A program made the position numbers and the translations under genes. A stretch of DNA of 64,000 bases from an uncultured Methanoregulaceae archaeon (GTDB taxonomy: Archaea; Halobacteriota; Methanomicrobia; Methanomicrobiales; Methanospirillaceae): the NCBI GenBank assembly GCA_963701095.1, contig OY969564.1:2016001-2080000 (forward strand). The letters are read 5' to 3'. Positions 1 to 64,000 of the stretch are shown here, in pieces; positions within the stretch are counted from its first letter, which is position 1; each line of letters opens with the position of its first letter. The notes beneath the pieces were generated by a model. That model saw nothing but the letters and a program-made list of their open reading frames with translations. It had not been told where the DNA came from and searched no databases.

Positions 1-2309
1 GCTCTGCCATATATACTCAAACACGTAACAACCGGCATCATCGACCTTGAAACAGGCATCGAAAGGGGTGAGGGATCCGGAAGGATGGGAGGAAAGAAAT
101 TCCACCTGTCGAGCCCGGTTCCGGATGGTACTGCGGTAGTTAAACTCAAAAACAGGTACGGTACCGGAACGGTCAAAGACGGTTATGTCCGGGTAAGAGA
201 ACTGGCGCCAATCGATCCCAGGACTGGCGCTAACCCGGACTGGGAACAAGTAGTCCAGCAGAACCGGTATCATTTAAAAAACCTGGAACGCCATAGCGTT
301 CGCATGATTAAACACCATATACATGACCGCCCAGTATGCAATGTCTCATTCTCCGGTGGAAAAGACAGCACAGCGGTCCTTACCCTCGCACGCAAGGCCG
401 GGGTGAAGGATGCGTTCTTTCTTGATACCGGTATCGAGTTTCCCGAGACGGTTGCTTTTGTGAAATCGCAGGGAGTACCGGTCATAGAAAAAGCCGGGGA
501 CTTTTTTTTAGCTGCAGAGAAAGCCGGGCCCCGGGAAAAGATAACCGGTGGTGCTGCAAACTCCTGAAACTCCGCCCGCTCAAACTTCACCTGGAAGATG
601 TTGGTCCCTGCGTTACAGTTCAGGGCAACCGGTGGTATGAGTCATGGAACAGGGCAGCGCTCGAAGAGACCAGCCAAAATCCGGCAAATCCGCTCCAGCT
701 TAATATCTCACCAATACGAAACTGGCGGGCTCTTGAGGTTTTTCTCTATCTCTGGTGGCAGAAAGTAGACATAAACCCGCTCTACGAGCGGGGAATAGAA
801 CGAATCGGGTGCTATGTCTGCCCTTCCATGCTCGAAAGTGAGTACGAAGTGCTCCGGGATATGTACCCGGACTATGCCCGACGCTGGGACGCGTTTCTTG
901 AGTCTCACGCAAAAAAGAGGGGGCTTCCCGACGCGTTCCACCAGTGGGGACTCTGGCGCTGGAAAGCATTACCGCCCAAAATGCGGGAGCTCTGCCGGGA
1001 CCAGGGTATCCCGGTGCGGGACGATTATACGTTGCAGGCAGAACCTCCTCTGGAACGGGAAGAAATGGTTGAAATAACAGGTGAAAGAATCATGGAACCG
1101 GAAATGGTAGCACAGGAAAGCAGGGAATATAATGTGGAAAATATCCGGAGGGACTTTCCTATTCTTGGGGATAGTGAAATCATTTACCTTGACAATGCCG
1201 CGACCAGTTTTTCCCCTCAACCCGTGATTACCGCGATGGTTGAGTTCGAGCACCGGTACCGGGCTAACGTAGGCCGGGGTGTCCACCGCCTTACGAGCAT
1301 CGCAAGCCAGCGGTATTGGCACGCCCACGAGAAAGTTGCGGAATTCATCTCCGGGAAAGACGGGGTTACCGTTTTTACGAAAAATACGACTGAATCGGTG
1401 AACATGGTCGCCCAGGGACTTACCTGGAAATCTGGCGACAGGGTCGTCACTACGCTTCTCGAACATCACTCGAACCTTCTTCCCTGGCGCCGGCTTGCCA
1501 GGCAAGGTGTATCAACAGATATTATTGGTATCAATCCGTCGTATTCGCTCGATCTTACCGCACTGGAAACGGCTATTACGGATTTCACCCGGCTCGTTGC
1601 GGTCACCCAGGCTTCAAATGTCCTGGGTGTCGTTACGCCGGTAAAGGATATTGCAAAAATCTGCCATGACCATGACGCACTCCTTCTGGTCGATGGTGCG
1701 CAGGCCGTTCCACACATGCCGGTAAATGTTGAGGACATTGGGTGCGATTTCTACTGTTTCTCCGGGCATAAGATGTCTGGCCCCACCGGCACCGGTGTTC
1801 TTTGGATGAAAGAGCCTTGTATTGAACCGCTGATGGTTGGTGGGGGCATGGTAGAAGCGGTCAGTTCAGAAGGATACACGCTTGCCAAAGGCTACCAACA
1901 GTACCAGGCAGGTACACCTAATATTGCCGGGGGGATCGGTCTTGGCGCAGCCGTAGACTACCTTCAAGTGATCGGTATAGAAAAAATCCACTGGCACGAG
2001 AAAGATCTTACCGACCGTCTGATTGCGGGGCTTAGCCGGAACAACCGAGTCCACGTGTATGCCTCGCAGGATCCGGCCAGCAGGATAGGTGTTGTCTCCT
2101 TTACGGTTGACGGGTACCATCCGCATGAAGTAGCTCAACAGCTTGACGAAGCGGCAGACATCATGGTGAGGTCCGGCCACCACTGTTGTCAACCACTTGT
2201 AGAAAGTCTGGGTCTCCCAGACGGTACTGTCAGGGCAAGTCTTGCCTACTATAATACCCGGCAGGAGATCGATCTGCTCATAGCCACGCTCAGCGAGCTT
2301 ACCCGGTGA
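1..2309 (+). CDS. PAPS/APS reductase-family domain fused to a SufS-type cysteine desulfurase (5' truncated by window; apparent frameshift near 530)
   Basis: Frame open from base 1 with PP-loop SFSGGKDS. After a shift near 530 the next frame reads [10 protein letters not shown]...[10 protein letters not shown] and runs into ORF 828..2309 with YLDNAAT, FSGHK (PLP Lys) and RSGHHC (SufS catalytic Cys). Confidence 0.85.
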
Positions 2310-3113
2310 TTATCATGGACAATCAGATTTTTTCCGCTCTTCTATCGCAGGCTAGGAAACAACGCCCTCTTGTCCACCATATTACAAATTACGTGACCGT
2401 TAATGACTGCGCAAATATCACCATCTGTGCAGGAGGAGCTCCGGTGATGGCAGATGCATGGGAAGAGGCAGGAGAGATGGCTGCTCTTTCAAGTGCCCTT
2501 GTTCTTAACATAGGGACTCTTAATTCAGGGATCATCAAAAGTATGATTTTCGCCGGGAAAATGGCAAACGAACGTAAGATCCCGATTGTCCTCGATCCGG
2601 TTGGCGCAGGAGCCACACGGTTCAGGACGGAGAGCTGCCGGCGACTCCTTGATGAATTGACTATTGCCACTGTCAAGGGAAACGCCGGGGAGATTGGGGT
2701 GCTTGCCGGTGTAGACTCAAAGGTACGGGGAGTTGATTCTGAAGGGATGAAAGGTGATCCGGTAACGGTAGCCCGGACATTTGCCCGCAATGCAGGAATT
2801 ACGGTAGTCATAAGCGGGGCAACCGACATCATCACTGATGGAGAACGTGTTCTCCTGGTTGAAAACGGCCACCCCATGATGGGCACACTTTCCGGGACTG
2901 GTTGTATGGCGACATCAATAACCGGCGTCTGCGCAGCAGTAAGCGATGATAGGGTGATAGCAGCAGCAACAGCCCTTGCAGCGTTTGGTCTTGCCGGAGA
3001 ACGGGCAGCAGAAAAAAGCCGGGTCCGGGTCCTTTAAATCGGCGCTTTTTGATGAAATGGCAGTACTCGCACCGGCAGACCTCCTTGCCGGTGCCCGGAT
3101 AAAATATGGCTGA
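2306..3113 (+). CDS. thiM: Hydroxyethylthiazole kinase (apparent frameshift near 3015; shifted frame ends [13 protein letters not shown]...ARIKYG*)
   Basis: [33 protein letters not shown] and GTGC motifs; adjacent to thiE. Confidence 0.92.
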
Positions 3114-3122
3114 AAAGAAGTC

Positions 3123-3782
3123 ATGAATCTCGAACTCTACGTTATCACTGATGAAGGAATCGCCAAAGGACGTACTCATGCAGAGATTGCACGTCTTGCC
3201 TGTGATGGCGGAGCAGATGCGATACAGCTGCGGGACAAATACTGCAGTTCTGAGAATCTATGCAGCATCGGCCGGGAGATTCGGGCAATAACCCGAAGGA
3301 CCGGGACAGTCTTTATTGTGAACGACCGGCTGGATATTGCACTTGCTTGCGGAGCAGACGGGGTTCACTTAGGCCAGGATGACCTCAAGGTAGATCTGGC
3401 ACGGCAGAAGGCACCCCGGCCTTTCATTATCGGTGTTTCGGTGGGAAATTCCGGAGAAGCTGTGGCAGCGGAAAGAGGCGGAGCGGATTATGTTGCCGTT
3501 AGCCCGGTCTTTGCCACAGTTTCGAAGATTGACGCCGGACCGGGGCGTGGGCTTGCAATGATTAAACAAATCAAAAGCGTGGTTTCGATCCCGGTTATAG
3601 CCATAGGTGGAATAAATTGTGATAATGTCGAAGAAGTGATCGCATCCGGTGCTGATGGCGTTGCGGTGATTTCAGTGGTAGTTGGTCAACCAGACATCAC
3701 TGCAGCCAGTCGCGATCTCAAAAAACGGATCACAGCAGCAAAACAAAGTCGCACGAGACTGAAAGCGATAAACCCCGATTGA
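3123..3782 (+). CDS. thiE: Thiamine-phosphate synthase
   Basis: LYVITD, QLRDK, IVNDR, GVHLGQDD and AIGGI motifs. Confidence 0.95.
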   Translation: MNLELYVITDEGIAKGRTHAEIARLACDGGADAIQLRDKYCSSENLCSIGREIRAITRRTGTVFIVNDRLDIALACGADGVHLGQDDLKVDLARQKAPRPFIIGVSVGNSGEAVAAERGGADYVAVSPVFATVSKIDAGPGRGLAMIKQIKSVVSIPVIAIGGINCDNVEEVIASGADGVAVISVVVGQPDITAASRDLKKRITAAKQSRTRLKAINPD

Positions 3783-3894
3783 AAACTCTTTTCCAGTACT
3801 TTCCGATCGTTTCATTTTTTGTTTCAAAATCTGGTTTTTGAAAAAGGCTCTATACCTCAAAGAGGAGGAGATAACGTCAGCAAGGAGATGTACG

Positions 3895-4023
3895 ATGAAA
3901 AATATGGCAATCAATGTTCTTGATCGAATAGGAAGGCTTGCGCTGAGGCGAAGTATTGAAGATCCTTCGGAAAATTTCCAGATTACTGCAGCAAATTCGT
4001 CGACATCCATGTATGCCTTATAA
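3895..4023 (+). pseudogene. Short relic resembling the N-terminus of a bacterial-type (class I) GAPDH
   Basis: MAINVLDRIGRLALRR resembles the class I GAPDH motif AINGFGRIGRL with the glycines lost. Preceded by AAGGAG; only 42 codons. Confidence 0.5.
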
Positions 4024-4045
4024 AGATCCACGAGGAGATTTTAGC

Positions 4046-6466
4046 ATGAGTACAGCAAAATACATCCGCTGGTTTGCGGAGATCAGGAACGAGGATGTCG
4101 CCAGTGTGGGAGGCAAGAACGCCTCGCTTGGCGAAATGTACCAGGATCTGACAAAGGTTGGGGTAAAAATCCCCAATGGTTTTGCCATTACCGCTGATGC
4201 ATACTGGAGAGTCGTAAAAACCGGTGATGTCATTGACAGGCTCAGAGACAATCTGGCCGATCTCGATAAGACAAGTCTCTCCAATCTGGAAGGACGGGGA
4301 AAAAAGGCACGAGACCTGATCCTCGGTGCAGGTATACCTGATGACATCTGGGCCGAGGTCCAGACTGCCTACGACAAGCTCTGTGAGGAGTACGGACCTG
4401 AAACCGATGTTGCGGTCAGGAGCTCTGCTACAGCGGAAGATCTCCCCACGGCATCATTTGCCGGCCAACAGGAAACTTACCTTAACATCAGAGGATATCA
4501 ATCACTACGGGAGGCATGCAGTAAATGCTTTGCCTCTCTCTTTACCGACCGGGCAATATCTTACCGGATCGACCAGAATTTTGACCACTTCAAGGTTGCT
4601 CTTTCTATCGGGATTATGAAGATGATCCGTTCTGATATGGCGTCGAGCGGCGTGATCTTTACTCTGGACACCGAGACCGGGTTCCGGGACGTTGTTTTTA
4701 TTACGGGCTCTTACGGTCTTGGCGAGAATATTGTACAGGGTGCCGTTAATCCGGACGAGTTCTATGTGTTTAAACCGACGGCGAGGACCGGGTACAGGGC
4801 CATTATCCGAAAAAACCTTGGCGATAAAAAGATCAAGATGATTTACGGTCAGGGCACTTCCAAGGTACTAACGAGAAATGTTGAAGTCCCCGAATCAGAT
4901 AGCCGGCGTTTCTGTATCACTGATGACGAGATTCTTAAACTGGCTCAGTTTGCCATCAAGATCGAGGAACATTATTCACAAAAGGCGCACCAGTCCGTCC
5001 CGATGGACATCGAATGGGCAAAAGATGGGATCTCCGGAGATTTGTTCATCGTCCAGGCACGTCCCGAAACCGTCCACTCTCAGGAGGCAATGGATCTCCT
5101 AATAACCTACCACCTGGAGCAGCGGGGGAAGGTTCTTGCAACGGGAAAAGGTGTCGGGGAAAAGATCGCTACCGGTAAAGCACGGGTTATTGCAGATGTT
5201 AGCCATCTTGGCGAGTTCCGCCCTGGGGAAATTCTGGTTGCTGACACGACAAATCCCGACTGGGAACCGGTCATGAAGACCGCTGCAGCAATCATTACCA
5301 ACCGCGGCGGAAGGACCTGCCACGCAGCCATAGTAAGTCGTGAGCTCGGGGTTGCGGCTGTTGTCGGGACTAACGATGCTACGGAAAAGATCAGAACCGG
5401 GCAGGACGTGACCGTCAATTGTTCAGAGGGAGATGAAGGGGTTGTTTACGAAGGCATCCTTCCGTTCCATATCGAAAAAGTATCCTTAAAAGATCTCAGG
5501 CGACCGAAAACAATGATAATGATCAACCTCGGTGAGCCGGATCAGGCCTTTGCCCTTTCGATGGTTCCCAACGATGGTATCGGGCTTGCCCGGATGGAGT
5601 TTGTCATCAATAATTACATCAAAATCCACCCGATGGCGCTCGTCCATCCGGAGAAAGTCACTGATGAGACAGTTAAAGCAAAGATAGGAGATCTTACGTA
5701 CGGTTACGGAGATCAGGAAGATTATTTTGTAGAGAAACTATCGCAGGGGATCGGAACGATTGCCGCCGCTTTCTACCCAAAACCTGTGGTTGTCCGGATG
5801 AGCGACTTCAAGACCAACGAATATGCCGATCTTCTGGGAGGGAAATATTTCGAGCCCGAAGAATCAAACCCGATGCTCGGCTTCCGCGGAGCATCACGAT
5901 ATTACGATGAGAAATACCGTGAAGGTTTTGCTCTTGAATGCCAGGCAATGAAACGGGTGCTCAATGAAATGGGTCTGACGAACCTGATCATCATGATCCC
6001 GTTCTGCAGAACGGTCAGTGAAGGTGAAAAAGTGCTGGCCGAAATGGCAAAGAACGGTCTAGTGCGGGGTAAGAACGGGCTCCTGGTTTATGTTATGTGC
6101 GAGATTCCCAATAACATCCTCCTCATCGATGAATTCAGCAAATTGTTCGACGGGTTCTCGATTGGATCGAACGACCTGACCCAGCTTACTCTCGGGGTTG
6201 ATCGTGATTCCATGGTAGTCGCCCACGATTTCGATGAACGGGATCCCGGTGTGATGAAATTTGTATCTATGGCGGTGCAGGGTGCCAAGAGAAACGGCCG
6301 TCATTCCGGCCTTTGTGGACAGGCGCCCAGCGATTATCCGGAATTTGCCGAGTTCCTCGTACGGGAAGGCATAGAATCAATTTCCCTCAACCCGGACTCC
6401 GTGATGAAAATCACCCAGAAAGTGGTTGCACTTGAGGAACATATGAACCAGAAGAGAATGAAATGA
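4046..6466 (+). CDS. ppsA: Phosphoenolpyruvate synthase (pyruvate, water dikinase)
   Basis: VGGKNASLGEM, AVRSSATAED, GGRTCHAAIVSRE (phospho-His) and SIGSNDLTQ; GAGGAG before ATG 4046. Confidence 0.96.
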   Translation: MSTAKYIRWFAEIRNEDVASVGGKNASLGEMYQDLTKVGVKIPNGFAITADAYWRVVKTGDVIDRLRDNLADLDKTSLSNLEGRGKKARDLILGAGIPDDIWAEVQTAYDKLCEEYGPETDVAVRSSATAEDLPTASFAGQQETYLNIRGYQSLREACSKCFASLFTDRAISYRIDQNFDHFKVALSIGIMKMIRSDMASSGVIFTLDTETGFRDVVFITGSYGLGENIVQGAVNPDEFYVFKPTARTGYRAIIRKNLGDKKIKMIYGQGTSKVLTRNVEVPESDSRRFCITDDEILKLAQFAIKIEEHYSQKAHQSVPMDIEWAKDGISGDLFIVQARPETVHSQEAMDLLITYHLEQRGKVLATGKGVGEKIATGKARVIADVSHLGEFRPGEILVADTTNPDWEPVMKTAAAIITNRGGRTCHAAIVSRELGVAAVVGTNDATEKIRTGQDVTVNCSEGDEGVVYEGILPFHIEKVSLKDLRRPKTMIMINLGEPDQAFALSMVPNDGIGLARMEFVINNYIKIHPMALVHPEKVTDETVKAKIGDLTYGYGDQEDYFVEKLSQGIGTIAAAFYPKPVVVRMSDFKTNEYADLLGGKYFEPEESNPMLGFRGASRYYDEKYREGFALECQAMKRVLNEMGLTNLIIMIPFCRTVSEGEKVLAEMAKNGLVRGKNGLLVYVMCEIPNNILLIDEFSKLFDGFSIGSNDLTQLTLGVDRDSMVVAHDFDERDPGVMKFVSMAVQGAKRNGRHSGLCGQAPSDYPEFAEFLVREGIESISLNPDSVMKITQKVVALEEHMNQKRMK

Positions 6467-6503
6467 GAAAATTATTTTCATTCGGTAACCGGAACTCAAT
6501 GTA

Positions 6504-7391
6504 ATGCCAAAGAACAGGGAATCATTTCAGGATCTCTCGAAGGTCCGGCTGACCAACCTCAACAAAATTTTGTACCCGGCAGAAGGGATCACTAAAGAGG
6601 AGGTGATCACCTATTATATCCGGAATGCACCTCGTATGCTTCCGTTCCTCCACAACCGGCCGCTGACTATGCACCGGTTCCCGGAAGGTTTCGGTGGTGA
6701 AGATTTCTTCGAAAAGGATGCACCCCGGGGAACTCCTGATTATGTGGAAATATTTGCCCGGTGGTCAGAGACTACCCAACGCGAGGTCCACTTTATAGTC
6801 TGCAACAATCTTGACACGCTCATCTGGATAGCTAATCTTGCCTCGCTGGAGATTCACATTGCGCTTTCTACAACTTCAGCCTTTGAAACCCCGGATATTC
6901 TCTTGGTTGACATTGATCCGGAACCGCCCATCCCGTTTGATGAGGTTATAGATGTAGCACATGTTGTCCGCGAGCATCTCGAAAACGAGGGGATTCACCC
7001 GTACGTGAAAACATCAGGAAAAAAAGGACTGCATATAGTCGTCCCGCTCATATCAGGGTACCGGTTTGGTGAAGTCCGGGAGTTCGTTCATAGTATCGGG
7101 AGATCAATTTCCAGGGAAATACCACATGTGGTTTCGGAATTTCCACAATCCCAAGATCCCGGGACTATTTTTATCGATTACCTTCAGAACGCTCATGGTA
7201 AAACCATGGTTGCTCCCTACAGCATGAGAGGAAGCCCGGAGGCGACGGTCTCAACACCTCTCCATTGGGGGGACCTTGTGCATGGTGTCCGTCCCGAAGA
7301 TTTTAATATCCGGACACTGAATCCAGCACACGAAGATCCATGGAGGGATATCTTTGAAAACAGGCAGTCCATCGGGAAGTCCGCCAAATAA
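6504..7391 (+). CDS. NHEJ primase-polymerase (LigD POL domain)
   Basis: LTNLNKILYP, HRFPEG, FFEK, DIDP, KTSGKKGLHIV, FIDYLQN and APYSMR motifs. Confidence 0.92.
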   Translation: MPKNRESFQDLSKVRLTNLNKILYPAEGITKEEVITYYIRNAPRMLPFLHNRPLTMHRFPEGFGGEDFFEKDAPRGTPDYVEIFARWSETTQREVHFIVCNNLDTLIWIANLASLEIHIALSTTSAFETPDILLVDIDPEPPIPFDEVIDVAHVVREHLENEGIHPYVKTSGKKGLHIVVPLISGYRFGEVREFVHSIGRSISREIPHVVSEFPQSQDPGTIFIDYLQNAHGKTMVAPYSMRGSPEATVSTPLHWGDLVHGVRPEDFNIRTLNPAHEDPWRDIFENRQSIGKSAK

Positions 7392-8375
7392 GCGATCGAC
7401 TGAAAAGAAATCATCACGGGAAACCCAAAAAGGCAAAGAAACTCCTGTACTTGGAGATTCGAATTTAAAACAACCTTCTCGGGACTATGTTCTGGAAAAA
7501 GTGCCACTCTCTTCATCAGAAACAGGAAACAAAAACAGAAAAAAAGAACTCGTTCAATCTGCCTCCAACGATCAGCATACCAGCGACTCTACGTTGCGGA
7601 ACGTAGGAAGACCTTTCTGGAGCGGCTCGATAACTATCGGTCTCATTAACATACCGGTCCGGCTCAATACGATGTTCAGGGATCGGTCGTTCTCATTCCG
7701 TTTGCTCCATCGCGAAGATGGACAATTGCTCAGGTACAACAGGGTCTGTTCCCGGGATGGCGTTGTAGTCCCCTGGGAAGATACCGTGAAGGGGTACGAG
7801 ATCAGGAAAGGAGAGTTTATTGTCTTTACAAACGAGGAGCTCGAAAGCTGCAGCGCCGGAATCAGATCGCAAGATCAGAATCGGAAAGTTCGTGCATTAT
7901 CTCTCGCTTGATCCGATGTATTTTGACACATCCTATGTCCTAACCCCGGATCGTAGCGAGGAAGCCTATAATCTTTTTGCTTCGACTCTTATGGACCTTA
8001 GTATGGCAGCGGCCGGGTCCATTACCCTCCGTACCAAAGAATATCCTGTCGTGGTTCATTTCTATCGGGGAGGCCTTGTCCTCACCACTCTTCGTTACGC
8101 AGAAGAGGTCATTCCTCCGCAGGCATTTACCGATCTTGCTAATCTCCCGGCACCACAAGAATCTGAAATTGCCCTTGCAAAACGAATCGTCACCGAGCTT
8201 ACCGGAGATTTTTCTATAGACGAATATCAGGACCATTACCGCAAAGCTATCGTGGATCTTATAGAAAAGAAACGTGCAGGAGAAAAGGTTGTCTACGAAG
8301 AACCGCATCCCGAAGAAGCTGAAAGAGCTTATGCAGGCCCTCAAAGAAACCCTTGCTACCCTTGCTACAAAGTGA
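7354..8375 (+). CDS. ku: Ku protein (start uncertain; apparent frameshifts near 7845 and 8320)
   Basis: RPFWSGSITIGLINIPVRL, VKGYE, DPMYFDTSYVL, LTTLRYAEEV and EYQDHYR motifs. The shifted frame ends ELMQALKETLATLATK* (TGA 8373-8375), matching the Ku C-terminal motif. Confidence 0.88.
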
Positions 8376-8391
8376 TCCGGTTCGGGTAGAA

Positions 8392-9914
8392 ATGAAGACA
8401 CTATATCTGCCGATGCTTGCAAAAACTGCAAAAGGTCCTTTCAGCAGCAACGATTGGGTATTTGAGGTCAAATGGGACGGTGTCAGGGCAATTGCCTACA
8501 TTAATTACACACTATCTCTTAAGAGTCGTAACGGTCGTGAACTTGCCGGGCAGTTCCCGGAACTGAGTGTGCTTTCGACCCTTGCCCCGGGTATGTACTC
8601 GATGGAGAGATCGTCGCAATGACCCGGGGGAAACCCGATATCCAGGCTCTTCTTCCCCGTTTGCAAACCAAAACGATAAGACCTGGACTGGAACCAAATC
8701 CAGTTACCTACATTGTTTTTGATATTCTTGAAAAAGAGGGGAAGTCCTTGACCGGATTGACTTTTACTGACCGGAGGAAAATTCTTGAAGAGGCAGTAAG
8801 AGAAGGGTCTCATGTAGTACTATCCCGTCCCGTGGAATCGAGGGGAGAAGAATACTACCAGACCGCTGTGGCACAGGGACTTGAAGGTATAATTGCAAAA
8901 CGCAAAGACAGCCGGTACGATCAGGGCCTGCGGAGCGAGGGATGGCTTAAGATAAAGGCGCAGAAGACCTGCGATTGTGTGATTGCCGGATACACTATGG
9001 GGAAGGGGGGACGAGGAGTCTCGTTTGGATCCCTACTGCTTGGTTTGTATGATCCAGATAGCGCAGGGAAACTGGTTTTTATCGGAAAAGTCGGGACAGG
9101 GTTTTCGGTGCGCGATCAGGCGGACCTTATGGAATTATTCTCGGCGCTGGAGACTTCAACCCCAAGTCTTACTGGAGCTGATCGAACGTACGGGATAACC
9201 TGGCTGAGACAAGAGCTTGTATGCGAAGTAGCATACCAGGAAATGACGCGAGACAGAAAACTAAGAATACCCCGGTTTATCAGGGTACGGTTAGATAAAA
9301 AAGCCGCAGATTGCACGATTGACCAATTAACTGATGGCGTTAATGTGCCTGGAAAAGCTACTCTGGCAGAAAATAAAGTCCAAAAAAGAGAAGATTACAA
9401 TAACGATACTTCCGCGAGAAAACGAACGGAGAATGATGATCCGGTAAGAAAATCTATTGAATTGTCACTAAAAAACTATCAAGGGAGGCGGGATTTTTCT
9501 ATGACTCACGAACCATCGGGAAATGAAAAAAAGATTGGAGAAGGGAATTATTTTGTCGTTCATGAACATCACGCACGTCATCTTCACTATGATTTGCGCT
9601 TGGAACGTGAAGGCGTACTGAAGAGCTGGGCAGTCCCCAAAGGAATACCGGAGGCACCCGGAGAGAAACATCTTGCAGTGGCAGTAGAGGATCATCCTCT
9701 TGAATACCGGACCTTTGAAGGAACCATCCCCCAAGGAGAGTATGGGGCAGGTGCAGTTACGATCTGGGATAAAGGATGGTACACTACCCTGCAATGGGAT
9801 GATGAAAAGATTGAAATTATTTTCCATGGGGAACGGCTGAATGGCCATTACGTGCTTGTCCGGTTCAAACGTGCTGGAAAATCCGAATGGCTGGTGTTCA
9901 AAACAGGAGGATAA
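8392..9914 (+). CDS. ligD: ATP-dependent NHEJ DNA ligase with C-terminal 3'-phosphoesterase (PE) domain (apparent frameshift near 8590)
   Basis: PMLA, EVKWDGVR (motif I), FDIL, EGIIAK and WLKIK; then PE motifs FVVHEHHARHLHYDLRLE, SWAVPKG, VEDHPLEY and YGAG. Confidence 0.92.
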
Positions 9915-9998
9915 AGATATCCCGGTGTTCTCCGGAACAGGATCAGGTAGGAATCTTCCATAGGTATTTCTATTGGGTAATATTGAGTGGCTTACTGT

Positions 9999-10442
9999 AT
10001 GACAGATCTACGGTTCTGGATTATTGTTGCATCAAGGGAACACGTAATGCTTGGTGTTGCCGGAGGGTTTGCTCAGGCCGGGCACGGAAAGAGAGCGGGA
10101 CTTGCGAGGATGAATGCCGGGGATTCCATTATTTACTACTCCCCGAAAGTAACCTATGAGGGAGACGAACCCCTGCATGCATTTACCGCTCTTGGAACCG
10201 TGGCAGATGACCAGATAGTGCAAATTGAGATGCACCCGGATTTCAAGCCATTCCGGCGAAACGTGAAGTACAAGTACACCGGGGAGATAAAGATCGAGCC
10301 GCTTATCAACGACCTTAATTTCATACGGAACAAGAAGTCATGGGGATATGCATTCCGTTTCGGTCTGCTTGAGATCCAGAAAGAAGATTTCGAAAGGATT
10401 AAGCAAAAATTCGAACAATCAGGACAACTTCGGAGCCAGTGA
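9999..10442 (+). CDS. EVE-domain (PUA-like) protein
   Basis: FWIIVASREHV...QAGHGK...GDSIIYYSP...WGYAFRFGLLEI pattern typical of EVE proteins. Confidence 0.8.
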   Translation: MTDLRFWIIVASREHVMLGVAGGFAQAGHGKRAGLARMNAGDSIIYYSPKVTYEGDEPLHAFTALGTVADDQIVQIEMHPDFKPFRRNVKYKYTGEIKIEPLINDLNFIRNKKSWGYAFRFGLLEIQKEDFERIKQKFEQSGQLRSQ

Positions 10443-10565
10443 TCCCATCATCAGGAAAGAGTCATCCGGTCTTGAGGAAGGTTGTCCAGAGCATAATTAG
10501 GGAAGAGATGGCAACGACCCGGTTATTTCATATCGGAAACAAAAATCAGTCTCACTAGTGGCAGA

Positions 10566-10979
10566 CTAACGAAACTCTATGAAATTGACTTCACTTTTTC
10601 GCTGGATTTTCCACAATGCTTCGGTCGCTTTTCCGCGGGTCAATTCATCATCGTCGGTTAATACCGTCTGATTAAGTGCATCAATCGCTTTTGTCGATGC
10701 TATTTCCCCGAGTGCCCAGGCTGCGACATGACGGACATAGGTATGGCGGTCTTTGAGGGCGTAGATGAGCGGATCAATAGATTTTTCTGATTTAATGCGC
10801 CCCAGGGCGCCAGCGGCAGAAGAACGAACAATTTCGTCCTTGTCGCACTTCAGCTTCAGGATCAGGAAGTCAACGAGTATTTCAGATTGATGATCGGTAT
10901 TCATATTATTATTCAAGCGATTTGTTTTGGGACTATCCAGATAGGGATTTTTTGGTTTATTCTGATTTTTTAAAACCAT
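10566..10979 (-). CDS. HEAT/PBS-lyase repeat protein (start may be 10904)
   Basis: Repeats VRSSAAGALGRI, VRHVAAWALGEI and TRGKATEALWKI. Confidence 0.75.
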   Translation of the reverse strand: MVLKNQNKPKNPYLDSPKTNRLNNNMNTDHQSEILVDFLILKLKCDKDEIVRSSAAGALGRIKSEKSIDPLIYALKDRHTYVRHVAAWALGEIASTKAIDALNQTVLTDDDELTRGKATEALWKIQRKSEVNFIEFR

Positions 10980-11818
10980 ACTCCATCAAACCCTCGCCAC
11001 TCCTGTTCTGAGGTAACAACAAAAAGAAATAGCATGAATGTTACGCATATTGTATAAGGAAAATAAAAGGGATTTCCCTAAAAAACAAGTATTGAAACAA
11101 ATTTTGCAATGATCACCATTACGTCGTTTATTCCAAATATTTTTTATTTTTATCTGGTATACCTTACATTAACCGGGGATTAAGGAAAGGAAAAAAAGAG
11201 GCAGTTTATATAGAACAGCCTGTGGGTTGGTATGGGGCTTTAGGTGCAATGGCGGCTTGGTTGAGACCGCCACATCTTCAAACGTTTTATTTGATAAAAA
11301 AACTATTTTCACTTTCTAGTTTTTGTTTCTTAATTTATTCTGGAATCTCGAGTGATATTTCAATGCTTCACTCAACAATGATGTAAAAGAAAAAAGAGAG
11401 GGTATCTTCAATATTTTCAATACTAACGAATTCTGTTTTTTACAAAAAAAGAAACAGAATATCCTTGACCTATCAAATATGAGGAACCCTGGGTTTTGCT
11501 CAGCGCTTCCTCAGAAGTAGAGGATTTATCCTGTTTTCGGCTGTCAACAACATACGTCAGGCACGACCCACAAAACCTGCTGCATACATTGGATTTGCCA
11601 AAGATTCATCAACTTTTGCCATTTTTCTTCCCCGCGTGGCATTGTAAATGGAAATCATAAATATTTCGACATTTCCGGGTTTGGGAAATGCCTCTCCTTG
11701 TAGTATCATATTACAAATATTGAGACAGATTGTGTAAATCCGGCATAGGATTATTGAAGATTGCAATGATACAAACCGTCCAAACTACTATTCCGAAGGC
11801 ATAAAGGAGCATATTGAT

Positions 11819-12283
11819 ATGGATGACGAGAATCTTTTCATCAGTATTGATTTTGACAAAAGTGTTTTCCCCAAAAAACACACTTGTGACGGCGAAGATG
11901 TATCTCCGATAATCCATGTTGACCGTATTCATTCCCCTTACCTTGCCGTTATAATTGATGACTGGATCGGACCTGAGGAACGATTCACTCATTGGCTGAT
12001 GTGGGATATTGAATCCCAAGATACTATCCCTGAGAATATTCCTAAAACACTGGTAATTAACGATCCTTTCATGGCAGTCCAGGGAACTAATGATTTTGGA
12101 ACTATCGGATACCGGGGACCATGTCCACCTCCAGGAGAAACCCACACCTATTACGTTAATGTATACGGGCTGGACGCAAAACTGGGAATTCCCGCCGGTT
12201 CAAAAAGAGAAGTCCTCGAAAGGGCGATGAAGGGTCATATGAGACAATACGGAGGTCAAGCAATCGCTATATACAACAGGTAA
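11819..12283 (+). CDS. YbhB/YbcL (PEBP) family protein
   Basis: HTCDGEDVSP, FTHWLMWDI, QGTNDFG and YRGPCPP..HTY motifs. Confidence 0.9.
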   Translation: MDDENLFISIDFDKSVFPKKHTCDGEDVSPIIHVDRIHSPYLAVIIDDWIGPEERFTHWLMWDIESQDTIPENIPKTLVINDPFMAVQGTNDFGTIGYRGPCPPPGETHTYYVNVYGLDAKLGIPAGSKREVLERAMKGHMRQYGGQAIAIYNR

Positions 12284-12293
12284 ACAGGTACCT

Positions 12294-13337
12294 TCAGCGT
12301 GTCGATTTCCACCGCTGCCACCATCGTGTATCCTTATGATAAATGCAATCAACCAGTTTCATTGCATTCAGGGCATCGCGGGAAGATCCGTTTTTTATTT
12401 TTGTGCCGTCTTTGATGCAATCAAAAAATGCATCCATCTCTCGTTCCCATGACGTATACGTTTTAAAACAGGTTACCAGTTCTGCATCGAGCCCGGATAT
12501 GCTTTTTTCATCTTCGGATTGCCGGGATAAGATTGCCAGTTTTTCCTCGGATATGTAGACTCCCTCAGGAGAGAGAGTTCCTTCAATGGTAATGTATCCT
12601 TTTTCCAGACATATTTCAAGGGAATATCTGTTTTTCCAGTGAGTGGCTGACGCATGGATAGCTGCGATCTGGTTTTGCGCGTTTCGCAACAGAGCAAATG
12701 CATTATCTTCCACGGGGACATTCCAAAAAGAGGTGGAGACAAAACTTTTTACTTCTGTGAAACTTCCTGCAAAAAAAAACAGGAAAAGGTCTAGTATGTG
12801 GATCCCCTCGCCAAGAAGGATACCACCACCCGCCCACTCCCGGTTGCTCTGCCAAATGCTTTCAAAATAATTGCCTCCGGATTTCCCGTAGACAGCTTTC
12901 ATCCAGAGAATTTTACCAAATGTGCCAGTTTTTATCAATTCTTCTGCTTTAAGTACTGCCCCGTTGAACCTGTGGGTAAATCCGAATGCGAGTACACTTC
13001 CCTTTGCTTTTTTTTCCGCATTGACGATATTCTGGATGTCTTTTATTGTTCTGCCCGGCGGAATCTCACAGAAAACATGTTTGCCTCTTTCGAGGGCATC
13101 GATCACCACTTTTGGCCGGTATTTATTCGGGGGAGCAACAAAAACTGCATCGATGTCTGAGTCCAGAAGCTTCCGGTAATCTTCGTAATAGCGATACTTT
13201 TCCTGCCGGGGGATGTTCGGGCGGTGTGCATCACTTACCGCGACAAGATTGAGATCGGGATGATTTTCTGCTATCGTTTTCCTGTGCATGCCTTTGTGGC
13301 CAAGACCTATAATTCCGATATTGATCTTATCTTGCAT
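12294..13337 (-). CDS. Gfo/Idh/MocA family oxidoreductase
   Basis: GIIGLG Rossmann start, GKHVFCE and GGGIL..GIHILD motifs. Confidence 0.88.
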   Translation of the reverse strand: MQDKINIGIIGLGHKGMHRKTIAENHPDLNLVAVSDAHRPNIPRQEKYRYYEDYRKLLDSDIDAVFVAPPNKYRPKVVIDALERGKHVFCEIPPGRTIKDIQNIVNAEKKAKGSVLAFGFTHRFNGAVLKAEELIKTGTFGKILWMKAVYGKSGGNYFESIWQSNREWAGGGILLGEGIHILDLFLFFFAGSFTEVKSFVSTSFWNVPVEDNAFALLRNAQNQIAAIHASATHWKNRYSLEICLEKGYITIEGTLSPEGVYISEEKLAILSRQSEDEKSISGLDAELVTCFKTYTSWEREMDAFFDCIKDGTKIKNGSSRDALNAMKLVDCIYHKDTRWWQRWKSTR

Positions 13338-13397
13338 GCCGTGTGTCCCCTATCCGATAGGCACTTTTGTTTCGGAATAAAAGAAGAACACGACCAT

Positions 13398-13631
13398 TCA
13401 CTCGCGAGCTTCGAAATATTTTAGTGCTTTTGGGACGTGTTTTTTTACTTCTTCGAAAAAATACCTGACATTTCCTTTGTCTGAATCGGCTATTGAACCA
13501 TTGATGGTTATTAAAAGCCAGTTAGGCAGGTCAGGATTCTTGTCAAGAACATTCATTAACACTACAATGGCTTCATCCACATCGGTTTTGGTTTTCCAAC
13601 GGTAAGGCATACGACTCTCAACCTTTTTCAA
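13398..13631 (-). CDS. Small hypothetical protein
   Basis: 77-aa ORF 2 nt downstream of the ATP-cone gene on the same strand. Confidence 0.55.
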   Translation of the reverse strand: MKKVESRMPYRWKTKTDVDEAIVVLMNVLDKNPDLPNWLLITINGSIADSDKGNVRYFFEEVKKHVPKALKYFEARE

Positions 13632-13633
13632 AT

Positions 13634-13888
13634 CTATTCAGATCGCTTTTTTACGGCAGTATCAAAGACCATCCAGTTTCTTTCCCATTCAGGATTTTTC
13701 GATTTGAGCATCCCCAGTACTTTTCCTTTGATCTCCCGGGTGGTGATGCCGTCTGTTGCATTTTGCTCTATTCCATGGGCAATAGATCGCGCCACCTCCG
13801 GTGAGGCACCGGATTTTAAGGCACTTACAACGATCTTTTCAGCAACAAATGGTTCTTTACGACCATCCCTTTTCTTTACCGAAATCAT
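13634..13888 (-). CDS. Stand-alone ATP-cone domain protein
   Basis: VKKRDGRKEPF..EKI...ITTREI signature; AGGAGA before ATG. Confidence 0.85.
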   Translation of the reverse strand: MISVKKRDGRKEPFVAEKIVVSALKSGASPEVARSIAHGIEQNATDGITTREIKGKVLGMLKSKNPEWERNWMVFDTAVKKRSE

Positions 13889-14122
13889 GATCTTTTCTCC
13901 TCAAATCTGCATCCAGGAATAATTCATCATGCTGAGGACTTTCCCAATGAGCACTTACTACAGTATATCATAGATTTTGTCCCGTCTATCATCATTTGAG
14001 ACATAGTTTGAAACTTAATATCTCTTTTTTCAAAGCAGCGTCATTTTTTTATTGCCGTCCAAAGGGAACAATAATAACTATTCAGCCTGATTCTCTTTTC
14101 GAAAACCATAAAGAAAAGGGGC

Positions 14123-15213
14123 ATGTCAGGAATGGATCAAGCAGGATTATCGGTATATCGTCGGGTAAAACTTGATCTGGCATATCTTGCCGGAAGGGGC
14201 ATGGACCAATTCGCAAAAAGGCACCCGGCCATCTGGCGTGACTCAAGTGCAATGCAGAAGGTGCAGCTATCGGACGAGTTTAGCACTTTTATTGAAAGTC
14301 TTGAAGAATCGTTTGCAATCGATAATCCGGCACTTTTCATTGATCATGCATGTTGGGCAGCGGTACATCTCACTTCATTAGGCTTTTCCAAAAAATATGT
14401 TTCTCTGATTCTCGATACGTTGAGAGAAGTCTTTGAAAAGGAACTACCCATTGAGTTTCGTAAACAAGCGTGGGATTTTATTGTCAAAAGTCAGGCTGCA
14501 CTAAAAAAAGCTCAATGGATGTACCTACCTGCATCGTGCCAGATAATCCTCTTGCTGATGCAGCCAGATCCTTCCTTGCCGCGGGTATTGCAGAAGACAA
14601 GAATCGGGCCCTGCAGATACTTGAGGATGTTCTGAGATCTGGAGTATCTGTAAAAGGGATTTACCTGAACGTCCTGGAGCCTGTCCTCAAGGAAACAGGA
14701 AGGCTTTGGCAGCTTGGCAAGGTCGGTATAGCGCAGGAGCATTTCATAACTGCCTTGGTTGAAACGTGTATGGCCCGGCTCCACGATCTGATTATATCTT
14801 CGGGCGGGAGAAAAAAAATACGACGGCAAAAGAGAATTGTCGCTGCCAGTGTGGGATCCGATCTCCATGAAATCGGGATCCATATAGTGGCGGACTTTTT
14901 TGAAATGGATGGCTGGGCAACGTATTATTTTGGTGGGAACACACCGGTTGGCAGTATCCTTGAGGCAGTACGGGATCAAAATGCGGATGTTATTGCCCTA
15001 TCCACAACTATGGTTCGCTATCTTCCTGAGGTCCGGTACCTCGTTCGATCACTGCGTGCCGAAAAGACAACATCGGAAGCAAAGATCATCGTTGGCGGGT
15101 ATCCGTTCAAGGTAGTTCCTGATCTTTGGAAACAAATTGGTGCAGATGCATACGCGGGAACAGCAGAAGACGCAGTAACCATAGCCAATCATCTTATTCA
15201 CAAACGCGATTGA
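14123..15213 (+). CDS. Cobalamin-binding domain protein with N-terminal helical domain (apparent frameshift near 14505)
   Basis: GRLWQ...AQEHFIT cap, DLHEIG (DxHxxG), LSTT and IIVGG motifs; break sits at an A-run. Confidence 0.8.
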
Positions 15214-15265
15214 ATGGCTCAGGAAAGAACGAAGGTTTAAGCATCATATAAACACAGTTTTTCAC

Positions 15266-16621
15266 CTATTCTTCTCTGCGATCAACGAAACGTTTTGGCC
15301 GTCCTTTAAGTTTGTGGATCTCAAGTTCTCCCGGGTGAACCAATTTGAATGCCACAGAGAATGTCCTATCCTCGTAATATGGTGTGAGGTTCCTTTTGAT
15401 TTTAAAGAAATGGTTGATAAACCGGTCTTCGATAATCTTCCGGTCAGCAATTTCCGGATCCAAACACTCACCGCTCACCCGCATCACAACCTCACCTTCT
15501 GATTCGCCATTAGAGAGGAAAGCCTCATACTCGCCGTTGAGATACCTCATGTTTTCCCGCTGGAAGACACATGCCTCAACATCCACACGGTTTACGGAAT
15601 TGCCAAAAATCCAGAACGTTTCAGATTCCCTCTGCGGGTTAGCGATACGCATATGTGTCCTGCCACAGGTGCACTGCTCCCGGGAAAGTACTGCTGTAGC
15701 ATCTTCGGTATCATAATTGAGCAGGAGAGTGCCGGCATTTGAACCCTCCGGGAGAAGTGTCGTGAGGACCGCCCGGCCGCAGTTGCCGTCCGAGACGAAG
15801 GATTTCATCTGGGGATCGTAAATGTCAAGATGGACAAGATCTTCGGGAACGTGGAGACCGGCAAATGCCGTGCATTCGCCGCACATTGTCCCTTCAGTGC
15901 TGCCGTAGGTATTGAATACCGGGCATCCCCATATCTCTGCCAGGTAAGCACGGGATTCGTCAGAAAAACTCTCGCCCCCGACAATCAGCTTCGTAATCGA
16001 TGTTTCTTTGAGCCGGATTCCCTCCTGTTTGAGTCTTTGAGCAAGCCTTAGTAGTTTGAATACACTTCCAACAATTGCGGTTGGACGGTATGCCGTGATG
16101 ACTCTGGATGCAAAATCACACCTGCCAAACGGGATTATAGTCACGCCGATTCGTTGTGCTGCAAGGGTCATCGTGTTTGCCCCGACGTTCATACCGTATG
16201 AGGCGCAGACAACTAACCGGTCACCTAGATAGAATCCCTGCGAGACAAAACTACGGGCATATTTCTCCGCGTACCTTTTCCAGTCGTTCCAGGTAAGAAA
16301 AAAACTCTTTGGTGTCCCGCTTGTACCACTTGTCTCCTGTATGGTGAATACATCTCCCCACCCTGACGATAAGAACTGGAAATCCGGGGTATTTGGTGGC
16401 TGGTGCTCTCGAATGGTGCGACCGGAGACGATAGGGAGCTGCAGTAGATCTTCGTGAACCCGGATGTCACGCAGGTCGATACCATTCTTTTCAAACCAAT
16501 GCCGGTAAAAAGGAGAATGGTCATTGGCGTACCGGACGGTATATCGTACCCGGTCGTCGATAAGGGAATCAAGAGCGTCTCGGTCTAATGTCTCGATTCC
16601 GGGATTGTAGAATTGTGGCAT
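15266..16621 (-). CDS. Coenzyme F390 synthetase / phenylacetate-CoA ligase family
   Basis: ETSGTSGTPK adenylation loop, GGESFS, YGSTEG and CTCGRTH; likely ATG at 16621 (MPQFYNP). Confidence 0.85.
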   Translation of the reverse strand: MPQFYNPGIETLDRDALDSLIDDRVRYTVRYANDHSPFYRHWFEKNGIDLRDIRVHEDLLQLPIVSGRTIREHQPPNTPDFQFLSSGWGDVFTIQETSGTSGTPKSFFLTWNDWKRYAEKYARSFVSQGFYLGDRLVVCASYGMNVGANTMTLAAQRIGVTIIPFGRCDFASRVITAYRPTAIVGSVFKLLRLAQRLKQEGIRLKETSITKLIVGGESFSDESRAYLAEIWGCPVFNTYGSTEGTMCGECTAFAGLHVPEDLVHLDIYDPQMKSFVSDGNCGRAVLTTLLPEGSNAGTLLLNYDTEDATAVLSREQCTCGRTHMRIANPQRESETFWIFGNSVNRVDVEACVFQRENMRYLNGEYEAFLSNGESEGEVVMRVSGECLDPEIADRKIIEDRFINHFFKIKRNLTPYYEDRTFSVAFKLVHPGELEIHKLKGRPKRFVDRREE

Positions 16622-16790
16622 TACCTTACAAAGCATAGTAGAAAAAAGGTTTATAGATTGCTGAGAGTGATCCGGAGACACGTGGTTATGGGTGCAAAAG
16701 AAGAGCTGCACTATGTTTCTCTATGCGAAAATCGTGTAATGTTATGCCCCAGGATATTTTTGAATTAGAGCATTTGATACGGTATGCAAA

Positions 16791-16862
16791 AGCCGCCGGA
16801 GGGACTTGAACCCTCGACCTGCTGATTACGAATCAGCCGCTATGCCGCTAAGCCACGGCGGC
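16791..16862 (-). tRNA. tRNA-Thr(CGU)
   Basis: Reverse complement folds GCCGCCG/CGGCGGC acceptor, GCTGA-TT CGT AA-TCAGC anticodon arm and GAGGG-TTCAAGT-CCCTC T arm; no encoded CCA. Confidence 0.96.
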
Positions 16863-16884
16863 GCTCTGCCTCACAATATCGACC

Positions 16885-16899
16885 TATATAATTATAAAA
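16885..16899 (-). promoter_or_regulatory. Archaeal TATA box of tRNA-Thr
   Basis: TTTTATAATTATATA on the minus strand, about 25-35 nt upstream of the tRNA 5' end. Confidence 0.6.
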
Positions 16900-16927
16900 T
16901 CTGTGTTTGGCCGGAAAGGTTGACAGT

Positions 16928-17224
16928 TTAAGAATACCCCCGGAGCGTTGTTACACTATCCGGGGCATGCGGTTCCTTTGCCGGAGAAATTGTTCCAAAT
17001 TTTCCCTCATAGTCAGCTACTGTTTTCTGGAGAACCGCGAGAAGGTTCTTCGCGTGGGCCGGCGTAATGGAAACGATCGCTTTTGCCCTTGCCTGATTAA
17101 CCTGAGGGAGCTGGTGGAGGAACACAAAGGTGAATTCATCATCTTTGTATGCTATCTGGATCATGTTGCTATAAACGGGATCCAGCGTCGGGGGAATATT
17201 TACTGATATTTCCTGTCCGGTCAT
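16928..17224 (-). CDS. DUF3467-like protein
   Basis: PVYSNMIQI...EFTFVF...SITPAHAKNLL..L...YEGKFGTI pattern. Confidence 0.75.
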   Translation of the reverse strand: MTGQEISVNIPPTLDPVYSNMIQIAYKDDEFTFVFLHQLPQVNQARAKAIVSITPAHAKNLLAVLQKTVADYEGKFGTISPAKEPHAPDSVTTLRGYS

Positions 17225-17390
17225 ACAGATCTGTTCGTTGTTTTTGTATGAATAAGTTGGTCACCTATCATAACAATCTGTATAATCCAGTTGGCGCTGC
17301 CAAACATTTCAAGAAGGGTTTTGAATCACCTCTACCAACTTATTACGCAAACTCTGCGTATCCCGGTAGTTTTTCCGGGTATTAACAAAA

Positions 17391-18383
17391 ATGACTCTCG
17401 CACACGGTTGTATCCTCTGCTACAAGGGCGCAAAGATGGTGCTCTTTGTTACGGGACGTTGTCAACGCTCCTGCTGGTACTGTCCACTATCCAGCGAACG
17501 GAAAGGAAACGATGTGGTCTTTGCAAACGAGCATAGGATAGATACACCGGAACAGGCCATCCAAATCGCCGAGCGCATGAGTGCACTAGGTACAGGGGTT
17601 ACCGGCGGAGAACCGTTACTGTGCATAGACCGGGTTGCGCTTTATTGTAAACTGCTTAAAAATCATTTTGGAAAAGACCACCATATTCACCTTTACACAG
17701 CACAAGCGCCGACAAAGAAGGAACTGGATCAGATTGGCGGGATTGTAGACGAAATTCGGCTCCATCCCCCACGCGCGTGTTGGGAGAATATAGTAGAATC
17801 GGATTTTTTAGCGTCCGCAAAGCGTGCAAAAGAGATGGGTTTTGCAATAGGTTTCGAAGTCCCGGCCCTCCCCGGCCTCGATCTGCTCATCCCCGCACTC
17901 CCTTATCTGGACTTTTTAAATATCAACGAACTTGAATGGGGCGAGAACAATGCCAATGATATGCGGGAGCGCGGCTTTGAACTGGCCGACGGTGTCCATA
18001 ATGCAGTGAGCGGAGCTCGGGACTGGGCAGAAGAAATAGTAAAGCATGAAAAGGTCCACTGGTGTGCCTCGTCGTTTAAGGATTCGGTCCAGCTGCGTGA
18101 ACGTCTACGGCGTATTGCCGAAAACACGGCCCGGTCTTTTGATGAAGTTACAGATGATGGAACAATCGTATATGGTGTGCTGGAACTACACCCCGGTACG
18201 CGGGATGCAGTCGTCGCCCGGTGCAGGACATTTCTTGAGGATGGAGAATTCTCTGACTGTGGAGACCATGTTGAGACTGCATGGTGGCTTCTCGAAGAGT
18301 ACAAAGATAAGATCCCCGGGAAAAAATCGGTGATTGAACGTTATCCTGATGGTGGTATGGTCGTTGAGGTGACACCGTTATGA
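17391..18383 (+). CDS. Radical SAM protein (archaeal, uncharacterised)
   Basis: CQRSCWYC (CxxxCxxC) and TGGEPLL, plus N-terminal CILC. Confidence 0.9.
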   Translation: MTLAHGCILCYKGAKMVLFVTGRCQRSCWYCPLSSERKGNDVVFANEHRIDTPEQAIQIAERMSALGTGVTGGEPLLCIDRVALYCKLLKNHFGKDHHIHLYTAQAPTKKELDQIGGIVDEIRLHPPRACWENIVESDFLASAKRAKEMGFAIGFEVPALPGLDLLIPALPYLDFLNINELEWGENNANDMRERGFELADGVHNAVSGARDWAEEIVKHEKVHWCASSFKDSVQLRERLRRIAENTARSFDEVTDDGTIVYGVLELHPGTRDAVVARCRTFLEDGEFSDCGDHVETAWWLLEEYKDKIPGKKSVIERYPDGGMVVEVTPL

Positions 18384-19146
18384 ACATTCGAAGGGTTCTC
18401 GAACCCCTGTATGAACGCTATCTCCTGATGCAATGCACACAGATTCCTAAACATATTGCCATCATACAGGACGGGAACCGGCGTTTTGCAAAGAAGACGG
18501 GAATCGACGTTGCAAAGGGACATCGAGCCGGGGCAGATAAAACAGAAGAAATGCTTGACTGGGCGCATGACCTGGGCATACGATATATAACGGTCTATTC
18601 ATTCTCGACAGAAAATTTCAACAGAGCCGAGAAGGAAATCCAAGAGCTTTCGAGCTTTTCAAAGAGAAATTTATCCGAACTATTTCCGATGAACGAGTAA
18701 TCAGGTATCGGATACGTATCCAGATGGTAGGTGACAGGTCGCTTCTTCCCGAAGACCTGAGGACCGCTGTAGAAGCAGCAGAAGAGGTAACCAAAGATCA
18801 CGATGGATTTACCCTCAGTGTTGCGCTTGCCTATGGGGGGAGAAATGAGATCGTTCTTGCGGCCCGGGAGATTGTATCAGCGGTACGCGAAGGAAAGATC
18901 ACCCCGTCGGCGATTGACATTCATATGGTCGAATCCCATCTTCATGAAGGAAAAGAAATCCCCCCTGTAGATCTTATTATCCGGACCGGAAACGAATACC
19001 GCACTTCCAATTTCCTTCCCTGGTTAGCGAATGGCCATGAATCGGCAGTCTATTTTTGCGCCCCTTACTGGCCCCTTTTCCGGAAGATTGACCTGCTTCG
19101 TGCCATCAGGATTTATGATCAGCGCCTGTGTGCCAAAGTGCATTAA
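18380..19146 (+). CDS. uppS: cis-prenyltransferase (polyprenyl diphosphate synthase; apparent frameshift near 18650)
   Basis: HIAIIQDGNRR, YSFSTENF, YGGRNEI and DLIIRTGNEYRTSNFLPW motifs. Confidence 0.92.
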
Positions 19147-19227
19147 GTTCGTTCCCGGAGTGAATTCACTGATTTCGTTTCGTGTACTATATTTCCCTGT
19201 ACATACCAGAGGAAATATGGTGAACCT

Positions 19228-19881
19228 ATGGGTGCAGGTAAGACTGTAGGATCCGGCTGGCAGCACATTCGGATCACGCTTCGGTCAGATATCGTCGCCG
19301 CAGCACAGAAAGAAAAAATCGATATCAGCAGTGAATGCAACAAGGCGCTTGCTCAGCGTCTGGAAATAGGATACCCGACGCCGCGGCAGGTCTCAGTCGA
19401 TTCAAAAGTTATCGTTGCACCGGATAATGTACCGGTAAAAAGATCGGTTCAGAAGGCGGCTGCACCCCCGGTCATTAATGCTGAAGATCCCACGGTTCCG
19501 GGCAAAGTTCTCCGGGAGAAAAAGGAGAGGAAAATGCCTGTGGTAACAAAACCGCAGGAAGGAGAACATCTTCATATGGTCAATCCTTCGGTACAAGCGG
19601 CACCTGCCAGCCCCGCATCCAAACCCAAAAAGAAAGGAAAAAAAGAGGAGGCAATTAAACGGTTTGTAAGTACCCGGATTGTCAGGGAGGCTGAGGACAG
19701 TCCTGACGCGATTATTCCAAAGGACGAGCTTTACCAACGGTTTGAACGATGGTGCCGGGATCAGAGTTATTCATTTATTCCCGAACACCGGGTTTTTTCT
19801 GTGACCCTCAAAAACAAGTTTGCATTCACAGAACGGATTGTTGGAGGGACCCCGAGCTGGATCAGTATTCGGATCAAATAA
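19228..19881 (+). CDS. Hypothetical protein: RHH/antitoxin-like N-terminus, Pro/Lys linker, winged-helix-like C-terminus
   Basis: IRITLRSDIVAAAQKEKIDISSECNKAL at the N-terminus; IPKDELYQRFERWC...F...L...WISIRIK at the C-terminus. Confidence 0.6.
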   Translation: MGAGKTVGSGWQHIRITLRSDIVAAAQKEKIDISSECNKALAQRLEIGYPTPRQVSVDSKVIVAPDNVPVKRSVQKAAAPPVINAEDPTVPGKVLREKKERKMPVVTKPQEGEHLHMVNPSVQAAPASPASKPKKKGKKEEAIKRFVSTRIVREAEDSPDAIIPKDELYQRFERWCRDQSYSFIPEHRVFSVTLKNKFAFTERIVGGTPSWISIRIK

Positions 19882-19891
19882 TTTTTTTAAA

Positions 19892-20557
19892 TTATTTTCC
19901 GAAACGGCGTATTCGGGACTGGTAATCACGCAGCACCCGCAGGAAGTCCACTCGCCGGAAGTACTTCCAGTTGACATCGGAAAAGAAAAGTTCAGAATAG
20001 ACTGATTGCCAGATTAAAAAATCAGTTAGGTGATCGCCCCCGCTCTTAACGACTATATCTGGATCATACCGGAATGTAAGACAGGATTCGAGCGTTTTTT
20101 CATCGATCTCCGATGGCGGAATACCATTTTCTGCAAGTTTTCGAATGCAGTCGGTGATCTCCTCCCGGCCGCTTTTCCCGATCGCAACTACGACATCAAG
20201 ACCTGTCCCTGAGATTTCCTCAGTCGAGCCATGATGCAACACGAGCCGGGCAACTGACGAAATCTTTTTTATCGCCGGGAGTGTGCGGATAAGTTCGTCT
20301 TGTGGGATCCGGTTAATATGAAAAGTAATGCTTTTGATGGAGGATGGTGTTTTTACAGCGTTCTTTAGGGGATTACGGGCGAGGAATGTATTTAATTCGG
20401 AGCACCACACGGTTACTTCGAGGCACTTCCCCGGCTCTGCGGTAAGGTCTGCCCCGCTGATCATAAAACAGATATTGGGGGGGAGTTCCTGTATCTGCGA
20501 GAGAAGCATCCGCTCGTAGAGCCAATAAAACATCTGACTTAATCGTATGGCGGACAA
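19892..20557 (-). CDS. Divergent UppS-family (cis-prenyltransferase-like) protein
   Basis: SGREEI, PDIVVKSGG.HLTDFLIWQSVYSELFF and RRFGK; lacks the DGNRR motif. Confidence 0.8.
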   Translation of the reverse strand: MSAIRLSQMFYWLYERMLLSQIQELPPNICFMISGADLTAEPGKCLEVTVWCSELNTFLARNPLKNAVKTPSSIKSITFHINRIPQDELIRTLPAIKKISSVARLVLHHGSTEEISGTGLDVVVAIGKSGREEITDCIRKLAENGIPPSEIDEKTLESCLTFRYDPDIVVKSGGDHLTDFLIWQSVYSELFFSDVNWKYFRRVDFLRVLRDYQSRIRRFGK

Positions 20558-20671
20558 GGTTATGAGGGTTTACCTCTGCATTTTTTGTATGAGGCATTTT
20601 TTGCAATTTACTCCGAGCTTAAATCCGGCAAAAGCACTTATAACCCCTCCTGTGAAATGATCAGACAATAG

Positions 20672-21379
20672 ATGTACTCCTATAAGACTGGAATTCCCCT
20701 GATTGATCAGGCAACCGGTGGATTTGATGCGGGGACGAATCTTCTCATTCTTGCACCGTCACTGAGCTTTGCGGAACAGCTTGCGTACAGTCTGACACGG
20801 CCGCTTGCCGGAGAATATGCCATCATGCTCTCTACAAATGAACGTGCCTCTGAAGTAATAGATCAGTTCAAATCCGGCGGTGCTGATAAACATTTCGTCG
20901 GTGTGATTGATGCTATCACTAAAAGTTCTACGCCGGCCGTCTCGGATACCGAGAGATTCATGTTTGTCACAAATCCTACCGATCTTACCGGGATCGGGAT
21001 CAAATTTTCTCATATGATTGAATCGATTTTTGACGGAACTTTTTCCGGGGAAGAAACCGGCCTTTTCCCGCCGCCAGTGCGGTTCTGTATCAACTCGGTC
21101 TCAACTCTCCTTATGTATCGCAAGCTGGAAGTGTTGTACCAGTTCCTCCACGTAATGACCGCAAAACTTAAGAAAATTGAAGGGTTGGGTGTCTATATCC
21201 TCAACAACGAGGCATTTGACGAGAAAACGATTTCCCTGATCAAGCAGCTTATGACAATCGTAATTGAGGTCAAGATGGAACAATCCGATAATTATTTCAG
21301 AGTAATGGGAATCCGGGATGTCAACGCGGACTGGCACAAATTTACCATTGTCAAGGGACAGGTGGTTTTATCTTTATGA
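20672..21379 (+). CDS. RAD55/KaiC-like RecA-fold protein with degenerate Walker A
   Basis: TGIPLIDQATGG start, P.DLTGIGI and INSVSTLLMY; no GKT/S. Confidence 0.7.
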   Translation: MYSYKTGIPLIDQATGGFDAGTNLLILAPSLSFAEQLAYSLTRPLAGEYAIMLSTNERASEVIDQFKSGGADKHFVGVIDAITKSSTPAVSDTERFMFVTNPTDLTGIGIKFSHMIESIFDGTFSGEETGLFPPPVRFCINSVSTLLMYRKLEVLYQFLHVMTAKLKKIEGLGVYILNNEAFDEKTISLIKQLMTIVIEVKMEQSDNYFRVMGIRDVNADWHKFTIVKGQVVLSL

Positions 21380-22539
21380 TTTCGACCGGGATGTTTGGAA
21401 TCGACGATATGTTGGGTGGAGGGATTCCTGAAGGAAGCCGGGTCCTCTACAGCTTAGAGCCTGGTGTTGACGGGCAACTTTTCATGATCTCGACATTATT
21501 GGGAGCGCTTGAAAAAGGGCAATCCTGTCTTGTTATTATCCCCCATACGACTGTTGATGCTTTTCTGCACGATATCAACCAACTCCGGGGAAAAACCATA
21601 AAGCCAAAAGAAAACCGTCTGGTTTTTCTGGACAGCGTCGATAGAGAACGGATACAGCGCAGTACTGCCAGCAGAGAAGCTGCTGAAAGGGAATGGGAGG
21701 CGAGAATACATAAACTCTGCACCGACAACAAAGTCGAAGTAATTTTTGGCTATTTCGATATGATTTACGAGGATTTTGGTTTGGATAAAGGACTTTCACT
21801 GCTCTCTAAAGCCAGCTGCCCGCCCGGTTCCACAATTATTATCGAGCTCCTGAATTTCGAGCGGGATACGTTCCTTGAATCGCTTGCTGCCAGGAAATCC
21901 TTTGACCTTATCGTTGCGATTAAATCCTCATTCCGGCCTCTCCCGCATTTTAACTATTTCACCATTTTGTATACGTCATGGTCGACGAAGCTGCGTCGTT
22001 CAGTCCCCTTCCTTGTCAAAAACGGTCATATCGTCCCTTATATTCCAAAAATCGTCGTCACCGGGCCTCCTGAATCCGGGAAGTCACGTTTCGTGGCGAA
22101 CGCAACAGAACTTGGTATGTCAATTGACAGAACAGGTGTCAGCGGAGCGATGACTACTGTTGCTATGGACTTTGGCTGGCTTCACTGGCAGGATTTCGAC
22201 ATCACACTTTACGGTACTCCCGGGCAGCCCCGTTTCGATCCGATGTTACCGGTAATCCTGAATAATGCCATGGGGGTAGTCCTGCTCGTGGATGCCACAA
22301 ATCATGAACAGCTTGCAAGGGCGCGGTATCTCTATAAAATTATTACCCGGATGCATGTACCGATTATTATTGCGGCCAATAAAAAGGATTTACCCGGTGT
22401 GATGAGTGACGAGGAGATTAGAAAAGGTATCGGGATCGGAAAAACAATTCCGGTTTATATAATTTCTGCACACCAGAAAGAAGACGTGCGTTCAGTGCTT
22501 GAATCGCTGGTGGATTCAATTACCCAGTTCATCTATTGA
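21376..22539 (+). CDS. Degenerate RAD55/KaiC-like domain fused to an MglA-like small GTPase
   Basis: STGMFGIDDMLGGGIPEGS N-terminus; C-terminal GPPESGKS, TTVAMDFG, GTPGQPRF, NKKD and ISA. Confidence 0.8.
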   Translation: MISTGMFGIDDMLGGGIPEGSRVLYSLEPGVDGQLFMISTLLGALEKGQSCLVIIPHTTVDAFLHDINQLRGKTIKPKENRLVFLDSVDRERIQRSTASREAAEREWEARIHKLCTDNKVEVIFGYFDMIYEDFGLDKGLSLLSKASCPPGSTIIIELLNFERDTFLESLAARKSFDLIVAIKSSFRPLPHFNYFTILYTSWSTKLRRSVPFLVKNGHIVPYIPKIVVTGPPESGKSRFVANATELGMSIDRTGVSGAMTTVAMDFGWLHWQDFDITLYGTPGQPRFDPMLPVILNNAMGVVLLVDATNHEQLARARYLYKIITRMHVPIIIAANKKDLPGVMSDEEIRKGIGIGKTIPVYIISAHQKEDVRSVLESLVDSITQFIY

Positions 22540-22598
22540 TATATTCACAGAAAATCTACAGATTGTAATTTCGGGTTCCATTGTAATCCTGGAAAAGG

Positions 22599-23363
22599 AT
22601 GAAAACACCTATGCTCACCTTTATCGGTCTTGGTCTCTACGATAAACATGATGTTTCGGATAAGGGACTTTTTCTTATAAGGAATGCCGATCACGTCTTT
22701 CTCGAGAATTATACCTCCCGGCTTATGGGGACAACAAAAGAAGAGCTCGAAGCGTTCTACCAAAAACCACTCCTGCTGCTCAAGAGAGAGGATGTAGAGC
22801 AACACCCGGATTACCTGCTTGAATGTGCACTTCAGGGAAATACAGTTTTTCTCTGTGCCGGTGATCCCATGGTCTCGACAACTCACGCGGACCTCCGCAT
22901 TCGGGCGGCTGAACGTGGCATTCCAACCGCTATCATTCACGGTGCATCGATTGTGAGCGCGATTTGTGGGCTTTCAGGTCTCCAGAATTACCGGTTTGGG
23001 AAATCGTGCTCAGTGCCTTTTCCTCAGGGTCGATGGTCTCCGATATCGCCGTTGGAAGTAATTGAAGAAAACCGTCTGCGCAGATTGCATACCCTCGTAT
23101 ATCTCGATATCCAGGATGGGCGTTATATGTCCGTAAATGAAGGTATCTGTTTGCTTGAACGCATGGCAGAGAAAAAACAGGTCACTATACCGCTTTACGT
23201 CGGTATCGCAAGGGCCGGGTCTCCGGCTCCGGTTGTGCGGGCCGGGACCGCCACTGATCTTTGTTCTGTGGATTTTGGTCCGCCCCTTCATATTCTGATT
23301 GTCCCGGGAGATCTCCACGATATGGAGCAATTATACCTCGAGAGGTTTGCAGGCCTATGTTGA
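22599..23363 (+). CDS. dph5: Diphthine synthase
   Basis: [38 protein letters not shown] and DFGPPLH motifs. Confidence 0.95.
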
Positions 23364-23938
23364 TCGTGGAATGTGGGAAACTCCTTTCCGGTGAACTTGA
23401 AGCACTTGGTACCGCACTACCCGAGGGTACACCCCTCTCTGAACTTGCTGGTATTGTAAAAGATATGGCAGATGCATACGCCGACGACGGAAAAACGTTC
23501 TTTTTAGGAGGTGACCGGGTGAATGCACTGGCTGCATTTTACTATGGATACGGCTGGCTGCATTTCGGTCTCGCGTACGGCCTTCTGTCCCTTCAAAGGA
23601 AAGGACAGGTTTCCTGTCCATTTTCCACGCCGGTAGAATTACTTTCCCCGGCTTTCTCTGGAAAGCTTGATGAGAAGACAAGGAGATATGCCCGCCTTCT
23701 CGAAACAGCATGCGCCTCGGTAGTTCCTGCACCTGAACCGGAAACGACCGCTGAAACCTTTTCCCAACGTGTTATCCTGATTGGCAGGTGCTATGCGCGG
23801 GGTGGTATGGGAAGTCTCACTGCAGGATCAGAGGAGGAAGCCCTTGCCCGGTTCAGCTATGGCCACGGGTGGCTTGATGCCGGGGTCAGAACAGGGCTTC
23901 TTGCACTTGTGGGCAACCGGGAAATTTTTACGATTTAA
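23357..23938 (+). CDS. DUF357 protein (two tandem domains)
   Basis: Two copies of ALA.F.YG.GWL(D/H); usual dph5 neighbour. Confidence 0.8.
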
Positions 23939-24043
23939 AAAAGGCGGCATAATTACAGAATTTTCCCGGATAAAAAGAGTTTATACTATGCCTCATAACC
24001 TTTTTAGGTAAAATATTCTTTCCGCACCTGCAGGAGTTTAACA

Positions 24044-25060
24044 ATGGAGAAATCTCAGAAGAAATGGTTGTTTGTTTCCATCGGTTTCTCTCTAGCAGTA
24101 TTGATCATTATCCTGTTCCTGACCATTAACGTAAATACCCTTCAATATCTCAAAAATATCAATCCCTGGTTTCTACTGCTGGCATTCCTCACGCATATTC
24201 TGACAATGTGTTTCTGGGCAATGCGGGTTAAGAAGATGTCCGGATCGCTGGGTTATCCGATCAAATTTTTATATTCATTAAATCTGGTGTTCGCTAACCT
24301 TCTCGCTGCGGCAATCACTCCTGCCCAGGCAGGCGGAGAACCGGTCCGGGTACATGAGCTTTATAAAGCAAATGTCCCGCTTGGAGATGCAACGGCAATC
24401 GTTATCATGGAGCGGGTGCTGGATGGAATCGCCCTTGCAGGTCTTGCTGCAGTCGCAATGTTTGCTCTTTCTGAGGAATGGCAGAGTCTGGGGGCAATTT
24501 CGGCTGTTATGGTCTATGTTACGTGGTTTTTTGTGGCCGGCTGTCTCTTCCTGTTCTATCTCGCCATACGTCGTCCTGATGTAATGAAGAGGATCGCAGA
24601 CAGGATTGCACGGTTCTTTACCCGCAAATGGGAACCCATCAAAGTTCAAAAAACACTCGAACGTATTGATCTTGAAATTGCAAACTTCCATGCAGCAGTG
24701 TTGAGGTTTGTGCGGACAGCAAAGTCCGGGCTGATATGGGGGATGGTGTTCACCGTGCTCTACTGGGTTTCGGAGATTGTTACTGCATCCCTTATTCTTA
24801 TGGGTCTCGGGCAACCTCCACTCTTTTTTGAATCGTTTGTGATCCAGCTCATTCTTGCCATCTTAATGATGCTCCCCCTCACTCCAGGCAGCTCCGGAAT
24901 CGCAGAGGTCGGGGCTACCTCGATGTATGCCTTGTTCATTCCTGGTGCAATAGTCGGTGTATTCGTTGTTGTCTGGCGGGTTGTGCTGTATTACTTCAAT
25001 ATTGCCCTTGGCATTATCTCAAGTCTCATTATAGTGAGGCGTGAATCGGGAAACCTCTAA
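24044..25060 (+). CDS. Flippase-like / lysylphosphatidylglycerol synthase TM-domain protein
   Basis: Multi-TM protein with ITPAQAGGEP, ERVLD, TPGSSGIAE and WRVVLYY. Confidence 0.85.
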   Translation: MEKSQKKWLFVSIGFSLAVLIIILFLTINVNTLQYLKNINPWFLLLAFLTHILTMCFWAMRVKKMSGSLGYPIKFLYSLNLVFANLLAAAITPAQAGGEPVRVHELYKANVPLGDATAIVIMERVLDGIALAGLAAVAMFALSEEWQSLGAISAVMVYVTWFFVAGCLFLFYLAIRRPDVMKRIADRIARFFTRKWEPIKVQKTLERIDLEIANFHAAVLRFVRTAKSGLIWGMVFTVLYWVSEIVTASLILMGLGQPPLFFESFVIQLILAILMMLPLTPGSSGIAEVGATSMYALFIPGAIVGVFVVVWRVVLYYFNIALGIISSLIIVRRESGNL

Positions 25061-25129
25061 AGGGAACATACCTTCCGTGCACCGATCTCAACTCTTATGT
25101 AAGGGTAGAGTAATTTCTCTTCACCTATA

Positions 25130-25579
25130 ATGCTGCAGATAAAGTGCGCTGTCAAAGGAGTGTTTATTGCCGTAAATGAAGCGTCTGCGATACCTGCAGT
25201 TGTACTGACCGATGATCAGGGACGGATGCTGCCAATCTTTGTTGGCCTTTGGGAAGCTATCTCCATAAACAGCGCACAGAATAATGAGGTACCGCCACGT
25301 CCGCTAACCCACGATCTGTTTCTGGAGCTCATGGCACAGTATTCTATAACGGTATGTTCCATGAGCATCGATAGTATTGACGAGGGTATTTATTATGCTC
25401 ATCTGGTACTCTCGTCCAGTGGTCATGAGGATTGTCTTGACTGCAGGCCAAGCGATGGAATTGCAATTGCTCTACGTGCAAATGCGCCTATCTTTGCAGG
25501 TGAAGATATACTCGCCTCCGGAACAACTAATGTCAATGTCTCCGAAATGGTCGCGCTCTCAACGTTCCTTCGATCGTAA
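25130..25579 (+). CDS. Bifunctional nuclease family (DUF151) protein
   Basis: LPIFVGLWEA, PRPLTHDL and DCRPSDGIAIALR motifs. Confidence 0.9.
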   Translation: MLQIKCAVKGVFIAVNEASAIPAVVLTDDQGRMLPIFVGLWEAISINSAQNNEVPPRPLTHDLFLELMAQYSITVCSMSIDSIDEGIYYAHLVLSSSGHEDCLDCRPSDGIAIALRANAPIFAGEDILASGTTNVNVSEMVALSTFLRS

Positions 25580-25614
25580 GAAAGAACGATATGCGCAATG
25601 AAACGGTCGGATAA

Positions 25615-25929
25615 TTATTTTCGCCGGCGCTCAAGTTCGTGTATGACTTCTTTAAAATCAACATTTGCAGCCCGGAGCGCGACAAGGATATGGAAAAAAA
25701 GATCAGCTGCCTCTTCAGTTGTCCGTTCAGGTACTCCGTTTTTTATGGCTATAATAAACTCAGTGGCCTCCTCTCCAACTTTCTCGAGAACCTTGTCGAT
25801 TCCCTTTTTATCTCGAAGCAGTCGGCTTGTATATGAATTCTCGTCAGGATGTGCTGCACGCTCGCATATGACTTCCCAGAGCTCGCCGATCACCCGGGGA
25901 TCAGTTGTGGATTTACCCGTGTCCTTCAT
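25615..25929 (-). CDS. hisE: Phosphoribosyl-ATP pyrophosphatase
   Basis: SYTSRLL, KVGEEATE and EAADLFFH motifs. Confidence 0.93.
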   Translation of the reverse strand: MKDTGKSTTDPRVIGELWEVICERAAHPDENSYTSRLLRDKKGIDKVLEKVGEEATEFIIAIKNGVPERTTEEAADLFFHILVALRAANVDFKEVIHELERRRK

Positions 25930-26369
25930 GCTTCCTCCTGTGCGAGAAGAACCTCCCCGATTTCAAGGCCACAGAAACGCCGGCAAAGTATGCGCGCCTT
26001 CTCGATATTACACCCTGCTTTACCGATCGCAATGCCAAGATCACTTTTTTTCTTCACCAGCACATTGACAGGGCTGTCGTCAGCGCCGTGTTCGATATTG
26101 ATGACTGCTGCAGGTTTGAAAATGTTGGTTATAAAAATCTCCGGATCCTCGGCGTACTCAACCATTTCGATGCGTCGACCAAGCACGTTCTGGAGGCGCT
26201 TGATATTATCGCCCTTTTTCCCAATCGCGAGCCCCATGTCTCCTTGCCGGATAACATAGATTACCCGGTCGAACCTGTCATCTATTACACAATCCAGAGC
26301 CGTTGCACGGGTAAGAATCCGCAGTTCCTCTATGTACCTTCGCTCTTTAAAGCCAATATTGCGTTCCAT
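25926..26369 (-). CDS. nusA: Archaeal NusA-like KH-domain protein
   Basis: Two KH motifs, AIGKKGDNI and AIGKAGCNI. Confidence 0.88.
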   Translation of the reverse strand: MERNIGFKERRYIEELRILTRATALDCVIDDRFDRVIYVIRQGDMGLAIGKKGDNIKRLQNVLGRRIEMVEYAEDPEIFITNIFKPAAVINIEHGADDSPVNVLVKKKSDLGIAIGKAGCNIEKARILCRRFCGLEIGEVLLAQEEA

Positions 26370-26528
26370 TTTAAAATCATCCTATTGTATCCGTAATTTT
26401 TCCGGTATTCGATACTTGGATATAGGTAGGTCCGGTAAGCCGGATTTGTGTTTGCTGGATTAAGAAGATATCAGACATTGCTAATGTAAAAAAGTTTTGA
26501 CATAAATTAAAGGGAATCTGATGGGGTA

Positions 26529-27275
26529 TCAGCTGATTATATAGGTTACCGACACCTGAGCTGTCACCGTTACATCCCCGGATTGGATCGGCGTTGGGGC
26601 AGTAGCCATTTTTCCCGAAGCTGCGGCTGCAGTGTCGTAACTACCATACACCACCGGCGTATACCCCTGGCTGACGTCTGCAGACTGTGTCCCGGTTATA
26701 GTTGCATTGAGTGCTGAGGCAACTGTATCTGCGTCAGCTCTTGCGTTCGCAATCGCCTGGGTCAAAGCCTGGCTTCTCAGCACCTGAGTCTGCTGGTCAG
26801 AGAGCATAAACTGGATGGAGTTTACCTGGTTTACTCCAGCGCCAACTGCCGCGTCGATAATCTGGCCGGTCTCGTTGGTGTCGTTGAGCGTAACCAGAAG
26901 GGTGTTTGTCACCTGATAACTTTTAATTGTCCCTGAGAGAATGCCGTTACTGTCCTGCTGGTAGACCGGGGTTATGGTGTATCCGGTCGTTTTCATCTGG
27001 TTACCAGGAACACCGGCAGCACCCAAAGTCATAACGATATTATTCATTGCCTGTGAATTGTCCGACTGGGCGATGTTGACATCTGCATTTTCAGACTCTA
27101 CTGCCAGGTTTATCTGAACGCGGTCCGGGGTCCCCGTAACCGTGCCAGTGCCGGTGACTTGAAGGGTATGATCAGTATTTACATCCGAAGCTGACACGCA
27201 GCCGATAAGTGCCATGGCAAGAACGACCATGGCCAAGGTAAGCACTGCTGTTTTGCTCATACTATTACCGGGCAA
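26529..27275 (-). CDS. Secreted SIMPL (DUF541) domain protein
   Basis: Signal peptide, VTGTGTV..PD, AGVNQVNSIQF, AIANARADA and V.A.VSVTY. Confidence 0.88.
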   Translation of the reverse strand: MPGNSMSKTAVLTLAMVVLAMALIGCVSASDVNTDHTLQVTGTGTVTGTPDRVQINLAVESENADVNIAQSDNSQAMNNIVMTLGAAGVPGNQMKTTGYTITPVYQQDSNGILSGTIKSYQVTNTLLVTLNDTNETGQIIDAAVGAGVNQVNSIQFMLSDQQTQVLRSQALTQAIANARADADTVASALNATITGTQSADVSQGYTPVVYGSYDTAAAASGKMATAPTPIQSGDVTVTAQVSVTYIIS

Positions 27276-27417
27276 TCATTAGAGATCAGGGAGATTAAAG
27301 ATTGCCTTGACTAAGAAAAAATTTGAAGTCACATGTTTTTGCCCGGACAACCCTACAGGAATTTGCAAAGCCCCAAAGTACAAGTGCTGACAATACACAT
27401 TGTACAGACGATAGAGC

Positions 27418-28668
27418 ATGGGATCAACAATCGTCGAGAAAATATTCTCATGGAAATGTGGTAGCGATATCAGTGCAGGCGAAGTGGTCATGACACCTCT
27501 TGACGGGGCAATGATCCACGATATTACCGGCCCGCTCGCCATTCAGAAGTTCCATGAGATGGGGGGGAACATGTCTTTGATCCGAAACGTGTCATCATGC
27601 TCTTTGACCACCAGATACCTGCAGATTCGCTGGATGCGGCAAAAAACCATGTATTTATGCGTAAATTTGCCAAAGAACAGGGAATTCACAACTACGATAT
27701 CAATGAAGGGGTCTGCCACCAGGTAGTCCTGGAAAAGGGACTGGCTGCACCGGGGGAGATCGTTGTAGGTGCCGATTCCCATACCTGCATGTACGGCGCC
27801 GTTGGAGCATTTGCTACTGGCATAGGCTCAACTGATATGGGATTTGCCCTGAAGTTTGGTGCTCTCTACTTCAAAGTACCGGAGACTATTCAGGCAAAGG
27901 TTTCGGGAAAATTTCCAAAACGAGTCGGGGCAAAGGATTTGATTCTTGCTATTGCAGCCGATATTGGGGCCGACGGGGCGACATACAAAGCGATCGAATT
28001 TACCGGCAAAACCATAACAAAAATGGACATGGCAGGACGGATGACCTGCTGTAATATGGCCATCGAAATGGGTGCAAAAGCCGGGATCGTCCCACCAGAT
28101 AAGATCACATGGGATTATATGAAAGGTCGCAGGAAGATGAAACCCTTTGATCTAGAAAGTGATGATGACGCGACGTTTGCGGAGAAGCGGGAATACGAGG
28201 TCTCGGATCTTGAGCCACAGGTTGCGGTTCCCCATAATGTTGATCAGGGTGTGCCTGTAAGCAAGGTCCAAGGGACGCACATTGATCAGGTTTTCATCGG
28301 CTCCTGCACGAACGGACGGTACGAAGATCTTGCCGAAGCTTCGAAGGTACTCTGGCAAAAAGAAGTTTGATCCGAATACGCGTGTGCTCATAATTCCAGC
28401 TTCACGGGAAGAATATCTCAAAGCATTGGAACATGGACTTATCGAACGATTCGTAAAGGCCGGTGCTCTTGTCGAAGCCCCGTGCTGCGGGCCCTGTATG
28501 GGGGGATCATTTGGTCTTCTCGCACCCGGGGAGATCTGCCTCTCAACGTCAAACCGGAATTTCAGGGGGCGTCAGGGAAGTACTGAGGCTGCAGTCTATC
28601 TCTCATCAGCGGCAACGGCGGCTGCAAGCGCGATAAAAGGTGAGATTACCGATCCCCGCGAGGTGTGA
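27418..28668 (+). CDS. 3-isopropylmalate dehydratase/homoaconitase large subunit (apparent frameshifts near 27565 and 28355)
   Basis: [32 protein letters not shown] and [10 protein letters not shown] spread over three frames. Confidence 0.92.
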
Positions 28669-29168
28669 CAATGAGAACATGGAAATTCGGTGATAATATC
28701 GACACTGATGCGATTATACCTGGACGTTTCCTGACAATATATGATCCAAAGGAACTGTCAAAACATGCCTTTGAAGGTACTCGTGACGAGTTTGCAGGAG
28801 AAGTCAGGGAAGGGGACGTTGTTGTCGCCGGAAAAAATTTCGGATGCGGCTCTTCACGCGAACATGCACCATTGGCGCTTCTTGGCGGAGGCGTGCACAT
28901 TGTTATGGCGCAATCTTTTGCCCGCATTTTCTTTCGGAATGCCGTTAATGTCGGGGTGCTCCCGGTAGTGTGCCATGAGGCGGATAAGATCGCCGATGGT
29001 GTAAAGATAAAAATCGATCTCAAAAGGGGATACGCTGAAGTAGAAAACCGAAAACTTGCTATAGAGCCAGTTCCGCCATTCATGCAGGGGATCATCGATG
29101 CTGGCGGTTTGGTAGACTATGCAAAGAGCTTAAAGGAGGCTCCGGTATGTACAAAGTTGCAGCGATAG
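28665..29168 (+). CDS. 3-isopropylmalate dehydratase/homoaconitase small subunit
   Basis: [22 protein letters not shown] and FARIFFRNA motifs. Confidence 0.93.
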
Positions 29169-30263
29169 GAGGAGATGGAATAGGGCCAGAAATCATAGCT
29201 GAAGGAAAGAAAGTACTCAGAAGCCGCCGGCGAGCGGTTCAACTTTGAGATTTCCTGGACAGATTTTGATATCGGCGCTGAACGGTACCTTGCTACAAAG
29301 GATCTATTAACAGACGAGGACCTTGCAGAACTCAGGAAATTTAAGGCTATTTATTTTGGCTCTATTGGCGATCCCCGTGTCCAGCCGGGGGTTCTCGAAA
29401 AAGGAATTTTGCTTGCGATCCGGTTCTCTTTTGACCAATACGTAAACCTGAGACCTATCAAATTGCTCGAAGGTGTTGAAACACCACTGGCCAACAAGAC
29501 GCCAAAAGACATCGACTTTGTCGTCGTGAGGGAAAATACAGAGGATTTTTACGTTGGGATCGGTTCGCGCTTCAAAAAACACCAGAAAACCGAGCTGGAA
29601 GTTATTCGTGATCTTTATAGCGTTAAGTTTGGCCTTGATATCGAAAGTGATGCCGAAGAAATCGCCTATCAGATTGGGGTGATAACCCGGGAAGGTGCCC
29701 GGCGGGTTCAGATCTATGCCTTTGATCTTGCAGAGAAAAGAAGGAAAAAACTTACCTCTGTTGACAAGGCAAATGTTCTCTCCGATGTATACGGACTTTG
29801 GCGTGATGTGTTTAGTGAAACGGCTAAGAAATATCCCGGTGTCTCAACGGAGTTCAGCTTCGTGGATGCCATTACAATGTGGTTTGTGAAAAACCCTGAG
29901 TGGTTCGATGTGGTTGTCACTCCCAATATGTTCGGCGATATCATTACCGATCTTGGGGCAATGATCCAAGGTGGACTCGGACTAACTCCGGGCGGCAATA
30001 TCAATCCTAAAGGGACATCGATGTTCGAGCCGATCCATGGATCGGCGCCAAAATACAAGGGTATGGATGTGGCAAATCCGATTGCAACCATTTGGGCCGG
30101 TTCACTTCTCCTAGACCACCTGGGCGAACACGAAGCTGCTGCGGCCGTAGTTTCTGCCATAGAAAAAAGCATAAAGGACGGTGTAGTTACAAAAGATCTT
30201 GGCGGGACTGCTGGAACTGCACGTGCAGGGAGCTATATCTCTGAATGTGTGCGCAGAGAGTAA
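29147..30263 (+). CDS. Isopropylmalate/isocitrate-family dehydrogenase (apparent frameshift near 29220)
   Basis: ATG 29147 gives [16 protein letters not shown]; then [25 protein letters not shown] and FEPIHGSAP. Confidence 0.92.
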
Positions 30264-30291
30264 TCCCCATTTCAGCTGTTTTTAATGCCGT

Positions 30292-30990
30292 ATGGAACTC
30301 CATCCTGATCGAAAAAATAATACCGGGATCACCGTTGATACCCTTATCAGAGAGATTAACAGGCAGGGGAAAACCCCAATCTGCGTTGGAATCGATCTCA
30401 CCGGGTCGGAACGACGGGCATCCGGAATGTGCATATTAAATGGACGGAGTGCCAGTCTTTTCCTTGCCCATAGTGATGATGAGATTCTCAGGATAATTGA
30501 TACAGCAGGCGCAGGCTTGGTCTCTATTGATTCGTCGCTTGGACTCCCCGCTGGGAGATGTTGTGTTGAGGATTCCTGCGAATGCAGAAAGTATGGGATT
30601 ATGCGGGAATGCGAACGTATTCTCAGAAAACGGGGCATTAGAATATACCCAACCCTGATAAAAAGCATGCAGCAACTGACAATGCGGGGAATGCGGCTTG
30701 CTGGGATCATCAGGGATCAGGGATACGAAATTATTGAAAGTTATCCGGGTGGGACACAGGACATCCTGAACATCCCCCGGAAAAAAACTGAACCATTCCG
30801 TCTTAAGTCAGGACTCTCGGATATAGGATTTACCATTTATGCTGAACATGAAAGGATTACTCACGATGAGCTCGATGCTCTTACCTCTGCCTTGGTCGGG
30901 TATTTTTATCTTTCAGGCTGGTACGAGGCTGTGGGAAACCCTTCTGAAGGATTCCTGATTCTTCCAGATCTATCCTCTGTCGATAGATGA
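30292..30990 (+). CDS. DUF429 (RNase H-like fold) protein
   Basis: VGIDLTG, SIDS, IIESYPG and HDELDA motifs. Confidence 0.8.
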   Translation: MELHPDRKNNTGITVDTLIREINRQGKTPICVGIDLTGSERRASGMCILNGRSASLFLAHSDDEILRIIDTAGAGLVSIDSSLGLPAGRCCVEDSCECRKYGIMRECERILRKRGIRIYPTLIKSMQQLTMRGMRLAGIIRDQGYEIIESYPGGTQDILNIPRKKTEPFRLKSGLSDIGFTIYAEHERITHDELDALTSALVGYFYLSGWYEAVGNPSEGFLILPDLSSVDR

Positions 30991-31086
30991 AAAGGAAGTT
31001 TGGTAGAACTCAGAGCTCTGGTGGATGTCTAAAATTCGAATAAAAACTATGTTAAGAAGTGCAAAATAAAAAGAAAATTACAGCGT

Positions 31087-32091
31087 CTATTTTAGTACAT
31101 CCGGTATATCAAGGGAAATATCCCCGTCATCTTCCGTTTTTTTGGGGAAAAACAGGGATTTAAGGGTAGAAAACGGTCCTTGCCCCTCATTTACCGTTTG
31201 ATCACCCCTCCTTTTTTTCATACCCGCATAATTTTTCAGGAGAATTTCAGCCTCTATAAGACCTGCTTCGACTTTTTTCTTTTCCGTGACATCTATGATG
31301 TAACCGGCAATTGCGACTGTGTTTTTATTCTTTATTATGGGAATTTCGTTAACTTCCACCCAGACCTTAGTATCACTACGACCCTTAAACTCCAGTCGGT
31401 AAGGAGGTTCTCTCCTGCCGGAAGAGATAGCTTTGAGGGTCCTTTCCAGTCCTTTCGCATTAATCGGATTGTCGGTCAGATAATCGGTCCAAAGTCGTTT
31501 ACCTGACAATGGAACCTTCCCGAGAAGCACCCGTAACCGGGGACTTACATAATTCAGGGCGTGATCGGTGCCGTGAGTAAAATACATCTCTTTTCCGCTT
31601 TCGAGAAGTAGCATCAGTTCAGCGTCCCGCTTCATGAGGGCGTGGTGCTCTCTTTTGAGTCGCGTGATATCCCGCCCAGTAGCAATTATTGAGTTTACCT
31701 TACCGTCACCGTCGGTGACCGATCGTGCTGACCAGCTAATACAAAGTGAACCCTGCGGTGATGAAATCCATTGTTCAACCTGACAGGTATGGGGGGGTCT
31801 GAAGAGCTTGGTCATCTGGGTTGCCATTACTTCAGAATACCGCTGATCGGTAGCTGGCATAAAAATACTCCCGGTCAATTCCTCCTTAGTTTTTCCCACG
31901 ATATGGCAATACGCCGGATTGACAAACAGAAGGCGTCCCTCAGGACTGAACTTTACCAGCATATCCTGTTGGTGTTCCACGAGTTCTTTGTATGGGGAAT
32001 CATCGCAGGTATCCATTTTTAAAGCTCCAATAGTGTGAGAGGACAGCTCTGATGTTACTTCACTATGCTTAGTACACGTTTCCTTTTTCAA
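31087..32091 (-). CDS. Tandem PAS-domain protein without an output domain
   Basis: FVNPAY...GRDIT and YVSP...IDVTEKK PAS/PAC patterns. Confidence 0.8.
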   Translation of the reverse strand: MKKETCTKHSEVTSELSSHTIGALKMDTCDDSPYKELVEHQQDMLVKFSPEGRLLFVNPAYCHIVGKTKEELTGSIFMPATDQRYSEVMATQMTKLFRPPHTCQVEQWISSPQGSLCISWSARSVTDGDGKVNSIIATGRDITRLKREHHALMKRDAELMLLLESGKEMYFTHGTDHALNYVSPRLRVLLGKVPLSGKRLWTDYLTDNPINAKGLERTLKAISSGRREPPYRLEFKGRSDTKVWVEVNEIPIIKNKNTVAIAGYIIDVTEKKKVEAGLIEAEILLKNYAGMKKRRGDQTVNEGQGPFSTLKSLFFPKKTEDDGDISLDIPDVLK

Positions 32092-32178
32092 CTATTAATG
32101 TTGCACATAATTAGTGCCAATCCCTCCAAATCACGAGAGGAATTTTAAATATAAAAAGGAAAAAAGGGAGAAGATGGT

Positions 32179-32628
32179 TTAAACCAGTGCACTGATTTGC
32201 TGCTGGCTGGTGATTCTGCGTTCTTTCCAGACAGCTGACGCCGGTTGTTCGGGGATTCGTGCGATAGTGGCATGACGCTCCCGGCCATAAATTGCTGATC
32301 TGAGAGCCAAGAGCGAAACCGTGAAGTTTCCTGCTTCAAAGAGTTCGATATTGAGGGCTTTACCGGATCCCGAAACCTGTGCAAGACCGCAAATCGTACC
32401 AAGGTAGTAATTCCATTCGTGCGCAAGTATCTCGACCTGGACGACAACTTGCCTCCCGGAGATCCCCCGTGACAAATCCCCCAGTCGGATTGCATATCTG
32501 GCTCCCATGACATGCAATTCCACGACCTCGTGGAGTCTGCCTTCACTATCGATCGCCCTGCATCCTGTCCGCTGGATATAACCCGCTTTCTGCATCATAC
32601 ACGACCACCTTCTGTCGTAATAATGCAT
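32179..32628 (-). CDS. Hypothetical protein
   Basis: 149-aa ORF filling the gap between genes; no motif recognised. Confidence 0.5.
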   Translation of the reverse strand: MHYYDRRWSCMMQKAGYIQRTGCRAIDSEGRLHEVVELHVMGARYAIRLGDLSRGISGRQVVVQVEILAHEWNYYLGTICGLAQVSGSGKALNIELFEAGNFTVSLLALRSAIYGRERHATIARIPEQPASAVWKERRITSQQQISALV

Positions 32629-32739
32629 ATTTTCAAATCACTATATAATCCGGGGCCGTGTGCAGGGTGAAAGTGAAAAGAAAGGTGGTTCGATGATTAT
32701 GGCAAACCTTTCTCTCGATAGAATATCTACTTCGGACAC

Positions 32740-33870
32740 TTAGGCCTTTTTATCCATGCAGGCATTCAAGACGTGCTCCATAAAATGGAGCGTGCCACCT
32801 ATACCAACAAGTGGGGGATATGCAAGCCGGACCTGTCCCCGGAGAGGAGGGATTATACCCAAAAACGCTCTACCGGAGCTTAACGAACGCTCGAATGACG
32901 ATCCAATCACGAGATCCGGTTCGAGTACGGTGATTGTATCTCTGACTTCTTCGAGTCCGGTTAGTCTTTCTACCCGGTAATCCATGTTGGGCAGTGCAGA
33001 AGGATCATTTCGTGTACCAACAACAAGAATCTGCGCATCAAGATACCGTTTCAGTGAATCGGCAGCGAAGAGAGCATAGGAAGCGCCCGCAAATACCACC
33101 ACTCCTGGTGGATCATACCGGCGAAGAAACTTATCGCAGGAATGGATTATTCGTTCTTCTTGTTTATCAATTTCATTAAAAACGGGATCCATATTGGCGC
33201 ATGTGTACCTTGCTGCTAGTTTTTTACAGGTTTCGCGAAGGACGGGTATACCCAGGGTTCCTCCTATGTATTCACCAACACCGGATTTAAAATCCTCATT
33301 AGTTCCAACAGTCAGCTGAGACGCCCGTCCGATATTCTCGGACGTGTCCCGGCAAAATATCGTGCCTATAGGTATCATGGCAGTGTGCAGGATTCGGGAA
33401 ATTTCCTGTACATTTCCCTCATAAAACGGATCAGATAGCGAGACGCCATCAATATTAATCCCTGGTCTCCCCGGATCTGTTACTGGAGAGAGCGCAGAAA
33501 GTGCAGTATGATACCCTGTTTCCATCTCCCCGACAAATCCGGGACTGTCGACAATAATAACGTCGTTATCATCGAGCAGTGATTCTATGTCTTCACCAAG
33601 AACTGACGGTACACAGGTTGTGACAACAGCAATCCTGTTGCCTTTATTGGACAGGTCACCTATAACCTCGCGAAGCCGATTTCCAGACCCGAAAATCACC
33701 TCATTTTCAAGAATAAAGGTTCCATGCAGGGGTGCATGCAGCAGGGTCGCCGGATAATAATAGCACCCGCTGGAGCCATGGATAACGACCGTGATACCTT
33801 CAAAACCAGCGAGGCACGCCGCGGCACCAGTCATGGCACAGGGCCACAATGGCGTTATGCAATCAGGCAT
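32740..33870 (-). CDS. Nitrogenase component-1-like oxidoreductase subunit
   Basis: WPCAMTGA, IHGSSGC and TTCVP cysteine spacing; ENEVIFG; DLVIGSSFE. Confidence 0.85.
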   Translation of the reverse strand: MPDCITPLWPCAMTGAAACLAGFEGITVVIHGSSGCYYYPATLLHAPLHGTFILENEVIFGSGNRLREVIGDLSNKGNRIAVVTTCVPSVLGEDIESLLDDNDVIIVDSPGFVGEMETGYHTALSALSPVTDPGRPGINIDGVSLSDPFYEGNVQEISRILHTAMIPIGTIFCRDTSENIGRASQLTVGTNEDFKSGVGEYIGGTLGIPVLRETCKKLAARYTCANMDPVFNEIDKQEERIIHSCDKFLRRYDPPGVVVFAGASYALFAADSLKRYLDAQILVVGTRNDPSALPNMDYRVERLTGLEEVRDTITVLEPDLVIGSSFERSLSSGRAFLGIIPPLRGQVRLAYPPLVGIGGTLHFMEHVLNACMDKKA

Positions 33871-34903
33871 GAAGGACCCTCCTCCACCTGTGGAGCATTC
33901 TCCGTATACCGGTGATTCCTATGGGAGCCGTAACTGGTATCGGTACCGGGCGCCCCAAGGGTGTGATTTCGAGCATCAGGACACGAGCAACGTCATAAGC
34001 TATCTGGCTCCCTTCTGGATCCCGGGGAGAAGGAGAAAAAAAGATACCGGCGCCGGTAATATCCTCAAAATCGTCGAATGTTTCTGATGTCAGTGCGCGC
34101 TCGTCAGCAACAGCTTGCCGGGGATCTATGCTGCAGGCATCGGCAACCGATTCGAGGAAAGCGATAGTACCGGAGATCCCTACAGGAAAAGCAGGGATAT
34201 AAGGTGTCTTGAAACGTTCTTTGAGATATTCTCCAACTGGGATAAGTGATGGATCACGGAGTATATTGAGCCGCGCTGCACCGAGCGTAGCAATTTGGGT
34301 TGTAGTAAGGTCATGGACAAACCGTATATTTACGGATAGGCCAAGAAGGGAAAGTAATCGGGAGACCTCGGTGAAATTTTCGTCGACTTCATATTCCAGA
34401 TTTTTCTCTCCTATGATGTTTACTTTTCCGTTCCCCTGGGTTGGTTCTGCCATACCGGCAAGTGCGATGAGTGCATTATTGACACCAATCTGGAAAGATC
34501 CCCCAAGGAATCCGGCTGTCGGTACTACGAAAACCGGCGTTCCAGATTTCGTGCTGCATACCATCCCGACGTCATCGCCGATGGTGTCTACAATGCAGGT
34601 CGAGAGCACAAAAACAGCCCCTGGTCTGCGTGCGATTACGGTATCGAGGGCGCGGTCAAGAACTGCCTCTCCACCGAATATCACATCAGATTCCGAAAGT
34701 CCGGTTGAAATGAGCGGGGGAAGTGAGATAAAATCGTTATCGAGACTCGTGGCATGCAGGAGCGAAAAATTGTGATGCGTACATCCTCCGGGGCCGTGAA
34801 CAACGGTTATCGCGTCGCTGACATGGGTTGTTACTGTGAGTGCCCCGGTGAGGGTACACCCCGCCGACCTACATGAATTCGATAGCAAGGGCTTCAAGAT
34901 CAT
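33863..34903 (-). CDS. Nitrogenase component-1-like oxidoreductase subunit
   Basis: [23 protein letters not shown] and [11 protein letters not shown] motifs. Confidence 0.85.
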
Positions 34904-35681
34904 CAATCTCAAGCGGCGTCGGGATAGTAAATTGAGTGTTCTCCATAACCCGAGTAGCAAGATCCCGGTACACATTTGCCTGAGCGGAGTCGGGTTCGTA
35001 CTCGATCACTGTTTTACGGTTCAGCTCAGCCAGCTGCACGGAGCGATCACGGGGAATAAACTGGGTAAGATTGCTGTTTACCCGGCGGGCAAATTCAGAT
35101 ACGAGTTCTTCTTCCCGCGGCTGGTTTTTTGCATTACAGATCACTCCGGCAAGACGACACCTGCTTTTTGGCCGGGCGCTCAGGCGCAGGATCGCTTTAC
35201 AGATATTATTGGCCGCGTAAAGGGACATGAGCTCACCTGAAGTAATGAGATAAACTTCCTGCGCATATCCCTCCCTCATCGGCATAGCAAACCCCCCGCA
35301 GACAACATCGCCGAGCACATCATAGACAATAACGTCGCCCGTAAGTGTTCCAAATTTCTCCAGCAATTGAAATGTAGCGATGATCCCCCGACCGGCGCAG
35401 CCGACACCAGGCTCTGGTCCTCCAGCCTCAACACAACGGATCCTGTTAAATCCGGTGTAGACCACATCGGATGGTGTTACGAACTCGGTTCCCCGCTCCC
35501 GGACAAGATCCATCACGGTCGGAATAAACTTCCCCTGCATCAGCATACGGGTGCTATCTCGCTTGGGATCGCACCCGATCTGAAGAACATCATACCCTGC
35601 GCATGAGAGGGCTGCGGAGAGGTTTGCTGATGTTGTGGACTTTCCGATCCCTCCCTTTCCATACAGGGCGATCTGTTTCAT
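34869..35681 (-). CDS. NifH-like Fe protein (nitrogenase-like reductase)
   Basis: [32 protein letters not shown] and [10 protein letters not shown] motifs. Confidence 0.93.
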
Positions 35682-35819
35682 AGCCGTACTATTGGATGGT
35701 AGTTTATATTAGATCTCCCGATGTTAACAAAAGTAGATTTGTTTTTGGATCCTTTTTAAGGCAAAAACTTTGTACTCAGGCTCTTAACATAAAAAACGAA
35801 AAATATGGATTCAGCCGTA

Positions 35820-36198
35820 TTATTGCTTGTTGGTCCAGAGTCCATGAACACTGCAGAATTCCCGGGCTTTGACATTTACATCACTGATCGGGAATTCAGC
35901 ATCGGGTTTCTCCCCGTCGGAGCCACCGGATATATGCATTATTTCCTGAACGGACCTCAATCCATTGGATATAGTGTTTTTCTTCCATCGGATGGGGAAC
36001 TGATCCAACTTTGACGAGAATACCTCCCGCTGTTTTCTCGATGACCGGAACGTGCTTCTCTTTACCCTGATCAGCGGTTTTTTCCTGCTGGAGAGCCATC
36101 GGTTTCCCGCAACATACCATAGTGCCACCAGATGCTCCGACAACCATTACGGTGTTTCCGCATACTTCGCACTTGTAAACCTCGAAGAGTTTTGTCAT
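35820..36198 (-). CDS. dfx: Desulfoferrodoxin / superoxide reductase (apparent frameshift near 35905)
   Basis: YKCEVCGN, VCCG, EKHVP and HPMEEKHYIQW, then AREFCSVHGLW in the shifted frame. Confidence 0.92.
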
Positions 36199-36214
36199 TT
36201 TAGTTGCTCCGCCT

Positions 36215-37414
36215 TTACATGATGTTAATCTCTTTATGCTTTTTTAAGATTTCGTCTGCAAGCCTATCGAGGGCCTGCATAGTTGCTTCATCCGGCTCAC
36301 CAAGCACCATCACCGGTGGGATTACATCGACATTAACATGGTCAAGCATCTTGGTAATCATTTCAGCGCTCTTACCCCCCCATCCAAAGGAGCCAATCAC
36401 GGACGCAAACCGGGTTTTGGGCCTTAAAACATTGACAAGATATGTTGCTGAAACGACTGACGGATGAGGGCCGAAAAGGACGGTAGGTGTTGCGATAACG
36501 ATTGTAGCTGCGTCCACCAGGGAATAAGCTAATTCGCCTATATCTGTATGGGTGAGGTTGTATGGCTTGACAACAATACCCCGGGCAATAAGCGCACCGG
36601 TGAGGTGATCCACCATTTTCGCCGTGCTTCCGTGCATGGAAATATACGGTATTATTACTTCATTTTTAACCGTTTCCGATACCCACTCTTCGTAGGCGTC
36701 AAGAATAAACCGGGGGTTTCTATTGACCGGGCCGTGGCTTGGTGCAATCATAACCGGGGAGATCTTACGGACCTTCTCAACGTAACTTTTAATACTCCCA
36801 CGGAACGGCATCATGATTTCGGCATAGTACCGTTTTGCAGAACGGTACGCCCATGCATCATCTGTAATAAATAATTCGGTTGTCGCTGCATGGAATCCGA
36901 AGAGATCGCAGGAAAAAAGAATTTTATCCTCCTCAAGGAACGTGATCTGGGTTTCAGGCCAGTGCGTCCAGGGTGTAATAAAAAACCGGAGGGTCCGGTC
37001 ACCAAGCGAAAGGGTCTCGCCTTCTGTAATAATAACAAAACGTTCCTGCGGGATATGCAACAGAGCAATAAGAAGATCCCTGCATTTTGCATTCGTCACC
37101 ACTTTCGCATCCGGGTAAAATTCAAGGATCATCGGGAGGGCACCGGAGTGGTCCTGTTCGGCATGGTTGACAACGATATAATCGATGACTTCCAAGCCCA
37201 ATTTTACAAGATTCGAAATAAGATCATATTCCTTAGAAGGATCAACTGTGTCGATAAGTGCAGTTTTCTTGCTGCCCCTTATAAGATATGCATTATAACT
37301 TGTCCCTTCCGGTAATGGAATCAATTCATCGAAAATCCGCCGGTCAAAATCGTACGCCCCGACAGCATATATTCCGGTAACAAGTTCACGGGAGACCATA
37401 ACAACCACCAGCAT
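36215..37414 (-). CDS. fprA: Flavodiiron protein (FprA family)
   Basis: GTSYNAY, NHAEQDHSG, HWPE, SCD and PSHG; flavodoxin SMHGST and GSFGWGG. Confidence 0.93.
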   Translation of the reverse strand: MLVVVMVSRELVTGIYAVGAYDFDRRIFDELIPLPEGTSYNAYLIRGSKKTALIDTVDPSKEYDLISNLVKLGLEVIDYIVVNHAEQDHSGALPMILEFYPDAKVVTNAKCRDLLIALLHIPQERFVIITEGETLSLGDRTLRFFITPWTHWPETQITFLEEDKILFSCDLFGFHAATTELFITDDAWAYRSAKRYYAEIMMPFRGSIKSYVEKVRKISPVMIAPSHGPVNRNPRFILDAYEEWVSETVKNEVIIPYISMHGSTAKMVDHLTGALIARGIVVKPYNLTHTDIGELAYSLVDAATIVIATPTVLFGPHPSVVSATYLVNVLRPKTRFASVIGSFGWGGKSAEMITKMLDHVNVDVIPPVMVLGEPDEATMQALDRLADEILKKHKEINIM

Positions 37415-37475
37415 TTATCTTATATTTGAATAACCGTTTTGATATTACTCAAAAAGAAAGGAAGGACGAGGCCTC

Positions 37476-37985
37476 CTATTGAATAATTCCCCAGCCGGGA
37501 AGACCTGAATTCAACAGTACAATCTGCAGGTTGGCATAGCAGATAATCAGCGTCAGGATTAAACAGGGGACAAGGAAAAATACCGGCTTAACCGCAGACC
37601 GAAGAATTTGGAGTATTGTGCAGAACAACACAACATTGACCATCACCGTTATCACGAAAGCAAAAAAAAGCGCCTGCAAATAAAAAAAAGCAACAAACCA
37701 GAATAAGAACACCGCTAGTGTGAACAGGAAAAGATTGAACGCAGCTTTAATATCAGCATGTTTGAATCCGGCAATCCATATATAATAAAGTGAAAGGCCA
37801 AAAAGACAGAAAATGAGTATGATCCCATAAAAAACAATTAAATCCGAAGGAAGAAACCCGGGTTTTTTCAGGGTGGAGTACCACCCGGGAATAGAAGTGG
37901 TGAAGAAATAAAGAGCGATATAGCCGGGAATGAGACAGGCAACCAGAGAGGCAATAAGTTTGATAGCATGATCCCCGGATTTCAT
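37476..37985 (-). CDS. TspO/MBR-like membrane protein
   Basis: WYSTLKKPGFLP motif followed by several TM helices. Confidence 0.7.
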   Translation of the reverse strand: MKSGDHAIKLIASLVACLIPGYIALYFFTTSIPGWYSTLKKPGFLPSDLIVFYGIILIFCLFGLSLYYIWIAGFKHADIKAAFNLFLFTLAVFLFWFVAFFYLQALFFAFVITVMVNVVLFCTILQILRSAVKPVFFLVPCLILTLIICYANLQIVLLNSGLPGWGIIQ

Positions 37986-38090
37986 TTATAAGGGGATATT
38001 ATTTCTGTCAGAGATATAAAGATTGTTAAACTTTCTGGAGAATGGTTTTTACTCAGATTTCGGCATTACGGATTATAACAGCTGAAAAAA

Positions 38091-39074
38091 TTATGCGGTG
38101 GAATTATTGATAGTAAACGCGGAGCCTGCTGATCCCATCGTACCGTCCGTAGTTATCGCATTAACATTATACACGCCAAAGGGAGCTGTATCGGGTATTG
38201 CGAGAGTACAGCTGACAGAGGTAGAAGACGGTTCGGGGTTTGTACAGGAAACCTGTGTTAAACCGTCGGATGAAACCAAGGTAACAATTGCTACATTCCC
38301 GAGTGTTTGTCCATGAACTGTCAGCGTATACGACCCTCCCTGATTTCCACTCGTAGGATTGATACTGCTGATAACTGGTGTCGGCAATCCTATAGTAAAA
38401 GCTGTCATGGATGATCTGCCGTCGGGATTAGTTATTTTGACATTTGCCGGGCCTGCATTTACGTTATTTATATTAATTGTACCGGAAATTTGCGTGGAGG
38501 TAACCGAAACGCCTGTGGCAACGATTGGCTGGAAACCTGCCTGGACCAGCTGCAAAGTTGCTCCGTTCTGGAAATTCGTCCCGGTAAGAGTGACAGAAAC
38601 ACTCGAATCCAACGATCCTGTGGTGGGAGAAACCGCACTCACTAGTGGACCGCTTCCTGTAAGCGTGGTGGTGACCGTGGTCGGGATGGTAACTGTCGCG
38701 ACTGGTACAGATGAGACCGAAACCTGAGTAAGTAAGTCGGGATATATTTTCTCCATATCTGCCCGGGGGAAATTTTCCTGATCGCCGGTAACCTGGTTCC
38801 AGGAGCCATCAGGATTTTTCACTACTTGAACACGGGTGTACAGGTCTGAATTCGGATCATAGGAAATAATCATCCATAGGGGAGCTGATGCATTGTTTGT
38901 TACAATATCTCCCGCCGAATATTTTGATTCAGTCTGGGTAGTGACCTTTGCAATTGTCGTGGTCGTTGAGGTCGAGTCTGAACAACCGGCGAGAAAAATA
39001 CAGAGTAAAAGAATAAGAACAGACACGAGGCCATAATAAAATTTTTCGGTCATATCATACCGTTCTGCATCCAA
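38091..39074 (-). CDS. Lipoprotein-like surface protein with two IPT/TIG domains
   Basis: LAGC lipobox, Thr-rich linkers, VSP..G...LTGTNF and INP.SG..G repeats. Confidence 0.75.
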   Translation of the reverse strand: MDAERYDMTEKFYYGLVSVLILLLCIFLAGCSDSTSTTTTIAKVTTQTESKYSAGDIVTNNASAPLWMIISYDPNSDLYTRVQVVKNPDGSWNQVTGDQENFPRADMEKIYPDLLTQVSVSSVPVATVTIPTTVTTTLTGSGPLVSAVSPTTGSLDSSVSVTLTGTNFQNGATLQLVQAGFQPIVATGVSVTSTQISGTININNVNAGPANVKITNPDGRSSMTAFTIGLPTPVISSINPTSGNQGGSYTLTVHGQTLGNVAIVTLVSSDGLTQVSCTNPEPSSTSVSCTLAIPDTAPFGVYNVNAITTDGTMGSAGSAFTINNSTA

Positions 39075-39121
39075 ATTGATAAAAATTTTGATTAAAAAGA
39101 TAATTCTGTTCAGAACCTATC

Positions 39122-39985
39122 CTATTTTTCTGGCAATACAACCGTTCTGTAATGCCGGGAAAAATACCAATGGATTCCCGCAAGAATACCTATGACAAGG
39201 AATCCACATAAAACTACAACCGGGTTGAAGGTATTGAGATATTCCGGATCTATCCGGGTATTTAGTAGAATCATAAGACATGATGTGACAACTATAACTG
39301 TCGCATAGACATCACGGAAAGCAAAGAAAAAAAGTGCAGAAACCAGACCTGCTGCGAAGAACCCGGAAAAGATCTGCCGAAAATCCGGGCCTGTAAAAAG
39401 AATTGACATGGAAAGGGCAAAAATGAGAGCCGTTATCAGCGTTCCGGTACAGATAGAAATTATTGCTCCTCCATGGCGAACATAGGCCTGGATATGTGTC
39501 CCTATCAATACCCAGCATATCATTACCGCCGCGACAGCAGTCGGTAGGAAAAAGATAAAGAGTATTATCGCCCCCGCACGATCTGGTCCCACCGCATCTC
39601 CTGTCAAAACAAAGAACGTGTATCCGGCAAGTGCAGTAATGCCGACAGCGGTCACAGTCCGGCGTACCGATCGGAACCCGATCTGAAACATGTTGATCGC
39701 ACCCGAAAGAAAAGCTGCCTTGATTCGCAGAACAGGAACAATGATTCCCATAAGCCCACACGAAAGTACCGTGAAGAATACTAGCCCCGGAAAACTGGCT
39801 TTGGAAAAAAGATGGGGAGTTACAGCAAGAAGAAAATTCTCCAGCTGCCAGATGATTGCGATAATAAAGGGTATGATGATCAACGTCAGCGGGGAAGAAT
39901 TGCGTATCCCCCGATGGGGACCCTCTTCACCTCTTATTCCGGTATTATCCATTTTTATTCTTCCTTGAATACCCCGGATCCTCAA
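39122..39985 (-). CDS. Multi-pass membrane protein, unknown function
   Basis: About 8 hydrophobic segments. Confidence 0.65.
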   Translation of the reverse strand: MRIRGIQGRIKMDNTGIRGEEGPHRGIRNSSPLTLIIIPFIIAIIWQLENFLLAVTPHLFSKASFPGLVFFTVLSCGLMGIIVPVLRIKAAFLSGAINMFQIGFRSVRRTVTAVGITALAGYTFFVLTGDAVGPDRAGAIILFIFFLPTAVAAVMICWVLIGTHIQAYVRHGGAIISICTGTLITALIFALSMSILFTGPDFRQIFSGFFAAGLVSALFFFAFRDVYATVIVVTSCLMILLNTRIDPEYLNTFNPVVVLCGFLVIGILAGIHWYFSRHYRTVVLPEK

Positions 39986-40030
39986 AATTATAGCCCGGGA
40001 TCACTGTACGAGACAGTGCCGGGATAGTAA

Positions 40031-40879
40031 TCACTTTGATGCTTCAAAAAAGTCGTGGATCCGGTGCATACGTTCTTCGACAGGAAGATTGCGGAGGGGG
40101 TTACGATCATTAAAAGTGGGGAGGGACTTTTCATAGAACACCCCCAATGAGATTGGTGTATCGCGGTTGTAATCCCATTCCCGTGCTTTTGCACATGCCA
40201 TAGCAAAATCACCGGCATTGTGACCTGTCAGATCGTATACTCTTTGCCCATAGTATTCAGTCATGTTGAAGAAGCTGGCGCATATCTGAAGGACATCGAT
40301 AAAGGCAAAACCTTTGTGCATAATCCCTTGCTGGATTAATTGAGCCAGCTGCGGCATCTTTCTGGTATAGCCCCGGGCGATATATGTGGCACCGCTTGCA
40401 AGCATTAATTCTAACGGATTGAAGGGATACTCAGTCGTTCCTGCCGGAGTAGATTTTCCCCGGAAACCAAGCGGAGATGTGGGCGTGTATTGCCCTGTAG
40501 TAAGGCCGTAGACCCGGTTGTTATGAACTATCATCGTAATATCGATATTCCTTTTTGCTGCAAAGATTAGGTGGTCAAGTCCCTCCGCGTACGCGTCCCC
40601 GTCACCAGCGCTGCAGAGGACCGTAAGTCGGGGATTGGCGAGTTTTATCCCGGTAGCAACCGGGATCGTTCTTCCATGTATTGCATAAACGCTGTTAATA
40701 TTGAGATAATCAGCAATCTTTGCATGACACCCGATGCCGGAGACCAGCACTACATCATCAAGAGAGTGACCCTCCTTTTCAAGGCTGGAGAGGATATCCT
40801 TGAGCGTATGCTGGATTGCGAAATTCCCACATCCTGGACACCATGTGTTCTGCACAGGAGTAATCAGATTCCGTGTCAT
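40031..40879 (-). CDS. 2-oxoacid:ferredoxin oxidoreductase beta subunit
   Basis: WCPGCGN, SGIGC, HGR and GDGD...NN (TPP motif), YGLTTGQ. Confidence 0.93.
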   Translation of the reverse strand: MTRNLITPVQNTWCPGCGNFAIQHTLKDILSSLEKEGHSLDDVVLVSGIGCHAKIADYLNINSVYAIHGRTIPVATGIKLANPRLTVLCSAGDGDAYAEGLDHLIFAAKRNIDITMIVHNNRVYGLTTGQYTPTSPLGFRGKSTPAGTTEYPFNPLELMLASGATYIARGYTRKMPQLAQLIQQGIMHKGFAFIDVLQICASFFNMTEYYGQRVYDLTGHNAGDFAMACAKAREWDYNRDTPISLGVFYEKSLPTFNDRNPLRNLPVEERMHRIHDFFEASK

Positions 40880-42531
40880 GGTGCCACTACCTCCAGAACT
40901 TTCACAAACAGTTCATCCGGAGTAAACGGTCGACCATCATACTTGAGAATGGTTGCCCCAACCCCGTTGCCATGCTCACGGACAAGTGCCGCTAACTGGC
41001 CGGTTGCATTTTCTTCGACCGCTATCAACCGTTGTACTCCCTGGCAAGCGACAGAAAACTGCTGTTCTGGGAACGGTGACAACACAACTGGTTGAATAAC
41101 CCGCAAACCCAACCGCGCTGCAACTTCGTCACAAGCATTGCGGACCGAACCCCAACAGAGAAGGGCCGTAGTTGCACCAGCAGATCCTCTAACATTTATG
41201 CAGGGATACAGGTTCAGTTCTTCTTTGAGTTTCGCCTCTTTTTTCCGGCGTTTCTCCGTCATCTGTGTTACTATCTTCGCTTCTTCTGTAGTTATCCCCC
41301 CCTCATCATGCGCATAGCTATTCACTTTGACAATCGCATCTTTCCCGCCAGGGAAAGCGAGCGGAGATATCCCGGACGGTGTGTCGCGATATCTCAAGTA
41401 GGGAGCGTCGCCGTCCCAGAGAACGGGATCCGCTACCGGCAGATTACCAAGCTGGTTATTATCGACACTATAGGTCCCCTCTGAAAGTGTTTTATCAAGG
41501 AGAATAAATGCCGGAATCTGGTATTTCCAGGAAAGGCGGATCGCAGCCGCAGACCAGAGATAAGCCTCACCAGGATCGGCAGGCGCCGCGACAAATCGGG
41601 GAAACTCACCCTGTCCCGCATGCAGGACAAAATTAAGATCCGCCTGGCCCGTGTACGTCGGCAGGCCGGTAGATGGGCCGGTCCTCTGGGAAACTACAAT
41701 AACTATCGGGATTTCTGCCATAGCCGCAAATGAAAGTCCTTCAGTCATCAGACAAAAACCGCCCCCGGAAGATCCAATGGCAGTTCTTGCCCCGGCGACA
41801 GCGCTGCCCAGTGCCATTAGAATGACAGCAATCTCGTTCTCCGGGTGGACGACTGTTATCCCGAATCGTTCTGCATTCCCGGCAAGGAAGTGAAGTAGGG
41901 TTGAAGCAGGAGTCATTGGGTACGCAATATATGAAGAAAGCCCCCCGGCTACAAGACCGAGTCCGATTGCCTCATTACCAGAGAGAAGGCTGTGTGCCGG
42001 GCCGGGAATAGCTGATATTGGCCGGGTAGTTTTTGTCTGATCGTACGCCCTCCGGGCAATACGGCTATTCTCCTCTGCCTTAGGCATATGCAAACGAAAT
42101 ACTTCGTCGACAATTTCCCATGGAATGCCAGCAGATTTTGCAAAAGCACCAATCATTGCAGAGTTTGCGGTAATTGGTGCGGCAGATTCCTCCTTAAGAA
42201 TAGCATTTACCGAAACGTTCTGGCCGTTTTGCACTGATTTTACCAGGTCCGCATTTGCTACTACCGTGCAATCAGGGCATTGGGGGAGATGCAGGTTGAG
42301 TGTTTCCTGGTTGAGTGCCACCAGATAGTCGATATGGTTATTGTAAGCGCCGACAGGAATGTCTGCCGCACGTATCAGTGCATAATTATGTCCGCCGCGG
42401 ATAAGCGAAGGATAGTCTGTATATATATAGACATAATAGCCGAGATGGTTGAAAAGCTGGGCAATAATCGCCCCTGCATTATTGATCCCATCCCCCGCCT
42501 TGCCACCAACGATTACGGAAACCTCCTTCAT
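40876..42531 (-). CDS. 2-oxoacid:ferredoxin oxidoreductase alpha (gamma-alpha fusion) subunit
   Basis: GGKAGDG, IRGGHN, YPMTPAS, ENEIA and QRTGPSTGLPT motifs. Confidence 0.93.
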   Translation of the reverse strand: MKEVSVIVGGKAGDGINNAGAIIAQLFNHLGYYVYIYTDYPSLIRGGHNYALIRAADIPVGAYNNHIDYLVALNQETLNLHLPQCPDCTVVANADLVKSVQNGQNVSVNAILKEESAAPITANSAMIGAFAKSAGIPWEIVDEVFRLHMPKAEENSRIARRAYDQTKTTRPISAIPGPAHSLLSGNEAIGLGLVAGGLSSYIAYPMTPASTLLHFLAGNAERFGITVVHPENEIAVILMALGSAVAGARTAIGSSGGGFCLMTEGLSFAAMAEIPIVIVVSQRTGPSTGLPTYTGQADLNFVLHAGQGEFPRFVAAPADPGEAYLWSAAAIRLSWKYQIPAFILLDKTLSEGTYSVDNNQLGNLPVADPVLWDGDAPYLRYRDTPSGISPLAFPGGKDAIVKVNSYAHDEGGITTEEAKIVTQMTEKRRKKEAKLKEELNLYPCINVRGSAGATTALLCWGSVRNACDEVAARLGLRVIQPVVLSPFPEQQFSVACQGVQRLIAVEENATGQLAALVREHGNGVGATILKYDGRPFTPDELFVKVLEVVAP

Positions 42532-42623
42532 ACACCGTCCTCTTCTTCTCTGATGTTTCCGGGAACGGTAAATATTTTGGGATAATGACGGTCTTTAAAG
42601 GTATATAATTCTGATAAAAAAGA

Positions 42624-43013
42624 TCATTTTCTGTTGATCATGCTTTCAAGCAGTGTTTTCATCTCATTTATCCGGTACGGTTTTGTCAGCCTGCCGGAAA
42701 AACCGTAGCTGGCGAAATCCTGCATGACCGGGTCATTAGTATATCCGCTTGATACAACAGCTTTTACTTCAGGATCGAATTGAAGAAGTTTTTGTATCGT
42801 CTCCTCCCCTCCCATCCCCTCAGGAATGGTAAGATCAATAATAACGAGATCGAAAGGCCGGCCCGCTTTTTTTTCCTGTGCGTACAACTCAATTGCCGCT
42901 CCGCCCTCCCGTGCAAATGCAGCATCGTACCCAAGGAACCGGAGCACCTCCCGGGAAACATCAAGAATGATCTCCTCATCATCAACCAGGAGCACTCTCC
43001 CTTTATCCGCCAT
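42624..43013 (-). CDS. Stand-alone response regulator receiver
   Basis: LLVDDE, IIDLTIP (phospho-Asp), SSGY and KPY motifs. Confidence 0.92.
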   Translation of the reverse strand: MADKGRVLLVDDEEIILDVSREVLRFLGYDAAFAREGGAAIELYAQEKKAGRPFDLVIIDLTIPEGMGGEETIQKLLQFDPEVKAVVSSGYTNDPVMQDFASYGFSGRLTKPYRINEMKTLLESMINRK

Positions 43014-43177
43014 GCCTTTCCCCTTTTGTTTTATACTTCACATGGGTGAACTATATATTTATCCCGTCGCAGCTTTATAGTTCTGAAATTTATCGGAGCA
43101 GGTCTTCAATCATATGCGAGGATGATTCCCGTATGGCTTAGTGCAGCTATTTTTAAAATCGTACTCTTCAGATAGAT

Positions 43178-43462
43178 TTATTTTTTGACCTTTTTCAATG
43201 ACCTCAACCTTGCTGCCTCTTCTGCATCCTGCACCCTCAACAGGAATGTTCCATGGCAGGGCTTTGTATACGGGAATATTACATAATCGCCATCAAGTCC
43301 AACGGCGATCGGAGGAACACCAATTGTGTGCACGTCAAATATCTTGAATCCGGGTTCGACATCGATTGATTCTGAAAAGTGGCTCTTGATGTACTCCCGG
43401 CACTCTTTGAACGACGCGTCGCGAATCAATATCTCGTAATTGAGCTCTTCTACGCAGCCCAT
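43178..43462 (-). CDS. DUF1894 protein
   Basis: SFKECREYI and FPYTKPCHGTF; paired with DUF1890. Confidence 0.8.
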   Translation of the reverse strand: MGCVEELNYEILIRDASFKECREYIKSHFSESIDVEPGFKIFDVHTIGVPPIAVGLDGDYVIFPYTKPCHGTFLLRVQDAEEAARLRSLKKVKK

Positions 43463-43920
43463 GGTGCCACCTCATCGATTGCTTTTTTCAACGGTAAGGG
43501 ATTGTGGACAGCTTTTGCTGCAATCTTAGTACAGGGAAAGGTTATCTGGCTGACAAGGTCTTCCTCATGCTCGCCGTAGACCAGCGTGTAGATGCGTGCC
43601 TTTGAGATTACAGCCATGGTCGCAGCATAACTGATACCTGCATCATTATGGATAAAAACAAAACACTGGTCAAAGTCCCTCTTTTTCTCGGTGATTTGAG
43701 CGACAGCGCGGTCAAGATCCATTATTTCCCCGATGTAATGCCGGTCCGGATCTGCTACGAGAAGCAAGGTATTTGCTGCCTTATTACCGGCAATAACCGG
43801 GATTATCCCCGCTGATTTGAACCGGTTAATCAGGTACAGCGCTATGCTCGTCTGGACGGGCACCTGCGGGCACCCCAACACAAAAAGAACTGTTTTTTGG
43901 GGACTGGTATCTGGACACAT
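43450..43920 (-). CDS. DUF1890 protein
   Basis: LGCPQVPVQ, ADPDRHY, HNDAG and HNPLPL motifs. Confidence 0.82.
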   Translation of the reverse strand: MCPDTSPQKTVLFVLGCPQVPVQTSIALYLINRFKSAGIIPVIAGNKAANTLLLVADPDRHYIGEIMDLDRAVAQITEKKRDFDQCFVFIHNDAGISYAATMAVISKARIYTLVYGEHEEDLVSQITFPCTKIAAKAVHNPLPLKKAIDEVAPWAA

Positions 43921-43999
43921 GGCCTGCTCCCGGTTATTTGTACTTATTTTTGCGCGAGGCAATAATGTTGTGTATCCTGCATGCTCACGCGGTTTTTAT

Positions 44000-44323
44000 T
44001 CAGAGATTTTCTCCGGTTTCCCGGCGTACCCAATCAAGATATGGGGCATACCCCATGGTCACGGGAAGAACAATAATTTCCGGGACATCGTAGGTATGGA
44101 GTGACTTCAGGATTTCCACCACTGTATTCGCATGGGTTTTTGTGGTTTTTGCAATCATAAGATGCTCAGGTTCATGGCAGATCCTGCCTTTCCATCGGTA
44201 AGTAGATTGAACCGGTACAATGTTAACACAAGCCACGAGCTTCCTGTTCACCAGCTGTTCTGCCATCGCTGCTGCAGTATCCGGTGCAGCAGTGCAAAGA
44301 ATCACTACAATATCCGTTGTCAT
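44000..44323 (-). CDS. cutA: Divalent-cation tolerance protein CutA
   Basis: LVACVNI, STYRWKG and HTYDVPEI motifs. Confidence 0.93.
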   Translation of the reverse strand: MTTDIVVILCTAAPDTAAAMAEQLVNRKLVACVNIVPVQSTYRWKGRICHEPEHLMIAKTTKTHANTVVEILKSLHTYDVPEIIVLPVTMGYAPYLDWVRRETGENL

Positions 44324-44465
44324 ATCATCGCCTTTCCAGATTTGTCTTACTCGCCACCTTTTAGCAGCTTTAGAATATTAAAGATCCTCCGGTTTTCATT
44401 CTGCCTTCGATTTATCCTTTTTGATCGTTAATTACTAGACCCTGCGATTCGCATATTTACTACCT

Positions 44466-45614
44466 ATGTACTCAACACGTATGAGCAATCTCCCTCCGTA
44501 TCTTTTTGCTCGGATTGACGAGATGAAAACAGAACAGGCAAAAAAAGGTGTTGATATCATTGACCTTGGCGTCGGCGACCCGGATCTTCCCACGCCGTCG
44601 CACATTGTTACCGCACTCTGCACCGCAGCCAAAAACCCGGAAAACCACCATTACCCCTCGTATGCCGGGATGCCCGCTTACCGGGAAGCGGTCGCCAGCT
44701 GGTACTACAAGAGGTTCGGGGTCACACTCGATGCGTTTAGGGAAACTCTGGCCCTTATGGGATCAAAGGATGGTATCACCCATATCGGGGAGGCTTTTGT
44801 AAACCCTGGTGATTACGTACTCGCCCCAAGCCCCGGCTATCCGGGATATTCGACGGGCACCCTTTTTGCTGAAGGAAAAGTTCACGAGATGCCGCTTTTA
44901 AGGAAGAATAATTTCCTTCCGGTCCTCGACGATATACCAAAGAATGTGGCGCGATCTGCAAAGCTCATGTTTATCAACTATCCCAATAATCCCACGTCAG
45001 CTGTGGCGCCGCTCTCGTTCTACCGGGAGGTGGTGGATTTTGCTACCGACAATAGCATTTTAGTAGTCTCAGATAACCCCTACTCGGAAGTGGCGTTTGA
45101 TGGCTACCGCGCTCCATCATTCCTAGAGGCAAAAGGGGCAATGGAGATAGGTGTTGAGATGCATTCGCTTTCGAAGACCTATAACATGACCGGCTGGCGA
45201 ATTGGGATGGCAGTCGGGAATGCCGAGATCCTTGCCGGTCTTGGCAGGGTCAAGACCAATGTCGATTCTGGTGTCTTCAACGCCGTTCAGTATGCTGCGA
45301 TCGCTGCGCTTTCCGGCCCGCAGGACTGTGTAAGAGAGGCCTGCGATATTTATGAGGAACGTCGTGACGTGCTGGTTTCCGGGCTTCGTGAGCTGGGTTT
45401 TGATGTACCTTCCCCGAAGGCCACTTTTTATGTCTGGATGCCGGTAAAAGACTGCATGTCCTTTGCGGCGACACTCCTGAACACTTCAGGCATTGTAGTG
45501 ACACCCGGGATTGGGTTTGGCTCTGCGGGAGAAGGATATGTGCGGTTTGCCATCACCCGGCCGGTTGAAAGAATTAAAGAGGCAATCGAACGCATGCGGA
45601 GGCTTGACCTGTGA
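44466..45614 (+). CDS. dapL: LL-diaminopimelate aminotransferase
   Basis: LPPYLFA, LGVGDPD, NYPNNPT and SLSKTYNMTGWRIG; directly upstream of lysA. Confidence 0.88.
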   Translation: MYSTRMSNLPPYLFARIDEMKTEQAKKGVDIIDLGVGDPDLPTPSHIVTALCTAAKNPENHHYPSYAGMPAYREAVASWYYKRFGVTLDAFRETLALMGSKDGITHIGEAFVNPGDYVLAPSPGYPGYSTGTLFAEGKVHEMPLLRKNNFLPVLDDIPKNVARSAKLMFINYPNNPTSAVAPLSFYREVVDFATDNSILVVSDNPYSEVAFDGYRAPSFLEAKGAMEIGVEMHSLSKTYNMTGWRIGMAVGNAEILAGLGRVKTNVDSGVFNAVQYAAIAALSGPQDCVREACDIYEERRDVLVSGLRELGFDVPSPKATFYVWMPVKDCMSFAATLLNTSGIVVTPGIGFGSAGEGYVRFAITRPVERIKEAIERMRRLDL

Positions 45615-46903
45615 AACTTCCCCCTCATCTCACGATAAAGAACGGGCATCTCCACATTGGCGGCCATGATTGTGTTTCCCTTGCAGAAACATATGGGACA
45701 CCTCTCTATGTGACAAGTGAAGACAGAATCCTTGACCGTTTCCGGAATTACCAGCAGGCGTTGTCTTCACGGTATTCTAAAGTTCAGGTACTTTTTGCAG
45801 CAAAGGCCAACGGCAACCTTGCCATTATGAGGGTGCTTGCACAATTGGGGGCCGGGGCCGACGTTTTTTCCAGTGGTGAACTTTTGCTTGCTCTGGAATC
45901 AGGCATACCGGCAAAAAAATTGCTTTATAACGGCAGTTCAAAAACGAAAAGTGACCTCGCTCTCGCAGTACAGCACGATGCGAAAATATCAGTCGATTCT
46001 CTCGATGAGCTTCACCAGCTTGATGGTGTGGCACGAAAAGCCGGGAAAGTTGCTGAGATCTCGTTCCGGGTCAACCCCGCACTTGATGTCCCCACCCATC
46101 CGAAAATCGCTACCGGTCTTGCCACGAGCAAGTTTGGGATTCCCCACAATCAGATCCCGGCCGCGTACGAAGAGGCACTCACCTGTAAAAATATCAAACC
46201 GGTGGGTATTCATTGCCATATCGGGTCGCAAATCCTTGATGTGGAACCATTTGCCCGTGCTGCGAAAGTGATGGTTGACATTGCCCGCGAGCTTTCCGGT
46301 ATGGGTGTGAACCTTGAGTTTCTTGACCTTGGTGGCGGTCTTGGTATACCCTATCATCACGATACCGATCCGGCACCAACGCCGGAGGACTATGCTAATG
46401 CAGTCATGCCGGTTTTCCTCGCAGGTATTAAAGCAGCCGGGATAACACCGGAACTTTGGGTAGAGCCGGGCCGGTTTCTTGTCGCTGATTCTACCCTGCT
46501 GCTCACAAGGATCAATTCGGTAAAGTCTGCCCATAAACGGTTTGCAAATGTTGATGCCGGTTTCAACCTACTTGTCAGGCCTGCGATGTACGATTCCTAT
46601 CATGAGGTGATTGTGGCAAATCGTGCTGATGCCCCATTAGTTACAGAATTTACCATCACCGGCCCCATATGCGAGACAGGTGATATTCTAGCCGCCGACC
46701 GGAAATTACCGGAGATCGCTTCCGGTGACCTTATCGCAGTACTGGATGCAGGGGCGTATGGTTATGCGATGTCCTCACAGTATAACGGCAGGCCCCGGTG
46801 CCCTGAAGTGTTGATCCATGGAAATGAAGTTGCACTCATGCGGCGCGGCGAGACTCTTGCCGACCTGACCTGTACCATGGTGCGCCCACCCTGGCATTAC
46901 TAA
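45611..46903 (+). CDS. lysA: Diaminopimelate decarboxylase
   Basis: YGTPLYV, AKAN, SKFG, HIGSQ, EPGR, GPICETGD and GAYG motifs. Confidence 0.95.
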   Translation: MKLPPHLTIKNGHLHIGGHDCVSLAETYGTPLYVTSEDRILDRFRNYQQALSSRYSKVQVLFAAKANGNLAIMRVLAQLGAGADVFSSGELLLALESGIPAKKLLYNGSSKTKSDLALAVQHDAKISVDSLDELHQLDGVARKAGKVAEISFRVNPALDVPTHPKIATGLATSKFGIPHNQIPAAYEEALTCKNIKPVGIHCHIGSQILDVEPFARAAKVMVDIARELSGMGVNLEFLDLGGGLGIPYHHDTDPAPTPEDYANAVMPVFLAGIKAAGITPELWVEPGRFLVADSTLLLTRINSVKSAHKRFANVDAGFNLLVRPAMYDSYHEVIVANRADAPLVTEFTITGPICETGDILAADRKLPEIASGDLIAVLDAGAYGYAMSSQYNGRPRCPEVLIHGNEVALMRRGETLADLTCTMVRPPWHY

Positions 46904-46918
46904 TGCGGGAGGATATCT

Positions 46919-48229
46919 GTGGTTCTCTTCCATTATGCATTAATCGACGATCTCATCACCCAGGAAGAGTTTGAACGACGCGTTGAGGAAAAAATCGAGG
47001 AGTGCGGGGATCTCCTTGATGAGCCGACCGCAGCGATGCTCGTCGTGGATGCATTAGGAAGACAGCATGTCAAAATCCGGGATCTTTCCGGGAAATCAAG
47101 TTTGTTCTGTTTTTTTGCAAAGGTACTCGATAAGACCGAGCCAAAGGAATTTGACCGAAAAGACGGTGAAAAGGGATGGGTTGCCACACTTCTTGTGGGG
47201 GATGAAACCGGGACTACCCGCATTGTGCTCTGGGACGAGAAAGCCGGAGCGGCCCTTGAGATCCAAGCTGGCGACGTAATGGAGATTATAGGGAGGCACC
47301 CGGGAAAAAAGCCCGGGAGATCTACGCACTTGCATTGCGCAAAGCGACCTGCGAAATTACCTGTTCAGCGACTTCCAGCGGGAATGGGACGGTGCTATCC
47401 TCGGAACGGATAGATATGGATGCTACCCTGATTGGTGTCGATGATCCACGGACGTTTAGTCGTCGAGACGGGACGACCGGAGTGATGACGGAATGTGTCA
47501 TTGGTGATGCCGAGGGAACGGCCCGCCTTGTGGTATGGGTACCGGATCTGCTTCGAAATGTCCCTATAGGAACTACTATCCACATTACGGGTGCAAAACC
47601 GGACCGCCGCTCATCCGGGAGAGGCTATAGCGTGGATGATACAAGTATGGTGAGTCTTTCTGATGTTAGCATTACGGTTCCCTTTACTGCACTCGGATCG
47701 ATTAGCAGGTACTGGTTTTTTTTCTGTAAAGGGAGAGGTGAAGGCTGTGCAGGAGCTTCGGTCATTTACCACGCGGGACGGAAAAATCTCGTGGGTCCGG
47801 AATATCCGTATTGGAGAGGAAAGCAATGTACTTAATGTAGTTCTCTGGGGTGAGAAGGCTCTGGTACCGGTGCATCCGGGCGATTTTGTCGAGATCTACC
47901 ATGCGGAAGCAAAGCCAGACCGGTTAGGGGATTTTGAGATGGGGGTAGGCCGGGGAAGCGTGATACGTTTTCCTCATGAAGAATCACGGGCGATCACGTT
48001 TACCGGGACGGTTATTCCCGGGAACGGGGGGATATTCATTGACAATGGAACAGAGCGGTACCTCATCGAAGGTGAGTTCCCTGCCGGGTGTGAGATGAGT
48101 ATCACGGGGACGCTGTGCGGGAGCCGCATCATTCCTGAGATTGTAGAACCGGTTGAGAAAAACATTGAACAGGTCACAAACCGCCTTGCAGTTCTTGTCG
48201 CCCGACTGGGATCCCGGGCACCGCCGTAA
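46919..48229 (+). CDS. rpa: Replication protein A (multiple OB folds; apparent frameshifts near 47305 and 47715)
   Basis: Three OB-type repeats (F.RKDG...GDETG...LW) across three frames; upstream of radA. Confidence 0.85.
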
Positions 48230-48309
48230 CCTCACTTTCACCCCTCGCACGGCCTTGGGTTATATGGGTGGTGTTAAAATGTTGTTGTGCCATAGGAGAT
48301 GTACAAGAA

Positions 48310-49287
48310 ATGGCTGACAAAGCGTTAGATATAGAAGATTTACCCGGTGTCGGACCAAGCACTGCCGACAAGCTTCGTGAAGCAGGATACCTTTCTGTTG
48401 AGAGCATTGCAACCGCTTCACCTGCAGAACTTTCAGAGATCACGGAGATATCAGAAGCCACGGCAAAGAAAATCATAAAAGCGGCCCGTGAATCTGCAGA
48501 TATCGGGGGTTTCAAGACGGGAAAAGATATTTTCGAGCAGAGAAAAGACATCAGGAAACTCTCGTTCCGGGTCCCGGAACTCGACACGCTCTTAGGTGGC
48601 GGTATGGAAACCCAGGCGATCACTGAAATGTACGGTGAGTTTGGTTCCGGTAAAAGCCAGATCGTGCACCAGATGGCAGTCAACGTCCAGCTGCCTGAGG
48701 CTCAGGGAGGACTTAACGGAAGTGTCATCTATATCGATACAGAGAACACCTTCCGTCCCGAGCGTATCGAACAGATGGTAGCAGGTCTGGGTATCGATGA
48801 CGCACCCGACACACAGGAGGTTCTGGATAATATCCATATCGCCCGGGCGCATACATCAGACCACCAGATGCTCCTCGTGGAGAACTCCAGGGATCTTGCA
48901 AATGAACTTAAAGCAAGCGACAAGCCGGTGAAACTCTTTATTATCGATTCACTCACTGCACATTTCAGGTCTGAGTATGCAGGCCGGGGCACACTGGCTG
49001 CACGGCAGCAGAAACTTAACCGGCATATGCATGATCTCTTCAAGCTCATCGATGAGCACAACGCTGTTGGTCTCGTGACAAACCAGGTCATGTCCAACCC
49101 GGCTGTTTTCTTTGGCGATCCGACAAAACCTATCGGTGGAAACATTGTTGGCCACACGGCAACTTTCAGGATCTACCTGCGCAAGAGCAAAGCCGGCAAA
49201 CGCATTGCCCGTCTTGTGGACAGCCCCAACCTTCCTGAGGGTGAAGCGCCGTTTATGGTTGAAGAGGCAGGACTCAAGCCGTGTTAA
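48310..49287 (+). CDS. radA: DNA repair and recombination protein RadA
   Basis: Hh[29 protein letters not shown] and GGNIVGH motifs. Confidence 0.97.
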
Positions 49288-49979
49288 AGGTGCTCCTGAC
49301 TGATGTGGATGGGACCATCACAGATCCCACCCGCCGGATAAATACCGAGGCGATCGCTTGTATCAGATCACTGATGGACGATGGTATTGAAGTCGTCCTT
49401 GCCAGCGGCAATACATCCTGTTTCATGGATGCACTCTGCAAGATGATTGGCACCAAGGGGACGTATATCGCAGAGAACGGGGGTGTGTACCGGATCGGGT
49501 ATACCGGTACCCTTCGTATCAACGGTGATCAAAGCATCAGCCGGACTGCCCTTGAAACCCTTCAAGCGTATTACCGGAAAAAAGGAGTTGAACTGGAACT
49601 CTATAACCCTACGAACCGGTACACGGATCTCGCATTTGCCCGGTCTGTGCCTGCCGAAGAGGTAAAACAAGTACTCGCAGGCTTACCGGTTCAGGTCATC
49701 GATACCGGGTTTGCCATCCATCTTCAGGCCGAAGGCATCAGCAAAGGGACTGCCCTTCTTGACCTTGCACATGATATGGGCATTTCTCCAACAGATTTTT
49801 TTGCCATTGGTGATGGTATCAACGATGTCCAGATGCTTGAATGGGCTGGTAAGGGTGTCACGATTGCCAATGCCCACCCGGCGACAAAAAAGGTGGCATC
49901 TGACGTTATGGAAGAAGCGTACGGGAAGGGCTTTGTTCAAGCCACAAAAAAATATAGATCTTACCTTCGCGCAAGGTAA
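49281..49979 (+). CDS. Phosphoglycolate phosphatase (HAD, archaeal type)
   Basis: DVDGT, ASGN, SKG and GDGIND motifs. Confidence 0.88.
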
Positions 49980-50215
49980 CGGTCGACTACGATATAATCC
50001 TTGATGTCTTTTACAGACTCAAAGGGGATGACCAGCAGGTTGCCATCTTCCAAAGTGTAACCTTCAGTGACAAAGGACTGGTCCGGGTGAACGATCAGAT
50101 CAAGGACCTGCCCGGAATCGAAATCAACTCTAAGGTTTTTAAGGGTCCCAATGAGCTTGCCATCGTTGCTCATGATCTTTTTTCGCGAGAGGCTGCGGGC
50201 AAAAGTACGAGTCAT
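49961..50215 (-). CDS. PRC-barrel domain protein
   Basis: DGKLIGTLKNL.VD..SG and IPFESVKDIKDYIVV pattern. Confidence 0.85.
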   Translation of the reverse strand: MTRTFARSLSRKKIMSNDGKLIGTLKNLRVDFDSGQVLDLIVHPDQSFVTEGYTLEDGNLLVIPFESVKDIKDYIVVDRYLARR

Positions 50216-50379
50216 AAAAAAAATGACGATGTATAAATATATAAAGTGTTCTGAAATGCGGGGGATAATAGGTTATTTTGAGAATTGAATCCGACTTTCT
50301 CGTTCTTTTTTCGGCCGGAGCTTGCAAATTGGCACACTCTTCTTTGGATGAATACTAAATCGATAAAGGACAGGAATTA

Positions 50380-51257
50380 TCAGACCGAAGGAAAGACCCG
50401 GATTATATCCGATTGGGTAAGGATTCCCACGGGTTTTCCGTTTTCAGTCACGACTAATCGTCCTATCTCGCGTTCCTTGAAGCGTCCGATCACATCGAAG
50501 AGTTTGATATCTGAAGGCGCTTGGATTACGTCTTTGGTCATTATTGATGGAAGGGTGTCGTCAAGAGACAATCCACGGTCAAGGGCTTTTGCAACATCAC
50601 TCATGGTTACAATACCGGCAAGGCGATTCCCGTCAAGGACCGGTGCCCCGTGGATCCGGTAAAGGCTGAAAAGGCTAACCGCATCCCGGATAGTCTGGGT
50701 GACGGAGAGCGTCTTGAGTGGGGTGCTCATGTAGGCCTTTATCGGTTGCTTGGGTAGCGAGATCATTTCGGAGGTAGCGATGAGAAGTGACTGCGTGGAC
50801 TCATCTTTCCCGAAAACCTCTCCCCGGATCAGGAGCTTGTTCACCGGTGTCGGGCCGATGGTAATTTTATCTCCAATATCGAAGATTTTGACGCTTCCGA
50901 CAAGTTTTATAACCGCGTGGCATATGTCGGGATGACAGAGTGTTGTAAAATCGATCTCCTGAACGTGTGCCCCCTTGATCTTCTCACCGTTTCGGCTGAT
51001 CGGAACATCATAATCCCCTTCAGAAACGCTCAGGTTAAGTTCCTTGTAAGCCAGCTGGGTGGGGATGTAACCACCTTTTGGGCCGGGAACGCCATCCACA
51101 AGGCCAATCGCCTTAAGGGATTGCATCTGGTTGCGAACCGTACCGGGTTCCGGAGAATGATATCAGCGATCTCCTCACCCTTTATGGAATGTGACTGCTG
51201 GTGATAGAGGGTGATAAGAGTAATGAGAATATCCTTCTGTATCAGGGACAGCTCCAT
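50380..51257 (-). CDS. HTH (HrcA-like) + CBS-pair regulator (apparent frameshift near 51145)
   Basis: MELSLIQKDIL...IKGEEIA...RNQMQSLK.IGLV.GVPGPKGGY followed by two CBS repeats. Confidence 0.85.
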
Positions 51258-51305
51258 AACGATAAGACGTATCACGCTCTATGGATATATAGGTTGGAGT
51301 TTTAA

Positions 51306-52298
51306 GTGGAATTCGAACGGATGCCTACGGTACCCACTGCGGATGAGATCCTCGATAGGAGTTTCCGCAGGGCAGCAAAGAAGATGAAAGAGAAACTTAA
51401 TAAGGACCGGGCCAACGAAGAGTTCGTCCGGGCAGTTGGTGCTGCCATCCACGACAGGCTGGTATACGTCATCCGTGGATTTCCTGAGTTTGAAGAGATT
51501 CCTCAATTTTATCGTGAAATGGTTGAGATTCTCTATGGAATTGATGCCATCAAGCAATCACTTGGGGCTGTGGGCTGGGCAGCCAAACACACTAAAATGG
51601 TAGGCCATGAGATTGCTGTGCAATCCAGAAAATCGTCAGAAACGCTTGTCCTCAGGAAACGGGCGGTTGCCCGGCTCGCCTCCATGGTTCATCAGATAGA
51701 TAAGGATCTGCGGTTCTTAAATGAAGTAAGAAATACCCTACGGAAGCTTCCTCATATTGAAGATGCGTTCACTATTGTAATCGCAGGGTACCCTAACGTG
51801 GGAAAGTCCTCGTTTATCCGGCTCGTATCTTCTGCAACACCTGAGATCGCGTCATACCCGTTTACTACAAAAGGGGTAATTGTCGGCATGCGCATGGAGG
51901 GTAGAAACCGCATACAGTTTGTGGATACCCCGGGAATTCTCGATCGCCCAGCAGATGAGAGAAACCCAATAGAGCGACAGGCGCTCTCCGCAATGATAAA
52001 TGTGGCAAGCGTTATTCTCTTTATTCTCGACCCCTCTGAGCACTGCGGGTATCCTATGGAAGTGCAGTTGCATCTCCTTGCAGAAGTAAAGGAAAAGGTG
52101 AAGGTACCGCTTATCATAGTCGCCAATAAGTCAGATATCACCGTTCAGTCAGAATACCTATCAATGTCCACCGAAACACGGGATGGCGTGGATGTGGTAC
52201 TGGCACAACTGCTCCTGCACCGTAAGGATTGGGAAGAGTCACACAAAGCCAATGAGCATCCAGCCGATGAGAAACCCGAGGATTGTCCCTCCATTTAA
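51306..52298 (+). CDS. NOG1-family GTP-binding protein
   Basis: GYPNVGKSS, YPFTTK, DTPGILDRP and NKSD motifs. Confidence 0.92.
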   Translation: MEFERMPTVPTADEILDRSFRRAAKKMKEKLNKDRANEEFVRAVGAAIHDRLVYVIRGFPEFEEIPQFYREMVEILYGIDAIKQSLGAVGWAAKHTKMVGHEIAVQSRKSSETLVLRKRAVARLASMVHQIDKDLRFLNEVRNTLRKLPHIEDAFTIVIAGYPNVGKSSFIRLVSSATPEIASYPFTTKGVIVGMRMEGRNRIQFVDTPGILDRPADERNPIERQALSAMINVASVILFILDPSEHCGYPMEVQLHLLAEVKEKVKVPLIIVANKSDITVQSEYLSMSTETRDGVDVVLAQLLLHRKDWEESHKANEHPADEKPEDCPSI

Positions 52299-53141
52299 CG
52301 GGGGCAGACCAGCCTGTGGCCTTCCTGACATTACAAAGTGAAGGAGGACGATAAGGCCTGCGATAGAGCCGATCATAGCCCCGAATGCAGGCAGATTAAA
52401 AAGTCCGAAATATTTCACTCCACCGGTGAATACGTTTGCTGAAACAACCAGCATTGAGGGAATGATCAGGTCTCCCATACCTATGATAAACGCGGAACGC
52501 TCCTCACCTTCACCGATCTTTCCAATTCCTTCCTTGATAAACGAATAACTGCGCTTTTTGGGTATCACAAAGAGTATTGGCGTTTTCAGATCAAGGACCC
52601 CTTCAGCAAGAGTGATCATGTGTTTGGTCTTGTAGACCGAGATCGCATCGTAAACTGCCAGAATGATAAGAAGCAGGATAACTGGGATCGTTCCGAGTGA
52701 CACACCGAAGATTGAAGCAACCCCTGCTGCAAGGAGGAGACCGAGAATATCAATGATGTACCATTCCGGGTATAAATACAAAAGCCCCGTCGCAAGAAGG
52801 GCAAGAGCTGCCATAGCCGCTACCTGGGCAAGTCCGGGTCCTATGATTATCGGGACAATGGCTGCAAATGTGTAGACAAAGGTGAAAAAAATCGAGATCC
52901 CGATTACCCAAGCGATCACATTCTTAAAGCCGTACTTAATCAAGACAAGAAGTACGGCAGTAAAACCTAAGATCATCGCAAGAAAGATGAGGGGATCAGC
53001 AAGCGACTGGGGGTTCTGGAAGGCCGAAAGGCCGGCGGCTTGGACAGGGAGCGAAAGGGCGAGCGAACCCAGCTCCACAATGACAAGGAACGCGGGCATC
53101 ACAAGAAACGGGATGAATTTTTTAACACCATTGATATCCAT
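52239..53141 (-). CDS. Presenilin-family intramembrane aspartyl protease (PSH)
   Basis: YDAISV, GMGD and AGLP motifs in a multi-TM protein. Confidence 0.92.
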   Translation of the reverse strand: MDINGVKKFIPFLVMPAFLVIVELGSLALSLPVQAAGLSAFQNPQSLADPLIFLAMILGFTAVLLVLIKYGFKNVIAWVIGISIFFTFVYTFAAIVPIIIGPGLAQVAAMAALALLATGLLYLYPEWYIIDILGLLLAAGVASIFGVSLGTIPVILLLIILAVYDAISVYKTKHMITLAEGVLDLKTPILFVIPKKRSYSFIKEGIGKIGEGEERSAFIIGMGDLIIPSMLVVSANVFTGGVKYFGLFNLPAFGAMIGSIAGLIVLLHFVMSGRPQAGLPPLNGGTILGFLIGWMLIGFV

Positions 53142-53253
53142 GAAGATGTCTCCGAAAGGATAGTTAGCTTAATGATGTGTGCTCTCATCATCTAAATGCA
53201 TATGTTTTCCATACTTTTAACACAATTCTTATAATCTGCTGAATCACATTTCA

Positions 53254-54459
53254 GTGTACATGCGTGTCGCTGACCCCGAAGGATACCGGTATGCCACCGA
53301 GGAGAAAGTCAATCGCAGGATTGATTCCTTTCCTCCTGATGAACGTGAACTGGTAAGAGAGTACATCAATACCAGTAGAGCCCAGAAGGGTATAAAATTA
53401 GTCAGGGTTGTTGGAATTATCGCTGGTCTGAAAGCCTGGCGGGATATCATCAAAAAACCGTTTCAGAAATGGACGCGCAATGATGTTTACCAAGGTGTTA
53501 CCTTCGTACGGGACAAAAAAAATTACAAACAAAATACGTCGATCATTTACATCGCCCTTATGAAAGCGTTCCTGACATGGATGATCACGGAGAAGTATTC
53601 GAAAATTCCCCTTGAAGAGATCATTAAAATCCAGTTGCCGAAAGGCGATACTGGATCCTTCAAACCTGGCGACATTCTTACCGAAGAAGAAGTCAGGACT
53701 ATTCTCTCATGTTGCGGATCTGATCGGGACAGGGCGTTGATTGCCTTGCTCTACGATGGAGGTTTCCGCATGGTTGAAGCGGCAATGATGACCTGGGGAG
53801 ATCTCGATTTTCAGTTCGATGACAGGATCACTGCGCGTACCTCACAGAAAACCTATGTCCCCCGTGTGGTTTCCCTTATGTCTTGTAAAGAGCTGATTGC
53901 AACATGGCGCTCACATTACCCGGGCAATCCGGTAGGCGATAACCCTGTTTTTGTAACCAGGGATGGCGAACCATTTACGTACTCGACAGCCACTGAGGTT
54001 ATAAAAAGTATACGGCTTAAAGCGATCAAGAAAGGTCTCGATCCAAAGAGAATTAAATTACACCAGTTCCGACGAGCATCAATTACCCATGAGGTCAATA
54101 AGGGACGCCCGATTTCTCATATCTGTATTGAACGCTGGGGCCGGGCATATTCTCCGATGATTGAGGTATATGCAAAACCCAGTGAGCAGGACGTTCTTCG
54201 CTCAAAGATGGAAATGTTCGGCGTAGAACCCAAACGGAAATATGAGAAGCGGAAAACAGCGATGACACCGACTCAATGCCAACATTGTGGTTTTATCAAT
54301 TCACCAGAAATTGAGTTCTGCGGAAAGTGCGGGAAACCGTTGTCTGAAGAAGCATTGACTGAAATTGAAATACTCCGAAAGGAGAGAGATATGGCTTTGG
54401 ATTTGGTGAACAAAGCGTATAAGGAAGGAAAGTTGGATTTAAAAGAACTTACGAGGTAG
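53254..54459 (+). CDS. Tyrosine integrase with C-terminal zinc ribbon
   Basis: RDRALI.LLYDGGFR..E (Arg), KT, HQFRR (HxxR) and IEVY (Tyr); CQHC...CGKC ribbon. Confidence 0.9.
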   Translation: MYMRVADPEGYRYATEEKVNRRIDSFPPDERELVREYINTSRAQKGIKLVRVVGIIAGLKAWRDIIKKPFQKWTRNDVYQGVTFVRDKKNYKQNTSIIYIALMKAFLTWMITEKYSKIPLEEIIKIQLPKGDTGSFKPGDILTEEEVRTILSCCGSDRDRALIALLYDGGFRMVEAAMMTWGDLDFQFDDRITARTSQKTYVPRVVSLMSCKELIATWRSHYPGNPVGDNPVFVTRDGEPFTYSTATEVIKSIRLKAIKKGLDPKRIKLHQFRRASITHEVNKGRPISHICIERWGRAYSPMIEVYAKPSEQDVLRSKMEMFGVEPKRKYEKRKTAMTPTQCQHCGFINSPEIEFCGKCGKPLSEEALTEIEILRKERDMALDLVNKAYKEGKLDLKELTR

Positions 54460-54791
54460 TTTCATTTTTTGAAACTATTGGTATCTTTTTTATATCAAAT
54501 AAAGCATTTTAATTATATTGCATTCTCTGAATAGAATTATATCAAAAAAACAAGGATAAACAACGGGTTCGGAGGGCAATTGAGGTCACTGTACTTTCAT
54601 TCCGCACAATTATGCACATAGAATCGATGACACTGCACGCATAGACCAGGTGAGGCGCATTAATACACCCATCAACGAGCACCGAAATGATACAAACAAA
54701 CATCACAATTCAGGGTTTGACGAGGAATTTCAACAGACTATCATTAGTGTTATTAAGAGCGAAGAGTTTTCAGCATTTTTAGAAAAGGAAA

Positions 54792-55055
54792 TTATCGGAA
54801 TTGCTGAGAGATAATTTCCCTCATTAAACGCTCCAGTTCTTTTTTTACTTCCGGGTTATCCTTCATAAATGAAAGGATCGTTCCCTGCATGTTACTCTCA
54901 AACTCTTTCCGGTTTTTGTAGTATTGCAGCGCAGTATTCACCAAGTCACTAACTGACTCGAAAGGTGCTTTGTTTCCGTCTTTTGAGGCCGTCTGATACT
55001 GAACCCATTCGTCAAGATCGTTATTTATCTTGAATGATACCTGTCGTTTCACCAT
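54792..55055 (-). CDS. Ribbon-helix-helix regulator (putative repressor)
   Basis: RQVSFKI beta strand then SVSDLVNTAL helix; AGAAGGT before ATG. Confidence 0.65.
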   Translation of the reverse strand: MVKRQVSFKINNDLDEWVQYQTASKDGNKAPFESVSDLVNTALQYYKNRKEFESNMQGTILSFMKDNPEVKKELERLMREIISQQFR

Positions 55056-55196
55056 ACCTTCTCGCCTCGTTCTTCTAAGATAATGGTACTTACATATGCG
55101 TTATTTAATAGTATCACCATTTTCCAACCTTTTCGGCATGCTTATAAGTATTAATTTCGTAAGTAAATCTACCCACCATAGAGGTGTGAATGTAAA

Positions 55197-55343
55197 ATGA
55201 GTAAACGAGCAACGATTGAACTGGGATGCAACAATGAACGCATCATTGACACGCTTATCGAAAAAGGAATTTATAAAACCAAAATTGAGGCGATTCGTGC
55301 TGCAGTACGTGAACATGGAACGAAGTATGGAGTCCCCGCATGA
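55197..55343 (+). CDS. Small RHH/CopG-like protein (48 aa; not in ORF track)
   Basis: MSKRATIEL...IDTLIEKGIYKTKIEAIRAAVR; GAGGTG upstream; ATGA overlap with the next ORF. Confidence 0.7.
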   Translation: MSKRATIELGCNNERIIDTLIEKGIYKTKIEAIRAAVREHGTKYGVPA

Positions 55344-55492
55344 CCGAAGCAGTACCGAAATATATCAGCCGGGCTGCGATGGATGCATTTGAAAAAGAGG
55401 ACCCTGCCGGAGCACGGTTAATCGTAGCATTTGGTCTGGTCAAGATTATCGGAGAAAATGGTGACCGGCATGGAAGCAAAAACGGAATTTAA
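55340..55492 (+). CDS. Small viral hypothetical protein (50 aa)
   Basis: MTEAVPKYISR...NGI*; start coupled to the upstream stop via ATGA. Confidence 0.5.
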   Translation: MTEAVPKYISRAAMDAFEKEDPAGARLIVAFGLVKIIGENGDRHGSKNGI

Positions 55493-55790
55493 AGGCGCCC
55501 CGACCCCACAGCCTGCAAGCATCGCGGGAGAGGGAAGCGCCGGTATAGTATCTGAACAAAAGAAGAAATATGTACGCTCAACCTGCCTCCGGTGCTGGCA
55601 GAAAGTCATTATCGCGTGGAAAAAGGGCGATTACCTGAAGAACAAGAAATGCCCCCTCTGTGGAGGAAGGTTAATGGGTAAGGTGCCAGTCAATAAGAGA
55701 GATCCCTATCCTGGCGAACCAAGGGGGCGAGTGATGACCCCTACCCCTTTCCTTCGTGTCGAATCAGAAAACGGGGGAGTTTCGATTTGA
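55470..55790 (+). CDS. Zinc-finger viral protein
   Basis: CLRC...CPLCGG; GGTGA before ATG 55470. Confidence 0.55.
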   Translation: MEAKTEFKGAPTPQPASIAGEGSAGIVSEQKKKYVRSTCLRCWQKVIIAWKKGDYLKNKKCPLCGGRLMGKVPVNKRDPYPGEPRGRVMTPTPFLRVESENGGVSI

Positions 55791-55800
55791 TTTTTTCCAA

Positions 55801-55823
55801 TTATGTTATGTTATGTTATGTTA
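55801..55823. repeat. (TTATG)4 TTA tandem repeat
   Basis: ttatgttatgttatgttatgtta read directly. Confidence 0.9.
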
Positions 55824-55866
55824 CTCGTACCGGTACGCTAAGAGAGAGAAAGAGAGTGGTGCTGAA

Positions 55867-56331
55867 ATGATTCGGACCACAGTCTATCTCGATCAGGATT
55901 ACGAGGATCTTAAACCCCTCCTCAAGCGCCGGGGAGTGACTAATTTTTCTGAGGTCTGCCGGGATCTCATTATGTTCCTGATAGGCGATGGGGAAACAGA
56001 ACTCACCAAGACGCAGATACGGGAGCTCACAAGCCAGTTTGCCAAAATGAAACTTGCCGAACTGCAAAAACAGCAGAAGATAACCGGAGCGACCGAAGAG
56101 GAAAAGCAGAAGATCGACGCATTCCGGGCAAAGCGGATGGCCAAGATCATCGAATCGGTAAAGGTAGAATCCTCTCGCATAGGCACCGACCGGTTCAAGC
56201 GATACCTGGATGATCCGTATGGTGACTATGCAATCATCCAGGACGACATTATTGCTGCGGTATCTCAGGCTTCCGGGTATCAGGTAAATCTTGCGGACCT
56301 CATCCAGGCATTCAAGGCAGTATCATCATGA
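55867..56331 (+). CDS. Viral protein with RHH-like N-terminus
   Basis: MIRTTVYL...NFSEVCRDLI then helical/coiled-coil region. Confidence 0.6.
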   Translation: MIRTTVYLDQDYEDLKPLLKRRGVTNFSEVCRDLIMFLIGDGETELTKTQIRELTSQFAKMKLAELQKQQKITGATEEEKQKIDAFRAKRMAKIIESVKVESSRIGTDRFKRYLDDPYGDYAIIQDDIIAAVSQASGYQVNLADLIQAFKAVSS

Positions 56332-56795
56332 CCCGGTCGTGGCCTGTCTCTCCAGATGCGAAGGAGTCCCGCCGGGGCGCTCGTATCAAGAACGCGAAGA
56401 AAACCGTTATCGATGGGATACTGTTTGCGTCACGTATGGAATCCCGGCGATATGTCGAGCTTAAGAAACTGAAAGCGGCTGGTGTCGTGACTAAAATCGA
56501 GTGCCAGCCGGTATTTGAACTCCAACCGGCGTACCGGAAATGCTGCGACGTGACATATAACGCCGAAGATGCGCCGTTCCTTTATAAAAAAGGTATCTGC
56601 GAGTGTTGCGGGAAGAAGATGCCGATAATCAAAGCGATCCGGTATGTTGCCGATTTCCGTGTGACCTATGCAGATGGCAGGGTAGAGATTGAAGATGTAA
56701 AAGGCCATGAAACCGAAATTTTCAAGATCAAGAAAAAGATCCTGGAATGCAGGTATCCGGAGATCACGCTTAAAGTAGTAACGAAGGTGCGGTGA
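56328..56795 (+). CDS. DUF1064-family putative endonuclease with Cys-rich insert
   Basis: IDGILFASRME.RRY, QPVFEL, YVADF.V.Y and IEDVKG motifs. Confidence 0.82.
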   Translation: MTRSWPVSPDAKESRRGARIKNAKKTVIDGILFASRMESRRYVELKKLKAAGVVTKIECQPVFELQPAYRKCCDVTYNAEDAPFLYKKGICECCGKKMPIIKAIRYVADFRVTYADGRVEIEDVKGHETEIFKIKKKILECRYPEITLKVVTKVR

Positions 56796-57321
56796 TGTCG
56801 CACCAGCGCAAAGGGGATTACAAAACCCAGAAGGATGAGTGGGAAACCCCGGACTGGCTCTTTGCATTACTTGATCGGGAGTTTAATTTCAGGGTGGATG
56901 CAGCCGCTCGTAAACACAACACAAAGACCGGACTATATTTTGAGGATGCGATTTCTGTGGACTGGGCACATCAAGGGGGAATTGACCCAGCTATTTCCTT
57001 AATCCTCCCTACAGTGTCGGGAATATCAACCGGTTCATGAAGAAAGCCTACAAGGAATCTTTGAAGGGTGCGGTAGTCGTTTGCCTCGTACCAGTCGCAT
57101 CAGATACCCGGTGGTGGCATGATTACGTCATGCATGCGCAGGAGATCCGGTTTATCCGGGGCCGGGTGAAGTTCATCGGCTATGATGAGCATGGAAAACA
57201 GATCCAGAACTCTCCGACATTCTCTTCGTGTGTGGTGATCTTCAAACAGGAACGGCGTCAGGACTGGGAAAACCCAAGAATCGGCGAAACCATCCTGCAA
57301 CCCCGGAAGGTGCCAGCGTGA
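56792..57321 (+). CDS. Phage-type DNA N6-adenine methyltransferase (apparent frameshift near 56975)
   Basis: DEWETPDWLF..LDREF.F.VDAAA, then YFLNPPYS, LVPV.SDTRWW and IRFIRGRVKF in the shifted frame. Confidence 0.88.
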
Positions 57322-57500
57322 GTCTTTGGATCCTGATTGACGGGCGCCGGGAACACATCTGGAGAGCCGGACAGATCAAGGACGAACGGGAAAAGAAACG
57401 ATGGGTGAAGGACATAGAGAACTTTAACAGGATGGAGGGATACCCGCTCCGTCGGGTCGTGGTATCGCGGGATGAAGTCATTGTGGCCGGGGTGGAGTAA
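57318..57500 (+). CDS. Small viral hypothetical protein
   Basis: GTGA overlap with the MTase stop, AGGTG upstream; 60 aa. Confidence 0.5.
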   Translation: MSLWILIDGRREHIWRAGQIKDEREKKRWVKDIENFNRMEGYPLRRVVVSRDEVIVAGVE

Positions 57501-57646
57501 TGACCGTCCAATGCATCCGCTGCCCTCGCGCAGTTGATGACCCCGTGCCGGCATCATGGCTGGAGAAGTTCCCGGAACTCGCCGGGATGTGTAAGCACTG
57601 TGCTACGGAATATGTTGGTGCGAGGATAGCAGAGGGAATGGAATGA
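57500..57646 (+). CDS. 48-aa zinc-finger microprotein (not in ORF track)
   Basis: MTVQCIRC...CKHC...; TAATG coupling to the previous stop. Confidence 0.55.
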   Translation: MTVQCIRCPRAVDDPVPASWLEKFPELAGMCKHCATEYVGARIAEGME

Positions 57647-57658
57647 ACCGGCAACGGA

Positions 57659-57904
57659 ATGGACGTTCAGGGGAGTGAGTGCATAGTGAGTGAGGAGACA
57701 GAATTCAATTGGGGACGTTCACGGAGCAAGAAAGCAAAATATGTCCATCTTTTTATCAATGGAAAAGCCAGCTGCGGACAAGGGCCAAGGATGGACTTGC
57801 AAAACGATGACTGGGACCCCAATAATCCCGAAACATGCCCACACTGCAAGGAATATTATGCCTGGCTAAAAAAGGGATTTCACCGCGTTCCAGAGTACAC
57901 TTAG
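57659..57904 (+). CDS. Small viral Cys/His protein
   Basis: H...CG...CPHC pattern; last gene of the plus-strand run. Confidence 0.5.
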   Translation: MDVQGSECIVSEETEFNWGRSRSKKAKYVHLFINGKASCGQGPRMDLQNDDWDPNNPETCPHCKEYYAWLKKGFHRVPEYT

Positions 57905-57914
57905 ATTAATTATT

Positions 57915-58724
57915 TCAAAAAAAATCAGATAGAGAAGAGTTTATATTTTTTATCTTTTTTGGCGGGTAATATACACCTATCAATAACCAATTATTCCACT
58001 TGCTTTCTGTCCCCATATAAAAATAAATATCTCGTTTTGTGAGCTCGTCAAAATATTTTTGTTTGACCTTCGCAAAGCAGTTATCCAATCCATATTTATC
58101 CCGCATCTTTCTCCACAGTTCACCCAGTTCCCAATCTTCACACATCATGTTATGATCTTTACATCGATCATCACAACATCTGAAATGATACCCCATCCAA
58201 TAAGGAATATATTCTAATGGTGACTTGTAATCTCCACAAAGTGTGGTTTGTCTTCCGGTGATTAATTCCTTCTCCCAATCCCTGCATGCACCACGATCTT
58301 TTTTATAAAAATCAAAAATTCGATTGGGTTTGATCAATCCTAAGGATGTTCCATCCTCTTCAGATCGCTCTATCAAGTCTTCAACTGATTTATTCAGGAG
58401 AGGAAGGATAATTTTATTTCGTGCATCCCAATCAATGGGGCTTTTAGAGAGGGACTCATCAACTATTTCTATGGTATCTGGTTTTATTTTGTGGCTTTCC
58501 TTTCTTTGGTATTTTTCATGTTCTTTTGATTTTTGTGCTTCTACTTCAATCCAAATGTATCTTTTAAATTGTTTATGAGGCGGGAGCTTGCGAAAAGGTA
58601 CTGGATACATCCTTATCCAGTTTCCTTCGTCGGTTATACCTGCCACACATACTGTTTCTTCATATTTTTCACTTAAATTTGGATACGCCTTAACAGTAAC
58701 AAAAACTTTAACTTTTTTCCACAT
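57915..58724 (-). CDS. Uncharacterised protein of the type found beside DUF488 genes (possibly dual-OB-like)
   Basis: VKAYP..S.KY.ETVCVAG...WIRMYPVPFR, RKES, SLGLIKP, CEDWE and FYMGT...IGVYYPP pattern. Confidence 0.7.
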   Translation of the reverse strand: MWKKVKVFVTVKAYPNLSEKYEETVCVAGITDEGNWIRMYPVPFRKLPPHKQFKRYIWIEVEAQKSKEHEKYQRKESHKIKPDTIEIVDESLSKSPIDWDARNKIILPLLNKSVEDLIERSEEDGTSLGLIKPNRIFDFYKKDRGACRDWEKELITGRQTTLCGDYKSPLEYIPYWMGYHFRCCDDRCKDHNMMCEDWELGELWRKMRDKYGLDNCFAKVKQKYFDELTKRDIYFYMGTESKWNNWLLIGVYYPPKKIKNINSSLSDFF

Positions 58725-58783
58725 ACTTCCCTTTAAAGCGAATAATAATAAATTCTTCGAGTATTAGAGAATTTTTAACCGTC

Positions 58784-59827
58784 TTATAAATCAATTCTTT
58801 CTTTAAATTCACCGGTTGCTAATATCAAGTTTGCCAAAATATGCCTATGGCAATGTATTTTCTGATCTCTAGTTGGTTTGGCATGCTTTTCCATACACAT
58901 TAAAACGGTCTTGCCGTTACTTTTTATTTCATCCACAAATTTCTTGAAGTCCATTTCTTTCTCAGTATGCCATTTGTAATATTTTTCAAGACATTCTATA
59001 GGAATAGCTCCATCCTTGTATGGGTTTTGCCATTCATATGGAATCCCAAGATCGGGACGGTGCTCGTATTTTATTTTGGCTCTATCCAATTCCCTTGCTA
59101 GAATGGATTTATTAAAATCTGGTTTATATTGAGATTCTGCTGAGAATCGAACGTCTATCAGACGTACGATACCATTATTTTTGAGTATCTCAATGAACTG
59201 TTGAATTTCTTTCCCCTCATAGCCGATTGTATAAATTGTATTATTGAGGAAACGATCTCTTTCCCTTCTTGCATCCTCCTCATTAGTTATATTCTTTGAT
59301 TTTAATATTTTTAATAACACGGGCTGTGCTGATTTCTCAAGCGATGAAATAATTAGTGCTATTGAGTTGCTTATGCTGCCATCAGCCAACGCCTTAGCTA
59401 CGGTTTCATGTAAATCTAAAGCCAGTTGTACCCTGCTATTTACCCAAGTGTGGCTTTTACCAACTTTTTCTGCTATTGCAGCACCTGATAATTTAGTGGT
59501 CTCCATTATTGCTTTTAAAACTCGCCCCTGTTCAACCTGACTCATTTCTTGCCTAAGCAGGTTGGTTTTGATGCTGAGAAACATTGCATCAAGATCACTG
59601 AGGTCTTTCACAGTGGCTTCAATCTCCTTCCATCCGAGTTCTTTAGCTGCTTGGACTCGGTTGTGTCCACCAATTAATTCATACCCTTCTCCCTTGGGTC
59701 TTACGAGGATCGGATTCCACTGACCATCTTCTTTAAGACTTTCTCTTAATTCACTGATGTACTCAGGATCGAGTTTTTCACGAACAGTAAAAGTCGTATC
59801 ATCAATTTTGCTTATTTTTATCTTCAC
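58784..59827 (-). CDS. ParB/Srx domain - HTH - DUF488 fusion protein
   Basis: L.ESLKEDGQWNPILVR...LIGGHNRVQA (ParB), IAEKVGKSHTWV (HTH), IYTIGYEG...LIDVR...LG...LMCME...CHR (DUF488); AGGTGA before GTG. Confidence 0.85.
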   Translation of the reverse strand: MKIKISKIDDTTFTVREKLDPEYISELRESLKEDGQWNPILVRPKGEGYELIGGHNRVQAAKELGWKEIEATVKDLSDLDAMFLSIKTNLLRQEMSQVEQGRVLKAIMETTKLSGAAIAEKVGKSHTWVNSRVQLALDLHETVAKALADGSISNSIALIISSLEKSAQPVLLKILKSKNITNEEDARRERDRFLNNTIYTIGYEGKEIQQFIEILKNNGIVRLIDVRFSAESQYKPDFNKSILARELDRAKIKYEHRPDLGIPYEWQNPYKDGAIPIECLEKYYKWHTEKEMDFKKFVDEIKSNGKTVLMCMEKHAKPTRDQKIHCHRHILANLILATGEFKERIDL

Positions 59828-59871
59828 TGATCATCACCTAAAAATTGTTTTTGAGTTTTTTATGATTCATC

Positions 59872-60087
59872 TTATTTATTTACCTTCCAAGTAATATTAC
59901 CACTCGTTTTTTCTCTGATCAATCCTATGTCCCTCTCCATCCATTTAACCCAAGTATTGTTTGGCACTTTTTGAGGGAAATTTGCTCTCGTTTTTATCTC
60001 ACTCCAAGTGAGTCCCCGAGGATTTGTTATTAACAGATCTTTTATCTTTTCTTTAAACGTTTCATACGTCATTTTCTCTTCTTTCAT
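59872..60087 (-). CDS. Small winged-helix-like protein
   Basis: IKDLL...GLTWSEIK... pattern; first gene of the inverted AT-rich cassette. Confidence 0.55.
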   Translation of the reverse strand: MKEEKMTYETFKEKIKDLLITNPRGLTWSEIKTRANFPQKVPNNTWVKWMERDIGLIREKTSGNITWKVNK

Positions 60088-60387
60088 TCTCAGCTGCCCC
60101 TTATATTTTTACTTTTAGATACTTCCCCCAAATATAAATGAGTTTTCTTTAGTTCTTTTTACACTCTTTTCGATAATCTTCTACGACGTTAATTTTATGG
60201 GAATATTTCAGTAAGGATTTTTGCATTTAGGGATAAATCGTGGCTTCTCCTGGGCTAGTGCTATCCATTCACACCCACCCTCCCGTACCCTCATTGACCG
60301 TCCTGAACCTCACCTATCGTTTATCTCAGTCCCGCAGCCATTTTCCTTTGTATTTCCCGCAAGTATGCGGTGAAGGACACGTGCACT

Positions 60388-60840
60388 ATGCCAGACAACG
60401 GAATGTCAGCCGATATCCTCGGCCTGTTTTTCGGTCAGTACAACTCCGCAGAAGGTGAGACTGACCCCAGTACCGATCTCACGATTGCAAAATCAGATCT
60501 CCTCGGTCTTGGTTCCGAACGCCTCATTGTAGGCCGGTACGCATGGAAAAACTCAACCAACCACACGCCATCCCTCGTCTGCCAGGTGGCAATCGACGGG
60601 CTTCCAATCATATCTGATTATGGCGGTGCAAACATCTGGGCCTCAGGTCGTGCCGGAACCATCGATGAAGTGGTATTTCAGTATCCCAACACCGCAAAAG
60701 CTCTCTCGCTTGGCAAACACACCGTCACCATCACGCCCGGTGTCCATTATGGCGTTCTGGGCGCCCAGAACACCTTCGGTATCGGTTTCCCGGCAACATC
60801 CTGGTTCACCCCCAGGACGTTCAGCATCACGTTAGTGTAA
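60388..60840 (+). CDS. Beta-rich viral hypothetical protein
   Basis: GGTGA upstream; Gly/Thr-rich, LSLGKHTVTI Ig-like ending. Confidence 0.55.
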   Translation: MPDNGMSADILGLFFGQYNSAEGETDPSTDLTIAKSDLLGLGSERLIVGRYAWKNSTNHTPSLVCQVAIDGLPIISDYGGANIWASGRAGTIDEVVFQYPNTAKALSLGKHTVTITPGVHYGVLGAQNTFGIGFPATSWFTPRTFSITLV

Positions 60841-60843
60841 ATC

Positions 60844-61311
60844 ATGCCCCTTTCACCCGATAAGATCGGCAATGGTGTAGCCGGGATAGATTTCGACCCG
60901 TATGCCGGGCAGGAAGACAGCCCGTTTCTGCCTAACCCGCTCGTCCTGCTCTGTTTCCTCATCGGACAAGTGTACCCACCGGCCATGGACTGGATGGGAT
61001 ACTTTCCCCCTCACAATTACCGCCAGTGGCACATCGTCGAACAGGCGCTCGCGGCAGGCTGGAACAATGGCGCCATCAAGAGAGGTGTCGTTCCTGCCAT
61101 TCCAACGTGCCCGATCCTCTGGCAGGACGTTTCCCACTACTGGAACTTCGGCGGTATTGTCGGGATCCTTGCCTATGAGCTGGTTGCATACATCCGCGTT
61201 GTTATGGTCATCGTCGGGCTCCTGCTACTCGTGCACTGGAATACCCTCACGCCCCAGAAAGCGCTCACGATCATCCTGCAGCAGTTCGGGATCGTGGTGC
61301 CTACGTCATAA
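60844..61311 (+). CDS. Viral membrane protein
   Basis: C-terminal hydrophobic segments; starts 3 nt after the upstream stop. Confidence 0.55.
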   Translation: MPLSPDKIGNGVAGIDFDPYAGQEDSPFLPNPLVLLCFLIGQVYPPAMDWMGYFPPHNYRQWHIVEQALAAGWNNGAIKRGVVPAIPTCPILWQDVSHYWNFGGIVGILAYELVAYIRVVMVIVGLLLLVHWNTLTPQKALTIILQQFGIVVPTS

Positions 61312-61327
61312 GAATATGAACACCATC

Positions 61328-61421
61328 GGGTCTGTGTTTGCTGCCGTCTGGACGCTGTTCCATGGTACGGGTGCAAAGCTCTTACACCTTCAAGGGTGCG
61401 GTTCGTTCCGCCACAGATCCA
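61328..61421 (+). ncRNA. tRNA-like structured element (9-bp closing stem, 4-bp T-like arm)
   Basis: GGGTCTGTG (61328-36) pairs with CACAGATCC (61412-20); GCGG-TTCGTT-CCGC; internal TTTGC/GCAAA and CCGT/ACGG stems. Confidence 0.45.
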
Positions 61422-61532
61422 TGCCCGGTGTTGCCGGTGGTTTGGTCACCAGCCGGCCGCCCGGGACAACTAACGACAATGCCTTTGCACATCCTCTATC
61501 CGGCGGTTGTTCACCTCCTCCCGCCGGAATGT

Positions 61533-61608
61533 GCCACTGAAGCACCTGCTGGCTCGGTGCGTTCAGCCTGTAACTGAAAGGGCGCAGGTTCGATTCCTGC
61601 CAGTGGCT
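61533..61608 (+). tRNA. Non-canonical tRNA-Thr(UGU)-like gene
   Basis: GCCACTG/CAGTGGC acceptor, GCAC/GTGC D stem, TTCAG-CC TGT AA-CTGAA, AGGGC variable loop, GCAGG-TTCGATT-CCTGC T arm. A8, C14 and C33 deviate from consensus. Confidence 0.75.
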
Positions 61609-61612
61609 TTCC

Positions 61613-61765
61613 ATGCGAACACGATTCTGTAGAGAGTGTGGGGAAACGTTCGAGGCGGTTGACGATAACGACTGGCTCTGCAAGAAATGTCTGCTCGCGG
61701 GATTCCGCGTATTATCCCAGGATACCAGAAAAATCGCCAGGAAAGAAGAGGTTCCGAACCAATGA
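61613..61765 (+). CDS. 50-aa zinc-finger microprotein (not in ORF track)
   Basis: MRTRFCRECGETF...LCKKC; ATGA overlap with the ParB gene. Confidence 0.6.
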   Translation: MRTRFCRECGETFEAVDDNDWLCKKCLLAGFRVLSQDTRKIARKEEVPNQ

Positions 61766-62373
61766 AAAACCCGTTAAAAGAAGAACCTGTGCCTGCCGGT
61801 GTGGGTAAAATCCTGCTGACGCATCTCATCCCGGATCCAAAGAACCCGCGTAAAGATCTTAAAAAAGGCGATCCGGAATTTGAGAAGATCACCACGTCCC
61901 TTGAAAAGTTCGGACAACTCGATCCGATCATCTTCAATACCCGTACCCGGAAGGTGCTCGGCGGTCATCAGCGGTTGAAAGTCCTCGCATCAAACGGATA
62001 TACGGAACTTAACACGTTTACGGTAGGGGCATACACCTGGGCATTTGCAGAGACCGATCTTGCAGAACTCTCACCATCGGAAGAAAACGCTGCTAATATC
62101 GCCCTGAATAAAGCGCAAGGCGACTGGAACGTGGACCAGCTCCTGATCAATCTCCAGGATCTTAAAGCCGAGGGAATGCTCGAGGTCTCCGGGTTTGATG
62201 AAAAGGAGTTCGAGAAATTAAAAAAGAAACTGGGAGAACCCGAAGATTCCAGCGACACCTCCCTGAAATCCGCGTTTGAAGTCATTATCGAGTGTGCTAA
62301 CGAAAGCGAACAGGAACAGGCGTATAACGAGCTCGTAGAGGCCGGGTACAAATGCCGCGTTTTGACATTGTAA
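61762..62373 (+). CDS. Phage-type ParB/Srx N-terminal domain protein
   Basis: LIPDPKNPRK, SLEKFGQLDPIIFN, GGHQRLK and NIALNK..GDW motifs. Confidence 0.85.
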   Translation: MKNPLKEEPVPAGVGKILLTHLIPDPKNPRKDLKKGDPEFEKITTSLEKFGQLDPIIFNTRTRKVLGGHQRLKVLASNGYTELNTFTVGAYTWAFAETDLAELSPSEENAANIALNKAQGDWNVDQLLINLQDLKAEGMLEVSGFDEKEFEKLKKKLGEPEDSSDTSLKSAFEVIIECANESEQEQAYNELVEAGYKCRVLTL

Positions 62374-63437
62374 AGAAAACGGAAGCTGCCGGAACGTTCA
62401 AGGTTGAACAGGTAAAGGGCGCCTTCGATCTCCAGACATCTACCATCCAGGAGCATTTTGCCGGCGACATTGCCATTGAAGGTAAAGACTGGAACATCGG
62501 CCTGATTGTAGGCCGGAGCGGAACAGGGAAAACCACAATCGCAAAAGAATGCTTCACTGATGCCTACATAGCGCCAAACGATTATAGCCTGGCTGCAATC
62601 GTGGATCAGATGCCGAATGGACTTTCCTATGCTGAAATCACGCACATGTTCACGGCTGTAGGTTTTTCATCACCTCCTTCATGGCTGAAACCATACGCGG
62701 TACTGAGCAATGGGGAACAGATGCGGGTCGACCTCGCCAGGGCCCTTTTGGAAGAGCGCGAGTTGATAGTGTTCGATGAGTTTACGAGCGTGGTAGACCG
62801 GGACGTTGCGAAAGTCTGCTCTCTGGCGGTCAGTAAAGCCGTCCGAAAGATGGGTAAAAAGTTTGTCGCCGTTTCCTGTCACGATGATATCATTGCATGG
62901 TTGCAACCTGATTGGCTCTACGATACCAATCAGCAGACGTTTTCCTTTCGGGACGGCCACGAAAAACGCCCTGAAATCACGGTTGACGTATTCGACACCC
63001 ACAGAAACGCAAAGCTATGGAAGGTTTTTGCGAAGTATCACTATCTGAATACCGAGATTAAAAGGGGCACGGACACGTTTGTAGGCTGTATCAATAATGA
63101 ACCTGTAGCCTTCTGCGCTGTCAGGCATTTTCCTCACCCGATGAATCCCAGGATAAAGATGGTTCACCGGCTGGTTGTCCTGCCGGATTACCAGGGAATA
63201 GGTATAGGCACCCGGTTCCTGGGATTTGTTGCTGACCTGTATAAGAAAAAGGGATTTGCCGTTCGCCTGGTTACTTCCCAGGTGTCGCTTATCAATTCCC
63301 TGGAAAAACACGGCTGGCGGTTGAAATCGTTCGGCCACCAGGCTAAAGTAAAGAAGGCTGGACTAAAACATCTGAAAAAAACGAACAGTAACCGCAGGAT
63401 TACCGCATCGTTCAAATATACTGGGGGGATTAATTGA
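62352..63437 (+). CDS. ABC-type ATPase fused to a GNAT acyltransferase
   Basis: GRSGTGKT, LSNGE, VFDEF and SCH; then KYHYL and RLVVLPDYQGIGIG (GNAT motif A). Confidence 0.88.
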   Translation: MPRFDIVKKTEAAGTFKVEQVKGAFDLQTSTIQEHFAGDIAIEGKDWNIGLIVGRSGTGKTTIAKECFTDAYIAPNDYSLAAIVDQMPNGLSYAEITHMFTAVGFSSPPSWLKPYAVLSNGEQMRVDLARALLEERELIVFDEFTSVVDRDVAKVCSLAVSKAVRKMGKKFVAVSCHDDIIAWLQPDWLYDTNQQTFSFRDGHEKRPEITVDVFDTHRNAKLWKVFAKYHYLNTEIKRGTDTFVGCINNEPVAFCAVRHFPHPMNPRIKMVHRLVVLPDYQGIGIGTRFLGFVADLYKKKGFAVRLVTSQVSLINSLEKHGWRLKSFGHQAKVKKAGLKHLKKTNSNRRITASFKYTGGIN

Positions 63438-63952
63438 CCAAAAAGAAATCCCCGTCTGAAAAAACGGGAAAAAGGGGTCGTCCGCCCGCATTTAAACCCG
63501 AATTTCACTCTAAATTAGTACTCGAACTCGCAGAGCAGGGAAAGACCAATGCCGAGATCGCCGAAGGCATGGGAATATCAACCGGGACTTTGTGGGCTTG
63601 GGCTAAGAAATATCCTGAATTTCTAAGCGCCCTAAAGACCGGCAAGGAGGAAACCGACAAAGCGGCAGTGAAGACCCTCTTACAGCGTGCGATGGGATAC
63701 ACGACGACCGAAAAGAAAGTTATCCAGAATCCCGACGGCTCCACTCGTAAAGAAATTACGGAAAAATTCGTTGCTCCCGATACAACCGCCTTAATATTCT
63801 GGCTCAAGAACCGCCAGCCACAGGATTGGCGCGACAAGCACGAACAGGAGATCACCGGGAAAGAAGGTGTTCCATTATCAGGGCTCATGATCCCGCCCGA
63901 ATCGTTAAAAGACGTTGGTGATCTCCTCGCCAGAAAAAAGGAGCGAAAATAA
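63434..63952 (+). CDS. Putative terminase small subunit (HTH type)
   Basis: RGRP..F, EIAEGMGIS.GTL.AW.KKYPEF..AL..GK and PDTTALIFWLKNR.P..WRDK pattern. Confidence 0.75.
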   Translation: MTKKKSPSEKTGKRGRPPAFKPEFHSKLVLELAEQGKTNAEIAEGMGISTGTLWAWAKKYPEFLSALKTGKEETDKAAVKTLLQRAMGYTTTEKKVIQNPDGSTRKEITEKFVAPDTTALIFWLKNRQPQDWRDKHEQEITGKEGVPLSGLMIPPESLKDVGDLLARKKERK

Positions 63953-63953
63953 A

Positions 63954-64000
63954 ATGTCAGATACCAAAAACCTGGAACTCGAAAATGCAATGAAAATGCT
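63954..64000 (+). CDS. Start of next viral gene (possibly terminase large subunit), truncated by window
   Basis: ATG 1 nt after the terS stop, AAGGAG upstream; identity inferred from position only. Confidence 0.3.
   Translation, partial: MSDTKNLELENAMKM

Follow-up and report, generated by a model that had tools for sequence, protein, structure and literature searches.

Gene content and setting of the cassette

Positions 57915-60087 of the window, by which we mean the whole 64,000-nt stretch of DNA analysed here, hold three co-oriented minus-strand genes that, according to the ORF list and translations, code for proteins of 71, 347 and 269 amino acids. This cassette separates the early from the late genes of an integrated archaeal tailed virus. 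The features of the region are as follows.

53254-54459: integrase, left of the cassette
Left of the cassette: RHH protein, DUF1064 resolvase-like gene and Dam methylase
57905-60240, no strand: AT-rich island bounding the cassette, GC 0.354
57915-58724, minus strand: partner gene, 269 aa, predicted tandem OB-fold (DuOB-like) protein of the PDC-M19B family (PADLOC, PHROG, AF2, Foldseek)
58784-59827, minus strand: ParB_N - HTH_ParB - DUF488 fusion gene, 347 aa, GTG start (Pfam, NCBIfam, PDB, PADLOC, PHROG)
58787-59239, minus strand: DUF488 enzyme-like domain, fusion residues 197-347 (PF04343, 2.3e-18, residues 208-334)
59288-59548, minus strand: ParB-type HTH DNA-binding domain, fusion residues 94-180 (HTH_ParB PF17762, 1.6e-7)
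59558-59824, minus strand: ParB N-terminal (CTPase-fold) domain, fusion residues 2-90 (ParB_N PF02195, 4e-17)
59872-60087, minus strand: small gene, 71 aa (ORF; likeness to the domain preceding DUF488 in canonical PDC-M19A)
60131-60138, minus strand: TATA-like element, TTTATATT (coding strand), 44-51 nt 5' of the small-gene ATG, found by eye
Right of the cassette: tRNA-Thr, ParB-like nuclease family gene, ATPase-GNAT gene and small terminase

All long ORFs neighbouring the cassette lie on the plus strand. GC content was 0.359 across the cassette (0.353 in the partner gene, 0.375 in the fusion gene and 0.343 in the small gene), compared with 0.469 in the provirus to its left, 0.517 to its right and 0.482 over the window's first 53 kb. 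On a 2.2-kb scale, GC in the window is lowest at the cassette: only seven of 1,237 sliding 2,173-nt segments were equally AT-rich, and all seven overlapped it. The preliminary description of three AT-rich, co-oriented minus-strand genes between the early and late regions therefore agrees exactly with the ORFs, and the low GC and orientation against the viral genes support the view that the cassette is foreign cargo.

On the 5' side of the small gene, a GGGG ribosome-binding-like run can be read 10 nt upstream, and the TATA-like element at 60131-60138 is a putative cassette promoter. A sigma-70 and terminator scan of the cassette, using a bacterial model ill-suited to an archaeon, did no better than on shuffled sequences, and short inverted repeats within the cassette were unremarkable. 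As candidate provirus ends we considered a 17/18-nt repeat shared by positions 53184-53201 and a site ~43 kb downstream, which was dropped as a pair of att sites because its E value (0.036) is too weak. No RNA datasets holding the cassette stretch were listed; one soil-metagenome DNA run contains it and may be its source.

The fusion protein carries a ParB-type CTPase-fold domain

The fusion protein matched the NCBIfam model TIGR00180 parB_part (7.4e-34), PDB structures of ParB, Noc and Spo0J (E values of 1e-17 to 1.1e-23, its HTH aligning with the ParB/Noc HTH region) and phrog_3264 (spanning residues 2-309). All three Pfam domains recur in 46 of the 53 homolog clusters of the fusion. The preliminary description had read the middle gene as a ParB domain, an HTH and a DUF488 domain that keeps its C-x-E...CHR residues, with which Pfam and our own reading of the motifs agree, and had called this an unrecognised architecture, which it is not: the fusion is in print (PNAS 2025;122(49):e2527592122), is covered by phrog_3264 and has dozens of homologs. 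CTP binding was detected by DRaCALA for one archaeal fusion of a ParB-CTPase fold, an HTH and DUF488 (Kaljevic et al., PNAS 2025;122(49):e2527592122 / bioRxiv 10.1101/2025.10.10.680097), the same three-domain architecture as the window fusion. The accessible text of that study gives no partner gene, PDC-M19 link or function for it.

Box II of the fusion reads G-G-H-N-R (residues 53-57) and box I reads K-T-N-L-L-R (residues 87-92, just past the end of the ParB_N domain), with G54, H55, R57, K87, T88, N89 and R92 invariant across 23 fusion homologs. Like the ParB/Spo0J/Noc clamps (PDB 1vz0, 6sdk, 7bnk, 7ol9), the fusion has an N-terminal CTPase-fold domain followed by an HTH, and it keeps the Gly and final Arg of box II as well as the Asn and Arg of box I. 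Unlike them, it has G-H-N-R where box II of the Spo0J/ParB structures has G-E-R-R, and T-N-L-L-R where their box I has E-N-L-Q-R. From work on ParB mutants, the E-to-T change in box I may mean binding without hydrolysis. A further difference is that residues 197-347 are DUF488, which stands in place of the C-terminal dimerisation domain of these clamps (no Pfam match to that domain in the fusion), so clamp closure is not assured. Nor is the fusion accompanied by ParA, absent among the neighbouring ORFs, or by parS, for which the window held no match to the canonical consensus, allowing up to three mismatches; no loading site came to light.

These properties bear on whether the cassette is a maintenance or regulatory module, in which a KorB/ParB-like, CTP-dependent clamp would work with a small HTH protein to silence the provirus or its episomal form, or to partition it, with the DUF488 and OB parts as accessories. 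The ParB_N and HTH domains have chromosomal ParB, Spo0J and Noc as their closest matches, the operon begins with the gene for a small DNA-binding protein, and at one homologous locus (L037) a ParA-like ATPase lies ~1.3 kb from the fusion. Against this stands the lack of ParA, of a canonical parS in the window and of the dimerisation domain. We consider such a role very improbable for the cassette.

The DUF488 domain retains catalytic-looking residues

The DUF488 domain (PF04343 cut-off, 22.2 bits) contains C311-M-E313 and C326-H327-R328, and these C-x-E and CHR residues are invariant or nearly so in 23 fusion homologs and likewise among 28 DUF488 domains. Strict conservation of catalytic-looking residues is a further argument against a module devoted to maintenance. 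The structures most similar to an AF2 model of the domain (pLDDT 93.8) were Cys phosphatases with the PTP fold and tetrapyrrole methylase N-domains, at middling VIA Z scores of 6-8.3, including CobF (2npn; Z 8.3) and SsoPTP (2dxp; Z 7.6, rmsd 3.2 over 114 aligned residues). Foldseek with the same model returned no match at E ≤ 0.001.

DUF488 was reportedly assigned to the rhodanese-phosphatase superfamily by Burroughs and Aravind in 2023, and the structural neighbours are consistent with that placement. As in the RapZ-C/DUF488/DUF4326 clade of this superfamily, a conserved Cys lies where a strand ends and an Arg where a helix begins. Cys phosphatases and the N-domains of tetrapyrrole methylases are the closest structures to the model, and Pfam DUF488-N3a/N3i and DuOB match canonical relatives. 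However, the Cys-to-Arg loop of the window domain is far longer than a C-x5-R P-loop, and its fold scores are middling (Z ≤ 8.3).

The partner is a predicted tandem OB-fold protein

The 269-aa partner belongs to a large family (512 homologs at E ≤ 0.001; phrog_25907, 3.3e-51) and carries the motif ETVCVAG...WIRMYP. Among its invariant residues are C26, C183, H191, D197, E199, R74 and E76, and the conserved Cys/His cluster falls within the second OB fold. The AF2 model (pLDDT 91.2) consists of two beta-barrel units, and its top Foldseek matches were the tandem OBs of RPA, Teb1 and HIN proteins (~1e-5); residues 1-90, the N-terminal OB, matched OB domains of PriB and RPA at VIA Z 8.3. The model thus resembles the RPA/HIN-type binders (PDB 8aaj, 8oej, 3u58, 4l5q) in having two tandem OB folds, although sequence identity to them is only 8-14% and TM-scores are 0.2-0.3, which are low because the domain arrangement differs. 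The Pfam DuOB model (PF22557) did not match the window partner even at E ≤ 10, but it exceeded its cut-off in two homologs that are 50-57% identical to the partner (P0002, 1e-7; P0007, 1.8e-7) and fell just below it in a third (P0025, 1.4e-5), in all three cases in the N-terminal half. From its modelled fold, the partner is a predicted RPA-like tandem OB-fold nucleic-acid binder. Modelling a complex between the DUF488 domain and the partner gave a score of 0.01 against a mark of 0.32, which is uninformative either way.

The cassette is a split relative of the candidate system PDC-M19

When the cassette was compared with PADLOC, as the preliminary description had proposed, both larger proteins matched a single candidate system. 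The partner matched PDC-M19B (PDLC04508) over its full length (1.5e-66; residues 4-258, profile positions 3-264 of 269), and residues 184-342 of the fusion matched PDC-M19A (PDLC04505; 2.6e-25, profile positions 137-288 of 294). The remark that DUF488 genes often sit beside proteins with a TVCxAG...WIRxYP motif was therefore apt, since that pair is PDC-M19. PDC-M19 is one of 145 phage-defence candidates predicted by 'guilt-by-embedding', with A a DUF488 protein and B a protein of ~260 aa, as far as the accessible part of the source describes it (Payne et al., bioRxiv 10.1101/2024.01.29.577857). Literature searches for PDC-M19 by name found no paper and those for 'DuOB' as a whole word no relevant one; among the matches listed for DUF488, just two have a bearing on the cassette, namely the survey of the ParB fold and a paper on a Methanoperedens plasmid.

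In three archaeal genomes (L001-L003), canonical pairs consist of a single protein with AbrB-like, wHTH-like and DUF488 parts, followed by an overlapping partner gene. The window keeps the A and B genes adjacent and co-oriented, with a 59-nt gap between fusion and partner on the same strand, but differs from canonical PDC-M19A in several respects. ParB_N and HTH_ParB stand in for the N-terminal half, the wHTH-like domain has its own gene upstream, and there is no AbrB-like domain. In the DUF488 domain, the loop that separates C-x-E from CHR is longer, and DUF488-N3a (PF22751) gives no match at E ≤ 0.1, whereas the DUF488 proteins of canonical partners match that family at 1e-7 to 2e-10.

The 71-aa protein itself had no Pfam, PADLOC, NCBIfam or PHROG match. 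It is nevertheless homologous to the N-terminal part of the canonical DUF488 protein, sharing 43% identity (E value, 2e-15) with residues 57-121 of the L001 AbrB-like/DUF488 protein, and tblastn with alignment placed relatives at L001, L002, L055, L086, L019 and L018. A word-based search for longer relatives gave one uninformative match, and we used an exhaustive phmmer search of 1.84 billion representatives instead, which gave 153 matches at E ≤ 0.001, mostly of 60-170 aa. We scanned 24 of these with Pfam, including all 11 of at least 180 aa. Four of the 11 are long proteins in which the small-gene domain matches in several stretches, and three of the other seven (P0194, P0201, P0267) have DUF488 or DUF488-N3a directly after the small-gene domain. 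The 71-aa protein is a free-standing version of the domain, probably a winged helix, found before DUF488 in canonical PDC-M19A, and likely a DNA-binding regulator or specificity factor. The earlier wHTH label has indirect evidence in its favour and no direct family match. We rejected the idea of a truncated gene left over after decay of an AbrB-like domain upstream, because tblastn of AbrB-bearing relatives against positions 59801-60500 recovered the wHTH-like part only.

Taken at the level of sequence, the two PADLOC matches and the homology of the 71-aa protein to the domain before DUF488 in PDC-M19A identify the cassette as a split, ParB-fused variant of the DUF488/double-OB candidate pair PDC-M19. 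The AbrB/MazE-like domains found in the N-terminal parts of relatives, or in neighbouring small genes, could also recall an addiction or toxin-antitoxin-like module, one product damaging DNA and another restraining it, so that the carrier element is stabilised. The pair is compact, tightly linked and mobile, and ParE and AbiEii genes occur near some loci. Yet the AbrB-like domain is wholly absent from the window copy, no cassette component scored above threshold for a known toxin or antitoxin family, and a clamp, an enzyme and an OB binder form an atypical set for toxin-antitoxin pairs; we consider this reading marginally less probable still than a maintenance role.

Linkage, distribution and mobility

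We assessed gene linkage in 80 metagenome loci carrying the ParB-HTH-DUF488 fusion. The partner family was present in 59, directly downstream on the same strand in 50, directly upstream on the same strand in 5 and elsewhere in 4, so that the adjacent, co-oriented arrangement of the window recurs in 55 loci. Restricting the count to the 44 loci with at least 800 nt on each flank left 37 with a partner and 7 without, 4 of the latter having N-terminally incomplete fusions. The small gene lies upstream of the fusion in 13 of the 80 loci and in 12 of the 62 with at least 300 nt upstream, and the three-gene form is therefore the minority. We nevertheless regard all three genes as one unit; the small-gene domain is also fused to DUF488 in canonical systems. 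The far greater constancy of the partner than of the small gene, together with pairing of the same partner family with ParB-less DUF488 proteins, again argues against a maintenance module.

Within its own genome the cassette is single copy. At E ≤ 1e-20 the fusion had matches in 3 of 401 sampled genomes of the phylum, its own included, and only one of the other two matches is full-length; in one of these two genomes (G150) the partner lies directly upstream of the fusion on the same strand. None of 11 other genomes of the genus gave a match. Scans of IMG/VR with the fusion or its alignment gave ParB N-terminal matches only, none reaching DUF488, and a search of INPHARED phages with the fusion gave no place covering 80% of it. 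Partner-family genes are present in the lysogeny module of temperate Gordonia phages; gp44, the gene upstream there, was considered as a DUF488 protein and discarded (no similarity; hhalign probability, 0.8%).

Two comparisons speak to movement of the cassette. The same genome contains a related virus-like region that, in place of the cassette, has an AT-rich DUF4238 gene (GC ~0.29) in the same slot. An independent copy in a different context (L009) is 90.3% identical at the nucleotide level over 2,153 nt; the similarity spans window positions 57905-60055, and ends 10 nt beyond the partner stop codon, one base past the point where the adjacent viral gene terminates (stop codon, 57904). The use of the same slot by a DUF4238 gene and the copy in another context mark the cassette as swappable cargo, and, together with the foreign GC and opposite orientation, they bear out its earlier description as prophage accessory cargo. 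Recombinase, transposase, terminase or element-replication genes occur within 2.3 kb of the fusion in 12 of 29 long loci. The parts of the cassette are linked across many loci, and the cassette is mobile.

The search for defence-gene neighbourhoods was less favourable to the preliminary description. Recognisable defence genes lie within 2.3 kb in only 4 of the 29 long fusion loci (a methyltransferase, a type IIG R-M-like gene, AbiEii and HNH), besides one generic UvrD helicase.

A different possibility is that the cassette serves the virus itself, as a DNA-processing, DNA-modification or counter-defence module that would promote escape from host immunity or replication and packaging, with DUF488 acting on DNA ends or nucleotide-derived signals. 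The cassette is virus-borne, and both larger proteins have PHROG families. DNA methyltransferases adjoin the DUF488/partner pair at four loci (L001, L002, L019, L055). The accessible parts of two publications point the same way: ParB fusions enriched in prophages have been suggested to have anti-defence or phage-host roles (PNAS 2025;122(49):e2527592122), and the related DUF4326 clade has been proposed to process ADP-ribose-linked phosphates in viruses (PMC9503650). However, the related virus-like region without the cassette implies that it is dispensable for this virus type, and its absence there also counts against a maintenance module. Foreign GC and opposite orientation are more in keeping with a moron than with a core viral function, some homologous pairs lie near ordinary cellular genes (NadA at L057; ribosomal-protein-like ORFs, read from translations alone, at L001), and the HTH and tandem OB domains point to DNA, not to small-molecule signals. 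We regard a virus-serving role as rather unlikely.

Proposed function and its implications

Our main reading, to which we give a probability of about one half, is that the cassette reached a variable slot of an archaeal tailed provirus by horizontal transfer, as cargo, and is a ParB-fused PDC-M19 variant with an antiviral exclusion or defence role. In broader terms, a DNA-directed accessory or exclusion system is the most likely function. The defence role is plausible by analogy, through the PADLOC models of the candidate PDC-M19, and a nucleotide-gated ParB clamp that brings a Cys enzyme to DNA is plausible from the logic of the domains and the CTP binding of one archaeal fusion.

Under the exclusion reading, the ParB N-domain would bind CTP and the ParB HTH would bind DNA, so that the fusion, working as a nucleotide-gated clamp or switch, would load on DNA and bring DUF488, a putative Cys-x-Glu/Cys-His-Arg enzyme with a phosphatase-like fold, to it. 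The RPA-like double-OB partner may recognise single-stranded DNA, ends or replication intermediates and thereby direct or license the enzyme, and the small winged-helix-like protein could act as regulator or specificity factor. The lysogen or virus would turn the cassette on other viruses or mobile DNA entering the cell, whose DNA termini or intermediates would be processed.

A bolder and unlikely version is that the cassette represents a new form of nucleic-acid immunity. A sliding clamp of the ParB type, gated by CTP, would transport an enzyme with a Cys-phosphatase fold along DNA, and the double-OB protein would flag single-stranded DNA, nicks or ends of invaders. The enzyme might then remove or transfer a terminal phosphate-linked group, leaving invader DNA unreplicable or unpackageable, and the small winged-helix protein, like KorA for KorB, might determine the site of clamp loading or stalling. 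Clamp-borne and clamp-free DUF488 enzymes would be interchangeable in their use of the same double-OB partner. Such interchange is suggested by the window partner, which is 51-52% identical to partners of clamp-free systems and, the near-identical L009 copy excepted, shares no more than 43% identity with the partners at other clamp loci.

The widespread DUF488/double-OB pair is listed among defence candidates, and a ParB module on its enzyme offers a handle on mechanism, since CTP binding, DNA loading and sliding can be assayed by established methods. The genome also provides a natural comparison between a lysogen-borne cassette and a related virus-like region without one. Should the cassette prove to be an exclusion system, antiviral logic would gain an enzyme delivered by a clamp, and the sparse list of defences encoded by archaeal viruses a new entry; if it is not, the cassette would still define a role for the ParB fold other than segregation.

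Cassette composition and provirus setting

The cassette comprises three genes separated by intergenic gaps of 44 and 59 nt, as given by the ORF listing:

59872-60087, minus strand: small gene, 71 aa
58784-59827, minus strand: ParB_N-HTH_ParB-DUF488 fusion, 347 aa, GTG start
57915-58724, minus strand: partner, 269 aa

These three co-oriented minus-strand ORFs were found at exactly the coordinates reported in the preliminary description, and all neighboring long ORFs lie on the plus strand. The higher AT content claimed for the segment relative to its flanks is real and local: its GC content is 0.359, compared to 0.469 in the provirus leftward, 0.517 rightward and 0.482 over the window's first 53 kb, and of 1,237 sliding windows of equal length only 7 were as AT-rich, all of which overlap the cassette.

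Archaeal chromosomal DNA, with genes for a NOG1-type GTPase and a presenilin-type signal-peptide peptidase, occupies the left of the window. From 53254 on, the plus-strand genes ahead of the cassette encode a zinc-ribbon tyrosine integrase, a ribbon-helix-helix protein, a DUF1064 resolvase-like protein and a Dam-type methylase. Past the cassette, still on the plus strand, are two ORFs without assigned function, a tRNA-Thr, a ParB-like nuclease family gene, an ATPase-GNAT gene (phrog_11143) and the small terminase subunit; the element runs beyond the window end, and more plus-strand ORFs follow in the genome. This gene order, from integrase to terminase, therefore identifies the carrier as an integrated tailed virus, with the cassette antisense between its early and late modules, as had been proposed from the sequence alone.

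The provirus Dam-type methylase is split between two ORFs (56792-57040 and 57037-57321) that overlap but differ in frame, and looks frameshifted, because a related virus-like region of the same genome has a single intact 200-aa gene (L129:10225-10827). The provirus tRNA-Thr (TGT), at 61533-61608, has the cassette on one side and the ParB-like nuclease gene on the other; the host part of the window holds another tRNA-Thr (CGT), at 16791-16862. At 62352-63437, an ABC/AAA-like ATPase is fused to a GNAT acetyltransferase (phrog_11143, 4.9e-94), with the small terminase gene directly after it. Finally, a perfect 18-bp palindrome (60754-60771), the core of a 24-nt near-palindrome, lies ~670 nt upstream of the first cassette gene, in viral ORF 60370-60840. 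The 2.63-Mb genome contains it only once, and the chance of a perfect 18-bp palindrome in 11 kb was estimated at roughly 0.04.

Mobility and genomic neighbors

The 2.63-Mb genome has one copy each of fusion and partner. Matches to the fusion at E ≤ 1e-20 were limited to 3 of 401 genomes sampled from the phylum, counting its own, with none in the 11 other genomes of the genus; one of the two other matching genomes encodes a full-length fusion, and the other matches the DUF488 part only.

The second virus-like region of the same genome (~98-108 kb; L129) is gene-for-gene syntenic with the window provirus; most early genes share 52-92% identity at the protein level, and the ATPase-GNAT gene 83%. 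The 81-aa gene next to the cassette has a homolog there, and the slot immediately following this homolog holds a single gene of GC ~0.29:

L129:11142-12353 (about 103.1-104.4 kb of the genome), plus strand: DUF4238 gene, 403 aa (PF14022, 2.1e-31)

This gene had no PADLOC match and is a further piece of foreign cargo in this slot. A copy of all three cassette genes was found on a metagenome contig (L009), with 90.3% nucleotide identity over 2,153 nt. Similarity ends at window position 57905, one base past the neighboring viral stop codon, leaving the final 201 nt of L009 unmatched. Together, these comparisons show that cargo in this slot can be exchanged and that the cassette moves as a whole. 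The other gene in the equivalent slot, the L009 copy and the few matching genomes all agree with the initial view of the cassette as provirus accessory cargo.

The gene neighborhoods examined comprised 139 ORFs around 29 long fusion loci. A transposase, integrase, resolvase, terminase, primase or element-type DNA polymerase was present within 2.3 kb at 12 of the 29 loci, compared to recognizable defense genes at only 4 (a type II/III methyltransferase, a type IIG R-M-like gene, AbiEii and an HNH restriction-like gene), besides one generic UvrD helicase. Fusions are thus associated with mobile DNA more than with defense islands. Among cultured phages, partner-family genes also occur in those of Gordonia, where seven records place one in the lysogeny module directly downstream of the annotated immunity repressor, which has no DUF488 similarity:

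L132, Gordonia phage Nymphadora NC_031061.1, genes 43-44: partner-family gene and immunity repressor, beside integrase, Cro and a HipA-like gene

Relation to PDC-M19

PADLOC matches assign the cassette pair to the defense candidate PDC-M19, where A is the DUF488 protein, matched through its DUF488 part, and B the partner. The canonical form was found at three genome loci (two from Micrarchaeota, one from a DHVE2 archaeon), each encoding a protein with an AbrB-like N-terminus whose stop codon is overlapped by the partner gene. Canonical relatives match Pfam DUF488-N3a, DUF488-N3i and DuOB, and the two Micrarchaeota proteins carry an extra middle domain ahead of DUF488-N3a. The window differs in three respects: the homologous domain is a separate 71-aa gene rather than part of the A protein, the cassette has no AbrB-like domain, and ParB_N-HTH is fused ahead of DUF488, whereas canonical A proteins lack ParB. 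Because the 71-aa protein is homologous to the middle domain of canonical A proteins, the cassette is a rearranged PDC-M19 with its probable DNA-binding domain split off.

The 71-aa protein itself had no match in any family library scanned (Pfam, PADLOC, NCBIfam and PHROG), yet it is 43% identical to the middle domain of the L001 canonical protein (E 2e-15), and a second canonical locus (L002) and small upstream genes of several fusion loci are similarly related to it. An exhaustive phmmer search identified 153 relatives at E ≤ 0.001, mostly of 60-170 aa, and 24 of these, including all 11 of at least 180 aa, were scanned with Pfam. Four of the 11 are long proteins that match the 71-aa domain in several stretches, and 3 of the remaining 7 have DUF488 or DUF488-N3a immediately after the 71-aa-type domain. 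Among the 13 shorter relatives (110-172 aa), 6 have a weak to moderate AbrB/MazE-type match preceding it. Two of the long multi-match relatives matched winged-helix/HTH families (AbiEi_4 and IclR), the one, indirect, line of support for a putative winged-helix label of the 71-aa domain.

Recurrence, linkage and module exchange

The preliminary description did not recognize the ParB-HTH-DUF488 architecture, which is neither unique nor unreported: a search with the DUF488 region returned 53 protein clusters, 46 of them with all three Pfam domains and some named Methanosarcina or Methanoculleus, and the fusion is already in print (PNAS 2025;122(49):e2527592122).

A metagenome scan yielded 219 stretches encoding relatives, of which the best 80 were used for locus counts. 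A partner-family HMM, built from 120 homologs and run on the ORFs of these best 80 of 219 loci, gave the following distribution.

Position of the partner gene in the best 80 of 219 fusion loci
Directly downstream, same strand: 50 loci
Directly upstream, same strand: 5 loci
Elsewhere in locus: 4 loci
Not found (HMM on ORFs): 21 loci

Of these 80 loci, 44 extend by at least 800 nt on either side; the partner was present in 37 of the 44 and absent in 7, and in 4 of those 7 the fusion is incomplete at its N-terminus. A small gene was located upstream in 13 of the 80 loci (12 of the 62 with at least 300 nt upstream), either alone or joined to an AbrB-like domain. Since the partner is present in 59 of the 80 loci and the small gene in 13, fusion and partner form a strongly linked two-gene core, and the three-gene form is a recurrent minority. 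The expectation that the three genes co-occur elsewhere therefore holds for fusion and partner, but only in part for the small gene.

With partners from the Micrarchaeota systems lacking ParB, the window's partner shares 51-52% identity, compared to at most 43% with those of other ParB-bearing loci, the near-identical copy L009 excepted. These pairwise identities suggest that modules are exchanged between systems with and without ParB.

Seven loci (L068, L069, L071, L073, L074, L075 and L076), whose fusions are 37-40% identical to the window's, have a 163-175-aa ORF immediately following the partner and, upstream, a ~130-aa gene in divergent orientation; the two upstream genes tested (L071 and L073) gave a weak AbrB/MazE-like match. 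Three of them (L069, L073 and L075) also have a ~90-aa ORF between fusion and partner. None of these extra ORFs had a Pfam or PADLOC match. A genome of the same order encodes a 246-aa protein (L008, G199:C1:989691-990134) with a C-terminal DUF488 domain 55% identical to the window's and a different 96-aa N-terminus; no partner-family ORF was found within 1.5 kb.

Domains of the fusion and partner proteins

The fusion matched Pfam ParB_N (4e-17), HTH_ParB (1.6e-7) and DUF488 (2.3e-18), as well as TIGR00180 (7.4e-34) and solved ParB, Spo0J and Noc structures (1e-17 to 1e-23). In alignments to these structures, box II G-E-R-R corresponds to G-H-N-R and box I E-N-L-Q-R to T-N-L-L-R of the fusion; residues G54, H55, R57, K87, T88, N89 and R92 are invariant in 23 fusion homologs. 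The fusion thus has threonine in place of the box I glutamate, which, judging from ParB mutants, suggests binding with poor hydrolysis. Pfam identified no C-terminal ParB dimerization domain in the fusion, and searches of the window for a parS consensus and of the cassette for inverted repeats found no ParB loading site.

The DUF488 part retains the expected C-x-E...CHR residues, as C311-x-E313 and C326-H327-R328, which do not vary among the fusions or across an alignment of 28 DUF488 domains (3 from proteins without ParB). A Foldseek search with a model of this domain (28-row alignment, pLDDT 93.8) yielded nothing at E ≤ 0.001. The top-ranking entries from Foldseek and VIA were Cys-dependent PTP-fold phosphatases and tetrapyrrole methylase N-terminal domains, with VIA Z-scores of 8.3 to 2npn and 7.6 to Sulfolobus PTP 2dxp, values that are middling by the tool's guidance. 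Burroughs and Aravind, in 2023, reportedly placed a RapZ-C/DUF488/DUF4326 clade in the rhodanese-phosphatase superfamily, alongside diphthine-synthase-like methylases, the same pairing as the model's two neighbor folds, and are said to have predicted DNA-end processing roles in conflict systems.

The partner had no Pfam match itself but matched PADLOC PDC-M19B (1.5e-66) and phrog_25907 (3.3e-51). It has 512 homologs at E ≤ 0.001, and those sharing 50-57% identity with it match Pfam DuOB ('dual OB') in their N-terminal half. Its AF2 model (46-row alignment, mean pLDDT 91.2) has two beta-barrel units, and the best Foldseek matches are tandem-OB DNA binders, including Pyrococcus RPA (1.2e-5), Teb1 and HIN domains, at low TM-scores because the relative domain arrangement differs. 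Residues 1-90 matched PriB, RPA and SSB OB folds with Z about 8 (exhaustive VIA). Residues C26, C183, H191, R74, E76, D197 and E199 are invariant; because C26, C183 and H191 are among them and Cys 188 and 195 are mostly conserved, these five suggest a zinc site.

Proposed mechanism and significance

Based on the domain identities, conserved catalytic-type and nucleotide-box residues, gene linkage and cassette mobility observed here, we propose that the ParB part would load on DNA in a CTP-dependent manner, carrying the DUF488 enzyme. The double-OB partner may bind single-stranded DNA or ends and target or license the enzyme, and the small protein may regulate the system or supply specificity; the outcome would be exclusion of other viruses or mobile DNA. 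CTP binding in vitro is reported for one protein of this architecture (PNAS 2025;122(49):e2527592122). The proposal has weak points: PDC-M19 is a candidate only, the fusion has the box I threonine and lacks the dimerization domain, and the searches for a loading site found none. Less likely, the cassette would be a virus-serving DNA-processing or counter-defense module, a KorB-like regulator or partition module, or an addiction module.

The cassette is a real feature and a variant of candidate PDC-M19, under which the gene pair is already catalogued by PADLOC. None of the papers listed in the literature searches ties the fusion to a double-OB partner or to PDC-M19, although a prior description by Burroughs and Aravind is possible. 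What the window adds is a split-off gene, wHTH-like by its putative label, with homology to the canonical A protein, the placement of the cassette in a provirus cargo slot for which the genome itself offers a comparison, and the combination of a partner of the type found without ParB with a ParB-borne enzyme.

Follow-up and report, generated by a model that had tools for sequence, protein, structure and literature searches.

A probable tRNA-like RNA element and a viral tRNA gene ahead of the packaging genes of a methanogen provirus

The 301-nt gap that separates the early/middle genes from the packaging genes of a provirus in a methanogenic archaeon is best explained as two RNA genes and the spacer between them, all on the + strand and all part of a viral transcript that runs from one gene block into the other. 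The first of these genes (module 1) is very probably a real structured RNA with a tRNA-like fold, and it is a new and narrowly distributed RNA family, for which we found neither an Rfam family nor a printed description. The second (module 4) is almost certainly a virus-encoded tRNA-Thr(UGU). Between them lie two exceptional hairpins (modules 2 and 3) that are private to this virus lineage. The most likely mode of action for module 1 is that of a t-element, i.e., of a known kind; what is new is the setting, namely the early/late boundary of a methanogen virus, at which the element is interchangeable with a viral tRNA.

Results

Genomic setting of the RNA cluster

The window, i.e., the whole 64-kb stretch of DNA that was analyzed (G000:C1:2016001-2080000), belongs to a genome consisting of one contig of 2.6 Mb. 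Since McrA and an archaeal RNase P RNA (209.6 bits) are encoded by this same genome, the host is a methanogenic archaeon; its RNase Z homologue occupies two adjacent frames (159 and 134 bits). An initial annotation of this DNA had assigned the gap to a provirus, and this setting is borne out by genes for an integrase, a small terminase subunit, a terminase nuclease domain, a portal, and an SU10-type capsid protein.

Gene order across the provirus starts with the integrase, a tyrosine recombinase with a C-terminal zinc ribbon (53254..54459, + strand; Pfam PF00589, E 3.8e-14), followed by DUF1064 and split Dam methylase genes, an AT-rich island (57915-60100), two genes (60370-61311), and then the 301-nt gap. 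The integrase, at 7 kb from the RNA modules, identifies the left part of the provirus. Beyond the gap come a 50-aa zinc-ribbon ORF (from 61613), a ParB-like gene, a gene for an ATPase-GNAT fusion, and the gene for the small terminase subunit, with the terminase nuclease domain, the portal, and the SU10-type capsid protein encoded past the window's end.

The final gene ahead of the RNA cluster (60844..61311, + strand; ORF list) encodes a 155-aa protein with a hydrophobic C-terminal part, referred to below as the membrane protein. Pfam and PHROG searches with this protein returned no match; BLASTP matched it to the syntenic protein of another locus with the element, L014 (E 8e-09). On the far side of the gap, the first gene of the late/packaging block (61613..61765, + strand; ORF list) is the 50-aa ORF, which has a CxxC...CxxC arrangement, lacks a Shine-Dalgarno sequence, and has no family match in Pfam or PHROG. 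Downstream of it on the + strand lie the ParB-like gene (61762..62373, with its start at 61687 or 61762; PHROG 620/498, E about 1e-29), the gene for an ABC-type ATPase fused to a GNAT acetyltransferase (62352..63437; Pfam PF00583 and PF00005; PHROG 11143, E 4.9e-94), and the terminase small subunit gene (63434..63952; PHROG 309, E 4.7e-46).

The initial annotation had described four consecutive structured modules in the gap, and all of the stems that it listed are seen in the sequence at their positions. Its flanks are also confirmed, with the upstream stop at 61311 and the next ATG at 61613, and the gap is indeed densely structured, with 242 of the 301 intergenic bases inside the four modules.

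Distribution of module 1

When the 301-nt gap was compared by BLAST with its own genome, two more copies of module 1 were recovered at 74% identity. A covariance model, R1, was built from these three sequences in this genome; it matches the window copy at 61327..61423 (+ strand, 87.4 bits) and, on searching the genome, it added a fourth and more divergent copy, with all four genomic copies on the + strand. In total, at least nine copies of the element were found, comprising the four in this genome and five on metagenomic or viral contigs (L015, L044, L106, L173, and L199).

The off-genome copies were reached by different routes. L015 was found via the neighboring ATPase-GNAT protein, as one of nine IMG/VR loci encoding relatives of that protein; at the other eight IMG/VR loci, as well as at the one genome locus with such a relative, there is neither an element nor a tRNA. 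L044 and L106 came from scanning viral and metagenome contigs for patterns and then applying the model, which gave three matches among 94 loci, one of which was the L015 contig again. L173 was the model match among three new loci, and L199 was the match among 47 loci searched of 49, from which L197 and L208 had been left out as contigs already in the set. Because the metagenome pattern scan returned at least 120 stretches, of which 80 were searched as loci, copies of the element beyond these nine are probable. A relative of the membrane protein is encoded on two IMG/VR contigs, and the element is present on both.

Searches under strict filters gave no copy of the element in 107 other genomes of the genus and no credible one in 150 genomes of the order. 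Among the model matches that were rejected, that of G499/L168 (28.3 bits) falls within a low-complexity ORF of 724 aa, in antisense orientation, and those of L178 and L181 (22.5 bits) fall within a coding region of a high-GC phage.

The initial annotation had known of no named family in methanogen viruses to match the cluster, and for module 1 an Rfam search is indeed blank. In the literature searched for tRNA-like elements in archaeal or methanogen viruses, the only cases met with were the attP of halovirus HF2 and a viral tRNA.

Structure of module 1

The fold of 61328-61421 has a 9-bp closing stem round three hairpins (-36.8 kcal/mol, z -2.18), which, taken alone, is weak evidence. The closing stem, P1, pairs 61328-61334 with 61414-61420 and is extended by the pairing of 61335-61336 with 61412-61413; it encloses the long hairpin P2 (61337-61377), the variable hairpin P3 (61378-61397), and the T-arm-like hairpin P4 (61398-61411), and a discriminator-like A (61421) follows. 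The resulting four-way junction is tight, with zero linker bases between the arms.

Across copies, P1 has 7 bp, after which come a U or C and then a G:C pair. The most conserved part is P2, a hairpin of ~40 nt whose strands contain invariant stretches of 12 and 9 nt in the eight aligned copies, among which P1, P3, and the loop of P4 all vary; two alternative inner pairings of P2 are indistinguishable, because the bases involved never vary. This one long hairpin replaces the D and anticodon arms, a D arm as such being missing from module 1, and P3, ranging in length from 12 to 20 nt, occupies the place of a class-II variable arm. P4 combines an invariant 4-bp GCGG/CCGC stem with a 6-nt loop that reads UUCRNN in eight of the nine copies and UCCACC in L173; the UUC is thus not invariant.

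The acceptor/T helix of a tRNA is 12 bp long, and stacking of P1, the additional pair, and P4 gives 7 + 1 + 4 = 12 bp in eight of the nine copies of the element, with 13 bp in the window copy. This arrangement, in which the acceptor-like stem that closes the fold stacks on a T-arm-like hairpin to the overall length seen in tRNAs, is one of the features expected of t-elements. The 11-nt T-arm motif GGTTCRANYCC is present in its full form in none of the nine copies, and a 10-nt version of it, GGTTCGATCC, is present in two of them.

Module 1 is not itself recognizable as a tRNA. ARAGORN made no call in its default, intron, low-threshold, or organellar modes, and RF00005 gave no match at E up to 10; intron-bearing, D-armless, and Sec/Pyl-type tRNAs were likewise rejected, with both ARAGORN and Rfam blank. 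Hand inspection of module 1 found no bulge-helix-bulge motif, and R1, when run against the genome at E up to 1, picked up zero true tRNAs.

Eight of the nine copies were aligned, by fitting to the model, so that the values that follow lean slightly towards that model. In this alignment, 97.2% of the 215 pair cells are paired, compared with no more than 52.0% after the partners have been shifted by 1-3 columns. Two-sided, compensatory changes occur at 5 of the 27 pairs, with the P1 pairs co-varying, and the observed covariation score was attained by one of 500 shuffles. The initial annotation had described module 1 as tRNA-like and had asked for compensatory changes among homologous loci; its description is strengthened by recurrence of the fold at eight other places together with these changes. 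Most one-sided changes lead to G:U, and 14 G:U cells were counted in seven copies; the opposite strand would have A-C mismatches at these cells, which points to an RNA from the + strand, this being the strand of every neighboring gene. The nine copies are close relatives from one viral clade, for which reason the covariation is modest and the spacing to the AUG (see below) does not represent many independent events.

These changes also bear on whether module 1 could act as a DNA site (an HF2-type attP, a pac/cos site, or an origin), which we regard as very improbable. For such a site, one could point to the description of a tRNA-like gene as attP for halovirus HF2 (PMC8707807) and to the position of the element just upstream of the terminase genes; G:U-preserving changes and RNA-type covariation, however, fit an RNA and not duplex DNA, pac/cos sites included. 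An HF2-type attP in particular is all but excluded, as the element lies 7 kb from the integrase, is intact in three related proviral regions and one other island, and is matched by no host tRNA. The HF2 attP resembles module 1 in being a tRNA-like sequence of low score carried by a tailed virus of archaea, but it is reported to adjoin the integrase and to match the 3' part of a host tRNA (PMC8707807); module 1 does neither and is whole when integrated.

We give next to no credence to the region being protein-coding, whether through the frame 60902..61540, which the initial annotation had named as a possible refutation, or through an N-terminal extension of the small ORF. Open frames do cross the region, and three of eight copies contain an internal GTG that shares its frame with the ATG downstream. 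Against this, a conserved reading frame fails because indels of 1-8 nt (namely, 1, 2, 4, 5, and 8 nt) repeatedly shift the phase between copies, such that the frame of the conserved nucleotide blocks differs from one copy to the next. The frame beginning at 60902, moreover, overlaps the homology-supported frame 60844..61311.

Position ahead of the late genes

The position of the element is the strongest pointer to its function. Seven of the nine copies lie downstream of the same membrane-protein gene and upstream of the packaging block, and in the four for which the distance was measured, the element starts 11-21 nt past the stop codon of the preceding gene. At L003, L014, L015, L044, and L106, the gap is essentially the element alone, and the discriminator is followed by the AUG of a small Cys-rich ORF at a distance of 5, 4, 5, 5, and 4 nt, respectively; in L199, this distance is 17 nt. 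The small ORF in those relatives is conserved, has 49 aa, and heads the ParB/terminase block; it is without a Shine-Dalgarno sequence and leaves no room for a promoter. The next gene, ParB-like, has a Shine-Dalgarno sequence of GAGGU type. L002 lies in another gene context and island, with ~60 nt to the next ORF, and genes for AbiEi/AbiEii and Schlafen AlbA_2 are found at a distance of 2.3 kb from its element.

At two loci, the window and L173, a true tRNA stands at the pre-AUG spot of the element. In the window, the discriminator of tRNA-Thr is followed by UUCC-AUG (UUCC spacer at 61609..61612, + strand, read from the sequence), and the same four letters follow the element itself in L014 and L106. 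On L173, a 36-kb viral contig, the order is element, multi-tier hairpin directly after it, 257-nt spacer, tRNA-Met(CAU), and UCU-AUG, which opens a 44-aa Cys-rich ORF that is followed by the terminase genes. Since maturation of a tRNA that does not encode CCA requires a cut behind the discriminator, the downstream message at both loci, if co-transcribed, starts 3-4 nt before the AUG. The independent cases of a tRNA at this spot are two, one Thr and one Met. By way of control, just one of the genome's 47 further tRNAs has an ATG-initiated ORF of at least 40 aa within 6 nt of its 3' end. T runs come after most of the host tRNA genes but are missing after the viral tRNA-Thr.

An element left uncut, acting in cis as the leader of the late operon (as operator, attenuator, or ribosome-recruiting structure), would also be at home at this early/late boundary, where it directly abuts an AUG lacking a Shine-Dalgarno sequence and where, in the window and L173, a strong hairpin comes immediately after it. 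At these latter two loci, however, 190-340 nt separate the element from the AUG, and a tRNA that needs excision lies in between; nor are hairpins 2 and 3 followed by the T run that most host tRNA genes possess. We thus judge a cis-acting leader to be unlikely.

The tRNA-Thr gene

Module 4 (61533..61608, + strand) is the cloverleaf that the initial annotation had recognized without giving it a name. ARAGORN identifies it as tRNA-Thr(UGU), and with 48.7 bits against a gathering score of 29 it is a member of RF00005. It has an 11-nt D loop and an A at position 8, does not encode CCA, and diverges strongly from the host tRNA-Thr(UGU), to which it is identical at only 46 of 79 aligned columns. As provirus genes flank it on both sides, module 4 is a gene of the virus rather than an integration site.

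In 16 provirus genes, ACA makes up 14.5% of 325 Thr codons, versus 24.7% in 500 long host ORFs. Because the provirus uses ACA less than does its host, codon supply is not an obvious explanation for the presence of this tRNA. Module 4 belongs with the tRNAs encoded by tailed viruses of archaea and bacteria, among which a tRNA-Thr is likewise reported for HFTV1 (bioRxiv 10.64898/2026.09.13.751334). Distinctive here are its place 4 nt before an ORF and a matching codon that the provirus uses less than the host does.

The two hairpins

Module 2 (61424..61465, + strand) is a three-tier GC-rich hairpin (-26.2 kcal/mol, z -3.15) that begins 2 nt past the element, and module 3 (61499..61528, + strand) is an 8-bp hairpin (-15.2 kcal/mol, z -3.92) that ends 4 nt before the tRNA. 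Of 12,792 sampled 42-nt segments of the 64 kb, none is as stable as module 2, with the best other at -25.7 kcal/mol; for module 3, four of 12,794 sampled 30-nt segments are equally stable. When 61422-61532 is folded, the ~111 nt are bounded by hairpins at both ends and have ~30 nt open in the middle; the 33-nt linker (61466..61498, + strand) is mostly unpaired. Both hairpins are palindromes that are equally stable on the minus strand, and their fold is consequently uninformative as to RNA versus DNA. Within the 14-nt loop of module 3, a stretch of 9 letters matches the 3' end of this genome's 16S rRNA exactly; this 9-mer has 23 genomic copies, no rarer than chance.

Transcription termination in archaea relies on oligo-T. 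Modules 2 and 3 were rejected as a transcription terminator, given that 61424-61612 contains no run of four or more T and that host tRNA genes mostly have T runs after them. A 9-nt direct repeat flanking the cluster and an 8-nt complement between P2 and the linker were also set aside, being at chance level by estimate. No copy of the tRNA-Thr's own 5' end was found inside modules 2-3.

Modules 2-3 are present in near-identical relatives, on contigs of four metagenome runs from four studies; the differences listed for module 2 comprise a single substitution at an unpaired base plus small indels on one contig. Exact-pattern scans of IMG/VR for modules 2-4 yielded nothing, and BLAST with the same modules over 400 genomes of the phylum yielded only tRNA-like pieces of at most 36 nt. 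The initial annotation had suggested that the flanking tRNA-like units could release the two middle RNAs. Such release as the purpose of the units is not supported, as modules 2-3 are missing from seven of the nine element loci and have homologues in near-identical relatives only; moreover, instead of two separate RNAs, excision would give a single one of ~111 nt.

It is a serious contender, if somewhat short of probable, that modules 2 and 3 have no RNA function and are either a leader imported along with the tRNA gene or DNA palindromes (CCGG-rich sites for protein binding or methylation). Their absence from most element loci, the lack of homologues in IMG/VR and the 400 genomes, the equal folding of both strands, and the dissimilarity in sequence of the L173 spacer are all as would then be expected. 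Harder to reconcile with a lack of function are a stability that is extreme for this window, their retention with few differences in relatives from four runs and four studies, and the multi-tier hairpin that L173, too, has directly after the element.

Discussion

Model of processing at the early/late boundary

The explanation that we favor, while holding it at just under an even chance, is that the element is processed as a t-element by RNase P and tRNase Z, giving a near-leaderless late mRNA; cleavage is here inferred from fold and position. Host RNase P would cut at the 5' end of the element, such that the upstream mRNA would end there, and tRNase Z would cut after the element's discriminator. 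In the five closest syntenic relatives, the tRNase Z cut would place the start of the mRNA 4-5 nt ahead of the small Cys-rich ORF's AUG, leaving the message near-leaderless. In the window, hairpin 2, the linker, hairpin 3, and tRNA-Thr form a 187-nt insert that intervenes between element and AUG, and 3' processing of the tRNA-Thr itself would yield the same UUCC-AUG end. The stretch 61422-61532 (~111 nt, bounded by the two hairpins) would come free between the two cuts, as either a by-product or a small RNA. The idea of the initial annotation that tRNA-like units serve as RNase P/RNase Z marks fits this arrangement, in which an element or a tRNA stands 3-5 nt from an AUG without a Shine-Dalgarno sequence, and where cleavage would set the message's end.

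Precedents for such processing have been described. In Haloferax, tRNA-like t-elements are reported to be cut by RNase P and tRNase Z, with the tRNase Z cut behind the tRNA-like structure forming the 5' end of 5S rRNA, and t-elements have been used there to release RNAs (PMC4326828, PMC3296008). In plant mitochondria, t-elements are reported to define both 5' and 3' ends of mRNAs (PMC1920247). As regards the product, most mRNAs of the methanogens covered by one account have leaders, with leaderless transcripts at ~16% in one methanogen (PMC5378194).

Compared by description, the Haloferax volcanii t-element, located upstream of 5S rRNA, is like module 1 an archaeal non-canonical tRNA-like fold within a longer transcript, and its 3' cut makes the 5' end of a functional RNA downstream (PMC4326828, PMC3296008). 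The H. volcanii t-element is cellular, whereas the present one is viral, and the downstream product here would be an mRNA, with cleavage deduced rather than described. The engineered Haloferax arrangement "t-element - RNA - t-element", as outlined in that work, is mirrored by the natural order "element - spacer - tRNA" in the provirus. The plant mitochondrial t-elements are also tRNA-like, with a conserved T arm, and are placed at mRNA 5' or 3' ends; in the list given for them, t-elements and tRNAs appear at equivalent positions, with the t-elements substituting for true tRNAs as processing signals (PMC1920247). As described, they were found by means of the 11-nt GGTTCRANYCC motif, relative to which the loop of the present element is one base shorter, with the 10-nt version in two of nine copies; they belong to another domain of life and have another origin.

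Several observations run counter to a processing signal. The T-like loop has 6 nt instead of 7, and there is no D arm to dock that loop; the element escapes every tRNA detector (the permissive modes of ARAGORN as well as the Rfam tRNA model); and the context of L002 is different, as is the 17-nt spacer of L199.

A possible role for the element as an RNA

A pure processing signal would not need an invariant P2, and P2 thus points to a further or different function. Since P2 is the most conserved part of the element and L002 is found in a different island, the 94-nt RNA, once cut out, may act in its own right.

Module 1 might then be, mainly, a stable trans-acting small RNA of the virus, i.e., a tRNA mimic whose P2 binds protein or RNA, which is possible but in our estimation rather unlikely. 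Candidate partners would be the adjacent small Cys-rich protein or else a tRNA-targeting enzyme or toxin of the host. The ends resembling those of a tRNA would do no more than release and stabilize the RNA, and this role can coexist with the processing explanation. It would account for the constancy of the 12- and 9-nt stretches of P2 across the eight aligned copies, among which P1, P3, and the loop of P4 do vary, and for the occurrence of the L002 element outside the packaging context, near AbiEi/AbiEii and Schlafen AlbA_2. By itself, it explains neither why the distance to the AUG is so strictly 4-5 nt nor why a true tRNA can take the place of the element there. In phage T4, the tRNA gene region holds two small RNAs, C and D. 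These are small stable viral RNAs, as may be the case here, albeit bacterial ones, and their function is reported to be still unknown (PMC9697503).

Combining the favored t-element processing with such roles, the gap would be a tRNA-processing cassette, the cuts of which would end the early mRNA, make a leaderless late mRNA, and release a ~94-nt mimic as well as a ~111-nt spacer RNA, with both RNAs acting (P2 by binding a factor and the spacer loop by binding Shine-Dalgarno sequences). We consider so complete a cassette to be distinctly unlikely. If true, P2 of the mimic would bind a viral or host factor, e.g., as a decoy for defense enzymes that attack tRNAs, the 16S-3'-end-like loop of the spacer RNA could bind Shine-Dalgarno sequences, and the whole would be a natural counterpart of engineered tRNA-flanked guide-RNA arrays.

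Implications for methanogen viruses

To our knowledge, RNA processing in archaeal viruses is almost unexplored, with the viruses of methanogens among the least studied. Should the model of t-element processing be true, it would add a defined RNA family outside Rfam and would provide a rule by which an archaeal tailed virus splits its early and late messages via the tRNA-trimming enzymes of the host. It would further represent a start of translation without a ribosome-binding site, achieved through borrowed tRNA processing, and a case in which a viral tRNA gene is kept as a cut mark, not for decoding, despite a codon that the virus uses less than its host. Ultimately, the element could serve as a compact processing tag in methanogen genetics, in the way that t-elements do in Haloferax.

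Distribution of the tRNA-like element and its flanking sequences

The 2.6-Mb genome contains three related proviral regions, located on its single contig (G000:C1) around 98-111 kb, 786-808 kb, and 2069-2100 kb, which have in common early genes as well as ParB-like and ATPase-GNAT proteins (48-96% identity). Four copies of the conserved tRNA-like element are present in this genome, one in each of the three proviral regions and another at locus L002, with every copy encoded on the plus strand. Immediately 5' of the element, a 13-nt flank (TATGAACACYATC) is common only to the window (61314-61326) and the viral/metagenomic locus L173 (2473-2485; alignment A5), i.e., the two loci that also have a tRNA. 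This flank may be a piece of the RNA itself, or else the mark of that sub-lineage.

Short matches to the 16S rRNA 3' end also recur on the plus strand. In the window, UCACCUCCU is located in the loop of hairpin 3 (61507-61520), the module just before the viral tRNA-Thr(UGU), and CACCUUC occupies the loop of the variable P3 hairpin in four of the nine element copies. ATCACCU is found twice immediately 5' of the element in L003, from the same genome (1472-1505), and L015, from a viral/metagenomic contig (3220-3240). This recurrence may reflect either chance or Shine-Dalgarno binding. Elsewhere in the window, the hairpin region second in stability lies at about 23191-23260; therein, the hairpin at 23211 scores -25.7 kcal/mol over 42 nt and ranks highly at 30 and 94 nt as well.

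Genomic context of the provirus and of the L002 copy

Two AT-rich islands are located within the provirus. The first (window 57915-60100; GC 0.34-0.38 vs about 0.50) is encoded on the minus strand. Besides a ParB_N-HTH_ParB-DUF488 fusion (58784-59827), it contains a 71-aa ORF and a gene for a 269-aa protein that matches no known family. The island resembles a later acquisition, possibly of defence or anti-defence cargo. The second, a 10-kb island (GC 0.30-0.41) just right of the window (L159 3903-13365; G000:C1:2083903-2093365), is flanked by the portal and capsid genes of the provirus. It encodes an 853-aa protein of unknown function, a 1081-aa PLD-nuclease/SNF2-helicase, and two Eco57I-type methylase ORFs, and has the appearance of a restriction or defence module within the proviral structural block. 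Just left of the window, three tRNA-Cys(GCA) genes are found within 50 kb (G000:C1:1957145, 2002990, and 2006724), two of which have an ORF of about 130 aa within 5-13 nt downstream; these genes may be integration sites for other elements.

Several reading frames are split. The Dam-type adenine methyltransferase (PF05869; window 56792-57321) is divided between two neighbouring ORFs matching profile positions 6-67 and 78-146, which could denote a frameshift, a sequencing indel, or a programmed shift. The host RNase Z homologue (L224/L225; G000:C1:873607-874489) likewise occupies two neighbouring frames (profile positions 1-150 and 147-296), and the ORFs of the proviral terminase are also split. 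Together with a completeness of 86% for a genome assembled as one contig, these split frames suggest indel errors in the assembly.

Finally, a Schlafen AlbA_2 protein and an AbiEi/AbiEii toxin-antitoxin pair are encoded 2-3 kb from the L002 element (L169 2116-4845; G000:C1:405115-407844). From these neighbours, it may be speculated that the element, as a putative tRNA mimic, is linked to tRNA-directed defence.

Follow-up and report, generated by a model that had tools for sequence, protein, structure and literature searches.

A ParB-like protein and an ABC-ATPase–GNAT fusion encoded before terminase in an archaeal provirus: a candidate viral DNA acylation system

Introduction

For proteins that join an ABC ATPase to a GNAT acetyltransferase, an acyl modification of a DNA base, so far uncharacterised, has been predicted (Iyer et al. 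2021, PMC7824862, section 3.4.7). That article cites its authors' 2013 paper for the prediction and names Tenacibaculum phage pT24 as an example; the DNA-acylation idea is not new, having been in print since 2013. In the literature that we searched, the 2021 statement was the only one found on ABC-GNAT function, and no experimental test of the predicted acylation was found.

Other described systems share one component or another with these proteins. Mom of phage Mu was named in an earlier, sequence-only reading of the locus studied here as a DNA modifier with a GNAT fold, and PMC13219725 describes it as such; its catalytic residues are R111 and S124 and its co-substrate is a tRNA. On the side of ParB, the DNA thymine dioxygenases of phages require activation by ParB-like proteins that have a nucleotide-binding and a C-terminal domain and lack a DNA-binding one (PMC13229309). 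Fusions of the ParB-CTPase fold to methyltransferases are enriched in prophages, and a fusion of the same fold to an acetyltransferase binds GTP (PMC12704722).

Here we describe a ParB-like protein and an ABC-ATPase–GNAT fusion encoded beside terminase in a 64,000-nucleotide stretch, hereafter the window, from an uncultured Methanoregulaceae archaeon (GCA_963701095.1, OY969564.1:2016001-2080000).

Genetic context of the module

The features of the locus are collected in Table 1. The ParB, ABC-GNAT and terS ORFs lie on the same strand and overlap, as the sequence-only reading had noted. The overlaps are 22 nt and 4 nt long: on reading the sequence, the ATG of ABC-GNAT falls within Lys-Cys codons of the ParB gene, and its stop shares the letters TTGA with the start of terS. 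All three sequences show zero differences from independently assembled contigs of run X1, which may be the source sample. The ParB/ABC-GNAT arrangement is far from chance, since most of the 169 related loci have it too.

Table 1 Features of the module and its provirus (window positions)
Feature	Position	Strand	Details
Tyrosine integrase	53254..54459	+	Pfam Phage_integrase 3.8e-14; phrog_1 3.7e-24
Dam-type N6-adenine methyltransferase of provirus	56792..57321	+	two ORFs in present assembly
tRNA-Thr(UGU)	61533..61608	+	ARAGORN; 78 nt upstream of long ParB ORF
ParB-CTPase-fold gene	61762..62373	+	203 aa from internal ATG; alternative ATG at 61687 gives 228 aa
ParB/ABC-GNAT overlap	62352..62373	+	22 nt
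ABC-ATPase::GNAT fusion gene	62352..63437	+	361 aa
ABC-ATPase domain	62352..62951	+	about residues 1-200 of fusion protein
GNAT domain	62952..63437	+	about residues 201-361 of fusion protein
terS (terminase small subunit)	63434..63952	+	172 aa, TTG start

The third ORF matches phrog_309 (terminase small subunit) at 4.7e-46, along with HTH-type Pfam families, and is identified as terS by this match and by its position directly before terL. The terL gene (phrog_38) and a portal gene come next, past the window end (3572-5100 and 5104-6765 of L006). An apparent frameshift in terL is not found in the run X1 contig, which carries an extra G after L006 position 4161.

The tRNA-Thr gene upstream is treated as context alone, and its membership in the module is not implied. 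A wetland contig, about 95% alike, covers both tRNA-Thr and ParB. This tRNA had been considered as an att site or as a clue to the acyl donor; both ideas were dropped, as it has no repeat elsewhere in the genome and no tRNA lies close to the other two copies of the module.

The tyrosine integrase probably marks the left end of a provirus: host genes, with those of RadA, a NOG1-type GTPase and a signal-peptide peptidase upstream of the integrase, stop at 53141. The host is an archaeon by its archaeal SSU rRNA and mcrA, and the earlier proposal of an archaeal virus is borne out by an element that sits in this chromosome with its integrase beside host genes. The adenine methyltransferase that had been ascribed to the virus itself fared less simply. 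A Dam family match stands (PF05869, 9.7e-11 and 1.1e-9 for the two pieces), but the gene is split in two ORFs at a G5 run, past which the NPPY motif continues in another frame.

The genome carries three copies of the module. Their mutual dN/dS of 0.07-0.11, at dS>1, shows that the copies are under strong purifying selection. In one of them, ~9 kb of other genes separate the module from terS.

Distribution and linkage of the family

The pair is a very widespread viral module: IMG/VR contains at least 593 stretches that encode relatives, and the GTDB genomes at least 570. At E<=1e-5 the relatives form at least 7393 clusters (90% identity), a count that may include generic ABC proteins; at E<=1e-30, 563 clusters are found at the 50%-identity level. 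The window pair is a genuine new member, rare in archaea, of this known, uncharacterised family. Databases name its proteins 'ABC-type lipoprotein export system ATPase subunit', and phage annotations 'ABC transporter ATP-binding protein'.

If the sequence-only reading is right, homologues should be linked to ParB and to terminase, and both linkages are found. A ParB homologue lies directly upstream at 82 of 87 IMG/VR loci, a first-pass count with the single window protein as query, and at 77 of 80 GTDB loci, the three misses having <700 nt of upstream sequence; the linkage profile was built locally from the first 82 matches, that is, from the very neighbours being counted, because Pfam returns no match for the window ParB at E<=0.01. 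The identical 22-nt overlap is kept at 81 of the 87 IMG/VR loci and also at 33 GTDB loci, and 11 of 149 listed family representatives are ParB::ABC::GNAT triple fusions of 558-623 aa. The ParB-like protein and ABC-GNAT form an obligate partnership.

A more distant homologue lacks ParB, which counts against DNA acylation by the pair: in Burkholderia phage phiE255 (genus Bcepmuvirus) it sits past the tail-fibre genes, adjoining a formyltransferase. Its position, which we take to be the one where Mu carries mom, speaks in favour. Tenacibaculum phage pT24 is also among the search matches, and the gene upstream there is annotated as hypothetical only. In Streptococcus prophage 315.4, an ASCH gene lies 3' of the pair. 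ASCH as a general 'reader/eraser' of the system was rejected: none of 78 small downstream ORFs from IMG/VR has an ASCH match, and these ORFs are terS-like (DUF5681, HTH_Tnp_1_2, GP3_package).

A terminase subunit is encoded within the next two ORFs at 36 of 48 viral loci and, with the less sensitive Pfam, at 29 of 62 genomic loci. The terL families beside the module are unrelated to one another (phrog_2, phrog_38 and phrog_15; Pfam Terminase_3, Terminase_6N and GpA), which points to a slot chosen for its timing rather than to one specific terminase partner.

The slot beside terS and terL fits a role in packaging equally well. As a clamp or nuclease, ParB might work with the ABC ATPase to find, hold or cut concatemeric DNA for terminase, with GNAT binding or regulating and no base being modified. 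The conserved order of ParB, ABC-GNAT, terS and terL agrees with such an accessory, as does an HNH endonuclease found in the same slot at some loci (L064, L096). Yet many different terS/terL families accompany the module, one copy in the present genome is remote from terS, and the invariant CoA-binding loop and GNAT core residues (see below) argue for catalysis; we regard a packaging accessory as improbable.

The ABC-ATPase half

The ABC-GNAT protein matches phrog_11143 at E 4.9e-94 and 316 bits, its residues 9-359 aligning with positions 6-351 of the 357-position profile; on this match it can be assigned to that family of phage ABC-ATPase::GNAT proteins, listed under 'unknown function'. At E<=0.01, Pfam returns solely ABC_tran (36.2 bits, cut-off 25), generic AAA-type families and Acetyltransf_1/7/10, of which Acetyltransf_1 reaches 39 bits (cut-off 20.7); no Mom-type family is among these matches.

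ABC ATPases are defined by Walker A, the signature motif, the Walker B glutamate, the D-loop and the H-loop. We scored motif conservation on 28 sequences of 43-88% identity, in which Walker A (G54-K60), the signature L118-S-x-G121, Walker B with the D-loop (D142-E143...D149) and H177 are all invariant. The Gln of the Q-loop is not conserved, the consensus at that position being Asp. A model of the whole protein finds its best fold matches in the ABC nucleotide-binding domains (NBDs) of HlyB, BmrCD and MJ0796 (E about 1e-8). The first half of the protein belongs, by motifs and fold, to the ABC ATPase superfamily; it is a compact NBD with a shortened helical subdomain, in place of which stands a family-specific invariant motif.

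Most database and phage annotations would make this protein the ATP-binding subunit of an ABC transporter, which we find hardly credible. The part that is shortened and replaced is the permease-contacting subdomain, and all NCBIfam transporter models score far under their cut-offs (39.9 bits against 264.85 for the best). No permease or membrane protein adjoins the gene in the window, nor is one annotated near it at the 169 related loci examined. The sequence-only reading had set the transporter aside on the absence of a permease, correctly: the neighbours of the pair are tRNA-Thr, terS, terL and portal.

The GNAT half

The CoA-binding loop of GNAT enzymes follows the motif Q/R-x-x-G-x-G/A. In the same 28 sequences Q281-G282-x-G284 is invariant and G286 is kept in at least 90%. 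The domain model (pLDDT 82.5) has its fold matches in 1y9k (Z 14.7), RimI (Z 14.0) and Naa50 (Z 13.9); fold and CoA pyrophosphate-binding loop together place this half in the GNAT superfamily. Both enzyme halves look active, judging from ATPase motifs and a CoA loop that are invariant or nearly so.

The domain is strongly basic. Its pI of 10.3 and net charge of +18.5 in the window protein are close to the medians over the 28 sequences (pI 10.1, net charge +16), against pI 4.7-8.5 and net charges of -9 to +1.8 for seven GNAT domains encoded by host genes in this genome, a rough, window-based control. Such a charge fits a polyanionic substrate.

The fold itself resembles generic GNATs: RimI, Naa50 and small-molecule acetyltransferases. 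In the structural comparison with Mom and TmcA that had been proposed, the GNAT fold was recovered, and no DNA- or RNA-modifying GNAT, Mom (8BV8) and TmcA included, stood among the 50 matches listed (Foldseek, VIA). That the best fold matches of the model are protein N-alpha-acetyltransferases and small-molecule acetyltransferases would count against DNA as the substrate.

The target might be a packaging, capsid or host nucleoid/transcription protein, acetylated by GNAT under regulation or targeting by ABC and ParB. The closest solved folds include RimI, Naa50, Ard1 and NatA catalytic subunits (Z 13-14), the gene adjoins terS/terL, and phage GNATs that acetylate host proteins are known, such as Rac of phiKMV-like phages (PMC7824862). 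These fold matches are, however, generic for the superfamily, at 7-20% sequence identity, and for a domain of 160 residues a net charge of about +16 is unusual beside the host GNATs. The ParB partner is of the type fused to DNA-modifying enzymes, and a module that travels with several unrelated terminase families is unlikely to have a single fixed packaging protein as its target. Altogether, protein acetylation appears rather unlikely.

The many matches to streptothricin, phosphinothricin and spermidine acetyltransferases would instead suit counter-defence in which a small molecule, for example a nucleotide signal or an antibiotic-like effector, is acylated. Metabolic neighbours in some phages point the same way, namely an aspartate decarboxylase in Gordonia phage Jace and the formyltransferase of phiE255. 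Against this, no PADLOC defence or anti-defence family is matched except weakly by the ABC part (mad3, 3.9e-10), and neither the coupling to ParB nor the basic charge is explained. We give this, together with any other unforeseen function, a low probability.

The ParB-like partner

The window ParB matches phrog_498 at 2.1e-30, in the ParB part at the N-terminus of that methyltransferase family, phrog_620 ('ParB-like') at 1.8e-29 and PADLOC MTase_II PDLC03229, in its N-terminal part (12-147), at 8e-25. By these matches it is of the type that occurs in fusions with phage DNA methyltransferases. The family profile reaches solved N-domains of ParB/Spo0J/Noc at 7e-12 to 1e-8 (ParB 4umk at 7e-12), with weaker matches to sulfiredoxin and a ParB-domain nuclease, so that the protein can be assigned at the sequence level to the ParB/Srx superfamily (ParB-CTPase fold). 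Residues N28, G68, R71 and N116 are invariant in 28 sequences, with R30 and S46 kept in at least 90%; their spacing seems to parallel that of the CTP-contact residues of MxParB (PMC13229309), a mapping that is tentative.

The protein consists of an N-terminal nucleotide-binding domain and a short Cys/Glu-rich C-terminal mini-domain, and is acidic (pI 4.9). Homology to the other genomic ParB copies begins at residue 27-41 of the long form. Neither HTH_ParB nor any other HTH was matched in it, while a second ParB of the window (58784-59827) does have an HTH match, and no ParA was found near the pair among the window ORFs (Pfam). It does not look like a canonical chromosome or plasmid partition ParB. 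A partition system of ParB and ATPase was ruled out on three counts: the HTH is missing from ParB, the ATPase does not resemble ParA, and sequenced phages, for example Gordonia phages, carry the pair.

A basic enzyme with an acidic partner encoded upstream in an overlapping gene resembles toxin-antitoxin pairs, including the tRNA-acting GNAT toxins. Acylation of host or viral tRNA or rRNA late in infection, in the manner of TmcA/NAT10, in which an ATPase offers a base to a GNAT, or of a GNAT toxin acetylating aminoacyl-tRNA, and with ParB as regulator or antidote, would be in keeping with this type II layout, and with a very basic GNAT that suits RNA as much as DNA. In the window copy, moreover, a tRNA-Thr gene lies directly upstream. 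TmcA combines a RecD-like helicase ATPase with DUF1726, GNAT_acetyltr_2 and a tRNA-binding domain, but no TmcA-type domain (helicase, DUF1726, GNAT_acetyltr_2) was detected here by Pfam at E<=0.01. The tRNA gene is missing beside the other two copies; the ParB fold is of the kind fused to DNA methyltransferases, and the constant position beside packaging genes is left unexplained. An ATPase-GNAT precedent on tRNA cytidine exists (PMC13219725), and we still think an RNA substrate unlikely.

Proposed function

We tentatively favour the view that ParB and ABC-GNAT constitute one two-protein, ATP-dependent acyl-CoA acyltransferase that acts most likely on nucleic acid, the best candidate substrate being a nucleobase of viral DNA that has been replicated and is about to be, or is being, packaged; we hold this to be quite possible, if a little short of probable. 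In tailed viruses the pair would be co-expressed with the terminase genes, in some lineages as a single polypeptide. The ABC domains would form a dimer around ATP that, like DNA-handling ABC ATPases, clamps the substrate or opens it; the very basic GNAT would bind the polyanion and acylate an exocyclic amine with acyl-CoA as the donor. The acidic, HTH-less ParB would serve as a nucleotide-dependent activator or loader, like the ParB partners of the phage thymine dioxygenases.

A more ambitious form of the proposal, which we advance with somewhat less confidence, would make the pair the first ATP-driven DNA acyltransferase: a clamp-like ABC dimer, loaded or switched on by a ParB-fold NTP switch, that puts an acyl mark not described before on a base of concatemeric viral DNA just ahead of packaging, in hundreds of lineages of viruses that infect bacteria and, in the present case, methane-cycling archaea. 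To the published prediction we newly add the invariant motifs, the basic GNAT, the low dN/dS and the phage ParB-like activators of another DNA-base modifier as supporting points. Instability has been reported for simple N6-acyl groups on adenine (PMC13219725), which makes a stable acyl mark on DNA chemically non-trivial. Such a mark may have escaped notice so far, N-acyl bases being labile under the usual nucleoside work-ups.

This very large and highly conserved family occupies one of the most conserved genome slots of tailed viruses, and nearly everywhere its members wrongly bear the name of a transporter subunit. If the proposal is true, ABC ATPases and the ParB nucleotide switch would each gain a new use, and enzymatic DNA modification a new chemical class; this would matter for restriction evasion, the base-calling of viral DNA and enzyme tools. 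With the window locus, the range of the family comes to include proviruses of an mcrA-bearing archaeon; in the wider survey, harmless, cultured phage-host pairs are among the carriers of the module, with Gordonia phages NHagos, Ligma and Jace, Leptospira biflexa phages LE3 and LE4 and Oenococcus phage Vinitor-27 as examples.

Comparison with described systems

Like the window protein, Mu Mom (PDB 8BV8) is a viral member of the GNAT superfamily; it modifies DNA adenine after replication and is expressed late (PMC13219725). Mom acts alone with Gly-tRNA(Gly), not acyl-CoA, and without an ATPase or ParB partner, whereas the window GNAT retains the CoA-type Q-x-x-G-x-G loop.

TmcA and NAT10 likewise fuse an NTPase to a GNAT, and transfer acetyl from acetyl-CoA to the exocyclic amine of a nucleic-acid base, giving N4-acetylcytidine in tRNA and rRNA (PMC13219725). 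The ATPase of the window protein is in contrast of the ABC class and the accessory domains of TmcA were not found in it (Pfam E<=0.01), which sets it outside that family.

The ParB-dependent thymine dioxygenases (5mYOX) also place a ParB-like protein of nucleotide-binding and C-terminal domains, without a DNA-binding one and needed for activity, beside a post-replicative DNA-base modifier, and their pathways often co-occur with terminases (PMC13229309). There the partner enzyme is an Fe/2OG dioxygenase rather than an ABC-GNAT, and the likeness between the two ParB groups is one of domain layout. In the fusions of ParB-N to DNA methyltransferases (phrog_498, PDLC03229; N6_N4_Mtase fusions, PMC12704722) it is the N-terminal ParB part that the window ParB matches; the window ParB, by comparison, is a separate protein and its catalytic partner an ABC-GNAT.

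Closest of all is the predicted ABC-ATPase+GNAT system for acyl modification of DNA nucleobases (Iyer, Zhang, Burroughs & Aravind, NAR 2013; PMC7824862), with the same architecture and family as the window protein. It corresponds to phrog_11143, and the window copy differs from it in belonging to an archaeal provirus and in being one of three in a single genome.

An archaeal provirus with overlapping ParB, ABC-GNAT and terS genes

The host genome, assembled as one contig of 2.63 Mb, encodes an archaeal SSU rRNA (1579.6 bits) and mcrA. Host genes for RadA, a NOG1-type GTPase and a signal-peptide peptidase end at 53141. The integrase beyond them is followed by genes for a DUF1064 protein and a Dam-type methyltransferase, a PDC-M19-like pair, a tRNA and the module; terL (as two ORFs) and then portal lie past the window end. 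This succession from host genes to integrase, module, terminase and portal bears out the sequence-only reading of a tailed virus integrated in an archaeal chromosome.

Coordinates of the provirus features and of the further module copies (window positions unless marked genome)
Feature	Position	Strand	Remarks
Tyrosine integrase	53254-54459		directly after host genes
PDC-M19-like gene pair	57915-58724 and 58784-59827	-	PADLOC: M19B 1.5e-66, M19A 2.6e-25; candidate defence system
ORF1, ParB-like	61687-62373	+	228 aa; 203 aa from the in-frame ATG at 61762, the start in the sequence-only reading
ORF2, ABC-GNAT	62352-63437	+	361 aa
ORF3, terS	63434-63952	+	172 aa
Further copy of the pair	genome 796859-798558
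Further copy of the pair	genome 105957-107602

The three module ORFs are consecutive on the same strand at the window end. ORF1 and ORF2 share 22 nt; ABC-GNAT begins with an ATG inside Lys-Cys codons close to the 3' end of the ParB gene. ORF2 and ORF3 share 4 nt. A tRNA-Thr stands 78 nt upstream of the long ParB ORF. Since homology to the genomic paralogues begins only at residues 27-41 of the 228-aa form, the 203-aa form is plausible. Against PHROGs, ORF1 scores as ParB-like (phrog_620, 1.8e-29) and also matches the N-terminal ParB segment of phrog_498, a methyltransferase family (2.1e-30). ORF2 belongs over its full length to phrog_11143, of 'unknown function' (4.9e-94), and ORF3 to the terminase small subunits (phrog_309, 4.7e-46). 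The Pfam search gave no match for ORF1; on ORF2, both ABC_tran and Acetyltransf_1 exceed their cut-offs. We dismissed annotation of ORF2 as an ABC transporter, as every NCBIfam transporter model scores far below its cut-off.

Apparent frameshifts occur at short G runs in terL (~4161 of L006, the stretch reaching beyond the window end; genome 2081160), in the Dam methyltransferase (window ~56975-56981; two ORFs, with a shift at a G5 run and NPPY encoded in the other frame) and at the C-terminus of the copy-3 ABC-GNAT (genome ~107560). A type IIG restriction-modification gene is likewise in two pieces at such a run (L006 12883-16366). At least in terL the break is due to misassembly: one more G stands in its G5 run in contigs from sequencing run X1. 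In these contigs all three module genes are identical, with zero differences; as X1 may be the source sample, it counts as a different assembly, not an independent sample. G-run frameshifts may underlie the genome's completeness estimate of 86%.

The second protein of the PDC-M19-like pair has ParB_N, HTH_ParB and DUF488 domains (Pfam), an architecture of which PMC12704722 reports one archaeal example as a CTP binder. Just past the window end, a defence island (L006 9645-16366) with an HKD and Snf2 helicase-nuclease and the type IIG enzyme separates the genes on the portal side from the rest of the provirus's structural genes. Contigs from the wetland metagenome run X2, 90-95% alike when compared with L006 417-1381, span tRNA-Thr and ParB together, as well as stretches of ABC-GNAT and portal, so viruses or proviruses related to this one are present in other samples.

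Coupling of ABC-GNAT to ParB

We analysed 89 viral loci (9 and 80 from two scans; 43-81% identity), the best-scoring of at least 593 family stretches in IMG/VR, and 80 genomic loci (38-70% identity) of at least 570 in GTDB species genomes. A same-strand ORF precedes ABC-GNAT in 87 of the 89 viral loci, the other two being at a contig end. It is a homologue of the window ParB in 82/87 (phmmer with this single protein, E<=2e-10; no match in L093, L095, L096, L098 and L102) and overlaps the ABC-GNAT start by exactly 22 nt in 81/87, to which L069 probably belongs once its over-extended start is corrected. Among genomic loci, a ParB-like ORF lies upstream in 77/80, the three misses having <700 nt of upstream sequence, and the 22-nt overlap recurs in 33. 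Moreover, all 11 proteins of 558-623 aa among 149 listed representatives consist of a ParB domain fused ahead of ABC-GNAT.

Other arrangements were also seen. The homologue P0180 carries an intein (Hint and LAGLIDADG) within its ATPase domain, and at locus L051 a Hint fragment (4959-5324) immediately follows terS. In loci L015, L016 and L018 and in Streptococcus and Oenococcus phage records (H1-H9), ABC and GNAT are divided between two ORFs or tblastn pieces, with a stop ~33 codons beyond residue 200; natural splitting or a frameshift may be the cause.

Position next to terminase

For 48 of the 74 viral loci with >=1500 nt downstream, the first two ORFs were run against PHROGs. A terminase was found among them in 36/48 (terL in 33, terS alone in 3); two of the 12 loci without one have an HNH endonuclease. 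Small ORFs between module and terL are terS-like. Among the 62 genomic loci with >=1800 nt downstream, at least 29 have a terminase Pfam match within two ORFs; the figure is a minimum, since Pfam matched nothing in several of the 440-600-aa ORFs. The neighbouring terminases belong to several unrelated families. ParB, ABC-GNAT and terminase follow in this order also in Leptospira LE3, Gordonia NHagos (genes 1, 2, 4) and Streptococcus prophage 315.4. Such proximity brings in a rival explanation, a role in packaging that leaves the bases unmodified; the position is also the slot that phages use for late DNA-modification genes.

In Gordonia phage Jace (L021, 47046-49125) an aspartate decarboxylase directly follows the pair, and in Burkholderia phage phiE255 (L022, 21674-23406) ABC-GNAT stands without ParB, directly followed by a formyltransferase, downstream of tail-fibre genes. 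Both metabolic enzymes are possible hints to an acyl or amino-acyl donor in those lineages.

Conserved sites and charge

Across 28 aligned sequences (alignments A1 from protein matches and A4 from viral loci), the ABC half keeps invariant Walker A (G54..K60), signature (L118-S-x-G), Walker B with Glu143, D-loop and His177. An invariant family-specific stretch (residues 103-115) occupies the position of the transporters' helical subdomain. The GNAT half has invariant residues of its own: W223, H230-Y231-L232, R273 and, in the CoA loop, Q281-G-x-G.

For the full-length protein, the AlphaFold model (pLDDT 79.4) matches ABC nucleotide-binding domains. Modelled alone (pLDDT 82.5), the GNAT domain matches 1y9k (Z 14.7), RimI (14.0) and Naa50 (13.9), many of the rows lying within one Z unit of each other; these matches are ordinary GNATs, which establish the fold and say nothing on substrate. 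Protein acetylation and small-molecule acylation are rival readings. The GNAT domain is, in addition, very basic in the 28 sequences (median pI 10.1, net charge +16), compared with pI 4.7-8.5 for seven GNAT domains of the host genome, a rough control using fixed 160-residue windows. Such a strongly basic catalytic domain would fit a nucleic-acid substrate, be it DNA or, as a further rival has it, RNA or tRNA.

ParB is acidic (median pI 4.65). In profile comparison it matches the N-domains that bind CTP in the solved ParB, Spo0J and Noc structures, its C-terminus is a small conserved Cys/Glu-rich domain, and domain search and alignment found no HTH.

Distribution and the three copies

A word-indexed search with ABC-GNAT scored 8000 candidates and gave at least 7393 protein clusters with E<=1e-5. 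Exhaustive comparison with all 50%-identity representatives yielded 3531 matches at E<=1e-3, 1583 at E<=1e-10 and 563 at E<=1e-30, the weak end surely containing generic ABC proteins. Among the matches listed, those in GTDB are mainly bacterial (Planctomycetota, Nonomuraea, Bacteroidota, Proteobacteria, Alicyclobacillus and others); the archaeal ones come from two MAGs, one of Methanoregula (70% identity, in a truncated match) and one of Bathyarchaeota (43%). At E<=1e-20, a match was found in only one of 300 sampled other genomes of the class, a member of the same family but of a different genus, and in none of the 68 same-genus genomes searched. With archaeal matches so few among the genomes searched, three copies in one archaeal genome are unusual for the family.

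Between these copies ABC-GNAT is 81% and ParB 48-51% identical, with dN/dS of 0.07-0.11 and 0.18-0.38, respectively, and dS >1: they are old genes maintained separately, not recent duplicates. In one extra copy terL follows the pair; in the other, the pair is ~9 kb away from terS/terL, with an amidase-TIG protein among the products encoded in between. Just upstream of copy 2 (L008, the stretch around it, 2952-5287; genome 792951-795286), GmrSD-N, HEPN (RiboL-PSP) and GGDEF/Cas10-palm-like genes form what looks like another defence-type cluster within a provirus.

Predicted function and comparison with known systems

Altogether, the module is one predicted enzyme of two components, co-translated and sometimes fused, in which the ATPase and acyl-CoA sites are intact, and its ParB partner is of the kind that serves DNA-modifying enzymes. 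PMC13229309 shows phage ParB-like proteins without a DNA-binding domain to be required activators of DNA thymine dioxygenases; in 19% of the contigs mined there, such pathways occur together with terminases. PMC12704722 notes frequent fusion of phage ParB-CTPase folds to DNA methyltransferases, and a bacterial ParB::acetyltransferase fusion as the sole GTP-specific binder among those tested there. Given the coupling, the intact sites, the basic catalytic domain, the kind of ParB and the late-modification slot, nucleic-acid acylation is the best reading, and we tentatively propose that the module carries out ATP-dependent acylation of nucleic acid, most likely viral DNA. On the chemistry, PMC13219725 establishes Mom as a Gly-tRNA-using GNAT and finds N6-acyl-adenine to be unstable.

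The literature searched contained no experimental work on ABC-GNAT. The proposal of DNA acylation in the sequence-only reading repeats a prediction already in print: Iyer et al. (2021; PMC7824862), in their passage on ABC-GNAT, name Tenacibaculum phage pT24 and cite their own 2013 NAR paper. The question is old and important, and can be tested directly in harmless cultured phages. To it we add the near-obligate linkage to ParB at a constant 22-nt overlap, triple fusions, independence from terminase family, the charge pattern, selection data and rarity in archaea. With this locus, a known family, computationally predicted and still uncharacterised, gains a new member from an archaeal virus.
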